Assembly: GCF_054482595.1 (NCBI RefSeq) | Contig: NZ_CM137008.1 | Length of the DNA stretch: 64,000 bases | Strand: one strand, 5' to 3' | Shown: positions 1 to 64,000 of the stretch, in pieces | Layout: each line of letters begins with the position of its first letter | How positions within the stretch are numbered: the stretch's first letter is position 1 | The notes under the pieces: generated by a model | Seen by the model: the letters and a program-made list of their open reading frames with translations, nothing else | Told to the model about the DNA's origin: nothing | Databases searched by the model: none | Made by a program: the position numbers and the translations under genes

Positions 1-558
1 CACATCAACCTGGTGGGCGATATCCAACGCCGAAGTCGGTTCGTCGAGCAACAGACAACGGCTATCCTGCGCCACCAGCATGGCGATCCACGCCCGCTGA
101 CGTTCGCCGCCAGAGAGGCTGTCTACCAGCCGATGCGCCAGCGATTTTAAGCCAACCAGCGAGATAGCTTCCTCAACTTTTTCGCGATCTGCCGCACCAA
201 AGCGCCCTAGTGCGCCATGCCACGGGTAACGACCAATCGCCACCAGTTCACGCACGGTCATCCCTTCTGCCGGAGGAAGCTGCTGCGGTAAATAAGCCAC
301 TTTGCGGGCGAACGCTTTGCTGCTCCAGCTTTCCAGCGGCTGGGCATCAAGAAGAATCTCCCCTTCCGACGGCGGCTGATGACGGCCAAGCATTTTGAGC
401 AGAGTGGATTTACCAGAACCGTTGTGACCAATCAGACCGGTCACTTTCCCGGCAGGAAAGGTTAACGACAGCGGATGCAAAAGCGTGCGCCCGGGCACAC
501 GAAAGGAGATATTACGCAGTGCAAAAGTGGTATCGGAATGATTCGTGTATTCCTGCAT
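1..558 (-). CDS. fhuC: Ferrichrome ABC transporter ATP-binding protein, N-terminal part (gene runs off the window start)
   Basis: Minus-strand translation from ATG at 556-558 gives MQEYTNHSDTTFALRNISFRVPGRTLLHPLSLTFPAGKVTGLIGHNGSGKST (Walker A); lies directly downstream of fhuA as in the fhuACDB operon. Confidence 0.85.
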   Translation of the reverse strand, partial: MQEYTNHSDTTFALRNISFRVPGRTLLHPLSLTFPAGKVTGLIGHNGSGKSTLLKMLGRHQPPSEGEILLDAQPLESWSSKAFARKVAYLPQQLPPAEGMTVRELVAIGRYPWHGALGRFGAADREKVEEAISLVGLKSLAHRLVDSLSGGERQRAWIAMLVAQDSRCLLLDEPTSALDIAHQVDV

Positions 559-608
559 AACAGCCAACTTGTGAAACGGGCACGGAAATCCGTGCCCCAA
601 AAGAGAAA

Positions 609-2852
609 TTAGAAACGGAAGGTTGCGGTTGCAACGACCTGACGTTCTGCGCCCCAGAAGCAGCCATAAGTGTTAAAGCAGCTGGCGACGTATTCACGAT
701 CGAACAGGTTGTTAACATGCAGCGCCACGTTGGAGCCCGCCATGCCGACTCGCGCCAGATCATAACGCACTAACGCATCCACGACCGTATAACTTCCCAC
801 TTTAAAGGAGTTAGCCGGATCACCATAGCTGGAGCCAGTATAACGACCACCGGTGCCCAGCGTCAGACCTGAAAGCGGACCGTCAAAGAAGGTATAGTCA
901 GCCCACAGCGAAGCCATGTGTTTTGGCACCTGTGCAGGCGTATTGCCTTTATAGGTAGTATCGGTGGTGTATTCCGCATCGGTGTAAGTATAAGAACCGA
1001 CTACGTTAACACTCGCCGACAGCGCCGCTTTCGCTTCGATTTCTACGCCACGTGCGCGGATCTCGCCACCTTCAACCGAGAAGAAGGAACCCTCAGGGTC
1101 CGCCATCAGGTTGTTGGTTTTAGTGAGATTATACACGGCACCAGTAACTACAATCGGACGATCTTCCGGTACATATTTCACGCCGACTTCATACTGCTTA
1201 CCTTTAGACGGTGCGAAAATATTACCATCCTTCCCAACTTGCGAAGAAGGTTCAAACGATTCGCTATAGCTAAAGTAAGGTGTTACGCCATTATCAAACA
1301 GGTAGTTAACACCACCACGCCAGGTAAACTGTTTGTCATCACGTTTATCGGTCGTCCCGGCAACGCGGTTAAGAGATTCTTGATCTGCCCAGTCATAACG
1401 ACCGCCCAGGGTGACCAGCACTTTATCCCACTGCGCCTGATCCTGAACATAAACGCCCGTTTGTTTCTGTTTATTCAGAATGCGGTAAGGGCCGGAGTTT
1501 GCCGGATCTTTGGCATTGAAGTCGAAATCGGTATTCACCGGATTGTACAGATTGAGCAGTGGCACAGAGTCGTCGTAACCAAACCAGGCGTTGATGTCAT
1601 TACGCATACGCATAAAGTCGACACCGGTCAGCAGGGTGTGGTCGATATCGCCAGTGGCAAACTTGCTCTGCAACTGGGTATCAACAGAGAAGTTTTGCAG
1701 CTTCTCATCATCAACGACGTATTTACGTGCCAGATAATGGCCTTTATCCGCTGGCGCTAATGCCGCACACTGTTTGCTGTAAGCATTCGCCGGATCGGAG
1801 CAGACGCCGTAACCATAAACGCTGTTTTGCGAGGTTTTGTTTTCAGCAAAGCGCAGGTTCTGACGCACAGTAAAGGTGTCGTTAAATTCGTGATCGAAGC
1901 TGTAGCCCACCATCTTCTCATTACGAGAATAGGTGTTGTTCTTCGCCCCTTCGTTAAAGTCTGTCGGCAGACGCTTACCGTTCGGCAGCGGCTCAACGGT
2001 TCCCTCTTTCGGCAACCAGCCGTAATAACCGGTTTCCGGCTCGTTCTGGAAGTAAGAAAGGAAGGTGAAATTGGTTTTATCATCCGGACGCCAGGTGAAC
2101 GCCGGTGCAATAGCATAACGCTGCTCTTCTGACCCTTTCTGCTGGGCATTGGCAGAACGCGCAAGACCGGTCAGGCGATAAGAGTAAACGCCATCATCAT
2201 CCAGCGCATCGCTAAAGTCAAAACCAGTCTGGAACAGGCTGTCAGTACCGGCTTTAAACTGAACTTCTTTCAGCGGTTCGGTGGTCGGACGCTTGCTGAC
2301 CATATTCAACAGACCGCCAGGACTGCTTTTACCGTAAAGCACGGAAACCGGGCCACGCATAATTTCAGCGCGTTCCAGCATATACGGATCAATGACCGCA
2401 TCGTTATAGAAGTTGCCCTGCAACTTCAGGCCATTCAGATAGTTATTTTGGCTTTGGCCTTCTGCCGCAAAACCGCGAATGATCAGGTGGTCATAGGTGT
2501 TGGATGCGCCACGCGTACCAACAGAGACACCCGGCGTATAGCTAAGCGCTTCTTTCACCGACTTCGGCTGATGCAGCGCCATCTCTTCGGCGGTCACAAC
2601 AGAAATAGACTGTGGCACTTTTTGAATCGGCGTATCGGTTTTAGTGCCGGTAGCTGACTGTCGCGCCGCAATAGTTGCAGCAGGCCCCCATGCGCTTTCT
2701 TGCGGCGCAGGTGCAGCGGTAACGGTGATAGTGTCTTCTTTCGGTTCAACCGCTGCCTGTGCATAAACAGACATGCCGCTAACCGCTGTGGCTACTACAA
2801 CTGCGATTTTACGCAGTGAGTGTTTTGGCTGAGCAGTTTTGGAACGCGCCAT
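609..2852 (-). CDS. fhuA: TonB-dependent ferrichrome outer-membrane receptor
   Basis: 747-aa ORF with signal peptide and C-terminal beta-barrel ending in F; sequence recognised as FhuA; synteny with fhuC. Confidence 0.95.
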   Translation of the reverse strand: MARSKTAQPKHSLRKIAVVVATAVSGMSVYAQAAVEPKEDTITVTAAPAPQESAWGPAATIAARQSATGTKTDTPIQKVPQSISVVTAEEMALHQPKSVKEALSYTPGVSVGTRGASNTYDHLIIRGFAAEGQSQNNYLNGLKLQGNFYNDAVIDPYMLERAEIMRGPVSVLYGKSSPGGLLNMVSKRPTTEPLKEVQFKAGTDSLFQTGFDFSDALDDDGVYSYRLTGLARSANAQQKGSEEQRYAIAPAFTWRPDDKTNFTFLSYFQNEPETGYYGWLPKEGTVEPLPNGKRLPTDFNEGAKNNTYSRNEKMVGYSFDHEFNDTFTVRQNLRFAENKTSQNSVYGYGVCSDPANAYSKQCAALAPADKGHYLARKYVVDDEKLQNFSVDTQLQSKFATGDIDHTLLTGVDFMRMRNDINAWFGYDDSVPLLNLYNPVNTDFDFNAKDPANSGPYRILNKQKQTGVYVQDQAQWDKVLVTLGGRYDWADQESLNRVAGTTDKRDDKQFTWRGGVNYLFDNGVTPYFSYSESFEPSSQVGKDGNIFAPSKGKQYEVGVKYVPEDRPIVVTGAVYNLTKTNNLMADPEGSFFSVEGGEIRARGVEIEAKAALSASVNVVGSYTYTDAEYTTDTTYKGNTPAQVPKHMASLWADYTFFDGPLSGLTLGTGGRYTGSSYGDPANSFKVGSYTVVDALVRYDLARVGMAGSNVALHVNNLFDREYVASCFNTYGCFWGAERQVVATATFRF

Positions 2853-2874
2853 TGGTATATCTCTGATGTAAAGT

Positions 2875-2923
2875 GAATGATAACGTAAACGAGAATGATT
2901 ATTATAAAGATAAGATAATATTC
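2875..2923 (-). promoter_or_regulatory. Candidate Fur box in the fhuA promoter
   Basis: AT-rich GATAAT/ATCATT-type repeats (gaatgataacgtaaacgagaatgattattataaagataagataat) 23-70 bp upstream of the fhuA start; resembles the Fur consensus GATAATGATAATCATTATC. Coordinates approximate. Confidence 0.4.
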
Positions 2924-3071
2924 GAAACGCTGGCGGGTTCGCAAGCGGTACGCAATCTGAGCGTTCCTGAAGGGTTAATAAACAACCAGATGAAAAGAAA
3001 GGGTTAATATTTTAGATGGGATGTTATTTTACCGGATGGCAACTCGCCATCCGGTATGTCACGTTTAGACG

Positions 3072-5606
3072 TTAATTACTACCAAACATATCTTTAATCC
3101 AACCGGCTACACCGTCGCTGTCTTTCTGCTCTTGCTGAGCAGGTTGCTGTTGCGGCTGTTGCTGCGGCTGAGAAGACTGATCAAACGGATTGCCTGACGG
3201 CTGCTGCTGCATCTCACTCTGCTGGCACAGCGATTGCGGATCGCTGGTCCAGACCGGCAAGACACGCATGCCACCGCTGCAAACAAAGTTGCCGTCGTAG
3301 TCCACGCCCATATCTGCAATATCTTCTGGCGGAACAAGATTCAGCGGCGTTGGCGTCTGGTTAGCCAGATAACGCTGATAAATCGACATTGCCCCGCTGG
3401 CACCATACAGTTTGGTCGGCTGGTTGTTATCACGGCCGACCCAGGTGATGGTCACCGTGCTGCCGTCAATGCCCGCAAACCAGGTATCTACGTTATTGTT
3501 GGTAGTCCCTGTTTTCCCTGCCAGATGCAGGTTCGGGTATTTCGCCCCAAGCTGACGACCCGTACCACGTTGTACCACCTGCTGCATGGTCCATAGTGTC
3601 AGATACGCCGCCTGCGCCGGAACAGCGCGTTCCGCCTGCGGGAAGCTCTGATACAGCACTTTGCCATCTTCCGCGATTACCGAACGCAGCGCAGAAAGCG
3701 GTGCACGGTTACCACCGCTGGCGATGGTCTGGAATGCCTGCGCCACTTCGATTGGCGTTAAGTTCAACGCCCCCAGCAGCATTGCCGGAACCGGATGCAA
3801 CTGATCTTTCGGTACGCCCAGTTTGATCCAGGTATCCGTAACCGCAGGCAGCCCCAGCGCCATCCCCAGATTTACCGTCGGCACGTTCATCGAACGGGTC
3901 AACGCATCCACCAGCATCACTCTGCCGCTTTCGCTATAACGACGGTCATCATTCTGCGGTGACCAGACCTGGCCATTCGGCTGACGCAGCGCAATTGGCG
4001 CATCCGCAATCCACGTATTCAGACGATAGATTTTCGGCTGGCTTAAGGCCGTCAGATAAGTCGCTGGTTTTGCAAGGGAACCAATCGAACGACGCGCCTG
4101 CATCGCACGGTTGTAGCCCGCAAACTGCGGCTCAGAACCTCCGACCATCGCACGAACTTCACCACTAAAGCGGTCGACGACCACAATCGCGGTTTCCAGA
4201 TCGCTCAGCTTACGCTGTTTCTTAAGTGCCGGAATGCCTTCCACGGCGGCTTTTTCTGCCGCGTCCTGGGCCACCGAGTCAAAGGTAGTGAAGATCTTCA
4301 CGCCGGAGAGATCTTTTACCTTATCGCCTAATTTAGCCTGAAGCTCCTGACGCACCAGTTGCATAAAGGCTGGCTGAGGAGAGATCACCCCACCGCGCGG
4401 CTGAACACCCAGCGGACGCGCACTCAACATGTCATAGAGTTCTTGATCAATAATCTGTTGCTGTTGCAGCAGACGCAGTACCAGATTACGTCGCTCCAGC
4501 GCCAGTTTCGGGTTACGCCACGGGTTGTAGATGGACGCTCCTTTCACCATACCGACTAACAGCGCCTGCTGATCGAGGCTCAATTCTTCTACCGGGCGAC
4601 CAAAGTAATACAAGCTCGCCAGCGGGAAGCCGCGGATTTCGTTGTCGCCGCTCTGACCGAGATACACCTCGTTCATATACAGCTCAAGAATACGGTCTTT
4701 GCTGTAACGCGCGTCCATGATCAGCGCCATGTAGGCTTCATTCGCTTTACGCCAGTAAGAGCGCTCGCTGGAGAGGAACAGGTTTTTCACCAGCTGCTGC
4801 GTCAGCGTACTCGCCCCCTGCACCGTTCGACCTGCGGTCAGGTTTGCCAGCACCGCACGTCCGATGGAGTAGAGACTGATCCCATCATGCTCGTAGAAAT
4901 GACGGTCTTCTGTCGCCAGCAAAGTATCCACCAGCAAATCCGGGAAACCACTGCGCGGCACAAACAAACGCTGCTCACCGTTTGGTGAGGAGATCATGGT
5001 GATCAGACGCGGATCAAGACGGAAGAAACCGAACTGACGGTTGTTCTCCATATTGACGATGGTCGCCAGATGATCGCCATCAAAGGTCAGACGCGCACGC
5101 ACCTGCCCTTCTTTGCTGTCCGGGAAATCAAACGGACGGCGGATCATCTCAATGCTGTTAGCCTGCACAGTAAATTCGCCAGGACGGGTCATTTTCGACA
5201 CCTGACGATACTGGGTTGCCTCCAGCAGCTTCACCATTTCGTTCTTGCTGATGGTCATGTCTGGCTCAAGGTTGACCATTCGGCCATAAACTGCCGCAGG
5301 CAGTTGCCAGACCTTGCCATCAATACGGCTGCGAATTTTTTGATCGAGATAAACGCCGTAAATGGCGATCAGCACGGCAAAAACGATAGCCAGTTTTAAC
5401 AGCAGCCATAGCCAGCCGCGTTTGCCACGAGGCTTACGCCCTTTGCCTTTGCCCTTACCTTTGCGCGGCATCGGTTCTTCATCCTCATAGTCATCATAAT
5501 CGTCGTAATCATCGTCATCTTCGTAACGACGACGGCTTACCTTTTGTTTGACCGGACGCGTCGGTTTCCCTTTGCGTCCAATTGGCTCGCGGTCATTCCC
5601 GGCCAT
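3072..5606 (-). CDS. mrcB: Bifunctional penicillin-binding protein 1B (glycosyltransferase/transpeptidase)
   Basis: ORF-track 849 aa; start trimmed to [13 protein letters not shown] (844 aa); contains the STLTQQ glycosyltransferase motif and transpeptidase domain; acidic [15 protein letters not shown] then [11 protein letters not shown]-terminal segment. Confidence 0.93.
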
Positions 5607-5704
5607 GCTTTTTCTCCGCAATATTCAGGCGCAAAAGCCCGATTTTCTGTTCTTCTGTTACAAGACAGAAGAAGATATCTCTCAAAATTTGAGCTCGATC
5701 GGTC

Positions 5705-5789
5705 CCCTCTCCCTTAAGGGAGAGGGTTAGGGTGAGGGTGAACGTGCGCGCTGATGCCCTCACCCCGGCCCTCTCCCACAGGGAGAGGG
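5705..5789. repeat. Array of three GC-rich hairpins (stems ccctctccc/gggagaggg, gggtgaggg/ccctcaccc, ccctctccc/gggagaggg) between hrpB stop and mrcB start
   Basis: Read directly: ccctctccc-ttaa-gggagaggg; gggtgaggg-N18-ccctcaccc; ccctctccc-aca-gggagaggg. Starts about 13 nt after the hrpB stop. Likely terminator or intergenic repeat element. Confidence 0.5.
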
Positions 5790-5801
5790 AGAAAACCAAC
5801 C

Positions 5802-8231
5802 TTACGAATACTTTTTCGTCCGTCGCGTCGGTGCCGTGTTTGCCGGGTCGTCCGGCCAGACGTGTTTGGGATAACGCCCTTTCATCTCTTTTTGCACCTC
5901 ACGATACGCCCCTTTCCAGAAGGCCCCCAAATCACGCGTGATTTGCAGCGGCCTTTGGGCAGGTGAAAGCAATTCCAGCACCAGCGGCACGCGCCCCTGG
6001 GCGATCGTCGGATTGGTGGCCTCACCAAACATCTCCTGCATTCTCACCGCCAGCGCGGGCGGGTTATCTTCATGATAACGAATGGCGATCCGGCTTCCCG
6101 TCGGCACAGTGTAATGCGCAGGCAATTCACTATCCAGACGTTGCTGCATTCCCCAATCAAGTAATCCGCGTAGTGCCTGATAAATGTCGAGTGATTTCAG
6201 GCCGCGTAGTGAATGTACACCGGCCATATGTGGCAGCAGCCACGTTTCCAGCGTCGCCAACAAACTTTCATCATCAACCGCTGGCCAGTCATATTCTGGC
6301 AACCACTTTCCGGCGCATAACAAACGCAAGCGTAGCTGTTCCGCTTCCGCCGTCCAGTTGAGCACGCTTAAACCTTTATCACGGATGCCGTTAAGCATCG
6401 CCTGATGCAACTCGTCTTCTGACGGTTTCGCCAACGGCTGCACTTTCACCGTCAACTGACCGATTTGCAGCCGACGCCAGGCTTTCAGTGTACCTTGCGC
6501 GTCATCCCATTCCACGGTGTCAGATTGCTGCACCAGCTGCGGACTGCGTCGCACTAATTCATCAATATCGACCGGTAACGCCAGTAAAATCCGCGCATCC
6601 GGCGAGGCGCTGCCCTGCAATAATAACGGTGCGATCAACCATTCGTGGCGGCTTAGCGCGTCGTCGGCATCGAGCATCGCCCCCATGCCGTTTGCCAGTT
6701 GATAGCGTCCATCTTGCCCACGGCGGCGAGCAATGCGATCGGCAAACGCCCCGGCAAGTAGCGGCGCGATAAGCGAACTGTCTGCCTCACCGCCGCGTAC
6801 GTTTAAGCGTTTTAACAGTTGCTGACTACGTTGCTGCCAGGCTGGTTGATTGCGCGAAAACGCCACGCCCAGGTCACTATTGCCCATCCGTGGCGGCTCT
6901 TCGAGAATGGCGGCAATTTTTGCCGCGGTAGCAGCTTCGTCGTCGCTCTTTGCGCTAACCAGCATTGCCGCTAAACGCGGATCGTTACCCAGCGCTGCCA
7001 TTTTTTGCCCCTGCGCACTAAGCCGTTCACCGTCCAGCGCCCCCAGCATCTTTAACAGGCGTTTCGCGGCCAGTAAATTCACTGCTGGCGGTTGATCCAG
7101 CCAGCTCATCTGCGCTGGATCGCTGCATCCCCATTGCAGTAATTCCATCAGCAAACCGGAAAGATCGCTTTGTAATATTTCCGGTTCACTTTGCGCCGCG
7201 GCGCGTTCTGCTTGTTCCTTGGCGATTAAATGCTGGCAGATACCCGACTCCAGACGCCCGGCGCGCCCGGCACGCTGCGTCATGGATGCCTGGCTAACGC
7301 GTTGAGTAATCAGTCGCGTAAGCCCCGTGCGCGGATCAAAACGCGCCACACGCTCCTGGGCACAATCCACCACCAGACGAATACCTTCAATGGTTAAACT
7401 GGTTTCAGCAATATTGGTCGCCAGCACCACTTTGCGCATCCCTTGCGGTGCCGGGAGGATCGCTTTTCGCTGATCGTTCAGCGACAACGCGCCATACAGC
7501 GGGCAGAGCAACACATCACTGCCGATGCGCGAAGCCAGTTGTTCCTGCACACGCTGAATTTCTCCGACGCCCGGTAAAAATAACAGTAATGATCCGCTTT
7601 CCTGACGCAGCATTTCGGCGGTAGCAACCGCGACGGCTTCGTCAAAACGCTGATGCGCGGGCAACGGAAAATAGCGGCGCTCAACCGGAAACGAGCGCCC
7701 TTCTGAGATGACGACGGGCGCTTCTGGTAGCATTTGTTGCAAGCGGTCGTTGTCCAGCGTAGCTGACATAATCAGCAGTTTAAGGTCATCGCGCAGGCCT
7801 TGTTGCACGTCTAGTAACAACGCCAGCGCCAAATCCGCCTGCAAGCTGCGTTCATGGAATTCATCGAGAATCACCAGCCCAACACCGCTCAGTTCCGGGT
7901 CACGCTGGATCATCCGCGTCAGCACGCCTTCGGTAACCACTTCCAGGCGGGTATTTGGCCCGACGCAGTTTTGCGCACGCATCCGGTAGCCAACGGTATC
8001 GCCTGGCTTTTCGTTAAGCAGCTCCGCCAGCCGTTGCGCGACGTTACGCGCCGCCAGACGACGCGGCTCCAGCAGGATAATTTTCCCGTTAATGCCGGGA
8101 TGCGCCAGCAGTTGCAGCGGCAGCCAGGTTGATTTCCCGGCCCCGGTCGGCGCACTTAATAATACCTGCGGCGCACAATCGAGAGCGGTAAGTAATTCAG
8201 GTAAGACGGCAGCAACGGGCAACGACGACAC
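5802..8231 (-). CDS. hrpB: ATP-dependent RNA helicase HrpB (DEAH-box)
   Basis: ORF-track 824 aa; trimmed to GTG start giving 809 aa beginning (M)SSLPVAAVLPELL; motifs APTGAGKST and DEFHER. Confidence 0.85.
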   Translation of the reverse strand: MSSLPVAAVLPELLTALDCAPQVLLSAPTGAGKSTWLPLQLLAHPGINGKIILLEPRRLAARNVAQRLAELLNEKPGDTVGYRMRAQNCVGPNTRLEVVTEGVLTRMIQRDPELSGVGLVILDEFHERSLQADLALALLLDVQQGLRDDLKLLIMSATLDNDRLQQMLPEAPVVISEGRSFPVERRYFPLPAHQRFDEAVAVATAEMLRQESGSLLLFLPGVGEIQRVQEQLASRIGSDVLLCPLYGALSLNDQRKAILPAPQGMRKVVLATNIAETSLTIEGIRLVVDCAQERVARFDPRTGLTRLITQRVSQASMTQRAGRAGRLESGICQHLIAKEQAERAAAQSEPEILQSDLSGLLMELLQWGCSDPAQMSWLDQPPAVNLLAAKRLLKMLGALDGERLSAQGQKMAALGNDPRLAAMLVSAKSDDEAATAAKIAAILEEPPRMGNSDLGVAFSRNQPAWQQRSQQLLKRLNVRGGEADSSLIAPLLAGAFADRIARRRGQDGRYQLANGMGAMLDADDALSRHEWLIAPLLLQGSASPDARILLALPVDIDELVRRSPQLVQQSDTVEWDDAQGTLKAWRRLQIGQLTVKVQPLAKPSEDELHQAMLNGIRDKGLSVLNWTAEAEQLRLRLLCAGKWLPEYDWPAVDDESLLATLETWLLPHMAGVHSLRGLKSLDIYQALRGLLDWGMQQRLDSELPAHYTVPTGSRIAIRYHEDNPPALAVRMQEMFGEATNPTIAQGRVPLVLELLSPAQRPLQITRDLGAFWKGAYREVQKEMKGRYPKHVWPDDPANTAPTRRTKKYS

Positions 8232-8304
8232 AAAACGCTCCAGAGGGTTAACATTCTTCGCGCCACATTGTAGCATCGCGGTAATTCATAACCGAGTGCC
8301 TCAC

Positions 8305-9554
<1,250 letters not shown>

Positions 9555-9731
9555 TAAAGTAAGTAACTGGTTAATTTACATTCTGGTCGCGTGCGCAAAT
9601 ACGCTTTTCCTCACACAGTTGTCAAGTGTTACGTTTAGATAATTGCTATCCGGAAAAGCATCTGCTATTTATAGCGGCCTCATTTTTCCCCCGAACATGG
9701 GGATCGATAGTGCGTGTTAAGGAGAAGCAAC

Positions 9732-10187
9732 ATGCAAGAAGGGCAAAACCGTAAAACATCGTCCCTGAGTATTCTCGCCATCGCTGGGGTGGAACCATAT
9801 CAGGAGAAGCCGGGCGAAGAGTATATGAATGAAGCCCAGCTGGCGCACTTCCGTCGTATTCTGGAAGCATGGCGTAATCAACTCAGGGATGAAGTCGATC
9901 GCACCGTTACACATATGCAGGATGAAGCAGCCAACTTCCCGGACCCGGTAGACCGTGCAGCCCAGGAAGAAGAGTTCAGCCTCGAACTGCGTAACCGCGA
10001 TCGCGAGCGTAAGCTGATCAAAAAGATCGAGAAGACGCTGAAAAAAGTGGAAGACGAAGATTTCGGCTACTGCGAATCCTGCGGTGTTGAAATTGGTATT
10101 CGCCGTCTGGAAGCGCGCCCGACAGCCGATCTGTGCATCGACTGCAAAACGCTGGCTGAAATTCGCGAAAAACAGATGGCTGGCTAA
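9732..10187 (+). CDS. dksA: RNA polymerase-binding transcription factor DksA
   Basis: 151 aa from [20 protein letters not shown]4 zinc finger [27 protein letters not shown] ggag upstream. Confidence 0.93.
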
Positions 10188-10214
10188 TTACAGCCGTTCC
10201 ATCACGTTTACCAC

Positions 10215-10243
10215 AGGCGGGAAATGCTCCCGCCTTATTTTTT
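10215..10243 (+). terminator. Rho-independent terminator after dksA
   Basis: Hairpin aggcggga-aatgc-tcccgcct followed by tatttttt; read directly from sequence. Confidence 0.7.
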
Positions 10244-11150
10244 GTTCAAAGAGATGACAGACACACACTATATTGGCCGCTTCGCCCCCTCTCCTTCCGG
10301 CGAGCTTCATTTTGGTTCTCTGATTGCTGCGCTTGGCAGCTATTTGCAGGCTCACGCCCGACAAGGTCGCTGGCTGGTACGCATAGAAGATATCGACCCG
10401 CCTCGTGAAGTTCCCGGTGCCGCAGAAACTATCCTGCGCCAGCTGGAACATTACGGCCTGCACTGGGACGGCGATGTTCTCTGGCAATCGCAACGTCACG
10501 ATGCCTATCGTGAAGCACTCGCCTGGTTACATGAGCAAGGACTAAGTTATTACTGCACCTGCACGCGTGCACGTATTCAAAGCATTGGCGGTATTTACGA
10601 CGGTCATTGCCGGGAATTGCATCATGGACCAGGCAACGCCGCAGTGCGTATCCGCCAGCAGCATCCGGTCACCCAGTTTACAGACCTGCTGCGAGGCATT
10701 ATTCACGCCGACGAAAAACTGGCACGGGAAGATTTTATTATTCATCGCCGTGATGGTTTGTTTGCCTATAACCTGGCGGTGGTGGTGGATGATCACTTCC
10801 AGGGCGTGAGCGAAATTGTCCGCGGGGCAGATTTGATCGAACCGACAGTGCGGCAAATCTCGCTGTACCAGCTTTTTGGCTGGAAAGTGCCAGATTACAT
10901 TCATCTGCCGCTGGCGCTTAATCCACAAGGCGCTAAACTTTCCAAGCAGAATCATGCGCCTGCGTTGCCGAAAGGCGATCCACGCCCGGTACTAATCGCG
11001 GCACTTCAATTTCTGGGTCAGCAGGTAGAAGCACACTGGCAGGATTTCAGCGTCGAACAAATCCTTCAGTCAGCCGTCAAAAACTGGCGGCTTACCGCAG
11101 TGCCTGAGTCGGCAATTGTAAATTCAACATTCTCAAATGCGTCATGCTGA
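10224..11150 (+). CDS. gluQ: Glutamyl-Q tRNA(Asp) synthetase
   Basis: 308-aa ORF with class I aaRS HIGH-like motif ([15 protein letters not shown]); first ATG at 10224 lies in the loop of the dksA terminator; alternative ATG at 10254 (MTDTHYIGR) gives 298 aa. Confidence 0.85.
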
Positions 11151-11209
11151 GCTATGATTAGCCGCTATTTTTTTGTCCTGAATGATGTTTGACACTACCG
11201 AGGTGTACT

Positions 11210-44597: not shown

Positions 44598-47261
44598 TTA
44601 CGCCAGACGCGGGTTAACTTTATCTGCATCGATGTTGAATTTGGCGATTGCGTCAGCAACCACTTTCTTATCGATTTCGCCACGTTTAGCCAGTTCGCCC
44701 AGCGCCGCAACCACGACATAAGAAGCATCAACTTCGAAGTGGTGACGCAGGTTCTCACGGCTGTCGGAACGACCGAAGCCATCAGTACCCAGTACGCGGT
44801 AGTCGTCAGCCGGTACGTAAGTACGGACCTGCTCAGCGAACAGTTTCATATAGTCGGTAGATGCCACTGCCGGAGCGTCGTTCATCACCTGCGCGATATA
44901 CGGAACGCGCGGAGTTTCCAGTGGGTGCAGCATGTTCCAGCGTTCACAATCCTGACCATCACGCGCCAGCTCGGTGAAGGAGGTCACGCTATAAACGTCA
45001 GAACCTACGCCGTAATCTTTCGCCAGGATCTCTGCCGCTTCACGGACGTGACGCAGGATAGAACCGGAGCCCAGCAGCTGAACTTTACCTTTGCTACCTT
45101 CAATGGTTTCGAGTTTGTAGATACCTTTACGGATACCTTCCTCAGCACCTTCCGGCATTGCCGGCATGTGGTAGTTTTCGTTCAGCGTGGTGATGTAGTA
45201 GTAAACGTTCTCTTGTTTTTCACCGTACATACGCTCCAGACCGTCATGCATAATGACAGCAACTTCGTAAGCGTAAGCCGGGTCGTAAGAGATACAGTTC
45301 GGAATAGTCAGCGACTGAATATGGCTGTGACCATCTTCGTGCTGCAGACCTTCACCGTTCAGGGTGGTACGACCGGAAGTACCGCCGATCAGGAAGCCAC
45401 GCGCTTGCTGGTCGCCAGCCGCCCAGCACAGATCGCCGATACGCTGGAAGCCGAACATCGAGTAATAGATGTAGAACGGAATCATCGGCAGATTGTTGGT
45501 GCTGTAAGAGGTCGCCGCTGCCAGCCAGGAACAACCTGCGCCCAGCTCGTTGATCCCTTCCTGCAGAATCTGACCTTTCTCGTCTTCTTTATAGTAAGCA
45601 ACCTGCTCGCGGTCCTGCGGGGTGTACTGCTGACCGTTCGGGCTGTAAATACCAATCTGACGGAACAGACCTTCCATACCGAAAGTACGCGCTTCGTCGG
45701 CGATGATCGGTACCAGACGATCTTTGATCGACTTGTTCTTCAGCATCACGTTCAGGGCACGAACGAAAGCGATAGTGGTAGAGATCTCTTTGCTTTGCTC
45801 TTCCAGCAGCGCGCCGAAGTCTTGCAGGCTCGGCAGCTCAAGCTTCTCGGTGAAGTTCGGCTGACGGCTTGGCAGATAACCGTGCAGTTTCTGACGCTGT
45901 GCGTGCAGATAGGTATGCTCTTCAGAACCTTCCGGGAAGGTGATGTACGGCAGTTTTTCGATATCTGCATCAGACACCGGCACATTGAAACGGTCGCGGA
46001 TGTGACGCACGCCGTCCATGTTCATTTTCTTAACCTGGTGCGCGATGTTTTTACCTTCAGCCGCGTCGCCCATGCCGTAACCTTTAATGGTATGAGCAAG
46101 GATTACTGTCGCTTTGCCTTTGGTTTCCTGCGCTTTCTTGAATGCAGCGTAGATTTTCTTCGGATCGTGACCACCACGGTTCAGTGCCCAGATCTGCTCG
46201 TCAGTCCAGTCTGCAACCAGTGCTGCGGTTTCAGGATATTTACCGAAGAAGTGTTCACGAACGTACGCACCATCTTTCGATTTGAAGGTCTGGTAGTCGC
46301 CGTCAACGGTTTCGTTCATCAGCTGGATCAGTTTACCGCTGGTATCTTTACGCAGCAGTTCATCCCAACGGCTACCCCACATCACTTTGATCACGTTCCA
46401 GCCAGCACCTTCGAAGATGCCTTCCAGTTCGTTGATGATCTTGCCGTTACCGGTGACCGGGCCGTCAAGACGCTGCAGGTTACAGTTGATAACGAAGACC
46501 AGGTTATCCAGTTTTTCACGGGTAGCGATGGTGATCGCACCTTTGGATTCCGGTTCGTCCATTTCACCGTCGCCGAGGAACGCGTAAACGGTTTGTTTAG
46601 AGGTATCTTTCAGGCCACGGTGTTCCAGATATTTCAGGAATTTAGCCTGGTAAATAGCACCAATCGGACCCAGACCCATAGATACGGTCGGGAACTGCCA
46701 GAATTCCGGCATCAGTTTCGGGTGCGGATAGGAAGAGAGGCCATTGCCGTGAACTTCCTGACGGAAGTTATCCAGCTGCTCCTGAGTCAGACGACCTTCC
46801 AGGAAAGCACGTGCGTATACGCCCGGGGAGATGTGGCCCTGGAAGTAAACCAGGTCGCCGCCATCCTGCTCGTTGCGTGCACGGAAGAAGTGGTTAAAGC
46901 ACACATCATAAATGGTCGCGGAAGACTGGAAGGACGCCATGTGGCCGCCCAGTTCGAGGTCTTTTTTCGACGCACGCAGAACCGTCATGATGGCGTTCCA
47001 GCGGATAGCTGAACGAATACGGCGTTCCAGTTCCAGATTACCCGGATACTCCGGTTGTTCTTCAACGGGGATGGTGTTGATGTAGTTGCTGATACCGGTG
47101 CCTGCGGCTACGTTGACACCGCCTTTGCGGGCTTCAGCAAGCAGTTGGTCGATCAGATACTGAGCACGCTCAACACCTTCTTCACGGATGACCGATTCGA
47201 TCGCCTGGAGCCAGTCGCGAGTTTCGATCGGATCCACGTCATTTGGGAAACGTTCTGACAT
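44598..47261 (-). CDS. aceE: Pyruvate dehydrogenase E1 component
   Basis: 887-aa ORF recognised as AceE. Confidence 0.95.
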
Positions 47262-47421
47262 GGGTTATTCCTTATCTATCTAATAACGTTGAGTTTTCTG
47301 GAACCTGTCCCATTGAACTCTCGCCGGAAAGCTCAATAAGACAGGTTCTACGTTTAGTTGCCGCGCTTTTATATGCGCTTGATTTACAACATCTTCTGGA
47401 TAATTTTTACCAGAAAAATCA

Positions 47422-48186
47422 CTAATTCTTTCGTTGCTCCAGACGACGCAGAGAACGCTCACGGCGGCTTTCTTCACGGCTTCTGTCGAGCAAAATTTCT
47501 TCGATAAAGGCCAGATGGCGATGCGATGCTTCGCGCGCTTCTTCCGGCTTACCGGCCATAATCGCTTCAAATATGCGGGTGCGGTGACTACTCACCAGCG
47601 GCAGCATCTCGCGACGCGAATAGAGCAATTCGAAGTTCTGGCGGACATTCTGGGCCAACATCGGCTCCATACACCTTAGCAGATGAAGCAGAACCACATT
47701 GTGGGCCGCTTCGGTGACGGCAATCTGATACTGGAGTACGGCGTTTGATTCCGCGTCCAGATCGCCAGACTGCTGCGCCAGTTCTATGGCGTGGTGGAGT
47801 TCACGGATGCGTTCCTTGTCTTCATCGGTACTACGCAGCGCGGCGTAATAAGCGGCGATACCTTCCAGGGCGTGTCGTGTTTCGAGCAAGTCATACTGTG
47901 ATTCAGGATGGTCGGAGAGCAGCTCCACCAGCGGATCGCTGAAGCTTTGCCATAGGCTGCTCTGGACAAAAGTGCCGCCACCCTGGCGACGAAGCAACAA
48001 GCCCTTCGCTTCGAGACGTTGAATCGCCTCACGCAATGAGGGACGGGAGACGTCAAACTGTTTTGCCAGTTCGCGTTCCGGTGGGAGTTTTTCGCCCGGG
48101 CGGAGAGTGCCTTCGAGGATCAAAAACTCCAGTTGCTGCTCAATCACATCGGAGAGTTTTGGTTGGCGGATTTTGCTGTAGGCCAT
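47422..48186 (-). CDS. pdhR: GntR-family pyruvate-responsive repressor
   Basis: ORF-track 265 aa trimmed to [17 protein letters not shown] (254 aa); N-terminal winged HTH. Confidence 0.92.
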
Positions 48187-48217
48187 GAGTTCCTGTCTTA
48201 AGCCACTTGCCGAAGTC

Positions 48218-48234
48218 AATTGGTCTTACCAATT
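48218..48234. promoter_or_regulatory. PdhR operator (autoregulatory site)
   Basis: Perfect palindrome AATTGGT-ctt-ACCAATT about 32-48 bp upstream of the pdhR start, matching the PdhR box consensus. Confidence 0.6.
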
Positions 48235-48726
48235 TCATGTCTGTGACGCTAAAGTAACAAAGTATTCACCTTATGTCCATACAGGTTTTGATTGAAATCA
48301 TGAAACTGTGCACATTTTAACAACTTGACATATATAACGTTTCAAAGTTGTAACTATGCACAAATGTAGACTTTACGTAGGAAAGGGATTTTTTAACGAT
48401 TATTAAACTATAAAAATCCGAATTGAACCGATTCACTTACCAATTTTGTGATTTTTAATTCAATTAAAACGAATTTAAATTCATTCTGCATATTGAGAGG
48501 GGTTGAGGCTGAGCTTTACAAACGGTTTCTTTTTAAGCAACTCATCTTCAACCATGCATAAAGCGGGTGCATTCGCTGCCGCATACCATTATTCTTGATC
48601 TGACGGAAGTCTTTTTGTAACAATTCAAACTTCTTTGATGTAAACAAATTAATACAACAAACGGAATTGCAAACTTACACACGCATCACTGCGTAGATCA
48701 AAAAAACAATCACCGCACGAGGTTTC

Positions 48727-50100
48727 ATGATGGAAGGTCAACAGCACGGCGAGCAGCTAAAGCGCGGCCTTAAAAACCGCCATATTCAGCTTATCGCGCT
48801 GGGTGGCGCGATAGGGACAGGACTATTCCTGGGTAGCGCCTCCGTAATACAGTCCGCAGGGCCAGGAATTATCCTGGGATACGCCATTGCTGGTTTTATC
48901 GCCTTTCTGATCATGCGTCAGCTGGGTGAAATGGTGGTCGAAGAACCTGTCGCAGGCTCCTTTAGCCACTTTGCTTATAAATACTGGGGCAGTTTTGCCG
49001 GTTTCGCCTCTGGCTGGAACTACTGGGTACTGTACGTTTTAGTTGCCATGGCAGAGCTGACTGCTGTGGGTAAATACATTCAGTTCTGGTATCCGGAAAT
49101 CCCAACCTGGGTTTCTGCCGCCGTGTTCTTTGTGGTGATTAACGCCATCAACCTGACCAACGTAAAAGTGTTTGGTGAGATGGAGTTCTGGTTTGCCATT
49201 ATCAAAGTTATTGCGGTAGTAGCGATGATCATCTTCGGCGGCTGGCTGCTGTTCAGTGGTAACGGCGGTCCGCAGGCAAGCGTTAGCAACCTGTGGGATC
49301 AGGGCGGTTTCCTGCCGCACGGCTTCACCGGGCTGGTGATGATGATGGCGATTATCATGTTCTCGTTCGGTGGTCTGGAACTGGTGGGGATCACCGCAGC
49401 AGAAGCTGATAACCCGGAGCAAAGTATCCCGAAAGCGACTAACCAGGTTATCTACCGCATCCTGATTTTCTATATTGGTTCGTTAGCCGTTCTGCTCTCA
49501 CTGATGCCGTGGACCCGCGTTACCGCCGATACCAGTCCGTTTGTGCTGATCTTCCACGAGTTAGGCGATACCTTTGTGGCGAATGCGCTGAACATCGTGG
49601 TACTGACTGCGGCGCTCTCCGTGTACAACAGCTGCGTATATTGCAACAGCCGTATGCTGTTTGGTCTGGCACAACAGGGTAATGCGCCAAAAGCGCTGGC
49701 GTCTGTCGATAAACGCGGCGTACCGGTTAACACCATTCTGGTGTCTGCGCTGGTTACAGCATTGTGCGTATTGATTAACTATCTTGCTCCGGAATCCGCA
49801 TTTGGCCTGTTAATGGCACTGGTGGTATCCGCACTGGTGATCAACTGGGCGATGATCAGTCTGGCGCATATGAAGTTCCGTCGCGCCAAGCAGGAACAAG
49901 GCGTGGTAACTCGCTTCCCTGCTCTGCTTTATCCGCTGGGTAACTGGATCTGCCTGCTGTTTATGGCGGCGGTACTGGTGATTATGCTGATGACCCCAGG
50001 AATGGCGATTTCGGTATACCTGATCCCGGTATGGCTGATCGTGTTAGGTATCGGCTATCTGTTTAAAGAGAAAACCGCCAAAGCCGTAAAAGCGCATTAA
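48727..50100 (+). CDS. aroP: Aromatic amino acid:H+ symporter (APC family)
   Basis: 457-aa ORF MMEGQQHGEQLKRGLKNRHIQLIALGGAIGTGLF, 12 predicted TM helices. Confidence 0.93.
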   Translation: MMEGQQHGEQLKRGLKNRHIQLIALGGAIGTGLFLGSASVIQSAGPGIILGYAIAGFIAFLIMRQLGEMVVEEPVAGSFSHFAYKYWGSFAGFASGWNYWVLYVLVAMAELTAVGKYIQFWYPEIPTWVSAAVFFVVINAINLTNVKVFGEMEFWFAIIKVIAVVAMIIFGGWLLFSGNGGPQASVSNLWDQGGFLPHGFTGLVMMMAIIMFSFGGLELVGITAAEADNPEQSIPKATNQVIYRILIFYIGSLAVLLSLMPWTRVTADTSPFVLIFHELGDTFVANALNIVVLTAALSVYNSCVYCNSRMLFGLAQQGNAPKALASVDKRGVPVNTILVSALVTALCVLINYLAPESAFGLLMALVVSALVINWAMISLAHMKFRRAKQEQGVVTRFPALLYPLGNWICLLFMAAVLVIMLMTPGMAISVYLIPVWLIVLGIGYLFKEKTAKAVKAH

Positions 50101-50110
50101 TCTCTCTACG

Positions 50111-50133
50111 CCCTCACCCGTACAGGGTGAGGG
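50111..50133. terminator. Hairpin between convergent aroP and ampE
   Basis: ccctcaccc-gtaca-gggtgaggg perfect 9-bp stem; no strong T-run on either side. Confidence 0.5.
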
Positions 50134-50142
50134 CAATAATCT

Positions 50143-50997
50143 TTACACCAACGCCCCGTAAATCGTCAGTAGCGCAATCACCACCACGACCACGAACGAG
50201 GTTTTCTTCGCCATTGAAACCGCTGCCTTCGGCGTCTCCACCTTATCGACATGCGGTTCACGCGCCAGAGAGAACTGCGCCAGACGCGTTAATACCTGAT
50301 ATTGCGAAGTATGGAAATCACCCAGCGAAGCAAACCAGGCCGGTAACGCTTTCTCACCATGACCGATCAAGGCATATACCACACCCGCAAGACGAACCGG
50401 CACCCAATCCAGTACATGAAGCACGGCATCAATGCCGGACTGTAAACGATGATGCGGCGTCTGGTATCGCGCCAGCCAGTATTGCCATGCACGCAAGAAC
50501 GCATACCCCATCAGCGTAACGGGTCCCCAGGTTCCCCCCACAATCAGCCAGAACAGCGGTGCAAGATAAAAACGAAAGTTAATCCACAGCAATGCATTTT
50601 GCAGCTCACGCAAATACTCACGTTCGTCGCAGCCTGCCGGGACGCCGTGAATCATGGTGAGTTCGCCAGCCATCGTGGCACGGGCATGGCTATCATTACG
50701 TGAAGCAGCTGTCAGATAAGCATGATAATGAAGACGAACTTTACCTGCGCCAATACACAGCAAACCAATCAGCAGCCACACCAGCAGCGTGGGAACGTTG
50801 AACAATACTCCCTGCAATGCGCGTAACAGTAAAAAAGTCACGCCCATCGCAATAATGGTCATGCCTAACGTGCGCCCGAGAGAAAAATGTTTCACCCGCC
50901 GAAAGAACGCTTCAAGACGATGATCAAGCTGCCAGTGCTCGCCCAACTTAAACAGGCGCTCGAAAATTAACACCAGTAAGGTTGTAAATAGCGTCAT
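50143..50997 (-). CDS. ampE: Inner-membrane protein AmpE
   Basis: ORF-track 297 aa trimmed to [15 protein letters not shown] (284 aa); ATGA overlap with ampD stop. Confidence 0.88.
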
Positions 50998-51545
50998 GTT
51001 GTCTCCTTGCTGACCAGCGCACGAAACCGTGCCCAATCAAATGCAGGACCGGGATCGGTTTTCCGATCCGGCGCAATATCACAATGGCCCGTCATGTTTT
51101 TAGCGATATCCGGATAGCAATCAATCAGTGCCCGCGTAACCGCCGCAAGCTGTTGATACTGCGCATCGGTATACGCCAGCGTATCGGTGCCTTCAAGCTC
51201 AATCCCAATAGAAAAATCATTGCAGCGTTCGCGCCCCTGATACTGAGAGACTCCCGCATGCCAGGCACGTTTATCGAAAGGAACATACTGGACTATTTCA
51301 CCATCACGGCGAATCAAACAGTGAGCGGAGACGCGCAAATGGGCGATCTCAGCAAAGAAAGGATGTGCCTGCGGATCAATAGTTCCAGTGAATAATGCGT
51401 CGATCCACGGACCGCCAAACTCGCCTGGCGGCAGGCTAATATTGTGCACCACCAGCAGGGTGGGTGTTTCGTCATCCGGGCGGCAATCGTAATGTGGTGA
51501 GGGAACGCGGCGCGCGCCAACCAGCCACCCCTGTTCTAACAACAT
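50994..51545 (-). CDS. ampD: 1,6-anhydro-N-acetylmuramyl-L-alanine amidase
   Basis: 183-aa ORF recognised as AmpD. Confidence 0.92.
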
Positions 51546-51572
51546 GCAGGATCTCCTTATATGTGGTGCTAA

Positions 51573-52526
<954 letters not shown>

Positions 52527-52728
52527 TTGCTGACAGATTTATCCGCTCCATAGTGGGCGGATAATCTCCCCTTCCCCAACCTTCTTCGTAACGCCTCGCA
52601 AATTTCTTGTCTTTCGCTGCAACGAAATAAAAAACCTCGGAAGCAGCTTTCCCGTTTCGTTTTTTGCCCCTCGCCTGTGCTGATGGCGTTTGCCAAAGTA
52701 GCACCAACCAAATCAAGGAGCGAAACAG

Positions 52729-53169
52729 ATGGACAAGCAACGCGGTTTTACACTTATCGAACTGATGGTGGTTATTGGCATCATTGCCATTTTAAGCGCC
52801 ATTGGTATTCCCGCTTATCAAAACTACCTGCGCAAAGCCGCACTCACCGACATGCTACAAACCTTTGTGCCTTACCGTACCGCCGTAGAGTTGTGCGCGC
52901 TGGAACATGGTGGATTAGATACCTGCGACGGTGGCAGCAATGGCATTCCCTCGCCTACCACCACCCGCTATGTTTCAGCCATGAGTGTGGCAAAAGGCGT
53001 GGTGTCGCTGACCGGGCAAGAAAGTCTCAATGGGCTAAGCGTCGTCATGACGCCGGGTTGGGATAACGCAAACGGCGTCACCGGCTGGACGCGCAACTGC
53101 AATATTCAAAATGACAGCGCATTGCAGCAAGCCTGCGAAGATGTCTTCCGCTTTGATGACGCCAACTAA
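52729..53169 (+). CDS. ppdD: Type IV prepilin (major pilin)
   Basis: MDKQRGFTLIELMVVIGIIAIL: class III signal peptide with G-F cleavage site and E+5. Confidence 0.88.
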   Translation: MDKQRGFTLIELMVVIGIIAILSAIGIPAYQNYLRKAALTDMLQTFVPYRTAVELCALEHGGLDTCDGGSNGIPSPTTTRYVSAMSVAKGVVSLTGQESLNGLSVVMTPGWDNANGVTGWTRNCNIQNDSALQQACEDVFRFDDAN

Positions 53170-53178
53170 GGAGCGGCA

Positions 53179-54564
53179 ATGAATATTCCACAGCTCACGG
53201 CCCTGTGTCTGCGTTATCAGGGAGTCTTGCTGGATGCCAGCGAAGAAGTGGTTCATGTTGCGGTGGTCGATGCCCCCTCACATGAGTTGCTGGACGCATT
53301 GCATTTCGCTACCACCAAACGTATTGAGATCACCTGCTGGACGCGCCAACAAATGGAAGGTCACGCCAGTCGCACACAACAGACATTGCCCGTAGCTGTT
53401 CAGGAGAAGCATCAGCCCAAAGCAGAGTTGCTGACTCGAACGTTACAATCTGCGCTGGAACAACGCGCGTCTGATATTCATATCGAACCAGCGGACAATG
53501 CCTACCGCATCCGCTTGCGTATCGACGGCGTATTGCATCCTTTACCGGATGTTTCACCGGATGCCGGAGTCGCATTAACCGCCAGATTAAAAGTGCTGGG
53601 AAACCTGGATATTGCGGAACATCGCCTGCCGCAGGACGGGCAATTCACTGTCGAACTGGCAGGAAAAGCCGTCTCATTTCGTATTGCGACCTTACCATGT
53701 CGGGGTGGTGAAAAGGTGGTATTAAGGTTGTTACAGCAGGTGAGCCAGGCACTGGATGTTAACACGCTGGGAATGCAGCCGTTACAACTGGCGGACTTTG
53801 CTCATGCCTTGCAACAACCGCAGGGACTGGTGCTGGTAACTGGCCCTACAGGCAGCGGCAAAACGGTCACGCTTTATAGTGCCCTGCAAAAGCTGAATAC
53901 CGCTGACATTAATATTTGTAGCGTCGAAGATCCGGTTGAGATCCCCATAGCCGGACTAAACCAGACGCAAATTCATCCGCGTGCCGGACTCACCTTTCAG
54001 GGCGTTTTGCGTGCGTTATTGCGCCAGGATCCTGACGTCATTATGATCGGAGAGATCCGCGATGGCGAAACGGCAGAAATTGCCATTAAAGCCGCGCAAA
54101 CCGGTCACCTGGTGTTGTCCACGCTACACACCAATTCCACCACTGAAACGCTGGTACGTTTACAGCAAATGGGGGTCGCCCGCTGGATGCTATCATCGGC
54201 GCTTACGCTGGTAATAGCCCAGCGTCTGGTACGCAAACTTTGCCCACATTGTCGCCGCCAGCAAGGGGAGCCCATCCATATTCCAGTCAATGTATGGCCG
54301 TCGCCGCTGCCCCACTGGCAGGCACCCGGTTGTGTACATTGCTACCACGGTTTTTATGGTCGTACGGCCTTATTTGAAGTTCTGCCCATAACGCCGGTCA
54401 TTCGTCAGCTTATTTCCGCTAATACCGACGTTGAATCGCTGGAAACGCACGCACGACAGGCGGGTATGTGTACGCTTTTTGAAAACGGCTGCCTGGCCGT
54501 GGAGCAAGGCTTAACCACCTTTGAAGAGTTAATCCGCGTACTGGGGATGCCGCATGGCGAGTAA
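53179..54564 (+). CDS. hofB: Type IV pilus assembly ATPase (GspE/PilB family)
   Basis: 461 aa; Walker A GPTGSGKT; tetracysteine motif (CPHC...CVHC). Confidence 0.88.
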   Translation: MNIPQLTALCLRYQGVLLDASEEVVHVAVVDAPSHELLDALHFATTKRIEITCWTRQQMEGHASRTQQTLPVAVQEKHQPKAELLTRTLQSALEQRASDIHIEPADNAYRIRLRIDGVLHPLPDVSPDAGVALTARLKVLGNLDIAEHRLPQDGQFTVELAGKAVSFRIATLPCRGGEKVVLRLLQQVSQALDVNTLGMQPLQLADFAHALQQPQGLVLVTGPTGSGKTVTLYSALQKLNTADINICSVEDPVEIPIAGLNQTQIHPRAGLTFQGVLRALLRQDPDVIMIGEIRDGETAEIAIKAAQTGHLVLSTLHTNSTTETLVRLQQMGVARWMLSSALTLVIAQRLVRKLCPHCRRQQGEPIHIPVNVWPSPLPHWQAPGCVHCYHGFYGRTALFEVLPITPVIRQLISANTDVESLETHARQAGMCTLFENGCLAVEQGLTTFEELIRVLGMPHGE

Positions 54565-55756
54565 GCAACTCTGGCGCTGGCATGGCATAACCGGCGACGG
54601 CAATGCGCAAGATGGGATGCTATGGGCAGAGAGCCGTGCTTTGCTGCTCATGGCACTACAGCAACAGATGGTTACCCCACTTAGCCTGAAGCGAATCGCC
54701 ATCAATTCTGCGCAGTGGCGAGGAGATAAAAGCGCGGAAGTCATTCATCAACTGGCGACGCTACTCAAAGCCGGGTTAACGCTTTCTGAAGGGCTGGCAC
54801 TGCTGGCGGAACAGCATCCCAGTAAGCAATGGCAAGCGTTGCTGCAATCGCTGGCGCACGATCTCGAACAGGGCATTGCTTTTTCCAATGCCTTATTACC
54901 CTGGTCAGAGGTATTTCCGCCACTCTATCAGGCGATGATCCGCACGGGTGAACTGACCGGTAAGCTGGATGAATGCTGCTTTGAACTGGCGCGTCAGCAA
55001 AAAGCCCAGCGTCAGTTGACCGACAAAGTGAAATCAGCGTTACGTTATCCCATCATCATTTTAGCGATGGCAATCATGGTGGTTGTGGCAATGCTGCATT
55101 TTGTTCTGCCGGAGTTTGCCGCTATCTATAAGACCTTCAACACCCCACTACCGGCACTAACGCAGGGGATCATGACGCTGGCAGACTTTAGTGGCGAATG
55201 GAGCTGGCTGCTGGTGTTGTTCGGCTTTCTGCTGGCGATAGCCAATAAGTTGCTGATGCGCCGACCGACCTGGCTTATAGTGCGGCAGAAATTGCTGTTA
55301 CGCATCCCGATTATGGGTTCACTGATGCGGGGACAAAAACTCACGCAGATTTTTACGATTCTGGCGCTGACACAAAGTGCAGGCATTACTTTTTTGCAGG
55401 GCGTAGAGAGCGTCAGAGAAACAATGCGCTGCCCGTACTGGGTGCAACTTCTGACACAAATCCAGCACGATATCAGTAACGGTCATCCCATCTGGCTGGC
55501 GCTAAAAAATACCGGGGAGTTTAGCCCGCTCTGTTTGCAATTAGTGAGAACAGGAGAGGCATCCGGCTCGCTGGACCTCATGTTAGACAACCTCGCCCAT
55601 CATCATCGGGATAACACAATGGCGCTGGCGGATAACCTCGCAGCCTTACTGGAACCGGCGTTGCTGATCATAACGGGAGGAATTATCGGTACGCTGGTGG
55701 TGGCGATGTATCTGCCAATTTTCCATTTAGGCGATGCGATGAGTGGGATGGGATAA
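54554..55756 (+). CDS. hofC: Type IV pilus assembly inner-membrane platform protein (GspF/PilC family)
   Basis: 400 aa; 11-nt overlap with hofB; GspF-like duplicated domains. Confidence 0.88.
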   Translation: MASKQLWRWHGITGDGNAQDGMLWAESRALLLMALQQQMVTPLSLKRIAINSAQWRGDKSAEVIHQLATLLKAGLTLSEGLALLAEQHPSKQWQALLQSLAHDLEQGIAFSNALLPWSEVFPPLYQAMIRTGELTGKLDECCFELARQQKAQRQLTDKVKSALRYPIIILAMAIMVVVAMLHFVLPEFAAIYKTFNTPLPALTQGIMTLADFSGEWSWLLVLFGFLLAIANKLLMRRPTWLIVRQKLLLRIPIMGSLMRGQKLTQIFTILALTQSAGITFLQGVESVRETMRCPYWVQLLTQIQHDISNGHPIWLALKNTGEFSPLCLQLVRTGEASGSLDLMLDNLAHHHRDNTMALADNLAALLEPALLIITGGIIGTLVVAMYLPIFHLGDAMSGMG

Positions 55757-55790
55757 CGCTGGCGTGTTGCTCCACACCAGCGTTGGAAGA

Positions 55791-56834
55791 TTACAGGTTG
55801 TTGAAGATGCGGTTTTCTTGTTCCTGCACACGGATAAATGTGGTGCGCTTGGTCAGTTCTTTCAGGCGTGAAGCCCCAACGTATGTACAAGCTGAACGCA
55901 GGCCGCCCAAAATATCACGCGCGGTATTTTCAACCGGGCCTCGCAGCGGCAGCTTAACGGTTTTACCTTCTGCTGCGCGATATTCCGCAACGCCGCCAAC
56001 GTGACGTTTCATCGCAGACTCGGAGCTCATGCCGTAGAACAGCATAAATTTCTCGCCGTTCTCCTCAACGATGCGACCGCCGCTCTCTTCGTGGCCCGCC
56101 AGCATGCCGCCAAGCATGACGAAATCGGCACCGCCGCCAAAGGCTTTTGCGACATCGCCCGGCGTGGTGCAGCCACCGTCGCTGACGATCATTCCGCCCA
56201 GACCGTGCGCCGCATCGGCACATTCGATTACCGCAGAAAGCTGCGGATAACCGACGCCTGTTTTGACGCGAGTTGTACAAACAGAACCTGGGCCAATGCC
56301 AACTTTAACGATATCAGCACCGGAGAGGATAAGCTCCTCACACATTTCACCAGTCACTACGTTGCCAGCACAAATGGTTTTGGTCGGCCACGCTTCACGC
56401 GCTTTCGCAACGAACTGCACGAAGTGTTCGGAATAACCATTCGCCACATCAATACAAACGAAGTTTAATGCCGGGTTCAGGTCGAGAATCTGTTTAGTTT
56501 TTTCGAAATCCGCATCAGACGTACCGGTAGAAACCATCACATGTTTCAGCACATCAGCGGAAGAATTGTTGATAAACGCTTGCCACTCTTCGACAGAATA
56601 GTGTTTATGCACAGCAGTCAAAATATCAAAAGAAGCCAGCGCAGAGGCCATAGAAAATGTACCTACGGTGTCCATATTTGCGGCGATAATCGGCACGCCG
56701 GACCAGCTCTGACCTGAATGTTTGAAGGTGAATTGACGTTCCAGTTCAACATCGGAACGGCTTTTAAGAGTGGAGCGTTTAGGGCGGATGAGAACGTCTT
56801 TAAAACCTAACTTCAGATCTTCTTCAATACGCAT
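55791..56834 (-). CDS. guaC: GMP reductase
   Basis: 347-aa [32 protein letters not shown] recognised as GuaC. Confidence 0.95.
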
Positions 56835-57058
56835 GTGCGGATTCCTGGGGTTAATGGCTATAAGGGTAAGAGCGCAACTCCAGTGACGCTATCATACGCA
56901 CTAATCAATGCGGCGCAAGACTGCGAAATTGTCTTTTTTTACGCTACAATCCCATAAATTTACCTGGTAAATAGTGAGCGAACGTTTCATCAATTTCGCT
57001 TTCGTGCACTCATTTTTAACGTTTTGATAATCATGATGAATTCCCGGGAATATAAATT

Positions 57059-57679
57059 ATGAGGTATATAGTTGCCTTAACGGGAGGCATTGGCAGTGGC
57101 AAGAGTACCGTTGCCAATGCGTTTGCTGATCTCGGAATTAACGTCATTGATGCCGATATTATTGCGCGTCAGGTGGTTGAACCAGGTGCACCTGCGCTAC
57201 ATGCCATTGCTGATCACTTTGGCGCTAACATGATTGCTGCTGATGGAACATTGCAGCGCCGGGCCTTGCGCGAGCGGATCTTCGCCAACCCGGAAGAGAA
57301 AAACTGGCTTAACGCCCTGCTGCATCCGCTGATTCAGCAAGAGACGCAACACCAGATCCAGCAAGCTACTTCCCCCTATGTACTGTGGGTTGTGCCATTG
57401 CTGGTAGAAAACTCACTGTATAAAAAAGCGAATCGAGTGCTGGTGGTGGATGTCAGCCCAGAAACGCAACTTAAGCGCACCATGCAGCGCGATGATGTAA
57501 CTCGCGAGCATGTCGAACAAATCCTTGCTGCTCAGGCAACGCGCGAAGCCCGCCTTGCCGTGGCAGATGACGTCATTGATAATAACGGCGCACCGGATGC
57601 TATCGCATCGGATGTTGCCCGCCTGCACGCACACTATTTGCAGCTTGCGTCGCAGTTTGTCTCACAGGAAAAACCGTAA
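57059..57679 (+). CDS. coaE: Dephospho-CoA kinase
   Basis: 206 aa; P-loop GGIGSGKST. Confidence 0.92.

Positions 57680-64000: not shown

Follow-up and report, generated by a model that had tools for sequence, protein, structure and literature searches.

Recognition of the established Fur operator of the Escherichia coli fhuACDB promoter from raw sequence

The AT-rich hexamer repeats upstream of fhuA raise the question of whether they form a genuine operator for Fur or only resemble one as part of an AT-rich promoter. The ferrichrome receptor FhuA is also exploited for entry by phages T1, T5 and phi80, by colicin M and by albomycin. The repeats are, with very high confidence, the Fur operator of the E. 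coli fhuACDB promoter, which probably represses by blocking polymerase; the feature is already known and is identical to that of K-12. The evidence obtained here comprises the match to a Fur matrix and its rank in the window, the 6-bp phasing of the sites, the identity with K-12, the conservation across genera and the position relative to published transcription starts. The evidence that Fur binds in vitro and in vivo, and that expression depends on it, comes from the literature on the identical sequence.

The window, i.e., the whole stretch of DNA analysed, is a 64-kb segment of an E. coli chromosome. Near its beginning lies the regulated gene, an open reading frame of 747 amino acids that matches the NCBIfam FhuA equivalog with 1474 bits (cut-off 803):

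609..2852, minus strand: fhuA coding sequence (ferrichrome outer-membrane transporter), identified by the NCBIfam equivalog match

The genes mrcB (3072-5621) and hrpB precede fhuA on the same strand. With a 501-bp query spanning the junction, fhuA and mrcB were both found in 5424 of 5426 complete E. coli genomes. At 3031-3055, 17 nt past the mrcB stop codon, there is a hairpin that has a stem of 10 bp (ACCGGATGGC / GCCATCCGGT) and lacks a U-tract; it is not kept in other genera, some of which, e.g., Citrobacter, carry a hairpin followed by a T-run instead. A preliminary description of this DNA had located Fur-like repeats 23-70 bp upstream of fhuA. Read on the minus strand and counted from the A of the ATG (2852), the interval in question, 2875-2923, does extend from -23 to -71, and its sense-strand sequence is GAATATTATCTTATCTTTATAATAATCATTCTCGTTTACGTTATCATTC.

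Seven hexamers in this interval match GATAAT or ATTATC on the sense strand in at least five of six positions, including one exact ATTATC at 2914-2919. Seven is the maximum for any 49-bp interval in the 64 kb (mean 0.48) and is reached by 0.014% of them, so that the AT-rich, Fur-consensus-like repeats noted earlier are borne out and have the highest density of such hexamers in the window. Two of them lie at the upstream end:

2909..2919, minus strand: two further ATTATC-type hexamers (ATTATC at 2914-2919 and CTTATC at 2909-2914) overlapping the -10 element and the discriminator, found by hexamer scan

A scan of the window for the classical consensus GATAATGATAATCATTATC with at most three mismatches gave no match. 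The best classical 19-mer at the operator (CTTTATAATAATCATTCTC, 2891-2909) agrees with the consensus in 14 of 19 positions, a match equalled or exceeded by 10 other 19-mers of the window, mostly in coding GAT repeats. A match of this quality is not distinctive, and it is the weight matrix, rather than consensus counting, that singles the site out.

The Fur matrix was symmetrised and derived from 17 footprinted or gel-shifted K-12 sites, with fhuA excluded. The training 19-mers were retrieved by the K-12 coordinates given in Tables 3 and 4 of Chen et al. 2007 (PMC2189734), corrected for the genome-version offset, and were aligned as AATGATAATnATTATCATT. Scoring of this kind had been proposed in the preliminary description, and the fhuA-free matrix placed its top match of the whole 64 kb at 2888-2906 with 20.65 bits, the runner-up reaching 13.9 bits. 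In leave-one-out scoring, the 17 training sites gave between 5.6 and 28.8 bits (median 20.4); the fhuA site scores like a typical genuine Fur site. Positive scores near fhuA were obtained only at the centres 2891, 2897 and 2903, and the resulting three-site cluster spans 2882-2912:

2888..2906, minus strand: main Fur site, 19-bp 9-1-9 inverted repeat TATAATAATCATTCTCGTT, centre 2897 at -45 from the ATG, 20.65 bits, equivalent to K-12 167439
2894..2912, minus strand: upstream overlapping Fur site TATCTTTATAATAATCATT, 6 bp from the main site, centre 2903, 7.5 bits
2882..2900, minus strand: downstream overlapping weak Fur site AATCATTCTCGTTTACGTT, 6 bp from the main site, centre 2891, 2.3 bits

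The main site, whose right half-site is ATTCTCGTT (2888-2896), is thus an AT-rich 19-bp inverted repeat that scores with a matrix of proven sites, and its overlap with 6-bp-spaced neighbours constitutes a multi-dimer cluster in agreement with Table 4 of Chen et al. 2007. The core operator, 2882-2912, is smaller than the interval flagged originally. Elsewhere in the window, the second-best matrix match (TTTAAAAATTGTTAACAAT, 42578-42596, 13.9 bits) is situated between aceF and lpd and may belong to another regulator.

The fhuA promoter of K-12 offers the reference for comparison that had also been called for. Against K-12 MG1655 (NC_000913.3 167100-167700), the window shows 100% identity from about -160 to +70 around the fhuA ATG, i.e., throughout the promoter; the few differences all lie near the mrcB end and none within the operator. 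As the promoter is identical, the experiments performed with the K-12 fhuA promoter carry over to the window sequence. Chen et al. 2007 (PMC2189734) described a three-site, 31-bp Fur cluster at K-12 fhuA, the strongest site having 19.5 bits at 167439 (-45), with a positive gel shift. Shultzaberger et al. 2007 reported two Fur sites at fhuA, of 10.7 and 19.5 bits, and the activity of a fhuA promoter-lacZ fusion was Fur-dependent in the study of Beauchene et al. 2015. In iron-replete Fur ChIP-exo experiments, Gao et al. 2023 (PMC10164565) assigned to fhuACDB a peak at 167456-167466 in MG1655 and 167456-167468 in W3110, and deletion of fur changed fhuA expression by log2 +1.09 in MG1655 and +5.0 in W3110, with an increase in eight of nine strains. 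In window coordinates the peak occupies 2870-2880, 8 to 18 bp downstream of the main 19-mer and not on it, and the matrix site nearest to it is the 20.65-bit site. The literature search found gel shifts and ChIP-exo for Fur on fhuA and no DNase I footprint. The expectation of an iron-repressed receptor promoter under Fur is thereby supported by the matrix and by published gel-shift, ChIP-exo and delta-fur data on the identical K-12 sequence; by virtue of this identity, Fur would be expected to operate in the window strain as well. Gao et al. 2023 (PMC10164565) listed two extra Fur ChIP-exo peaks at K-12 167218-167254 and 167641-167672, which correspond to 3082-3118 at the mrcB end and 2664-2695 inside fhuA, about 200 bp on either side of the operator. 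The matrix gives no support under these two peaks (3.7 and -17 bits), which are probably shoulders of the main peak.

Conservation was studied at orthologous loci of Salmonella, Citrobacter enshiensis, Klebsiella sp., Lelliottia, Buttiauxella and Enterobacter cloacae, retrieved by FhuA protein search. The order mrcB-fhuA-fhuC is kept in all six. The Fur box is conserved in the orthologous promoters: in each of the six 3.6-kb loci, the highest-scoring Fur matrix match is centred between -44 and -49 relative to the ATG, with 13.7 to 20.9 bits. The weak downstream site is stronger in the other genera (6.5 to 11.2 bits) than in E. coli (2.3 bits). The alignment also delimits a block that extends beyond the Fur sites:

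2875..2904, minus strand: nearly invariant block in seven enterobacterial genera, 96.7% identity versus 56.5% in the upstream intergenic region

Within this block only two positions vary, namely the non-specific central position of the Fur site, 2897, and position 2893, which is C or A, A being the Fur consensus base. Among 5421 complete E. coli genomes, about 570 have a fimbrial usher/subunit cluster inserted between mrcB and fhuA (e.g., strains 4/0 and WL297). Such strains regain homology to the window about 80 bp before the fhuA ATG, retain the core promoter and the Fur box intact and are identical to the window from -79 to -20, except at -62 and -61. Of the 120 loci collected by a contig scan for a degenerate TonB-box pattern (DTITVTA), most were unrelated, and the sole FhuA locus was that of E. 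coli itself. The scan also picked up two Psychrobacter TonB-dependent receptor genes with very strong Fur matrix matches (24.6 and 23.7 bits) at a distance of 245 bp upstream of the TonB box, so that a matrix built on E. coli sites works in a distant gammaproteobacterium too.

The location of the cluster relative to the promoter depends on the transcription start, for which two cap-based datasets are available. Cappable-seq recorded K-12 167428 as a strong start on the plus strand (score 31.4), and SMRT-Cappable-seq a start at 167427 with 506 reads, giving rise to the transcripts b0150, b0150-b0151 and b0150-b0152. These starts fall 7 to 8 nt past a TATTAT hexamer, and the promoter can be drawn as follows:

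2939..2944, minus strand: -35 element TTGCGA, found by promoter consensus scan
2915..2920, minus strand: -10 element TATTAT, separated from the -35 element by an 18-bp spacer and ending 7 nt before the mapped start, found by promoter scan, 97.6% column identity in seven genera
2908..2909, minus strand: fhuACDB transcription start, -56/-57 from the ATG, from the two published cap-based datasets

All six other genera have TTGCnA and TAT(T/C)AT with the same 18-bp spacer. The fhuA start is most likely at 2908/2909. With this start, the main Fur site occupies +3 to +21, and the cluster together with the upstream hexamers about -11 to +27, in overlap with the core promoter and start of an iron-homeostasis gene, fhuA.

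A further published layer concerns HypT (YjiE), a hypochlorite-sensing LysR-type repressor. In the Salmonella Typhimurium fhuA promoter, Jo et al. 2019 (PMC6397515) found that HypT footprints a proximal 15-mer and a distal one, AACCCTTCCTTTTCA. The window holds a counterpart of each:

2874..2888, minus strand: TTACGTTATCATTCA, no mismatch relative to the proximal DNase I footprint of HypT in Salmonella Typhimurium (Jo et al. 2019, PMC6397515; sequence check)
2991..3005, minus strand: AACCCTTTCTTTTCA, one mismatch relative to the distal Salmonella HypT footprint (Jo et al. 2019, PMC6397515; sequence check)

The two pseudopalindromic matches lie about 100 bp apart, with the same spacing as in Salmonella. 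A direct repeat of 10 bp, ATTAACCCTT, has its first copy at 2999-3008, where the distal match sits, and its second 29 bp downstream, at 2970-2979.

Several explanations compete for these observations. An AT-rich promoter with -10-like hexamers might mimic a Fur box by chance and bind no Fur at all. The undistinguished 14/19 agreement with the classical consensus speaks for such a coincidence, as do the dinucleotide shuffles, which attained 20.65 bits in 5 of 300 whole-window trials (1 of 5000 when the intergenic region was shuffled). In addition, the first six bases of the main site are TATAAT, and the match might in part be due to resemblance to a promoter. Against this stand the coincidence of the top matrix score with exactly the promoter of an iron-uptake gene, the 6-bp phasing, the restriction of cross-genus variation to positions that the Fur consensus tolerates, and, from the literature, a gel shift, ChIP-exo binding and derepression in delta-fur strains; chance resemblance is highly improbable. 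The same TATAAT underlies a different geometry for what would still be the same Fur operator. Jo et al. 2019 (PMC6397515) numbered the promoter from the start given in the compilation of Huerta & Collado-Vides 2003. Judged from the coordinates of their footprints, this start falls at -42 (window 2894), with TATAAT (2901-2906) as the -10 element; the Fur site would then extend from -12 to +7 and cover the -10 hexamer. This hexamer is a perfect -10 consensus, yet no recognisable -35 element is present within 16 to 18 bp upstream of it, and it is replaced by CATAAT in four other genera and by GCTAAT in Buttiauxella, whereas TTGCnA-18-TATTAT is kept in all. Moreover, K-12 167442 appears in neither Cappable-seq nor SMRT-Cappable-seq, both of which give 167427/8. 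The literature search found no primer-extension evidence for the fhuA start, the one in Jo 2019 coming from the compilation, and the -42 geometry is considered unlikely. Either geometry puts Fur inside the polymerase footprint, and the -42 geometry is a repressing position as well.

A third explanation is compatible with Fur and makes the operator composite. The segment 2874-2888 would be mainly the proximal site of HypT, looping with 2991-3005. The identical proximal 15-mer and the one-mismatch distal one at equal spacing to Salmonella favour this proposal; the invariant block continues 7 bp beyond the weakest Fur 19-mer, to 2875, and the Fur matrix is weak in this part (2.3 bits). HypT binding, however, is known from Salmonella and not from E. 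coli, the segment can also be read as phased ATTATC-like hexamers (ATTCTC, GTTTAC, GTTATC and ATTCAC), and the Fur ChIP-exo peak covers it (window 2870-2880), so that Fur may extend there too. On balance, the composite operator is a serious possibility that falls somewhat short of even chances. Judged from these sequence matches, HypT may use the 3' third of the interval alongside, or in place of, Fur, and the hexamers at its 3' end, where 2874-2888 overlaps the HypT footprint, need not all belong to Fur. The invariant 13 bp past the main Fur 19-mer (TACGTTATCATTC, 2875-2887) may reflect a second constraint, imposed either by an operator that HypT shares with Fur or by a role of the leader RNA; the search for a leader RNA element gave no Rfam match and no unusual folding (z = -0.12). 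The chances appear evenly divided for the joint proposal that the -42 start is not the main one, which would leave the main Fur site in the initially transcribed region, and that 2875-2887 is under a second constraint.

Under the preferred reading, i.e., a Fur operator that represses fhuACDB, Fe2+-Fur dimers would bind under iron sufficiency to 19-bp sites that overlap at 6-bp intervals (2882-2912, with the core at 2888-2906), and the ATTATC-like hexamers would continue the cluster upstream across the -10 element. Because the cluster lies within the RNA polymerase footprint, bound Fur is expected to bar polymerase binding or open-complex formation, probably by steric occlusion. When iron is scarce, Fur would leave the DNA and fhuACDB would be transcribed.

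Through this site, E. coli adjusts the expression of its ferrichrome receptor to the availability of iron. Its main value here is that of a positive control, in which an established operator was recognised from raw sequence and in which matrix, conservation and literature agree. The only new point is at the level of curation, as the cap-based starts and the cross-genus conservation point to a promoter 14 bp further upstream than is usually drawn; this shift alters the position of the Fur site relative to +1 and not its function.

The closest known system is the K-12 fhuA Fur cluster itself (Chen et al. 2007; Shultzaberger et al. 2007), which has the same sequence, the same position at -45 and likewise three sites in 31 bp; the published score is 19.5 bits, compared with 20.65 here. 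The Fur operators of fepA-fes, cirA, fecA, entC, fhuF, exbB and tonB similarly consist of an AT-rich 9-1-9 inverted repeat in overlapping copies at 6-bp spacing, located on the core promoter of an iron-uptake gene. Compared with them, the left half-site of fhuA is degenerate (TATAATAAT versus AATGATAAT), and its main site is located just downstream of the mapped start instead of across the -35 and -10 elements. In the Salmonella Typhimurium fhuA promoter with its HypT looping sites (Jo et al. 2019), the Fur box also lies between the two 15-mers. That study differs from the present analysis in its -42 start, which disagrees with the cap-based E. coli start at -56/-57, and the HypT binding described there is that of the Salmonella protein.

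Follow-up and report, generated by a model that had tools for sequence, protein, structure and literature searches.

The window, a 64,000-nucleotide stretch of contig NZ_CM137008.1 (assembly GCF_054482595.1), carries on its minus strand, at positions 3072-5606, the E. coli mrcB (ponB) gene, whose 844 codons plus stop encode the alpha isoform of PBP1b (844 aa), a major peptidoglycan synthase and β-lactam target. The identity proposed for this gene from the sequence alone is borne out by the open reading frame, by the Pfam domains of the product and by the RefSeq annotation of the identical locus in E. coli strain XH990; the mrcB DNA, 100% identical to that of XH990, occurs in 5424 of the 5426 complete E. 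coli genomes. RefSeq uses the same ATG (5604-5606) as start codon, and a GGAG Shine-Dalgarno core for the alpha isoform can be read 7 nt upstream of it (5614-5617, minus strand); the TTG at 5621, listed as a possible mrcB start, is a product of the mechanics of ORF listing. A scan of 5560-5860 for promoters and terminators found none, and a scan of 5400-5900 against Rfam at permissive E-values linked neither the tail-coding region nor the upstream intergenic repeat to a known RNA family, the matches that it returned (miRNA models, for example) being chance hairpins that scored far under the gathering thresholds.

The product has the complete architecture of its family. PBP1_TM (PF14812) matches residues 1-79 (E 3.8e-25, model positions 1-85 of 85), and in this curated family, from which the present protein does not differ, the tail and the membrane helix are already united. 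UB2H (PF14814), the LpoB-binding domain that separates the membrane helix from the glycosyltransferase domain, occupies residues 113-197 (E 1.7e-25), and PDB entry 6fzk matches residues 107-200. The Transgly (PF00912, E 2.7e-56) and Transpeptidase (PF00905, E 2.1e-24) domains follow on one and the same chain. The neighbours at the 100%-identical RefSeq locus are arranged as fhuC, fhuA, mrcB, hrpB, thpR, sfsA and dksA, an order that agrees with the hrpB-mrcB-fhuACDB context of E. coli. By every one of these features, of domain and of context, the protein is PBP1b/MrcB, a class A PBP with a UB2H domain.

Charge blocks of the cytoplasmic tail

PBP1b starts with a charged, disordered cytoplasmic segment, in which the sequence-only reading had remarked an acidic Asp/Tyr run followed by a Lys/Gly-rich basic run before the membrane helix. 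Both strings are present in the minus-strand translation of 5340-5621, the acidic run corresponding to residues 28-44 and the K/G-rich string to residues 49-64, which adjoin the helix, and the segment is indeed the cytoplasmic tail that precedes it. The interval originally assigned to these features, 5460-5606, contains the start ATG, the acidic run and Met46, but it comprises exactly codons 1-49 and stops one residue into the K/G run, which reaches 5415 and is thus mostly cut off. On the minus strand, the tail opens with a conserved N-terminal peptide (codons 1-14, 5565-5606), which ortholog conservation and published work (PMC13423804) implicate in FtsA binding, and continues with a first basic block (codons 15-27, 5526-5564; net charge +7 over residues 14-27) and with the acidic D/E/Y block, which belongs to the alpha isoform only (codons 28-44, 5475-5525; net charge -13). 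Then come the ATG of Met46 (5469-5471), a mostly conserved in-frame codon that coincides with a published Ribo-RET peak and starts the gamma isoform, a juxtamembrane basic K/G/R block shared by both isoforms (codons 47-64, 5415-5468; net charge +10 over residues 45-64), and a hydrophobic transmembrane anchor (codons 65-87, 5346-5414), recognised from the sequence and from Pfam PBP1_TM, the limits of the helix being approximate.

Both runs exceed what chance would produce, as judged against the 844-aa protein shuffled 20,000 times, the best window of each shuffle being retained: the best 17-residue window holds 13 D/E (shuffle maximum 11), and the best 18-residue window holds 16 K/R/G (shuffle maximum 15); K and R counted alone reach 10 in 18 residues, inside the shuffle range (maximum 12).

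The alignment across Enterobacteriaceae that had been suggested as a check for length variation is already published (PMC13423804), and we have repeated it here with 80 Enterobacteriaceae genome loci and more distant fragments, which provided 81 distinct sequences and 77 distinct tails; the 80 genomes share kinship, and the counts that follow are not independent. Residues M1, A2, G3, D5, R6, E7, P8, I9, G10 and R11 are invariant in the 81 sequences, either N or D occurs at position 4, and there is slight variation at positions 12-14. An acidic block is present in every one of the 77 tails, with a length of 10-32 aa and a net charge of -9 to -23, and its position is constant despite the turnover of its sequence, over a range that spans Escherichia and Yersinia-, Serratia- and Providencia-like sequences. 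The basic blocks on either side differ little in charge (~+8 each), the juxtamembrane one measuring 14-28 aa with 6-10 K/R. What has been conserved in both runs over the 80 genomes is composition and not sequence. In addition, the acidic block retains 1-4 aromatic residues (2-4 in 70 of the 77 tails), which hints at something more than a pure charge spacer.

Both runs also vary in length inside E. coli. Tandem Repeats Finder detected imperfect repeats of period 9 (4 copies, 5491-5526) and of period 6 (4.2 copies, 5440-5464), and about 4 of 60 genomes, a sample spread over the 5424, are length variants, two lacking 3 nt, one 6 nt and one 9 nt; the sequenced variants have lost one GAT, one AAAGGC, or both. 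The length variation of both runs would be explained by slippage, because short DNA repeats such as these may occasionally gain or lose one unit.

Two isoforms and the internal start

The production of PBP1b isoforms from alternative in-frame starts, stated in the sequence-only reading, is classical knowledge: Met1 gives alpha and Met46 gives gamma, seen as protein bands of 94.2 and 88.9 kDa (PMC13423804). The initiation profiling that had been proposed to map the internal start also exists, Ribo-RET having located it both in E. coli (10.1101/520783) and in Salmonella (PMC11005335). By contrast, the opinion that the role of the tail is not well defined is outdated, since Navarro, Vettiger et al. 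(Nat Microbiol 2026; PMC13423804) have published a division-site role in which the alpha-specific N-terminus is required for midcell enrichment and septum fortification. The same study reports the conservation of the first 14 aa (it cites Chalut et al. 2001 for the first six residues) and an interaction of the tail with FtsA that involves R6, for which its authors want further biochemical validation.

The system described here (same gene, residues 1-64, Met46 start, conserved first 14 residues) does not differ in kind from that one. The tail couples periplasmic PBP1b to the cytoplasmic division machinery, and both this coupling and the two-isoform design were already published; the tail finding is genuine but ordinary, and by itself brings nothing new. 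What we contribute are modest additions, namely an unstructured GAGGA stretch, the losses of repeat units in E. coli, a phosphotyrosine listing and a C-terminal motif. The published study gives the acidic block no role (a text search gave no hit for 'acidic' or 'negatively charged'), and it is next to that study that the RNA-level data and the indel polymorphism stand as small additions. Together with infB and clpB, mrcB is one of three reference cases in which an in-frame ATG placed after a Shine-Dalgarno-like element generates an N-terminally shorter isoform (10.1101/520783); in mrcB, the codons of a low-complexity acidic run would provide the ribosome-binding region, and no part of the mRNA is less structured than this run. 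A disordered cytoplasmic extension of a bitopic aPBP, with a short motif or a modification site by which the periplasmic synthase is coupled to the division or growth machinery of the cytoplasm, is known as well from the Firmicute aPBPs, whose tails bind GpsB (as cited in PMC13423804), whereas the probable partner of the PBP1b tail is FtsA and its sequence is unrelated to theirs.

At the RNA level, ATG46 is an in-frame start in accessible mRNA (MFE ~-1 versus a mean of -12), with a Shine-Dalgarno-like GAGGA core upstream (codons E41-D42, 5482-5486, minus strand). In most species GAGGA ends, as it does here, 10 nt before the internal ATG, a distance at the long end of the usual spacings. The internal ATG is present in 70 of the 81 distinct sequences, 7 of the others having a nearby GTG and 4 having no candidate; all 11 sequences that lack the ATG retain the acidic block, which therefore does not exist solely for the gamma start. 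A GAGG or GGAG core occurs in 69 of the 70 orthologs with an internal ATG, compared with 56.6 expected from synonymous recoding, and the Glu codons at -5 and -3 are GAG in 61/65 and GAA in 45/51 orthologs, respectively. Since the amino-acid sequence alone yields a Shine-Dalgarno-like core in ~81% of the recodings, selection acting specifically on the RNA before Met46 is suggested by this excess rather than demonstrated. Moreover, the synonymous-site entropy upstream of Met46 is no outlier in the codon alignment of the 81 sequences (ranks 0.12, 0.30 and 0.49 among 97 two-fold sites), and we therefore report an excess at the level of the motif only.

Among the 862 windows of 50 nt over the mrcB mRNA, the seven least structured all lie at nt 81-148, from the acidic-run codons to ATG46, with MFEs of -0.3 to -1.4 kcal/mol versus a mean of -12.2 (sd 3.5). 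Across 69 orthologs, windows that end at the internal ATG have a mean of -1.9, versus -13.3 for the background, and in 93% of the orthologs this window is less structured than every background window sampled. The acidic-run codons probably serve at the same time as ribosome-binding site for gamma.

Possible roles of the acidic block

The account that we favour, and that we consider fairly probable as a whole, combines a tail made of charge blocks, two isoforms, an acidic block acting both as spacer and as RNA element, and slippage. The tail is a series: 14-residue peptide, basic block (~+7), acidic Asp/Glu/Tyr block (-13), Met46, basic Lys/Gly/Arg block (+10) and membrane helix, with one mRNA giving rise to two proteins, alpha, which starts at Met1 and carries the full tail, and gamma, which starts at Met46 and keeps the juxtamembrane basic block only. 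The alpha-only part, shown in the literature to recruit PBP1b to the division site, probably does so through the binding of FtsA by its first ~14 residues. The FtsA complex of PBP1b is covered by published AF-multimer work. As a protein, the acidic block would be a flexible, length-tolerant and negatively charged spacer, which the anionic membrane would repel, and the FtsA-binding peptide would in this way be kept off the bilayer and off the juxtamembrane basic block, a putative stand-off role. As RNA, its GAY, GAR and TAY codons would form a nearly unstructured, purine-rich stretch containing GAGGA, which would let ribosomes begin translation at ATG46. The juxtamembrane K/G block, for its part, is probably the positive-inside, membrane-proximal segment required by both isoforms.

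The strong segregation of charge in the tail (+7 / -13 / +10) is also consistent with an electrostatic hairpin, in which the acidic block would fold onto the flanking basic blocks and, in alpha, mask the juxtamembrane K/G block, so that alpha would differ from gamma in how it contacts the membrane or lipids, in dimerisation or in activity. However, a charge-matched clamp of this kind predicts a positive covariation, and across the 77 distinct tails the acidic and juxtamembrane basic charges are instead negatively correlated (rho -0.31), the net charge of the tail ranging from -8 to +8 and the acidic charge varying 2.5-fold while each basic block remains at ~+8. The negative correlation has led us to downgrade the hairpin, which we regard as unlikely, and to favour the spacer.

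The imperfect tandem repeats present in the DNA, the in-frame loss of units inside E. coli and the differences in length between genera would suit runs that are functionally neutral, low-complexity filler, generated by replication slippage and tolerated in a disordered tail. This is an improbable reading nonetheless: an acidic block with a net charge of at least -9 lies at the same place in 77 of 77 distinct tails, few E. coli genomes are length variants (4 of the 60 sampled), and a function has been demonstrated for the alpha-only segment (PMC13423804).

Neither do we give much credence to the Asp/Tyr run being an alpha-specific, multi-site phosphotyrosine cluster (Y28, Y34, Y37 and Y40), in which Etk, Wzc or some other kinase would add negative charge and thereby tune the conformation of the tail, FtsA binding or the choice of partner. 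In its favour, Table S1 of a 2013 study of EHEC O157:H7 (PMC3681748) has entries for four singly phosphorylated forms of one 23-residue PBP1b peptide, whose phosphotyrosines stand at peptide positions 3, 9, 12 and 15 and correspond to all four tyrosines of the run; two of the PBP1b sites are classed there under the enriched motifs pYD and KxxxxxpY. Within the acidic block, the columns that hold Tyr rank among the better conserved (70 of 77 tails have 2-4 aromatics), and a phosphorylated aPBP cytoplasmic tail has a precedent in mycobacterial PonA1, for which regulation by tail phosphorylation is reported (PMC4483258); PBP1b, in contrast, has only a proteomic listing, and the two sequences are unrelated. 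The listing itself comes from a single large-scale, antibody-enrichment dataset without known stoichiometry, in a paper whose main text does not discuss PBP1b and among whose listed pTyr entries the K-12 accession NP_414691 was not found (PMC3681748), and localising sites among four tyrosines of a repetitive acidic peptide is difficult. Furthermore, Tyr itself, as opposed to any aromatic, is not conserved at the run sites in the Pantoea-like fragments, which have Phe in its place (DDFDNDDFDDE in P0020, DDFDDDY in P0018), nor in the Providencia-like ones, which mix Leu, Phe and Ile into the acidic block; given these replacements, it is the aromatic or hydrophobic character, not a phosphorylatable hydroxyl, that seems to be conserved. 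In the literature searched, coverage of which was incomplete, we found no dedicated study of PBP1b tyrosine phosphorylation and no follow-up of the listing. The further proposal that such a four-Tyr, alpha-specific cluster controls the strength or timing of the FtsA-mediated recruitment of PBP1b to the divisome is very improbable, and would, if true, mean that septal wall fortification in E. coli is switched by a kinase from the cytoplasmic side.

The entries of the same EHEC dataset also include FtsZ Y371 as a pTyr (PMC3681748); this residue sits inside the C-terminal region of FtsZ, which competes for the same FtsA site as PBP1b.

The C-terminus of PBP1b

A Gln/Pro-rich C-terminus had been noticed in PBP1b too, and the 12-residue string quoted for it is present at residues 816-827 (3126-3161). 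Its best 20-residue window contains 14 Q/P, compared with a maximum of 12 in 20,000 shuffles. This string forms the end of a Q/P-rich periplasmic linker (codons 795-827, 3126-3224, minus strand), variable in length among 77 orthologs, that is followed by a terminal motif (codons 830-844, 3075-3119, minus strand) conserved in the 77 full-length orthologs, all of which read SDGVAGWIK[DE]MFG plus 1-2 variable last residues. From the comparison of orthologs, the Q/P-rich C-terminus is a linker of variable length, closed by an invariant motif of 15 residues. We found no dedicated study of this C-terminal tail in the literature searched, whose coverage was incomplete, and the residues past 804 are missing from every solved construct of PBP1b. 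The terminal motif has a sub-threshold match to Pfam FtsA_C (E 0.0014, 20 bits versus a cut-off of 27.4). The conserved peptide may be a second tethered motif, placed at the opposite end of the protein.

A documented protein and its charged tail

The open reading frame at 3072-5606 (minus strand, 844 residues) is mrcB (ponB), encoding PBP1b, as follows from its Pfam domains (PBP1_TM at residues 1-79, UB2H, Transgly and Transpeptidase), from the 100% identity to E. coli strain XH990 of the 401 bp over the tail-coding region (5300-5700), found in 5424 of 5426 complete E. coli genomes, and from the annotated neighbours (fhuC-fhuA-mrcB-hrpB, plus thpR-sfsA-dksA). RefSeq starts the gene at ATG 5604-5606; a TTG start at 5621 was a purely mechanical ORF-list call.

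The acidic and Lys/Gly strings that the sequence-only reading quoted from the N-terminus occur literally in the translation, as does the Gln/Pro-rich string that it quoted from the C-terminus. The coordinates it gave for the two N-terminal runs, 5460-5606, correspond to codons 1-49: they hold the acidic run (5475-5525, minus) and Met46 (5469-5471, minus) but end at the first Lys of the K/G run, whose remainder extends to 5415 on the same strand. None of 20,000 shuffles of the PBP1b protein matched the 13 D/E observed in 17 residues (shuffle maximum 11), the 16 K/R/G in 18 (15) or the 14 Q/P in 20 (12); K/R alone, 10 in 18 residues, was unexceptional. Block charges along the tail are +1 (residues 1-13), +7 (14-27), -13 (28-44) and +10 (45-64), and the DNA of both runs consists of imperfect tandem repeats, with periods of 9 and 6. 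In 60 rows taken at even steps through the 5424 E. coli genomes, tail length equalled the reference in 56, and was shorter by 3 nt in two, by 6 nt in one and by 9 nt in one; sequenced variants (ortholog locus L004, for example) had lost one GAT from the Asp run, one AAAGGC from the Lys-Gly run, or both. Such whole-unit, in-frame changes, confined to a small minority of genomes, are typical of slippage.

Much of what surrounds this tail is already known from the literature, namely the isoforms, the internal start and an alpha-only tail function. As the sequence-only reading stated, PBP1b is made as isoforms from alternative starts; E. coli has two, alpha from Met1 and gamma from Met46. The initiation profiling that the reading proposed exists: the mrcB internal start was one of three reference cases recovered in E. 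coli by retapamulin-assisted ribosome profiling (Ribo-RET; 10.1101/520783), and was also seen in Salmonella, where the extension is 42 residues long and its authors explicitly describe a basic stretch and, after it, an acidic one (PMC11005335). [quoted passage not shown] The same study reports conservation of the first 14 residues within Enterobacteriaceae and predicted disorder of the tail, credits the importance of the first six residues to Chalut et al. 2001, and does not treat the acidic block specifically. All solved PBP1b structures start at residue 53, 55 or 58 and stop at 804; neither tail is visible in any of them. The reading is a correct description of a well-studied protein. Three kb from mrcB lies sfsA (8850-9554, plus strand), whose internal start was experimentally validated according to the Ribo-RET preprint (10.1101/520783); internal initiation is therefore documented for two genes of the window.

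The acidic block across orthologs

We compared 80 genome loci from named Enterobacteriaceae and further N-terminal fragments from Erwinia, Pantoea, Yersinia, Serratia, Providencia and Sodalis-like sources. The architecture is constant: an N-terminal peptide (MAG[ND]DREPIGRKG), an RRR-type basic patch, an acidic D/E block with aromatic residues, P-M-P-[RK]-K, a K/G/R block and the membrane helix. Length does vary, the acidic block spanning 10 to 32 residues, with a net charge of -9 to -23 and one to four aromatic residues, and the basic block on either side keeps a charge close to +8. P0087, a 39%-identical homolog, has a tail that is basic only, in line with published work confining the N-terminal peptide to Enterobacteriaceae.

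Acidic and basic block charges show no positive covariation across these orthologs (rho -0.31), and net tail charge runs from -8 to +8. Both results speak against a charge-matched intramolecular clamp and for a spacer that tolerates changes in length, or else a fuzzy acidic-aromatic element. A more novel reading, phosphotyrosine signalling by the Asp/Tyr run, has a low probability. Table S1 of an E. coli phosphotyrosine proteome bears directly on it, listing four singly phosphorylated forms of one PBP1b peptide from EHEC O157:H7, corresponding to Y28, Y34, Y37 and Y40, two of them assigned to enriched motifs (PMC3681748). However, this is a single enrichment dataset that gives no occupancy, localisation is hard within so repetitive a peptide, and Pantoea-like orthologs carry Phe instead of Tyr; PBP1b is not discussed in the main text of that paper, nor mentioned in any of the 15 top-ranked matches of our search of the tyrosine phosphorylation literature. 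Table S2 of the proteome also lists FtsZ Y339 and Y371; the second of these falls within KEPDYLDIPA, close to the C-terminus of FtsZ, and this part of FtsZ and the PBP1b N-terminal peptide are competitors for FtsA.

The internal start and its messenger

An ATG occupies the P-M-P position in 70 of 81 distinct sequences; of the rest, seven offer a GTG a few codons away at most and four offer no candidate, which suggests that gamma may not be universal. The acidic block is retained in every sequence that lacks the internal ATG, and so is not there for gamma only. Four loci (L060, L068, L078 and L080, from Pseudescherichia vulneris, Phytobacter diazotrophicus and other Enterobacteriaceae) lack an ATG, GTG or TTG where gamma would start, retain both the N-terminal peptide and the acidic block, and may be alpha-only producers.

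Upstream of the E. coli internal start lies a Shine-Dalgarno-like core, GAGGA (5482-5486, minus; codons E41-D42), ending 10 nt from the internal ATG in most species and 4 or 7 nt in some. A GAGG/GGAG core at -21 to -4 was present in 69 of 70 sequences, where recoding these peptides by the gene's own codon usage gives an expectation of 56.6; the acidic peptide alone thus yields such a core in about 81% of recodings. Of the Glu codons at -5, 61 of 65 are GAG, whereas of those at -3, 45 of 51 are GAA. Selection at the RNA level is plausible, and we grade it no higher because a column-wise synonymous-entropy test upstream of the internal start gave no outlier and the genomes are not independent.

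Across the whole E. coli mrcB transcript (862 windows of 50 nt), the seven least-structured windows all fall at nt 81-148, the acidic-run codons through ATG46 inclusive, with MFE between -0.3 and -1.4 kcal/mol, where the mean is -12.2 (sd 3.5). Over 69 orthologs, MFE averaged -1.9 for the window that ends at the internal ATG and -13.3 for the background, and in 93% of them the former was less structured than all background windows sampled. The structure is weak because GAY, GAR and TAY codons offer almost no C to pair. An internal initiation site requires an unstructured, purine-rich stretch and a Shine-Dalgarno-like core; given both, we propose that the acidic run would double as the ribosome-binding region of gamma.

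The stretch also contains a 40-codon ORF, out of frame with mrcB (5396-5518, minus), with seven ATG codons. These ATGs arise at GAT-GA and TAT-GA codon junctions within the acidic run. Since they share the unstructured, Shine-Dalgarno-rich stretch with the start of gamma, they could be decoys for initiation.

The C-terminus and an intergenic repeat

"Gln/Pro-rich" proved accurate for residues 795-827 (3126-3224, minus), a stretch of variable length among 77 full-length orthologs, but is less specific than what the alignment indicates, a variable linker followed by a conserved terminal peptide. SDGVAGWIK[DE]MFG plus one or two variable last residues (3075-3119, minus) is kept in 77/77 full-length Enterobacteriaceae orthologs, with a second conserved motif, GNPF, upstream. 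A short amphipathic helix would be compatible with the W-I-x-x-M-F spacing. The FtsA C-terminal Pfam model (FtsA_C) matched residues 800-843 below threshold (E 0.0014, 20 bits against a cut-off of 27.4). No PDB construct reaches the terminal peptide, all of them stopping at 804, and searches on it returned no literature. One Citrobacter amalonaticus mrcB (L039, AUH_CA_2023_1) is cut short at 618 codons and has an aberrant C-terminal sequence, probably through a frameshift or assembly error; that of another C. amalonaticus genome (L006) is full-length, at 843 codons.

Between hrpB and mrcB lies a palindromic GGGAGAGGG/CCCTCTCCC-rich element (5695-5795), whose 21-nt inverted arms lie at 5718-5738 and 5757-5777; it has no RefSeq annotation and matched no Rfam family. 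It is a dispersed repeat: E. coli genomes carry it at a median of 10 places and at 25 at most, and a full-length copy is absent from the best-matching place in about one genome in five.

Follow-up and report, generated by a model that had tools for sequence, protein, structure and literature searches.

A BoxC repeat pair and a conserved hairpin in the spacer between hrpB and mrcB

The hrpB-mrcB spacer and the identity of its hairpin array

The window analysed here, a stretch of 64,000 nucleotides, carries on its minus strand an hrpB-like open reading frame (8276-5802), followed by an mrcB-like frame with its ATG at 5606; both names were confirmed by annotated E. coli records. The genes are separated by a spacer of 195 bp, in which an array of three hairpins (5705-5789, 85 bp) starts 12 nt past the hrpB stop codon (5804-5802) and is located 99-183 nt upstream of the mrcB ATG. 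An earlier note on this DNA had described hairpins 1 and 3 as sharing an identical 9-bp stem and flanking a third hairpin, and direct reading together with a repeat finder confirmed this arrangement:

5705-5713 / 5718-5726: hairpin 1, CCCTCTCCC / GGGAGAGGG, loop TTAA
5730-5738 / 5757-5765: central hairpin, GGGTGAGGG / CCCTCACCC, 18-nt loop
5769-5777 / 5781-5789: hairpin 3, CCCTCTCCC / GGGAGAGGG, loop ACA

Zero chance matches of these motifs were expected in the window. The inverted arms of the array have a 21-nt core, which is 86% complementary, and the full units measure 33-34 nt; both units contain G3-N3-G3-N3-G3-N3-G3 tracts. Because the 9-nt blocks are identical, each can pair with a near or a distant partner, and two exclusive folds are possible, as the earlier note had supposed: a nested hairpin (-66.0 kcal/mol as RNA, -32.3 as DNA) and a row of three hairpins (-58.0 kcal/mol as RNA, -30.2 as DNA). 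On both strands, the 211-nt spacer folds far better than its shuffled versions (z = -8.1 and -6.1), none of which, among 200, folded as well.

A match to known structured RNAs was not found: an Rfam scan of positions 5000-6500 at a permissive E-value returned no hit better than E = 0.07, and all hits were eukaryotic miRNA models far below their gathering scores. The suggestion of a small structured RNA or sRNA is not supported by these hits, which are noise. The array had also been described as not being a canonical REP unit, which is correct, as the REP consensus GCC(G/T)GATGCG(G/A)CG...CTTATC(C/A)GGCCTAC with up to 3 mismatches matched the window only at 58765-58800 and not at the array. In the K-12 RefSeq record, no feature is annotated in the hrpB-mrcB spacer.

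The decisive step was the search for further copies, which the earlier note had proposed. Across 4,524 E. coli genomes, a 96-nt query covering the element gave 42,186 BLAST places; individual genomes have up to 21 of them, the median being 8. These numbers settle the identity of the array as a dispersed repeat. The published core consensus CCCTCNCCC-N3-6-GGGNGAGGG-N3-GGGNGAGGG (Holder 2015, PMC4666352) has two exact matches here, at 5705-5738 on the plus strand and 5789-5757 on the minus strand, with 0 expected in shuffles. Judging from its sequence, the three-hairpin array is an already catalogued copy of BoxC, a convergent pair of one type A and one type B unit, and the composite comprises the following parts:

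5705-5738, plus strand: BoxC/TMECO unit of type A (second loop TTA), CCCTCTCCC-TTAA-GGGAGAGGG-TTA-GGGTGAGGG, an exact consensus match made up of hairpin 1 plus the central hairpin's 5' arm; TMECO no. 2 in Table 1 of Holder 2015, K-12 164,631-164,597 (minus strand), and HPG1 no. 6 of Kaplan 2016
5757-5789, minus strand: BoxC/TMECO unit of type B (second loop CCG), CCCTCTCCC-TGT-GGGAGAGGG-CCG-GGGTGAGGG, an exact consensus match made up of hairpin 3 plus the central hairpin's 3' arm; TMECO no. 1 in the same table, K-12 164,547-164,580 (plus strand), and HPG2 no. 5 of Kaplan 2016
5739-5756: central spacer of the composite, 18 nt, TGAACGTGCGCGCTGATG on the plus strand, from the alignment of paired K-12 copies
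5790-5801, minus strand: B-side tail, GGTTGGTTTTCT, directly 3' of the hrpB stop codon, from the alignment of K-12 pairs
5691-5704, minus strand: A-side tail, GACCGATCGAGCTC, with the pattern GAC.G....GAGC common to other copies in the K-12 alignment

Holder 2015 (PMC4666352), where the repeat is named TMECO and the same motif is said to have been described earlier as BoxC and PIT, lists 23 units in K-12 and counts TMECO no. 1 and no. 2 as one of five inverted A and B pairs. Kaplan 2016 (PMC5100583) places HPGQ sites no. 6 and no. 5 between hrpB and mrcB. We re-found both units at their Table 1 coordinates, between the end of hrpB (164,534) and the start of mrcB (164,730) in K-12; the pair is intergenic, and the element is multi-copy. 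The rule stated in Holder 2015 that inverted pairs always consist of one A and one B unit holds at this locus, where the plus-strand unit has TTA and the minus-strand unit CCG. The spacer of the window is 98% identical to that of K-12 with 2 SNPs, one of which changes the first loop (TTAA versus TTGA, in the TMECO unit's own 5' to 3' direction), and is otherwise structurally alike. We take BoxC, PIT, TMECO and HPGQ (HPG1/HPG2) to be one and the same repeat. The name BoxC reportedly goes back to Bergler in 1992 and Bachellier in the 1990s, and PIT elements are said to have been introduced by Hoyne and Maher in 2000.

When the four convergent K-12 pairs were aligned, the repeat was seen to reach beyond the published core motif: the tails and the central spacer align among the pairs, and the composite therefore fills positions ~5691-5801 of the window. 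The central spacer measures 27 nt in the three other pairs, and the 18 nt found here represent a short variant. A T-rich TTTTCY tract in the B-side tail, the whole of which (5790-5801) is missing in the empty allele described below, is common to other type B copies; such a tract before the C-block of HPG2 was already remarked on by Kaplan 2016 (PMC5100583). The finding is thus a catalogued repeat, and not a candidate riboswitch, sRNA or new class of terminator. As best explanation, in which we have high confidence, the array is one BoxC composite, a dispersed, GC-rich, palindromic intergenic repeat of Enterobacteriaceae without a regulatory design specific to this locus, which was acquired as a derived insertion within Escherichia and would fix the 3' end of the hrpB mRNA.

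Alleles and occupancy of the spacer

A 441-nt query spanning the locus revealed several allele classes among 5,425 E. coli genomes:

full BoxC pair
12-bp deletion between CCCT direct repeats
64-bp deletion between direct repeats, which fuses hairpins 1 and 3 into one hairpin
93-bp spacer without BoxC material (empty)

The K-12-type central region is present in ~3,210 genomes, the empty junction in 1,471-1,489 of 5,426 (~27%), and a flipped junction in 14; the collapsed, single-hairpin allele is put at ~325 genomes by subtraction only (3,535 - 3,210). Empty, forward and flipped states thus all segregate within E. coli. E. albertii, E. whittamii and Escherichia sp. MOD1-EC7003 have the empty 93-bp spacer, which argues that the pair is a derived insertion within Escherichia. 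Since BoxC units occupy this position in many other genera as well, the pair may alternatively be older and have been lost repeatedly, or have spread by lateral transfer.

Comparison of empty and filled sites indicates that ~114 nt stand in place of 12 nt (net +102 bp), directly upstream of a conserved block that precedes mrcB. The replacement starts at the second base of the hrpB stop codon, which changes from TGA to TAA. No target-site duplication was visible in this comparison; 12 nt were replaced instead. With regard to the features that define MITEs, the locus thus has empty sites and inverted arms, without a visible target-site duplication. In the flipped state, as seen in 'E. coli' E69 and the bona fide E. 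coli CP53, a closely related composite lies in opposite orientation within a spacer that also measures 195 bp. An identical 52-nt stretch is common to the CP53 insert and the reverse-complemented K-12 insert, while the A unit and both tails differ.

At the DNA level, the repeated 9-mers of the BoxC pair would promote slippage deletions, and slippage between them explains the collapsed alleles; deletion to a single hairpin was described as a 'palindrome effect' in Holder 2015 (PMC4666352). These alleles also bear on a different reading, in which the element acts as DNA, its intrastrand triplex or G-quadruplex stalling replication or repair and thereby raising local genomic variability, with no role as RNA. 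Single-stranded units of identical sequence form such structures in vitro according to CD and NMR data (Holder 2015, PMC4666352; Kaplan 2016, PMC5100583), Holder 2015 further reports polymerase stops and a higher variability around TMECO loci, both units carry G3 tracts, and several deletion alleles at our locus are bounded by the repeated 9-mers. In the same study, however, in-vivo DMS footprinting gave no support for a stable triplex and the double-stranded form behaved as a duplex, and slippage alone suffices for deletions between short direct repeats. A DNA-level action would moreover explain a consequence of the element, but not why it is kept or spreads. We regard this reading as possible yet less probable than its opposite; it is compatible with the BoxC insertion proposed above rather than exclusive of it.

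The distribution in other Enterobacteriaceae was assessed with a degenerate-pattern scan of one genome per species, which returned 120 orthologous hrpB-mrcB loci. BoxC units occur at the same place in many genera, always between the hrpB stop and the conserved TTGAGAGAT block. Their orientation is mostly flipped in Enterobacter, Lelliottia, Huaxiibacter, Phytobacter, Kosakonia, Intestinirhabdus and strain RIT691, the last of which has four units in its spacer, while Pseudocitrobacter and Kluyvera show the K-12 orientation. Sister taxa can be empty, as two Lelliottia genomes are. Whatever the genus, each repeat insertion is found upstream of the conserved block. In Salmonella arizonae, a REP-like sequence was observed in place of BoxC.

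BoxC hairpins reach 1.45 per kb in these spacers (13 of 114 species) versus 0.038 per kb in 885 kb of flanking DNA, an enrichment that may reflect target preference, ancient polymorphism or lateral transfer. It is conceivable, if rather unlikely, that BoxC composites are site-preferring mobile palindromes which have repeatedly colonised the gap between the hrpB stop and the mrcB block, in both orientations and in at least a dozen enterobacterial genera, and that a composite behind a gene lacking a terminator (hrpB, lldD) becomes a hairpin that defines the RNA 3' end. If true, BoxC would gain a dispersal logic and a transcript-level function, neither of which has been established in 30 years of descriptions. 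In Holder 2015 and Kaplan 2016, we did not find mention of the empty Escherichia outgroups, the flipped allele inside E. coli, the occupancy of the spacer in many genera, or the RNA 3' end that maps to the array foot, to which we now turn.

An RNA 3' end mapped behind hrpB

Term-seq data for K-12 (Adams 2021, PMC7815308) contain the row '164636 + 986.765 orphan ...GGGAGAGGGGACCG|ATCGAGCACA', and the sequence at this 164,636 (+) end reads ...CCCTCTCCCTCAAGGGAGAGGGGACCG|ATCGAGCACA. The position corresponds to 5700 in the window, inside the A-side tail and 5 nt past the array foot, that is, past the last stem. The signal is modest, with 987 reads in one of three growth conditions, and it does not appear in the sheet for LB at OD 0.4. 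A second case is found at lldD, whose primary 3' end (3,781,065) lies 4 nt past BoxC no. 17.

The mapped end at hrpB, despite the absence of a U-tract, suggests that the BoxC pair most likely forms or protects the 3' end of the hrpB mRNA; exonuclease trimming and termination would be equally expected to leave such an end. According to our model, the pair would be transcribed as the hrpB 3' UTR and fold into a very stable hairpin (about -66 kcal/mol), which would fix the 3' end of the message. Most likely, the hairpin would stop 3'->5' exonucleases after (Rho-dependent) termination further downstream, much like REP elements; less likely, it would help factor-dependent termination itself. As a side effect, hrpB transcription could be partly insulated from the mrcB promoter region.

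The earlier note had also considered a terminator of hrpB, and a plain intrinsic (Rho-independent) terminator, in which a GC-rich hairpin releases RNA polymerase, does have points in its favour: the hairpin is GC-rich, very stable and only 12 nt past the hrpB stop, the Term-seq end lies just behind it, and the spacer of the empty allele and of many genera holds no other terminator-like hairpin. Several observations nevertheless make this quite improbable. No U-tract follows any stem on either strand, where the sequence reads GACCGATCGAG (minus) and AGAAAACCAAC (plus), and a promoter and terminator consensus scan of both strands from 5600 to 5810 found neither a terminator-like nor a sigma-70 site in the element. 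PIT elements had neither promoter nor terminator activity, as far as an earlier study is represented by its citation in Holder 2015 (PMC4666352). The end at the lldD BoxC foot has an intrinsic-terminator score of 1.3 (threshold 3.0) and lies within a Rho-termination region. Transcripts of ilvC, finally, read through a single BoxC unit and end beyond it, at a conventional terminator, and ~27% of E. coli genomes do without the element altogether. What stands of the terminator suggestion is hence the association with an RNA 3' end, and not its canonical form.

An RNA 3' end at the BoxC foot is not a family-wide rule either, and we rejected it as such. From Table 1 and the gene directions, 12 further foot positions were predicted in K-12, none of which coincides with a Term-seq 3' end; together with the ilvC read-through, this indicates that 3'-end formation is not a general property of BoxC. 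One nearby Term-seq match among the predicted feet is the ordinary terminator of ppiC. The fepB leader contains a strong 3' end, 624,680 (-), which does not conform to the foot model, being located 4 nt upstream of BoxC no. 8. Even so, at two loci published RNA 3' ends fall 4-5 nt beyond a BoxC hairpin, which gives the repeat a candidate role that is akin to that of REP and can be tested.

The mrcB leader and comparison with known systems

Between the array and mrcB lies a second type of structure, which differs from the repeat in its conservation:

5650-5673: fourth hairpin, TTCTTCTGT / ACAGAAGAA, which reads TTCTTCTGT-cttgta-ACAGAAGAA on the mrcB-sense (minus) strand; separate from the repeat
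5607-5685, minus strand: conserved mrcB-upstream block, consisting of TTGAGAGAT, hairpin 4, GAGAAT, a small CGGGC/GCCTG stem and a GGAGA Shine-Dalgarno sequence, in this order, with the mrcB ATG at 5606

The fourth hairpin had been noticed before and is indeed present, at 5650-5673 rather than at 5646-5672; like the stems of the array, it is not expected by chance. In an alignment of 61 distinct leaders, the block extends over ~85 nt from an invariant TTGAGAGA to the mrcB ATG, and it is found in 113 of 121 sequences (the window and 120 orthologous Enterobacteriaceae loci). The hairpin occurs in all E. coli alleles, including the empty one. Across the 61 distinct sequences, 91.4% of cells are paired and compensatory double changes affect 5 of the 9 pairs, one of which shows six pair types; none of 500 shuffles reached the observed score, slid controls stayed at or below 58%, and RNAalifold recovered the same stem independently. 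The fourth hairpin is a conserved, covarying stem-loop of the mrcB-upstream block and not BoxC. G.U outnumber A.C combinations by 60 to 13, which favours an RNA on the mrcB-sense strand.

The Rfam scan of 5000-6500 returned no family for this hairpin or the block, and a literature search on mrcB UTRs retrieved nothing on the mrcB leader. From SELEX data, Shimada 2014 assigned a constitutive RpoD promoter to the spacer, TTGAGA (5685-5680)-17-TGTAAC (5662-5657), which coincides with the start of the block and the loop of the hairpin. Its -10 hexamer TGTAAC is weak, with neither A2 nor T6 in place, and shows no conservation in the other genera. The fourth hairpin may reside inside the mrcB mRNA, or only in RNA that reads through from hrpB. 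The block may be a control element, not described so far, of PBP1b, which is a major cell-wall synthase and relevant to antibiotics. A coding interpretation of the conserved leader, for instance as a uORF, was rejected: open frames are common in it (70 and 81 of 99), yet codon periodicity is lacking and the length classes are not multiples of 3.

For the array itself, a regulatory function in the mrcB leader had been proposed as well, namely a cis-acting RNA switch in which three hairpins or one nested hairpin set mrcB expression. The element does lie upstream of mrcB and has two alternative, very stable folds, and Kaplan 2016 (PMC5100583), on the basis of CD measurements in vitro, proposed that the motif can switch among G-quadruplex, hairpin and duplex. 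The array is, however, missing in ~27% of E. coli genomes as well as in E. albertii, E. whittamii and a further Escherichia species; 14 E. coli genomes carry it flipped and others truncated, and BoxC also lies beside unrelated genes. No Rfam family matches it, the nested fold is 8 kcal/mol more stable than its competitor, and neither a ligand pocket nor an anti-Shine-Dalgarno logic is evident. The SELEX-assigned mrcB promoter is located downstream of the array, moreover, and the mapped 3' end suggests that array-containing transcripts stop before mrcB. We thus consider such a switch very unlikely.

Weakest of all is the reading that the spacer encodes a real protein of 68 amino acids, with incidental hairpins. 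The frame in question is as follows:

5593-5799, minus strand: TTG-initiated ORF of 68 codons, which runs through the BoxC pair and the leader, overlaps the mrcB start and fits the description of the hypothetical protein 'D8B36_18480' in one MG1655 record

A 2024 biofilm paper treated D8B36_18480, 'between mrcB and hrpB', as a conserved small protein and reported an 18-fold drop in csgA expression upon ectopic expression of the cloned fragment, but we hold the protein to be scarcely credible, as the N-terminal half is simply an in-frame translation of BoxC (…SLSLWERAGVRA…TLTLTLSLKGEG…) that the empty, collapsed and 12-bp alleles have either lost or changed, the conserved part lacks codon periodicity (entropy 0.63/0.62/0.57) and varies in length by non-multiples of 3 across genera, the frame overlaps mrcB and is unannotated in the RefSeq K-12 and PGAP records examined, and the csgA phenotype could stem from RNA or DNA of the multicopy fragment. 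From its sequence, the ORF is most likely an annotation artefact of the BoxC repeat, and the phenotype ascribed to it needs a control at the RNA and DNA level.

Taken as a whole, the earlier interpretation is partly supported, as the array is a hairpin associated with an RNA 3' end and not a canonical terminator, an sRNA or a switch for mrcB. Two modest leads remain, the conserved hairpin of the mrcB leader on the one hand, and the dynamics of BoxC at this locus with its link to RNA 3' ends on the other.

Among known systems, riboswitches and other conserved leader RNAs differ from the array, which is absent from the outgroups and from ~27% of E. coli, varies in orientation and matches no Rfam family. 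Intrinsic terminators resemble it in the GC-rich stem-loop shortly past a stop codon and in the RNA 3' end mapped beside it, but the array has no U-tract, the analogous lldD site scores low, and negative terminator assays for PIT have been reported, as far as they are known from later citation. ERIC/IRU elements of enterobacteria and the Correia/NEMIS elements of Neisseria share with BoxC the long terminal inverted arms, the presence/absence polymorphism between close relatives, and the co-transcription with neighbouring genes into long RNA hairpins; BoxC differs in that its insertion has no visible target-site duplication and its arms are internally palindromic. To our knowledge, BoxC has no RAYT-type transposase partner and no cognate transposase. 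REP elements and BIMEs are likewise short, GC-rich palindromic intergenic repeats that often form inverted pairs just past stop codons, but the sequence of BoxC is unrelated, the REP consensus has no match at the array, and about 20-30 BoxC copies stand against several hundred REP. REP elements, once transcribed, hold up 3' exonucleases and so stabilise the mRNA upstream of them, although they do not truly terminate transcription. By analogy, BoxC is best read as a selfish or neutral repeat that would fix an mRNA 3' end where it comes to lie behind a gene without a terminator of its own.

Repeat occupancy of the hrpB-mrcB gap

Across many genera, BoxC units occupy the same gap, from the hrpB stop codon to the TTGAGAGAT block upstream of mrcB, and they are found there in both orientations. 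The density of BoxC is 1.45/kb in the hrpB-mrcB spacers versus 0.038/kb in the flanks, and sister taxa of occupied genomes have an empty gap. Strain RIT691 carries four units in a 465-bp spacer, and Pseudocitrobacter faecalis has tandem composites whose short central spacer is the same as in E. coli.

Orthologous loci with BoxC in the hrpB-mrcB spacer
L028, L037, L039, L040, L046, L052, L090, L123
Further loci: L022, L023, L042, L096, L106, L067, L073

In 14 E. coli genomes the BoxC composite of this spacer is flipped. The one-per-species loci add two further Escherichia genomes, labelled E. coli, in which it is likewise flipped. The flipped-allele spacer measures 195 bp, equal to the K-12-type spacer, and 52 nt are identical between the flipped insert and the K-12 insert read in reverse complement.

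Flipped BoxC composites in the hrpB-mrcB spacer
L130 (E. coli CP53), 133-327
L084 (E69)
L027, a collapsed, one-hairpin version of this orientation

The hrpB stop codon, compared between window 5802-5804 and 217-219 of sequence L002, tracks the allele: it is TGA when the spacer is empty and TAA with either the K-12-type or the flipped insertion. Because the codon differs with the allele, the insertion boundary is placed inside it.

Where other genera have BoxC, Salmonella enterica subsp. arizonae (L061) has a REP-like sequence, GCCAGATAAGGCGTTAATCGCCATCCGGCA, in the spacer upstream of mrcB. It appears that repeats of different families can occupy this site. Elsewhere in the window lies a canonical REP unit:
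58765-58800, minus strand: canonical REP unit, 1 mismatch to consensus

Reading frame and RNA ends at BoxC

One open reading frame runs through the BoxC pair:
5593-5799, minus strand: 68 codons, TTG start

This frame fits the description of the hypothetical protein D8B36_18480, for which a 2024 paper reported curli repression upon over-expression. Empty alleles are without its annotated form, and it looks like the BoxC repeat read in frame.

With 103,563 reads, the Term-seq 3' end at K-12 position 624,680 (minus strand), in the fepB leader, is very strong. On the transcribed strand it precedes BoxC unit no. 8 by 4 nt, adjoining 243-277 of sequence L006, and it is at odds with the pattern of hrpB and lldD, whose 3' ends map 4-5 nt past the BoxC hairpin (Adams 2021).

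The conserved block upstream of mrcB

5607-5685, minus strand: conserved block of about 85 nt, from the alignment of orthologous loci
5650-5673, minus strand: stem-loop within this block, with covariation

The block, kept in 113 of the 121 orthologous Enterobacteriaceae sequences examined, comprises in order TTGAGAGAT, the stem-loop, GAGAAT, a small GC stem and GGAGA-ATG. Compensatory covariation is strong in the stem-loop, and its G.U bias favours the mrcB-sense strand. Rfam contains no family for the block, which may represent an undescribed cis element for the expression of PBP1b, the mrcB product.

Follow-up and report, generated by a model that had tools for sequence, protein, structure and literature searches.

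The in-frame AUG in the loop of the dksA terminator is not the start codon of gluQ in Escherichia coli

The hairpin and T-run between dksA and gluQ (positions 10215-10245) very probably constitute a leaky intrinsic (Rho-independent) terminator of dksA, in which the AUG of the loop is not used and GluQ starts at the ATG at 10254. The in-frame ATG in the loop is an accident restricted to Escherichia, and is not the GluQ start. A detailed account of this arrangement was published in 2012 (Caballero et al. 2012, BMC Microbiol 12:226, PMC3542578), and three genome-wide data sets have since confirmed it again.

The dksA-gluQ locus and its hairpin

The DNA analyzed in the current study (the window) is a stretch of 64,000 nucleotides, in which the locus under study corresponds to the sfsA-dksA-gluQ-pcnB region of E. 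coli. A 301-bp probe from the locus was 99.7% identical to strain XH990, and gave matches in 5,424 of the 5,426 complete E. coli genomes. The genes dksA and gluQ (also gluQRS or yadB) share one reading frame, with the TAA of dksA (10185-10187) lying between them, 66 nt from the gluQ start. The features discussed here are as follows.

9732-10187, + strand: dksA coding sequence, 151 aa (ORF list; RefSeq annotation mapped to the window)
10215-10235, + strand: terminator hairpin, 8-bp stem and 5-nt loop AATGC (sequence, folding, terminator scan, conservation)
10224-10226, + strand: loop ATG, annotated start of the 308-aa form, not a functional start
10224-11150, + strand: longest gluQ ORF, 308 codons, opened by the loop ATG (ORF list)
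10236-10245, + strand: U-tract TATTTTTTGT (terminator scan; Term-seq 3' end at 10239)
10236-10253, + strand: AT-rich leader of 18 nt without a Shine-Dalgarno (SD) motif, from the hairpin to the true start, which is also the terminator tail
10254-11150, + strand: gluQ coding sequence as translated, 298 aa (PGAP, PDB 1NZJ/4A91, Edman, N-terminomics, INRI-seq, conservation)

The stem begins 27 bases after the dksA stop codon. Its arms, AGGCGGGA (10215-10222) and TCCCGCCT (10228-10235), pair with each other and enclose the loop AATGC (10223-10227), and the terminator scan reported 8 pairs (6 of them GC), a 5-nt loop and T at 8 of the next 10 nt. When 91 nt of RNA were folded, both the MFE and the centroid structure contained the hairpin (z = -2.45), which by itself has a predicted energy of -14.5 kcal/mol. 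The pattern GGCGGGA-N3-6-TCCCGCC occurred once in the window and in none of 100 shuffles. Because the hairpin is conserved and coincides with a mapped RNA 3' end (both described below), it is real and lies far beyond chance. The earlier note had described this hairpin, with its T-run and with the loop ATG as the first in-frame ATG of gluQ, accurately to the base according to both sequence and folding; the next in-frame ATG is at 10254-10256. A REP-like repeated element was also considered for the hairpin, and was ruled out by the uniqueness of the motif within the window.

The same arrangement was described in Shigella flexneri by Caballero et al. (PMC3542578), who reported that the loop (the 'bulge') of the terminator separating dksA from gluQ-rs carries the first predicted AUG, and that a second in-frame AUG follows 27 nt after the loop AUG and has no obvious SD. 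The locus is the one analyzed here, in a genome that is nearly identical, and no substantive difference from the window was found.

Two further observations were made in the vicinity. A second terminator-like match, the hairpin CTGCTATTTATAGCGG followed by CCTCATTTTT (9662-9687), lies 48 nt 5' of the dksA ATG. A 3' end classed as 'orphan' by Term-seq, MG1655 160652(-), falls within it at window position 9684 (48,011 reads, one condition). The hairpin may represent an attenuator in the dksA leader or the end of an upstream transcript. On the other side of gluQ, the start of pcnB in RefSeq is an ATT (window 11210-11212; locus L001, position 2311), whereas the ORF list gave a TTG at 11189. This ATT corresponds to the known non-canonical AUU start of poly(A) polymerase I.

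Termination and read-through

In the Term-seq data of E. coli K-12 (Adams et al. 2021, PMC7815308), an RNA 3' end was detected at MG1655 160097(-), which direct sequence mapping placed at window position 10239, four bases into the U-tract. The average read count of this 3' end (3,097,035) is among the largest listed, and direct RNA-seq coverage over 800 nt was 250 upstream and 62 downstream of it. With bicyclomycin the coverage was unchanged (250 upstream, 72 downstream). The site had a Rho score of 1.16 ('No') and an intrinsic terminator score of 7.47, where a score of at least 3.0 suggests intrinsic termination (PMC7815308). A GC-rich stem-loop followed by a U-rich tract, an in vivo 3' end, independence of Rho and evolutionary maintenance, four features expected of an intrinsic terminator, were found at this site.

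In S. flexneri, dksA and gluQ-rs are co-transcribed from the dksA promoters; gluQ-rs lacks a separate promoter, and activity was absent when the dksA promoters were missing (PMC3542578). The published lacZ fusions, which are transcriptional, gave 10-fold higher expression for gluQ when the intergenic region was left out, and mutations that disrupt the stem raised downstream lacZ more than 2-fold (PMC3542578). Terminator-disrupting mutations, one of the checks proposed in the earlier note, had accordingly already been published. That note had also supposed, as one alternative, that gluQ expression depends on read-through of the terminator with the start codon sequestered in the structure. Dependence on read-through is borne out by the lack of a separate promoter, by the fusions and by the fall in Term-seq coverage; sequestration of the start codon is not, as the loop AUG is neither the start codon nor conserved.

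The 3' end at 10239 could alternatively be a processing product, formed if transcription continues past the site and exonucleases then trim the RNA back to the stable hairpin. The mapped end lies just 4 nt past the stem, which implies at least some trimming; ends produced by intrinsic termination are usually found 7–9 nt past the stem. However, intrinsic termination is commonly followed by the trimming of a few U residues, and the approximately 4-fold drop in coverage across the site is insensitive to bicyclomycin. Moreover, stem mutations and deletion increase the output of a downstream transcriptional reporter, and the anatomy of the site is that of a canonical hairpin with a U-tract. An origin of this end by processing rather than termination is considered very improbable.

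Intrinsic termination with partial read-through is the preferred reading. Most transcripts from the dksA promoters end in the U-tract near 10239, and the RNA that reads through, roughly a quarter of the coverage, is the only gluQ mRNA. The leaky terminator and the poor ribosome-binding site of gluQ together would keep GluQ-RS far below DksA, although both genes are expressed from the same promoters.

An internal gluQ promoter was also considered and rejected. The sole promoter-like match (10245-10274, 9/12) would start transcription 3' of the ATG, and such a promoter is also contradicted by the published S. flexneri fusions (PMC3542578).

Start codon of gluQ

Edman degradation of S. flexneri GluQ-RS gave the sequence TDTQYIGRFAP, corresponding to initiation at the second AUG and a protein of 298 residues (PMC3542578). 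The sample was C-terminally tagged protein from T7-driven overexpression, with the intergenic region kept in the construct, and the method reports the major species only. The protein encoded in the window differs at residue 5, which is His (MTDTH) instead of the Gln (MTDTQ) of S. flexneri. In the TRAINSPOTTER N-terminomics data of E. coli K-12, b0144 is represented by the peptide MTDTQYIGR, which retains the initiator Met and is labelled 'N-terminal truncation (10aa)', from 308 to 298 aa (PMC13245402 Table S1). The tables of that study contain no row for the annotated b0144 start, and gluQ is absent among the co-expressed proteoforms. Both peptides fit a start at 10254; N-terminal evidence, the other check that had been proposed, was thus also in print.

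Initiating ribosomes point to the same codon. INRI-seq is a cell-free form of Ribo-RET performed on synthetic mRNAs, and the gluQ template contains the hairpin as well as both ATGs (PMC9825163). At the annotated start (160112), the table lists five zeros with the flag FALSE, where the columns were taken as five samples by analogy with Table S3; in the table of alternative starts, the in-frame ATG at +30 nt has a peak of 49.6 with the flag TRUE, and was called in two of five samples (PMC9825163). For in vivo Ribo-RET, the tables that cite the data of Meydan et al. contain zero at both gluQ starts, which is uninformative because gluQ is poorly expressed, and the preprint of Meydan et al. does not mention gluQ. 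A literature search for a follow-up paper on the translation of gluQ-rs found none.

The crystallized protein (1NZJ, 4A91) is the 298-aa form, homology to GluRS begins at residues 17–19 of the 308-aa model, and in each of the four E. coli records inspected, PGAP has gluQRS begin with the second ATG. A scan with one genome per species yielded 80 Enterobacteriaceae loci, and 82 sequences were compared. An ATG was present at the position aligned with 10254 in every one of them (82/82), always five codons before the invariant YIGRFAP. Conservation, an N-terminal peptide and an initiation peak were therefore all found for the ATG at 10254, and only an SD-like motif was absent. Translation from 10254, the first alternative of the earlier note, is confirmed by Edman degradation, N-terminomics, cell-free Ribo-RET, the crystallized protein, PGAP and the universal conservation of the ATG. 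The two alternatives of that note are not mutually exclusive, as gluQ both starts at 10254 and depends on read-through for its expression.

The SD of the 10254 start, which had been called weak, is indeed so: its duplex with the anti-SD has a predicted energy of -1.7 kcal/mol, compared with -9.2 kcal/mol for dksA. No SD-like complement was found in any of 81 orthologous leaders between -20 and -1 of the gluQ ATG (window 10234-10253), all being weaker than -3 kcal/mol, and the AT fraction of the spacer had a median of 0.69 in the orthologous leaders, compared with 0.43 in the coding sequence. Judging from these alignments, SD-less initiation appears to be a conserved property of gluQ. The poor ribosome-binding site and the AT-rich leader probably set the low translation level of GluQ-RS.

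It was also considered whether initiation is dual, with the loop AUG serving as a real second start, either weakly or only upon melting of the hairpin by heat or by a passing ribosome or helicase, or through cotranscriptional initiation before the 3' arm is made. A 308-aa isoform would then be coupled to the folding of the terminator. The loop bases are predicted to be unpaired (P = 1.00), the 5' arm carries an SD-like GGCGGGA (-6.3 kcal/mol with the anti-SD) at a plausible spacing, and the in-frame loop ATG is close to fixation in E. coli; moreover, the methods applied to date are not sensitive to a minor species of a scarce protein. On the other hand, neither a peptide, nor an Edman signal, nor INRI-seq reads were found at the loop codon, and the SD-like bases are themselves part of the 8-bp stem. 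Opening the region from -18 to +12 would cost 17.2 kcal/mol around the loop ATG, compared with 7.8 kcal/mol around the second ATG, where much of the pairing involves dksA coding sequence and would be disrupted by translating ribosomes. The abundant terminated transcripts end 15 nt after the A of the loop AUG, so that initiation there would lead to non-stop translation and would be expected to be counter-selected. The ten extra residues would also lie outside the conserved fold.

Conservation likewise argued against a function for the loop codon. The 75 loci with the hairpin contained 27 distinct loops, and ATG occurred only in AATGC (one loop observed, compared with 0.75 expected for uniform base frequencies), so that an ATG inside the loop is what chance would predict. 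An in-frame loop ATG was confined to E. coli, E. albertii and Escherichia sp. E1V33. In Escherichia sp. MOD1-EC7003 (L005), the loop is the same and a 1-nt deletion in the tail places its ATG out of frame, while the ATG is absent from E. whittamii (L006, loop AATAC) and from the divergent 'E. coli' isolate AF16 (L003, loop ATTAC). In E. fergusonii the terminator is kept and the loop Met is missing (PMC3542578), and among the loci compared the loop ATG was absent from all genera outside Escherichia. Seven species have an in-frame stop codon two to five codons 5' of the conserved ATG. The loss and frameshifting of the loop ATG together with these upstream stops indicate that there is no coding constraint on the ten-codon 'extension'. 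Within E. coli, 4,887 of 5,424 genomes carry the loop ATG in an identical 60-nt context, which says little at such divergence. The loop ATG at 10224 thus showed neither conservation among orthologs nor coding constraint, and neither an N-terminus nor a signal from initiating ribosomes. We infer that the loop AUG is selectively neutral. Dual initiation is regarded as highly unlikely, and the coupling of gluQ translation to terminator folding through the loop AUG, which the earlier note had raised, is unsupported.

On the read-through mRNA, ribosomes initiate at the AUG at 10254, situated 18 nt 3' of the hairpin, where the leader is AT-rich and unstructured and lacks an SD. The AUG in the loop is a bystander, in frame by accident and chosen by gene callers since it opens the longest ORF.

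Two other routes to initiation at 10254 were considered. Termination-reinitiation from dksA is unlikely, as 66 nt and a stable hairpin would lie between stop and start. A GTG-initiated ORF of 57 codons in the +1 frame (10084-10257, + strand) overlaps the end of dksA, and its TGA overlaps the gluQ ATG (ATGA). Translational coupling through this ORF was rejected. Since the second codon of gluQ varies (ATGTCT, ATGAGC, ATGCCT and others), the ATGA overlap is not conserved and was judged to be due to chance.

Conservation of the hairpin, related systems and annotation

A GGCGGG...CCCGCC hairpin was found 10–35 nt 5' of the conserved ATG in 75 of the 82 sequences, with a median energy of -16.5 kcal/mol. 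The GGCGGG/CCCGCC core was invariant in the 75 sequences and in 50 distinct variants of the hairpin, while the flanks diverged freely. With an invariant core, the stem offers little covariation. Compensatory changes were observed beside it, namely an apical A-U to G-C change (four distinct variants) and basal changes of A-U to U-A and of A-U to C-G.

The same hairpin (GGCGGGAG...CTCCCGCC) occurs in Enterobacter, Lelliottia and Yokenella just 10–12 nt from the gluQ ATG, in a zone about 35 to 10 nt 5' of it (loci L030, L039, L040, L042, L043, L052, L053, L055-L057, L060, L069-L072, L080, L081 and L083). The U-tract of these loci is poor, e.g. GTTACCGTTGAT; several have no more than three T in 8, and L071 (GTAACCACAACT) has one T in 8. 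From the sequences, efficient intrinsic termination would be doubtful in these lineages, in which the hairpin is conserved nonetheless, and termination may not be its whole function in the Enterobacter clade. Two further types of locus were noted. A diverged hairpin, CGGGGA-aaat-TTCCCG, is present in L032, L033, L041 and L079 (Phytobacter, Kosakonia sp. S29 and Enterobacteriaceae), and L046, L049, L051 and L074 (Kosakonia and Enterobacter sp. Bisph1) have a second, stronger GC-rich hairpin further upstream and a longer dksA-gluQ spacer.

The hairpin might also act post-transcriptionally on the read-through mRNA or the dksA mRNA, for example by tuning SD-independent initiation at 10254 (as a standby or positioning element), by protecting the 3' end of dksA mRNA from exonucleases, or by binding a protein. 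Such a role would add to the terminator function and not replace it. Pointing in this direction are the invariance of the core between freely diverging flanks, the constant position of the hairpin 10–35 nt from an SD-less ATG, and its retention in Enterobacter, Lelliottia and Yokenella with a poor U-tract and a 10–12-nt spacer. In addition, Caballero et al. observed that the intergenic RT-PCR product changed 20-fold with growth phase, and raised a bound factor as a possibility (PMC3542578). However, conservation would be expected of any GC-rich terminator stem, since single changes weaken it. An Rfam E-value scan of positions 9400-10500 found no family at the hairpin, and only one spurious, sub-threshold snoRNA match inside dksA, and the riboswitch search of Caballero et al. 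was negative (PMC3542578). The sequence upstream of the hairpin is not conserved between genera, so that there is no conserved antiterminator; neither a riboswitch, nor an attenuator, nor an RNA thermometer was recognized in this region. A second role of this kind is considered possible, if rather unlikely.

The more specific proposal, that the invariant hairpin has a conserved post-transcriptional role across the Enterobacteriaceae, either in determining how strongly SD-independent initiation occurs at the gluQ AUG 10–35 nt downstream or as a growth-phase-responsive element for read-through or binding, is considered improbable. If true, it would explain why the hairpin is retained in Enterobacter-type lineages with a poor U-tract. 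In a weaker variant, the loop AUG may support rare initiation in Escherichia that is coupled to the folding of the terminator.

Leaky intrinsic terminators within operons are also known for rpsU-dnaG (T1 of the rpsU-dnaG-rpoD operon) and recA-recX, both cited by Caballero et al. (PMC3542578). Their organization resembles that of dksA-gluQ: the upstream gene is strongly expressed and has an intrinsic terminator behind it, the mRNA of the downstream gene arises solely by partial read-through, and the ribosome-binding site of that gene is weak or unusual. Shared promoters thereby yield a large, fixed expression ratio. The genes are different, and no in-frame AUG in a terminator loop is known to have confused annotation in these two systems. 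The presence of an AUG and an SD-like GGCGGGA within a stable hairpin is superficially similar to RNA thermometers and translational riboswitches. In contrast to those systems, translation does not start at the sequestered AUG, neither a conserved alternative structure nor an Rfam match was found, and the loop sequence is not conserved.

The annotation of gluQ is still divided. In NC_000913.3 (K-12 MG1655), b0144 (159186-160112, 308 aa) starts at the loop ATG, with 160112 corresponding to window position 10224, and an N-terminomics table of 2026 lists UniProt P27305 at 308 aa (PMC13245402), whereas the PGAP-annotated E. coli genomes inspected use the second ATG and 298 aa. As a consequence of the K-12 start, the Term-seq table places the dksA 3' end within gluQ ('internal'), at a distance of 15 nt from its start codon, and studies of translation initiation sites class the true start as 'alternative'. 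The 308-aa model of b0144 (NC_000913.3, UniProt P27305) should be shortened to 298 aa.

The finding has little importance beyond annotation hygiene, and the outdated 308-aa annotation is the only actionable point. The locus is a documented example of how one set of promoters serves both an abundant regulator, DksA, and a scarce tRNA-modifying enzyme, GluQ-RS, by means of a leaky terminator and an SD-less start.

What the first reader, a model, noticed from the sequence alone, without database searches (positions are those of the whole stretch)
48187..48726. Long AT-rich pdhR-aroP divergent intergenic region with PdhR operator and TyrR-box-like sequences
Seen in sequence: a perfect PdhR palindrome (AATTGGT-N3-ACCAATT at 48218-48234), a second half-site near 48440, and TGTAAA-N6-AATACA near 48640 resembling a TyrR box upstream of aroP. 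At 540 bp the region is large enough to host a small RNA; I recall a small RNA being annotated near here in E. coli but cannot verify this.
Basis: partly seen in the sequence, partly recalled or inferred. Interest (0 to 1): 0.3.

Follow-up and report, generated by a model that had tools for sequence, protein, structure and literature searches.

The report
Known pdhR–aroP regulatory region, no sRNA

Summary
The window is E. coli: 100% identical to O157:H7/O55:H7 strains here, and 4 differences from K-12 in 701 bp. Bases 48187-48726 are the pdhR(-)/aroP(+) divergent intergenic region.

- **PdhR operator:** the palindrome at 48218-48234 is real, unique in 64 kb, invariant in 79 taxa, and is the published operator (+11 to +27 of the pdhR start at 48244).
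- **TyrR boxes:** TGTAAAcaaattAATACA (48639-48656) is the strong TyrR box of aroP. Both keep the G-N14-C signature in 79 of 79 sequences.
- **"Second half-site":** ACCAATT at 48439-48445 is at chance level and is not conserved.
- **Small RNA:** I found no evidence for one in the interval. There is no Rfam match, no terminator, no fold signal and no K-12 annotation. The remembered sRNA is Tp2 (RF02030) at 47264-47377, in the pdhR-aceE gap.
- **Third transcript start:** one is already published, the TyrR-activated divergent promoter P3 (-10 at 48588-48583). It represses aroP P1 by competing for RNA polymerase, and in B2 strains it drives the usp island inserted here.

Verdict: already known, low interest. 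The only loose end is a length-conserved AT-rich spacer that carries a conserved Cra-like palindrome.

The parts
48184..48186 (-). pdhR start codon (ATG, read on the minus strand)
   Evidence: Translation MAYSKIRQ... matches PdhR. The K-12 annotation gives pdhR at 122092, which maps colinearly to 48186.
48187..48244 (-). pdhR 5' untranslated leader; transcription start at 48244
   Evidence: The published promoter sequence GTATGGACATAAGGTGAATACTTTGTTACTTTAGCGTCA, with its start at an A 58 nt before the ATG (PMC2759082), matches the minus strand here exactly.
48218..48234 (.). PdhR operator AATTGGTCTTACCAATT (+11 to +27)
   Evidence: Unique in the window at fewer than 3 mismatches. Conservation 0.99 in 79 taxa. 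It is the listed (type-A) gSELEX peak for this spacer, intensity 9889 against a cut-off of 500, with a 14/14 box centred at K-12 122052, which is window 48226.
48251..48279 (-). pdhR core promoter: -10 TACTTT (48256-48251), 17-bp spacer, -35 TGGACA (48279-48274)
   Evidence: Position inferred from the published start site. The whole 48245-48300 block is 96% conserved, spacer included.
48288..48301 (.). FNR site TTGATtgaaATCAt, centred at -50.5 from the pdhR start
   Evidence: 9 of 10 match to TTGAT-N4-ATCAA and invariant in the alignment. The published FNR ChIP-seq peak is at K-12 121987 (window 48291), with the site at -50.5 and direct repression (PMC3688515).
48307..48322 (.). CRP-like sequence TGTGCacatttTAACA (centre about -70.5); assignment inferred only
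   Evidence: 2 mismatches to the CRP consensus, which alone is not above chance. Its arms are conserved. CRP activation of pdhR is published, but the exact site is not available to me.
48337..48365 (.). Conserved upstream block, unassigned; candidate for one of the two published ArcA binding regions
   Evidence: Conservation about 0.8. Two ArcA regions upstream of pdhR are reported without coordinates (PMC3798270).
48366..48516 (.). Central AT-rich spacer: sequence evolves almost neutrally, but length and AT-richness are conserved
   Evidence: Identity 0.50 against 0.58 at pdhR third codon positions. Length 141-164 bp (median 152) and GC 24-44% in 79 taxa. In CFT073 the usp island replaces 48377-48556.
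48424..48435 (.). Conserved palindrome TGAACCGATTCA, Cra/LacI-family-like; function untested
   Evidence: 1 mismatch to TGAAWCGWTTCA. Conservation 0.94 inside an otherwise neutral spacer.
48439..48445 (.).
   Evidence: Conservation 0.36 with no column at or above 0.9. The 7-mer frequency in the window matches expectation. gSELEX lists one box only.
48517..48536 (.). Conserved block tACAA..G.tttCTTTTTa, unassigned
   Evidence: Conservation 0.79, with CTTTTT invariant.
48583..48613 (-). aroP divergent promoter P3: -10 TGGTAT (48588-48583) and -35 AAGACT (48613-48608)
   Evidence: The -10 hexamer TGGTAT is given in PMC7142922. The -35 was placed by alignment to CFT073's published AGTACT, which differs at 2 bases as the paper states.
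48590..48595 (+). Candidate -10 (TATTCT) of the major aroP promoter P1, abutting the P3 -10 on the other strand; inferred
   Evidence: Positions 48591-48596 (ATTCTT) are invariant; position 48590 is C in most taxa. P1 is published as overlapping P3. The original mapping papers were not readable.
48639..48656 (.). Strong TyrR box TGTAAAcaaattAATACA
   Evidence: 2 mismatches to the consensus. GTAAA and the ACA of the right arm (48654-48655 in all 79, 48656 in 75) are conserved, with G48640-N14-C48655 kept in 79 of 79. Strong and weak boxes lying upstream of the P3 -35 are published.
48662..48679 (.).
   Evidence: G48663 and C48678 are invariant in 79 of 79, and the arms are conserved. Its centre is 23 bp from the strong box. 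An alternative candidate at 48617-48634 is not conserved (0.41).
48664..48693 (+). Predicted pairing site for the R1 region of the GcvB small RNA in the aroP leader (prediction)
   Evidence: RNAduplex gives -28.4 kcal/mol with GcvB nt 63-95, including a perfect AATTGCAAAC core. GcvB repression of aroP through R1 is published (PMC11878033).
48716..48729 (+). aroP ribosome-binding site (CACGAGG) and start codon
   Evidence: Conservation 0.95; ORF call.
47264..47377 (+). Tp2 small RNA (RF02030). It lies outside the finding's interval, in the pdhR-aceE gap and antisense to the operon
   Evidence: Rfam score 103.4 bits against a gathering score of 50, E = 6e-19. Also found at the same place in seven other genera. 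The literature places Tp2 in the pdhR-aceE gap.

Best explanation
The interval is the shared control region of two divergently transcribed E. coli units, pdhR-aceEF-lpd (minus strand) and aroP (plus strand). It is built from protein-binding sites and promoters, not from an RNA gene.

**pdhR side**
- Transcription starts at 48244.
- PdhR binds the perfect palindrome at +11 to +27. It blocks its own operon until pyruvate releases it.
- FNR binds at -50.5 and represses the operon anaerobically.
- CRP, ArcA and Cra add further inputs, within or near a block of about 160 bp that is almost invariant across Enterobacteriaceae.

**aroP side**
- The major promoter P1 and the opposite-strand promoter P3 have adjacent -10 elements, so only one RNA polymerase can occupy the pair.
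- TyrR, loaded with phenylalanine, tyrosine or tryptophan, binds the strong box (48639-48656) and the weak box (48662-48679). These lie upstream of P3 and inside the aroP leader.
- Bound TyrR recruits polymerase to the weak, largely non-productive P3, and this shuts P1.
- The same leader is then targeted at the RNA level by GcvB.

**Between the two sides** lies an AT-rich spacer of about 150 bp. In about 20% of complete E. coli genomes this region is interrupted, in at least some by the usp toxin island, which is read from P3.

**What is shown and what is inferred**
- Shown here: the positions, uniqueness and conservation of the sites.
- Taken from the literature: protein binding and the polymerase-competition mechanism.
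- Inferred: the P1 -10, the CRP-like and Cra-like assignments, and the GcvB duplex.
For: - Identity of the locus.
- PdhR box: unique, 0.99 conserved, and equal to the published gSELEX box, at +11 to +27 of the published start site.
- FNR site: my computed centre of -50.5 equals the published value, and the ChIP peak maps to 48291.
- TyrR boxes: G-N14-C is invariant in 79 of 79 sequences for both boxes.
- P1/P2/P3 and the TyrR-polymerase competition: PMC7142922 and PMC3167631. The P3 hexamers were located in the sequence.
- Conservation against a neutral baseline.
- GcvB.
- No RNA-gene signals.
- No coding signal.
Against: - No binding or transcript experiment could be run here.
- The primary aroP promoter papers (PMC179240, PMC179241, PMC107600) were not readable, so the P1 and P2 start sites are inferred.
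- Consensus matches for TyrR, CRP, FNR and Cra are individually no better than chance in 64 kb. Their assignment rests on conservation and the literature.
- Several conserved islands remain unassigned (48337-48365, 48392-48408, 48424-48435, 48517-48536).
- Absence of a terminator or an Rfam match does not exclude an unstructured or Rho-terminated transcript.
Confidence: 0.9

Rival explanations
1. The long gap hosts an independent small regulatory RNA gene.
For: - The gap is long (540 bp), and its length is conserved at 524-653 bp in 78 species.
- A third promoter, P3, fires into it.
- Conserved islands exist in the middle of the gap.
Against: - No Rfam match at E<=1 in the window, and none at gathering score in eight other genera apart from Tp2.
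- No ncRNA is annotated in K-12 here, although the same record annotates gcvB.
- No terminator-like hairpin on either strand, even with lenient rules.
- Fold z-scores range from -2.4 to +1.8 over 44 tests.
- The stretch downstream of P3 evolves at a neutral rate and is deleted in B2 strains.
- No open-access paper links pdhR, aroP, sRNA and intergenic.
- The remembered sRNA is Tp2, in the neighbouring gap.
Confidence: 0.05
2. PdhR binds two sites, the palindrome plus the ACCAATT half-site about 210 bp upstream, and loops the DNA to also control aroP.
For: - An exact 7-mer half-site lies at 48439-48445. The expectation inside the 540 bp is only 0.12.
- gSELEX classes the spacer as lying upstream of both divergent genes.
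Against: - The half-site is not conserved: 0.36, below the neutral 0.58.
- It lacks the GGT-N3-ACC core partner; the only GGTNNNACC in the gap is the main box.
- gSELEX lists one box.
- The site is removed by the usp island in B2 strains with no known consequence.
Confidence: 0.03
3. The AT-rich centre of the gap is a decayed remnant or attachment scar of a horizontally acquired island such as PAIusp, rather than ancestral DNA.
For: - Low GC, falling to 24%.
- The same spot holds the usp island in about 1060 of 5423 E. coli genomes.
- H-NS binding near here is reported.
Against: - A spacer of the same length (141-164 bp) and AT-richness is present in all 79 taxa examined, including Serratia, and carries conserved islands.
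- In CFT073 the island replaces 48377-48556 rather than sitting beside it.
Confidence: 0.05
4. A small protein is encoded in the gap.
For: Three short minus-strand ORFs (15-24 codons, within 48249-48363) stay open in 62-70 of 78 species.
Against: - They lie in DNA that is nearly invariant for promoter reasons.
- They start with TTG or GTG and lie upstream of the pdhR start site.
- The variable columns show no codon periodicity (15/10/9).
- All other ORFs in the gap are intact in 22 or fewer of 78 species.
- Nothing is annotated in K-12.
Confidence: 0.02

Closest known systems
PdhR operator of the E. coli K-12 pdhR-aceEF-lpd promoter (Quail & Guest 1995; gSELEX, Anzai et al. 2020, PMC7660256)
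   Same: Identical 17-bp sequence, the same position (+11 to +27, centred at K-12 122052), and the same flanking promoter sequence.
   Different: Nothing in the operator. The window strain differs from K-12 at 4 of 701 bases, none of them in a recognised site.
aroP P1/P2/P3 promoters with strong and weak TyrR boxes (Wang, Yang, Pittard 1997-98; summarised in Rihtar et al. 2020, PMC7142922)
   Same: The P3 -10 TGGTAT, a -35 that differs from UTI89/CFT073 at two bases, two TyrR boxes upstream of P3, and P1 overlapping P3.
   Different: Nothing detectable. This strain, like K-12, lacks the usp island that P3 drives in B2 strains.
Tp2 small RNA, Rfam RF02030
   Different: It lies at 47264-47377, in the pdhR-aceE gap, and not in 48187-48726. 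It is not annotated in current K-12 RefSeq, and its deletion phenotype is attributed to polar effects on aceEF.
[quoted passage not shown]
   Same: Same locus. The window carries the unoccupied form of the site.
   Different: No usp or imu genes are present. In CFT073 the island, plus an IS3 element, replaces 48377-48556, and the aroP-proximal 170 bp are strongly diverged.

Membership tests
PdhR operator (PdhR box) | 17-bp palindrome AATTGGTnnnACCAATT with a GGTnnnACC core | tested here: met
   14 of 14 specified bases at 48218-48234. It is the only match in 64 kb with fewer than 3 mismatches.
PdhR operator (PdhR box) | Located just downstream of the pdhR transcription start (+11 to +27) | tested here: met
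   The published start site and promoter sequence map to 48244, which places the box at +11 to +27.
PdhR operator (PdhR box) | Conserved in orthologous promoters | tested here: met
   Mean identity 0.99, with every column at or above 0.9 in 79 taxa.
PdhR operator (PdhR box) | Pyruvate-sensitive PdhR binding | not testable with these tools
   Published for the identical K-12 sequence (gSELEX peak of intensity 9889 against a cut-off of 500).
TyrR box pair (TyrR regulon operator) | TGTAAA-N6-TTTACA-like 18-mer with the symmetric G-N14-C | tested here: met
   Strong box 48639-48656 has 2 mismatches. Weak box 48662-48679 has 4 mismatches. G and C are invariant in 79 of 79 sequences in both.
TyrR box pair (TyrR regulon operator) | Match to the consensus exceeds chance | tested here: not met
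   17 sites with up to 3 mismatches against 25 expected, and a second 2-mismatch site at 39070. Support comes from conservation and the literature, not from the consensus score.
TyrR box pair (TyrR regulon operator) | A weak box adjacent to a strong box on the same helical face | tested here: inconclusive
   The centres are 23 bp apart, roughly two helical turns. The phasing requirement is stated, but I could not check the published box coordinates.
TyrR box pair (TyrR regulon operator) | TyrR binding and aromatic-amino-acid-dependent regulation | not testable with these tools
   Reported for K-12 by Wang et al. 1997, as cited.
Stand-alone bacterial small RNA gene | Match to a described RNA family | tested here: not met
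   No Rfam match at E<=1 inside 48187-48726. In eight orthologous loci only Tp2 was found.
Stand-alone bacterial small RNA gene | Own promoter plus an intrinsic terminator | tested here: not met
   No terminator-like sites. A lenient scan found only hairpins of -4 to -6 kcal/mol.
Stand-alone bacterial small RNA gene | Fold more stable than shuffled sequence | tested here: not met
   z-scores from -2.4 to +1.8 in 44 window-and-strand tests.
Stand-alone bacterial small RNA gene | A discrete transcript detected | not testable with these tools
   No transcript data were available. The K-12 record annotates no RNA here.
Tp2 sRNA (RF02030) | Covariance-model score above the gathering score, inside the finding's interval | tested here: not met
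   The 103-bit hit is at 47264-47377, 810 bp outside the interval.
FNR site | TTGAT-N4-ATCAA at the published position | tested here: met
   9 of 10 match at 48288-48301, centred at -50.5. This equals the published -50.5, and the ChIP peak maps to 48291.
Cra (FruR) operator | TGAAWCGWTTCA-like palindrome with a central CG | tested here: inconclusive
   TGAACCGATTCA at 48424-48435 has 1 mismatch and is 0.94 conserved. The pattern count in the window equals chance, and the published Cra ChIP-exo site at pdhR is described as lying downstream of the promoters.

The most novel reading that the evidence does not exclude
The length-conserved, AT-rich central spacer may be more than filler. Its conserved islands, above all the Cra-like palindrome TGAACCGATTCA at 48424-48435 and also TTTAAC-N5-tgAAAC at 48392-48408 and CTTTTT at 48528-48533, could form an undescribed regulatory module. 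Such a module might be a distal Cra or other LacI-family operator, or nucleoid-protein phasing, that couples the pdhR and aroP promoters. Alternatively, the TyrR-activated P3, which points toward pdhR, could act as a distal, aromatic-amino-acid-responsive input into pdhR expression.
Probability: 0.15. Interest if true: 0.3.

Novelty: already known. Interest (0 to 1): 0.08.

Why it matters

The region is still a good textbook case of how much regulation one intergenic gap can hold:
- an autoregulatory metabolite-sensing operator;
- oxygen and carbon global regulators;
- repression of one promoter by recruiting polymerase to an overlapping one;
- control by a small RNA acting from elsewhere in the genome (GcvB);
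- capture of the idle promoter P3 by a horizontally acquired toxin island.

The practical value of this check is negative. It removes a suspected sRNA locus and corrects where Tp2 actually lies.

Tried and rejected
**Tests for an RNA gene in the interval (all negative)**
- An Rfam E-value scan of 44000-52000 and a gathering-score scan of eight orthologous loci found only Tp2, outside the interval.
- The consensus promoter/terminator scan found nothing. It also misses the real, weak pdhR, P1 and P3 promoters, so its silence on promoters means little.
- A lenient hairpin-plus-T-run scan and sliding fold z-scores gave no signal.

**Test for a small protein (rejected)**
- ORF intactness and codon periodicity were checked. 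The apparent conservation of three short ORFs is explained by invariant promoter DNA.

**Candidate sites rejected**
- An alternative weak TyrR box, TGTAACaattcaAACTTC at 48617-48634, is not conserved and lacks the C of G-N14-C.

**Literature that could not be reached**
- The primary aroP promoter papers, the Thomason dRNA-seq paper and the Shimada Cra SELEX paper are not held. As a result, the P1/P2 start sites and the Cra coordinates remain unverified.
- The supplement of the Cra ChIP-exo paper is not held.
- One literature search was wasted on the ambiguous term 'tp2'.

**Method note**
- Full-length GcvB duplex folding gave a meaningless 150-nt duplex. I repeated it with the R1 region only.

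Full report
**Locus.** The ORFs around the finding are aceE (44598-47261, minus strand), pdhR (minus), aroP (48727-50100, plus), ampE and ampD. Bases 48100-48800 are 100% identical to E. coli O157:H7 and O55:H7 chromosomes, and 5423 of 5426 complete E. coli genomes match. The stretch is colinear with K-12 and differs at 4 positions in 701 bp: 48387, 48388, 48488 and 48710. None of these falls in a recognised site. pdhR's real start is the ATG at 48186; the ORF tool's TTG at 48219 is an artefact. The gap is therefore 48187-48726, 540 bp, as in K-12 (121552-122091), where RefSeq annotates nothing between the two genes. GC is 35% overall and drops to 24% at 48400-48499.

**Checking the three motifs.**
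- *PdhR palindrome.* AATTGGTCTTACCAATT lies at 48218-48234. It is the only site in 64 kb with fewer than 3 mismatches to AATTGGTNNNACCAATT.
- *"Second half-site".* ACCAATT at 48439-48445 is real. However, the 7-mer occurs 7 times in the window, close to my uniform-composition estimate of about 7.8 (counts). It has no GGT-N3-ACC partner and is not conserved (0.36).
- *TyrR-like box.* TGTAAAcaaattAATACA lies at 48639-48656 with 2 mismatches. As a consensus match this is not above chance: another 2-mismatch site lies at 39070, and there are 17 sites with up to 3 mismatches against 25 expected.

**Comparative test.** A scan of one genome per species with PdhR returned 80 loci. In 78 of them, from Escherichia to Serratia, aroP lies divergently upstream of pdhR, and the gap is 524-653 bp. 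I aligned these gaps and compared conservation with a neutral baseline, the third codon positions of pdhR. That baseline is 0.58 identity to the window, with 17% of positions at or above 0.9.

| Segment | Coordinates | Mean identity |
|---|---|---|
| PdhR box | 48218-48234 | 0.99 |
| Core promoter + FNR | 48245-48300 | 0.96 |
| Further upstream | 48301-48365 | 0.77 |
| Central spacer | 48366-48516 | 0.50 (about neutral) |
| Island in spacer (TGAACCGATTCA) | 48424-48435 | 0.94 |
| Block | 48517-48536 | 0.79 |
| P1/P3 core | 48556-48596 | 0.80 |
| Strong TyrR box | 48639-48656 | 0.81 |
| Second box, CGGAATtgcaaaCTTACA | 48662-48679 | 0.76 |
| aroP ribosome-binding site | 48716-48726 | 0.95 |

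A second island in the spacer, at 48392-48408, is visible in the consensus but was not scored separately. In both TyrR boxes the symmetric G and C (G-N14-C) are invariant in 79 of 79 sequences. This confirms a strong-plus-weak pair with centres 23 bp apart.

**Anchoring to the literature, pdhR side.**
- PMC2759082 gives the pdhR promoter sequence and a start at an A 58 nt before the ATG. That sequence is the minus strand of 48244-48282, so the start is 48244.
- From this I infer the -10 as TACTTT (48256-48251) and the -35 as TGGACA (48279-48274). The PdhR box then spans +11 to +27.
- PMC7660256 lists the aroP/pdhR spacer among the PdhR genomic-SELEX peaks with an intensity of 9889 (cut-off 500), with one 14/14 box centred at K-12 122052, which is window 48226.
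- PMC3688515 reports an FNR ChIP-seq peak at K-12 121987 (window 48291), with a site at -50.5 and direct repression. The sequence TTGATtgaaATCAt at 48288-48301 is centred at exactly -50.5.
- PMC3798270 reports two ArcA regions upstream of pdhR.
- PMC3974632 describes FNR acting on both aroP and pdhR.
- PMC5888115 reports CRP activation and Cra repression of the operon.

**Anchoring to the literature, aroP side.**
- PMC7142922 summarises the Pittard laboratory's work. There is a major promoter P1, a second promoter P2 21 bp downstream, and a divergent P3 that overlaps P1.
- TyrR bound to the strong and weak boxes upstream of P3 recruits RNA polymerase to the weak, non-productive P3, and this represses P1. 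PMC3167631 restates the mechanism.
- The published P3 -10, TGGTAT, is the minus strand of 48588-48583. Alignment with CFT073's published -35 (AGTACT) places the window's -35 at 48613-48608 as AAGACT. This differs at two bases, as the paper states.
- The invariant ATTCTT (48591-48596) within TATTCT at 48590-48595 on the plus strand abuts the P3 -10 and is my inferred P1 -10.
- aroP is also a verified target of the GcvB small RNA through its R1 region. A duplex prediction places the best site at 48664-48693, at -28.4 kcal/mol. This is a prediction only.

**The small-RNA idea.**
- Rfam finds nothing in the interval at E<=1. It finds Tp2 (RF02030, 103 bits) at 47264-47377 on the plus strand, in the pdhR-aceE gap.
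- Seven of eight other genera show Tp2 at the same place and nothing in the pdhR-aroP gap.
[quoted passage not shown] It also warns that the deletion phenotype reflects polar effects on aceEF.
- Inside the interval there is no terminator-like hairpin and no fold-energy signal, with z from -2.4 to +1.8.
- No ORF is conserved for reasons other than invariant promoter DNA.
- No open-access paper links pdhR, aroP, sRNA and intergenic.
- The only extra transcript start known here is P3.

**What else is there.**
- About 1060 of 5423 E. coli genomes have the gap interrupted.
- In CFT073, an IS3 element plus an island of about 4 kb replaces window 48377-48556. The island carries an Hcp-nuclease toxin gene (usp, annotated tssD) and immunity genes.
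- This is the published PAIusp, which P3 transcribes and H-NS represses.
- The aroP-proximal 170 bp are strongly diverged in CFT073, while the aroP coding sequence is identical.
- The central spacer that the island replaces is ancestral, not a scar. It is present in all 79 taxa, at 141-164 bp and 24-44% GC.

**Verdict.** The sequence observations are real. The PdhR and TyrR assignments are correct and long known. The half-site is chance, and the sRNA suggestion is not supported. What remains unexplained is minor: the conserved length of a nearly neutral AT-rich spacer, and the unassigned conserved islands within it, notably a Cra-like palindrome.

Noticed in passing
window 47264-47377 (+), with a weaker hit at 47301-47348 (-): Tp2 sRNA model hit in the pdhR-aceE gap, antisense to the operon. 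The weaker reverse-strand hit arises because the model's central hairpin is a near-palindrome. This palindrome overlaps the published aceE internal promoter sequence (AACCTGTCTTATTGAGCTTTCCGGCGAGAGTTCAATGGG). K-12 RefSeq does not annotate tp2.
   Followed up: partly
window 48328-48556; L002 12229-17665 (CFT073): About 20% of complete E. coli genomes have this gap split. In CFT073 an IS3 element sits at about window 48328 (about -84 of the pdhR promoter), and the usp/imu toxin-immunity island replaces 48377-48556. The aroP-proximal flank is only 82% identical to the window, although the aroP coding sequence is identical.
   Followed up: partly
window 48366-48516: The central spacer diverges at about the neutral rate, yet keeps its length (141-164 bp) and low GC (24-44%) in 79 enterobacterial taxa. 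It contains conserved islands at 48392-48408 and 48424-48435 (TGAACCGATTCA, Cra-like).
   Followed up: partly
L065, L069-L075 (Klebsiella, Raoultella), aligned near window 48703: These genera carry an insertion of about 110 bp in the aroP leader, just upstream of the ribosome-binding site. No Rfam family matched it at gathering score. Serratia has about 60 extra bp near window 48517.
   Followed up: no
window 48020-48031: A Cra-like sequence, TGAATCGCCTCA (2 mismatches), lies inside the pdhR coding region. It might correspond to the published Cra ChIP-exo site described as downstream of the pdhR promoters.
   Followed up: no
window 48727-48732; L002 17835: aroP begins with a tandem ATGATG. CFT073 has ATAATG and is annotated from the second ATG, so the second codon may be a sufficient start, or the true one.
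   Followed up: no
window 29100-29115: A perfect CRP consensus palindrome, TGTGATGACGGTCACA (0 mismatches), lies elsewhere in the window. By colinearity with K-12 it would fall near the gcd-hpt region.
   Followed up: no

Follow-up and report, generated by a model that had tools for sequence, protein, structure and literature searches.

Does the gene cluster that lies between nadC and guaC encode an intact type IV pilus core, and if so, what would that pilus be used for? A first-pass annotation of this DNA (the window, a single stretch of 64,000 nucleotides) had described positions 52729 to 55756 as an intact ppdD-hofB-hofC operon of the competence type. The ORF list reproduced the claimed layout exactly, with three co-directional plus-strand ORFs filling the span (Table 1). 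The proposed operon identity also held up, as all three proteins passed the NCBIfam models for PpdD, HofB, and HofC (PRK10574, 270 bits versus a cut-off of 138; PRK10436, 821 versus 617; PRK10573, 662 versus 401), in agreement with the annotation of E. coli XH990. The region from 52500 to 55900 was 100% identical to XH990, and the window as a whole differed from that genome at 3 of 64,000 positions; PGAP names the genes at the XH990 locus ppdD, gspE (= hofB), and hofC. Since curated models and solved structures agree, we regard the identity as settled, and we put the probability that this locus is the chromosomal ppdD-hofB-hofC of E. coli, which forms the core of the one type IVa pilus system that the species carries on its chromosome, at roughly 0.92.

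Table 1. Coordinates of features at the ppdD-hofB-hofC locus, numbered from the first nucleotide of the window
Feature	Position	Strand	Description	Basis
CRP-S type CRP site TTCGTAACGCCTCGCA	52585-52600	unassigned (.)		Pattern search
ppdD promoter / 5' leader region	52601-52714	+		Alignments of 81 loci
Conserved block TGCAA	52618-52622			
Conserved A-run	52629-52634			
Conserved block GGAA-N6-TTCC	52639-52652			
Conserved block TTTTTTG	52660-52666			
Conserved block CTCG	52670-52673			
Conserved block TGCCAAAGT	52691-52699			
ppdD Shine-Dalgarno AAGGAG	52715-52720	+	Ends 8 nt before ATG	Sequence
ppdD	52729-53169	+	146 aa, major type IVa prepilin	ORF list, Pfam, NCBIfam, motifs
PpdD leader MDKQRG	52729-52746	+	Leaves 140-aa mature pilin	
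hofB	53179-54564	+	461 aa, PilB/GspE-family hexameric assembly ATPase	ORF list, Pfam, NCBIfam, motifs
HofB Walker A	53842-53865	+		
HofB tetracysteine motif	54241-54342	+		
hofC	54554-55756	+	400 aa, PilC/GspF-family inner-membrane platform protein	ORF list, Pfam, NCBIfam, motifs
Inverted repeat CGCTGG...CCAGCG	55758-55783	unassigned (.)		Read directly from sequence

By motif reading, PpdD begins with the leader MDKQRG followed by FTLIE, which places Gly at -1, Phe at +1, and Glu at +5. The protein has a single hydrophobic segment (residues 9 to 27) and four cysteines, at mature positions 50, 60, 118, and 130. It scored above the cut-offs of the N_methyl model PF07963 (39.9 bits versus 21.2) and TIGR02532 (35.9 versus 16.3), was marginal against Pfam Pilin (21.8 bits versus a cut-off of 22), and matched the NF007862 equivalog over residues 1 to 145 of 146 (270 bits; cut-off, 138). 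Its mature form is identical at 138 of 140 residues to the subunit of the EHEC pilus filament (PDB 6gv9). Judged by its leader, N-terminal helix, cysteine-containing globular domain, and PpdD orthology, the product is a type IVa prepilin.

The second gene starts after a gap of 9 nt from the ppdD stop codon, with GGAG directly upstream. Motif reading of HofB located Walker A (GPTGSGKT, residues 222 to 229) and an Asp box (EDPVE, 250 to 254), followed by Walker B (VIMIGEIRD, 287 to 295), a His box (TGHLVLSTLH, 308 to 317), and a predicted zinc-binding tetracysteine motif composed of CPHC (355 to 358) and CVHC (385 to 388). HofB covered the full T2SSE profile (PF00437; E = 7e-146), and its N terminus gave a partial, weak MshEN-like match (25.8 bits, profile positions 24 to 86 of 90). 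Motifs alone cannot separate this ATPase family into pilus and secretion types. HofB remained under the cut-offs of both the PilB model (TIGR02538; 489 bits versus 676) and the GspE model (TIGR02533; 459 bits versus 630) while passing the HofB-specific PRK10436 model, and by this scoring it is a HofB orthologue. Among solved structures, its closest relatives were ATPases of the PilB type, including 5zfr, 5tsg, and 3jc8 (E about 1e-105).

The hofB stop overlaps the hofC start by 11 nt (ATGGCGAGTAA); given this overlap and the 9-nt gap upstream of hofB, translation of ppdD, hofB, and hofC is probably coupled. HofC matched T2SSF (PF00482) in two stretches (E = 9e-58) and has three hydrophobic segments, at residues 167 to 185, 212 to 230, and 369 to 387. 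These tandem T2SSF domains and putative transmembrane segments, together with the PRK10573 score, mark it as a PilC/GspF-type platform protein, and its closest solved relative was M. xanthus PilC (3jc8; E = 8e-45). All the motifs that had been named earlier, namely, the class III leader, Walker A, the tetracysteine motif, and the hofB/hofC overlap, were therefore present in the sequence. Downstream, the 34-nt space between the convergent hofC and guaC contains an inverted repeat that may be a transcript-end hairpin; no T-run follows it on either strand, and a terminator scan did not call it.

The further claim that the three genes are free of frameshifts and early stops was likewise sustained, since ORF lengths and phases were equal in a K-12 derivative, O157:H7, and five other E. 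coli strains, and alignment with seven other strains revealed no internal stop in ppdD, hofB, or hofC. Of 5,426 complete E. coli genomes, 5,424 carried the locus, and an automatic ORF finder, when applied to 80 further species of Enterobacteriaceae, recovered the three-ORF layout in 72; in the species representative of C. braakii (L028), the ppdD ORF ends at codon 58. Mean dN/dS within E. coli was 0.24 for ppdD, 0.07 for hofB, and 0.12 for hofC, values which argue that all three genes are under purifying selection. The synonymous diversity of hofB and hofC within E. coli was about twice that of their neighbors. Between genera, in a species set chosen by PpdD similarity, median identity was 67% for HofB and 60% for HofC, and PpdD was as conserved as the housekeeping enzyme NadC. 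In this PpdD-selected set, the pilin was thus more conserved than the motor HofB and the platform HofC.

Control of the operon was addressed through the region upstream of ppdD. A CRP-S site is defined as a CRP site of 22 bp in which C occupies position 6 and G position 17 and whose core is TGCGA-N6-TCGCA. The site TTCGTAACGCCTCGCA, 144 nt upstream of ppdD, has the diagnostic C6 and G17 and a perfect right half (TCGCA); its left half (TTCGT) is poor, with 2 mismatches to TGCGA. This site was invariant in 8 E. coli strains and, together with its flanks, identical in the K-12 derivative. Among 81 Enterobacteriaceae loci, 57 had a match with 2 or fewer mismatches that started between -148 and -137 relative to the ATG, compared to 0.3 expected from shuffles, while C6 was retained in 77 and G17 in 61 of these loci; four Klebsiella loci carried perfect sites. 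The ppdD upstream fragment has been found to bind CRP experimentally (PMC1635313), and the site lies midway in that EMSA fragment as set by the published primers, this primer-defined fragment being the basis on which we match it to the published ppdD CRP-S site.

Downstream of the CRP-S site, the core GGAG of the ppdD Shine-Dalgarno sequence was invariant or at least 90% conserved over the 81 loci. The plus strand from 52601 to 52714 contained no match to the sigma-70 consensus, and no convincing -10/-35 pair was found at a class I distance (site centered near -62, -73, or -93 from the transcription start) or class II distance from the CRP-S site. Comparison by eye with the sigma-E, sigma-32, and sigma-70 consensus sequences at these distances likewise gave no convincing match. 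The same interval holds, at 52618-52699, a series of blocks conserved across Enterobacteriaceae (TGCAA, an A-run, GGAA-N6-TTCC, a T-run, CTCG, and TGNCANAGT), and it is doubtful that they constitute an undescribed cis-regulatory element. If they did, they might serve as an operator, as a place where Sxy or some other factor makes contact, or as a promoter of unusual type, and they might help explain both the silence of the operon and a constraint on the pilin gene exceeding that on the motor genes.

Several specific candidates in this region were considered and set aside. The minimum free energy fold of the E. coli sequence pairs the T-run at 52654-52666 with 52714-52726 (z = -2.8), which would hide the Shine-Dalgarno sequence in an RNA helix; this helix was unsupported. 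RNAalifold predicted zero pairs, and hence no consensus RNA structure, upstream of ppdD in the 81 loci; the pairing between T-run and Shine-Dalgarno sequence lacks a covariation signal because both arms are already conserved as sequence blocks. The A-run, a GGAA...TTCC hairpin, and the T-run might together have made up an intrinsic terminator or attenuator, but the scan called one on the minus strand only, with 5 pairs; on the plus strand, the stem has an A-C mismatch, the pairing register shifts in other genera, and the Klebsiella loci lack the T-run. A sigma-54 promoter (TGGAAC-N5-TTCC) was rejected because the near-invariant base at -13 is C rather than the required G, and a second CRP-S site near -34 had 1 mismatch in a single species (L074) and was weak elsewhere. 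A search of positions 51500 to 57200 against Rfam returned zero matches at E values up to 1.

The partner genes of a pilus (secretin, alignment subcomplex, minor pilins, peptidase, and retraction ATPase) are absent from the 64,000-nt window. When the check for an unlinked prepilin peptidase and secretin that the first-pass annotation had called for was run on the near-identical XH990 genome, both were found annotated as intact. This genome carries, unlinked to the operon and with none flagged as a pseudogene, hofMNOPQ, ppdA-ppdB-ygdB-ppdC, pppA, yggR (a PilT-like ATPase), sxy, crp, dprA, and ycaI (a ComEC homologue), and an unlinked 155-aa GspO-type ORF with a full Peptidase_A24 domain represents a short second peptidase. 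With the partners read from XH990, at 3 nucleotide differences, the lineage is predicted to have the full pilus and DNA-uptake gene set.

Drawing on published papers and family knowledge for Sxy/CRP dependence, pilin processing, filament structure, and the extension mechanism, we propose that these parts would act as follows. PpdD would be synthesized as a prepilin whose class III leader is 6 residues long, be cleaved after Gly-1 by an unlinked prepilin peptidase (PppA and the GspO-type enzyme are candidates), and remain anchored in the inner membrane via its hydrophobic N-terminal helix. ATP hydrolysis by a HofB hexamer, transmitted via the polytopic HofC, would then lift pilins from the membrane and add them at the filament base, with HofMNOP serving as the alignment complex, HofQ as the outer-membrane secretin, and PpdA, PpdB, YgdB, and PpdC as minor pilins. 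The operon would be silent in ordinary growth, its transcription requiring cAMP-CRP at the weak CRP-S site plus the co-activator Sxy (TfoX).

Published data on expression fit the cryptic, competence-type label that the locus had been given: the ppdD transcript was earlier undetectable (PMC1635313), and PpdD was made by 0 of 72 ECOR strains in ordinary culture (Sinha and Redfield 2012, PMC3330819). Sxy induces ppdD 90-fold in a strictly CRP- and cAMP-dependent manner, and mutation of crp or of cyaA eliminates this induction (Cameron and Redfield 2006, PMC1635313). In K-12, Sxy induction leads to processed PpdD (PMC3330819), and the proposed link to DNA uptake is borne out by the hofQ-dependent uptake that follows Sxy induction (PMC3330819). 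Use of DNA as a nutrient is stated in the literature for "competence gene homologues" generally, and the PGAP "DNA utilization" names in XH990 are confined to hofMNOPQ. The E. coli pilus has been built from a set of 13 genes (bioRxiv 10.1101/856302), and chromosomal transformation of E. coli has been seen only with recombineering help (PMC3330819).

We also weighed other readings of the operon. PGAP gives HofB the product name "type II secretion system protein GspE," and HofB and HofC score 459 and 264 bits on the GspE and GspF models, as might be expected if the two proteins were parts of a type II secretion system (T2SS) rather than of a pilus system. Neither score, however, reaches its cut-off (630 and 424, respectively), whereas the two proteins do pass the models specific to HofB and HofC, and HofB scores slightly higher on PilB (489 bits). 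Moreover, the operon opens with the gene for a true pilin, whose filament has been solved as a type IV pilus; no gene for a pseudopilin, GspC/L/M, or a secretin lies next to it; and XH990 encodes a further, complete T2SS that carries gspE and gspF genes of its own, so that a secretion role is scarcely credible. The ORFs could also be open but non-functional relics that have been retained by chance or by linkage to essential neighbors. Such a history would accommodate the lack of standard-culture expression in K-12 and the 72 ECOR strains (PMC3330819), the roughly 2-fold synonymous diversity of hofB and hofC relative to their neighbors, their fast divergence between genera (medians of 67% and 60%), and the ppdD ORF truncated at codon 58 in C. 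braakii. It is nevertheless very improbable in light of the dN/dS values of 0.07 to 0.24, the equal ORF lengths across E. coli phylogroups, the retention of the layout in 72 of 80 other species and of the locus in 5,424 of 5,426 genomes, the intactness of all catalytic motifs, and the function observed after Sxy induction or reconstitution (PMC3330819, bioRxiv 10.1101/856302, PMC2649431).

The operon is also the EHEC hemorrhagic coli pilus operon hcpABC, which encodes an adhesive pilus (PMC2649431), and "competence-type" is therefore not its sole documented role. [quoted passage not shown] XH990 is itself a human urine isolate, and PpdD here differs from the EHEC subunit at just 2 of 140 mature residues. 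On the other hand, the conserved CRP-S site puts the operon in the Sxy regulon with dprA, comEC, and hofMNOPQ homologues (PMC1635313), hofQ is needed for Sxy-induced DNA uptake (PMC3330819), UPEC showed no piliation in the many conditions tried (PMC2649431), and NadC-like conservation of the pilin would be unexpected for an exposed adhesin under host or phage pressure. We therefore consider it unlikely that an adhesive or virulence pilus is the operon's true job and its competence-type regulation secondary. The adhesion and DNA-uptake roles are not mutually exclusive, and we infer that DNA uptake through HofQ is the main physiological role and that some pathotypes use the pilus for adhesion as well.

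Taken together, these results indicate that this copy of ppdD-hofB-hofC is an ordinary intact allele of a near-universal and already known E. coli locus. The operon, the pilin structure, the Sxy/CRP-S control, and the partner genes have all been previously described, and the discovery value is accordingly small. The lineage, whose closest relative is a multidrug-resistant urinary isolate, is predicted to keep the full Sxy-inducible pilus and DNA-uptake gene set, and this retention is relevant background for horizontal gene acquisition and kidney colonization.

The nearest known systems are the E. coli K-12 operon (b0108-b0106) and EHEC hcpABC, which share with the present copy the nadC-guaC locus, gene order, gene lengths, and junctions. 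Over a 3.4-kb stretch, identity was 97.9% to K-12 and 98.2% to O157:H7, with allelic differences only: PpdD, HofB, and HofC differ from those of the K-12 derivative at 1, 6, and 3 residues and from those of O157:H7 at 3, 4, and 9 residues, respectively, and the CRP-S site and nearly the whole upstream region are identical to both. The operon looks mosaic, with ppdD nearest K-12, hofB nearest O157:H7, and hofC nearest strain WP2-W18-CRE-03. The pilABCD operons of H. influenzae and V. cholerae likewise encode a pilin, a PilB-type ATPase, and a PilC-type platform in the same order and, like the E. coli operon, are under CRP-S and Sxy/TfoX control and are used in DNA uptake (PMC1635313), and E. 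coli lacks pilF2 (PMC1635313). Whereas pilABCD ends with the peptidase gene pilD, the E. coli operon ends at hofC, its peptidases being encoded by the unlinked pppA and GspO-type ORF.

The type IVa pili of P. aeruginosa, M. xanthus, and Neisseria (PilA/PilE, PilB, and PilC) share this three-part core for extension. In alignments, PilE and PAK pilin match PpdD over its N-terminal half, PilB matches HofB, and PilC matches HofC, although HofB is about 100 to 125 residues shorter than those PilB proteins (461 versus 566 to 588 aa). Unlike PpdD, the pilins of these organisms are variable, and to our knowledge twitching motility has not been documented for the E. coli ppdD-hofB-hofC system. The T2SS (Klebsiella Pul and E. 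coli Gsp-beta, with GspE, GspF, and GspG) has a homologous ATPase and platform and subunits with class III signal peptides, and it shares its prepilin peptidase with the E. coli pilus system. The E. coli operon nevertheless falls under the GspE, GspF, and GspG model cut-offs and differs in gene neighborhood, and the PpdD system builds a long surface filament, in contrast to the periplasmic pseudopilus of the T2SS.

The ppdD, hofB, and hofC genes are co-directional, flanked by nadC and the convergent guaC, and they encode the type IV pilus components described by the first-pass annotation. The PpdD N terminus reads MDKQRG followed by FTLIELMVV, with Gly-1, Phe+1, and Glu+5, confirming the reported class III (type IV prepilin) signal peptide; the protein has a single hydrophobic segment (residues 9 to 27) and four cysteines. 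HofB carries both the Walker A motif (GPTGSGKT) and the tetracysteine motif (CPHC and CVHC) noted earlier for this GspE-type ATPase, together with an Asp box, a Walker B motif, and a His box. The three hydrophobic segments of HofC agree with PilC/GspF topology, and its two T2SSF domains in Pfam bear out its description as a GspF-type platform protein. Pfam also identified N_methyl and Pilin domains in PpdD and a T2SSE domain in HofB (E = 7e-146).

All three proteins scored above the curated cutoffs of their own NCBIfam equivalog models (PpdD, 270 versus 138; HofB, 821 versus 617; HofC, 662 versus 401), and the type II secretion system GspE, GspF, and GspG models and the PilB and PilC models gave matches that all fell under the cutoff. 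Mature PpdD was identical at 138 of 140 positions to chain A of PDB entry 6gv9, the enterohemorrhagic E. coli (EHEC) type IV pilus (6gms was also matched), while the closest solved structures were PilB ATPases for HofB and Myxococcus xanthus PilC for HofC. The ppdD stop codon and the hofB start are separated by 9 nt, with GGAG preceding the hofB start, and hofC starts at an ATG within hofB and shares its last 11 nt (ATGGCGAGTAA), which is the stop/start overlap originally noted. Taken together, these data indicate that the annotation was accurate and support its interpretation as a ppdD-hofB-hofC operon.

The operon lies between aroP, ampE, ampD, and nadC on one side and guaC, coaE, zapD, yacG, and mutT on the other, a gene order that marks the well-known 2.5-min region of the E. 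coli chromosome. The G+C content is flat across the locus (0.50 to 0.55), and this profile gave no foreign-island signal there. An inverted repeat, CGCTGG...CCAGCG (55758-55783), occupies most of the 34-nt gap between hofC and guaC, with no T-run following it on either strand. In the laboratory strain XL10-Gold, the guaC gene adjoining hofC is an annotated pseudogene with an internal stop (L002, 6292-7335). The yacG-mutT spacer (58630-58843) is 214 nt in the window and 215 nt in a K-12 derivative and ETEC1746, but five strains, O157:H7 among them, have only ~87 to 99 nt; this indel of ~120 nt may be a repetitive extragenic element. The window also holds another pilus system that is unrelated to this one, a seven-gene yad-type chaperone-usher fimbrial operon between folK and panB (13425-20398).

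When positions 52500-55900 were compared by megablast with 5,426 complete E. coli genomes, the stretch was present in 5,424 of them, with at least 80% query coverage in 5,423. One record was 100% identical, that of strain XH990 (human urine, Zhejiang), whose only differences from the 64-kb window are the three at positions 144, 10354, and 37175 and in which PGAP names the genes ppdD, gspE (hofB here), and hofC. We aligned the locus to a K-12 derivative, O157:H7, and five further strains spread down the identity ranking. The lengths and frames of all three genes were constant and none of the seven strains had an internal stop, so the claim that the genes are intact holds. Relative to the window proteins, these strains had 1 to 4 amino acid differences in PpdD, 4 to 10 in HofB, and 1 to 11 in HofC. 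The mean pairwise dN/dS ratios among the eight E. coli strains, 0.24 for ppdD, 0.07 for hofB, and 0.12 for hofC, show that the genes are under purifying selection. The operon is a well-known, near-universal E. coli locus, already described, in its normal intact state.

Beyond E. coli, when each bacterial species was represented by a single genome, PpdD orthologues (78 to 99% identity) turned up in another 80 species, almost all of them Enterobacteriaceae. An automatic ORF finder recovered the same three-ORF layout at 72 of these 80 loci: a pilin of 143 to 157 amino acids (aa), an ATPase of ~461 aa whose gene begins a few bases after the pilin gene, and a platform protein of ~400 aa, with an overlap between the ATPase and platform genes that is usually 11 nt. 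Among the eight loci lacking this layout, at least two (L022 and L033) were too short to contain the downstream genes, and two (L082 and L086) had a 403-aa HofB and a TTG ppdD start under the start rule applied. In another of the eight, from the species representative Citrobacter braakii ATCC 51113 (L028, 4001-4177), the ppdD ORF ends at codon 58, which could reflect either a genuine pseudogene or an error in the assembly.

Median identity to the window proteins between genera was 84% for PpdD, roughly level with NadC (86.5%), and much lower for HofB (67%) and HofC (60%); the PpdD value is inflated because these loci (L011 to L090) were picked by PpdD similarity. The order PpdD > HofB > HofC was nevertheless kept in fixed species (90/69/67% in Salmonella and 86/64/57% in Klebsiella pneumoniae), the opposite of what is usual for type IV pili, whose pilins are variable. 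Within E. coli, mean dS was ~0.083 for hofB and hofC, 0.029 for ppdD, and 0.02 to 0.05 for the neighbors, such that synonymous diversity across hofB/hofC (53179-55756) was ~2-fold that of the flanking genes. Only 13 of the 5,424 genomes were at least 99% identical over the 3.4-kb locus, and the allele has the appearance of a recombination mosaic.

The 202-nt nadC-ppdD spacer, which is 98% identical among the eight E. coli strains, contains TTCGTAACGCCTCGCA at 52585-52600. This sequence fits the core TGCGA-N6-TCGCA of CRP-S, the Sxy-dependent type of CRP site; the right half is a perfect match, and the left half differs at two bases. Since the window contains 31 matches with at most two mismatches versus 44 expected, the match is not significant by itself. 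It falls in the middle of the ppdDF/ppdDR primer fragment of Cameron and Redfield (2006; PMC1635313), to which CRP binds weakly but specifically; in the same study, Sxy induced ppdD 90-fold, with no induction in a crp or cyaA background. Of 81 Enterobacteriaceae ppdD loci, 57 carry a site with no more than two mismatches that starts -148 to -137 from the ATG, versus 0.3 expected from shuffles; because the loci are related to one another, these counts do not represent independent events. The diagnostic bases C6 and G17 were found in 77 and 61 of these loci, respectively, the six central bases vary freely, and four Klebsiella loci have perfect sites. Even so, half-sites kept around a free spacer are characteristic of a binding site. 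The CRP-S assignment is thus supported by its position in the primer fragment and by its positional conservation across species, and control by Sxy and CRP is taken from the K-12 experiments, the K-12 allele being identical at the site and its immediate flanks.

No match to the sigma-70 consensus was found on the + strand upstream of ppdD, and no convincing -10/-35 pair lay at class I or class II spacing from the CRP-S site. Between this site and the ppdD start codon, the 81 loci share conserved blocks (52618-52699), namely, TGCAA, an A-run, GGAA-N6-TTCC, TTTTTTG, CTCG, and TGNCANAGT. We detected no conserved RNA structure for these blocks over the 81 loci and no matching Rfam family. A sigma-54 promoter was considered and rejected, and the pattern does not fit a sigma-70 promoter or a terminator.

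No secretin, peptidase, or minor pilin genes were found within the 64-kb window. Since XH990 has essentially the same sequence, we read the partner loci from its annotation, in which none of these genes is marked as a pseudogene (see the table).

Coordinates of the pilus operon in the window and of its partner genes in E. coli XH990
Feature	Location	Strand	Length	Source or annotation
ppdD	window 52729-53169	+	146 aa	six-frame ORF list
hofB	window 53179-54564	+	461 aa	six-frame ORF list
hofC	window 54554-55756	+	400 aa	six-frame ORF list
hofMNOPQ	XH990 410,041-413,327			PGAP annotation, not pseudogene
ppdA-ppdB-ygdB-ppdC	XH990 1,012,327-1,014,063			annotation, not pseudogene
pppA	XH990 796,967-797,776			adjoins complete Gsp-beta secretion system; not pseudogene
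yggR (PilT-like)	XH990			not pseudogene
crp, dprA	XH990			not pseudogene
ycaI (ComEC homologue)	XH990			not pseudogene
sxy	XH990			not pseudogene

The sole annotated ORF between bfr and rpsJ in XH990 (463,551-464,018; L092, 13552-14019) encodes 155 aa with a complete Peptidase_A24 domain. The annotation of this interval lists neither chiA nor any gsp secretion gene, whereas in K-12 chiA and the gspC-O secretion operon lie near this position. The unlinked peptidase and secretin genes that the first-pass annotation had suggested checking for elsewhere in the genome are represented in XH990 by pppA, this A24 ORF, and hofQ, none of them marked as a pseudogene. The XH990 machine genes are those listed as sufficient for the E. 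coli pilus (bioRxiv 10.1101/856302). The window also encodes YacC (33485-33832), a 115-aa member of the PulS/OutS secretin-pilotin family (PF09691, 37.6 bits), with no secretin gene nearby. Elsewhere in XH990, the ETT2 type III secretion locus harbors an inserted multidrug resistance island of ~28 kb (943,000-971,500; L094). The island includes a class 1 integron (dfrA12 and sul1), mph(A), a mer operon, aac(3)-IId, TEM-1, and IS26 copies.

The gene identities and motifs are those observed here, and the mechanical steps are drawn from the protein family. By analogy with PilA, PilB, and PilC systems, PpdD would enter the inner membrane and have its leader cut off by an A24 peptidase, a HofB hexamer working via HofC would add pilins at the filament base, and the filament would exit the cell through HofQ. 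The operon had been described as normally cryptic and linked to DNA uptake, and the literature agrees: PpdD was detected in ordinary cultures of 0 of 72 ECOR strains, whereas Sxy induction in K-12 yielded processed PpdD and hofQ-dependent DNA uptake (PMC3330819). For the use of DNA as a nutrient, the literature consulted credits competence homologues in general. [quoted passage not shown] Given the uptake and pilus results of these two studies, "competence-type" and "adhesive pilus" describe two documented uses of one machine.
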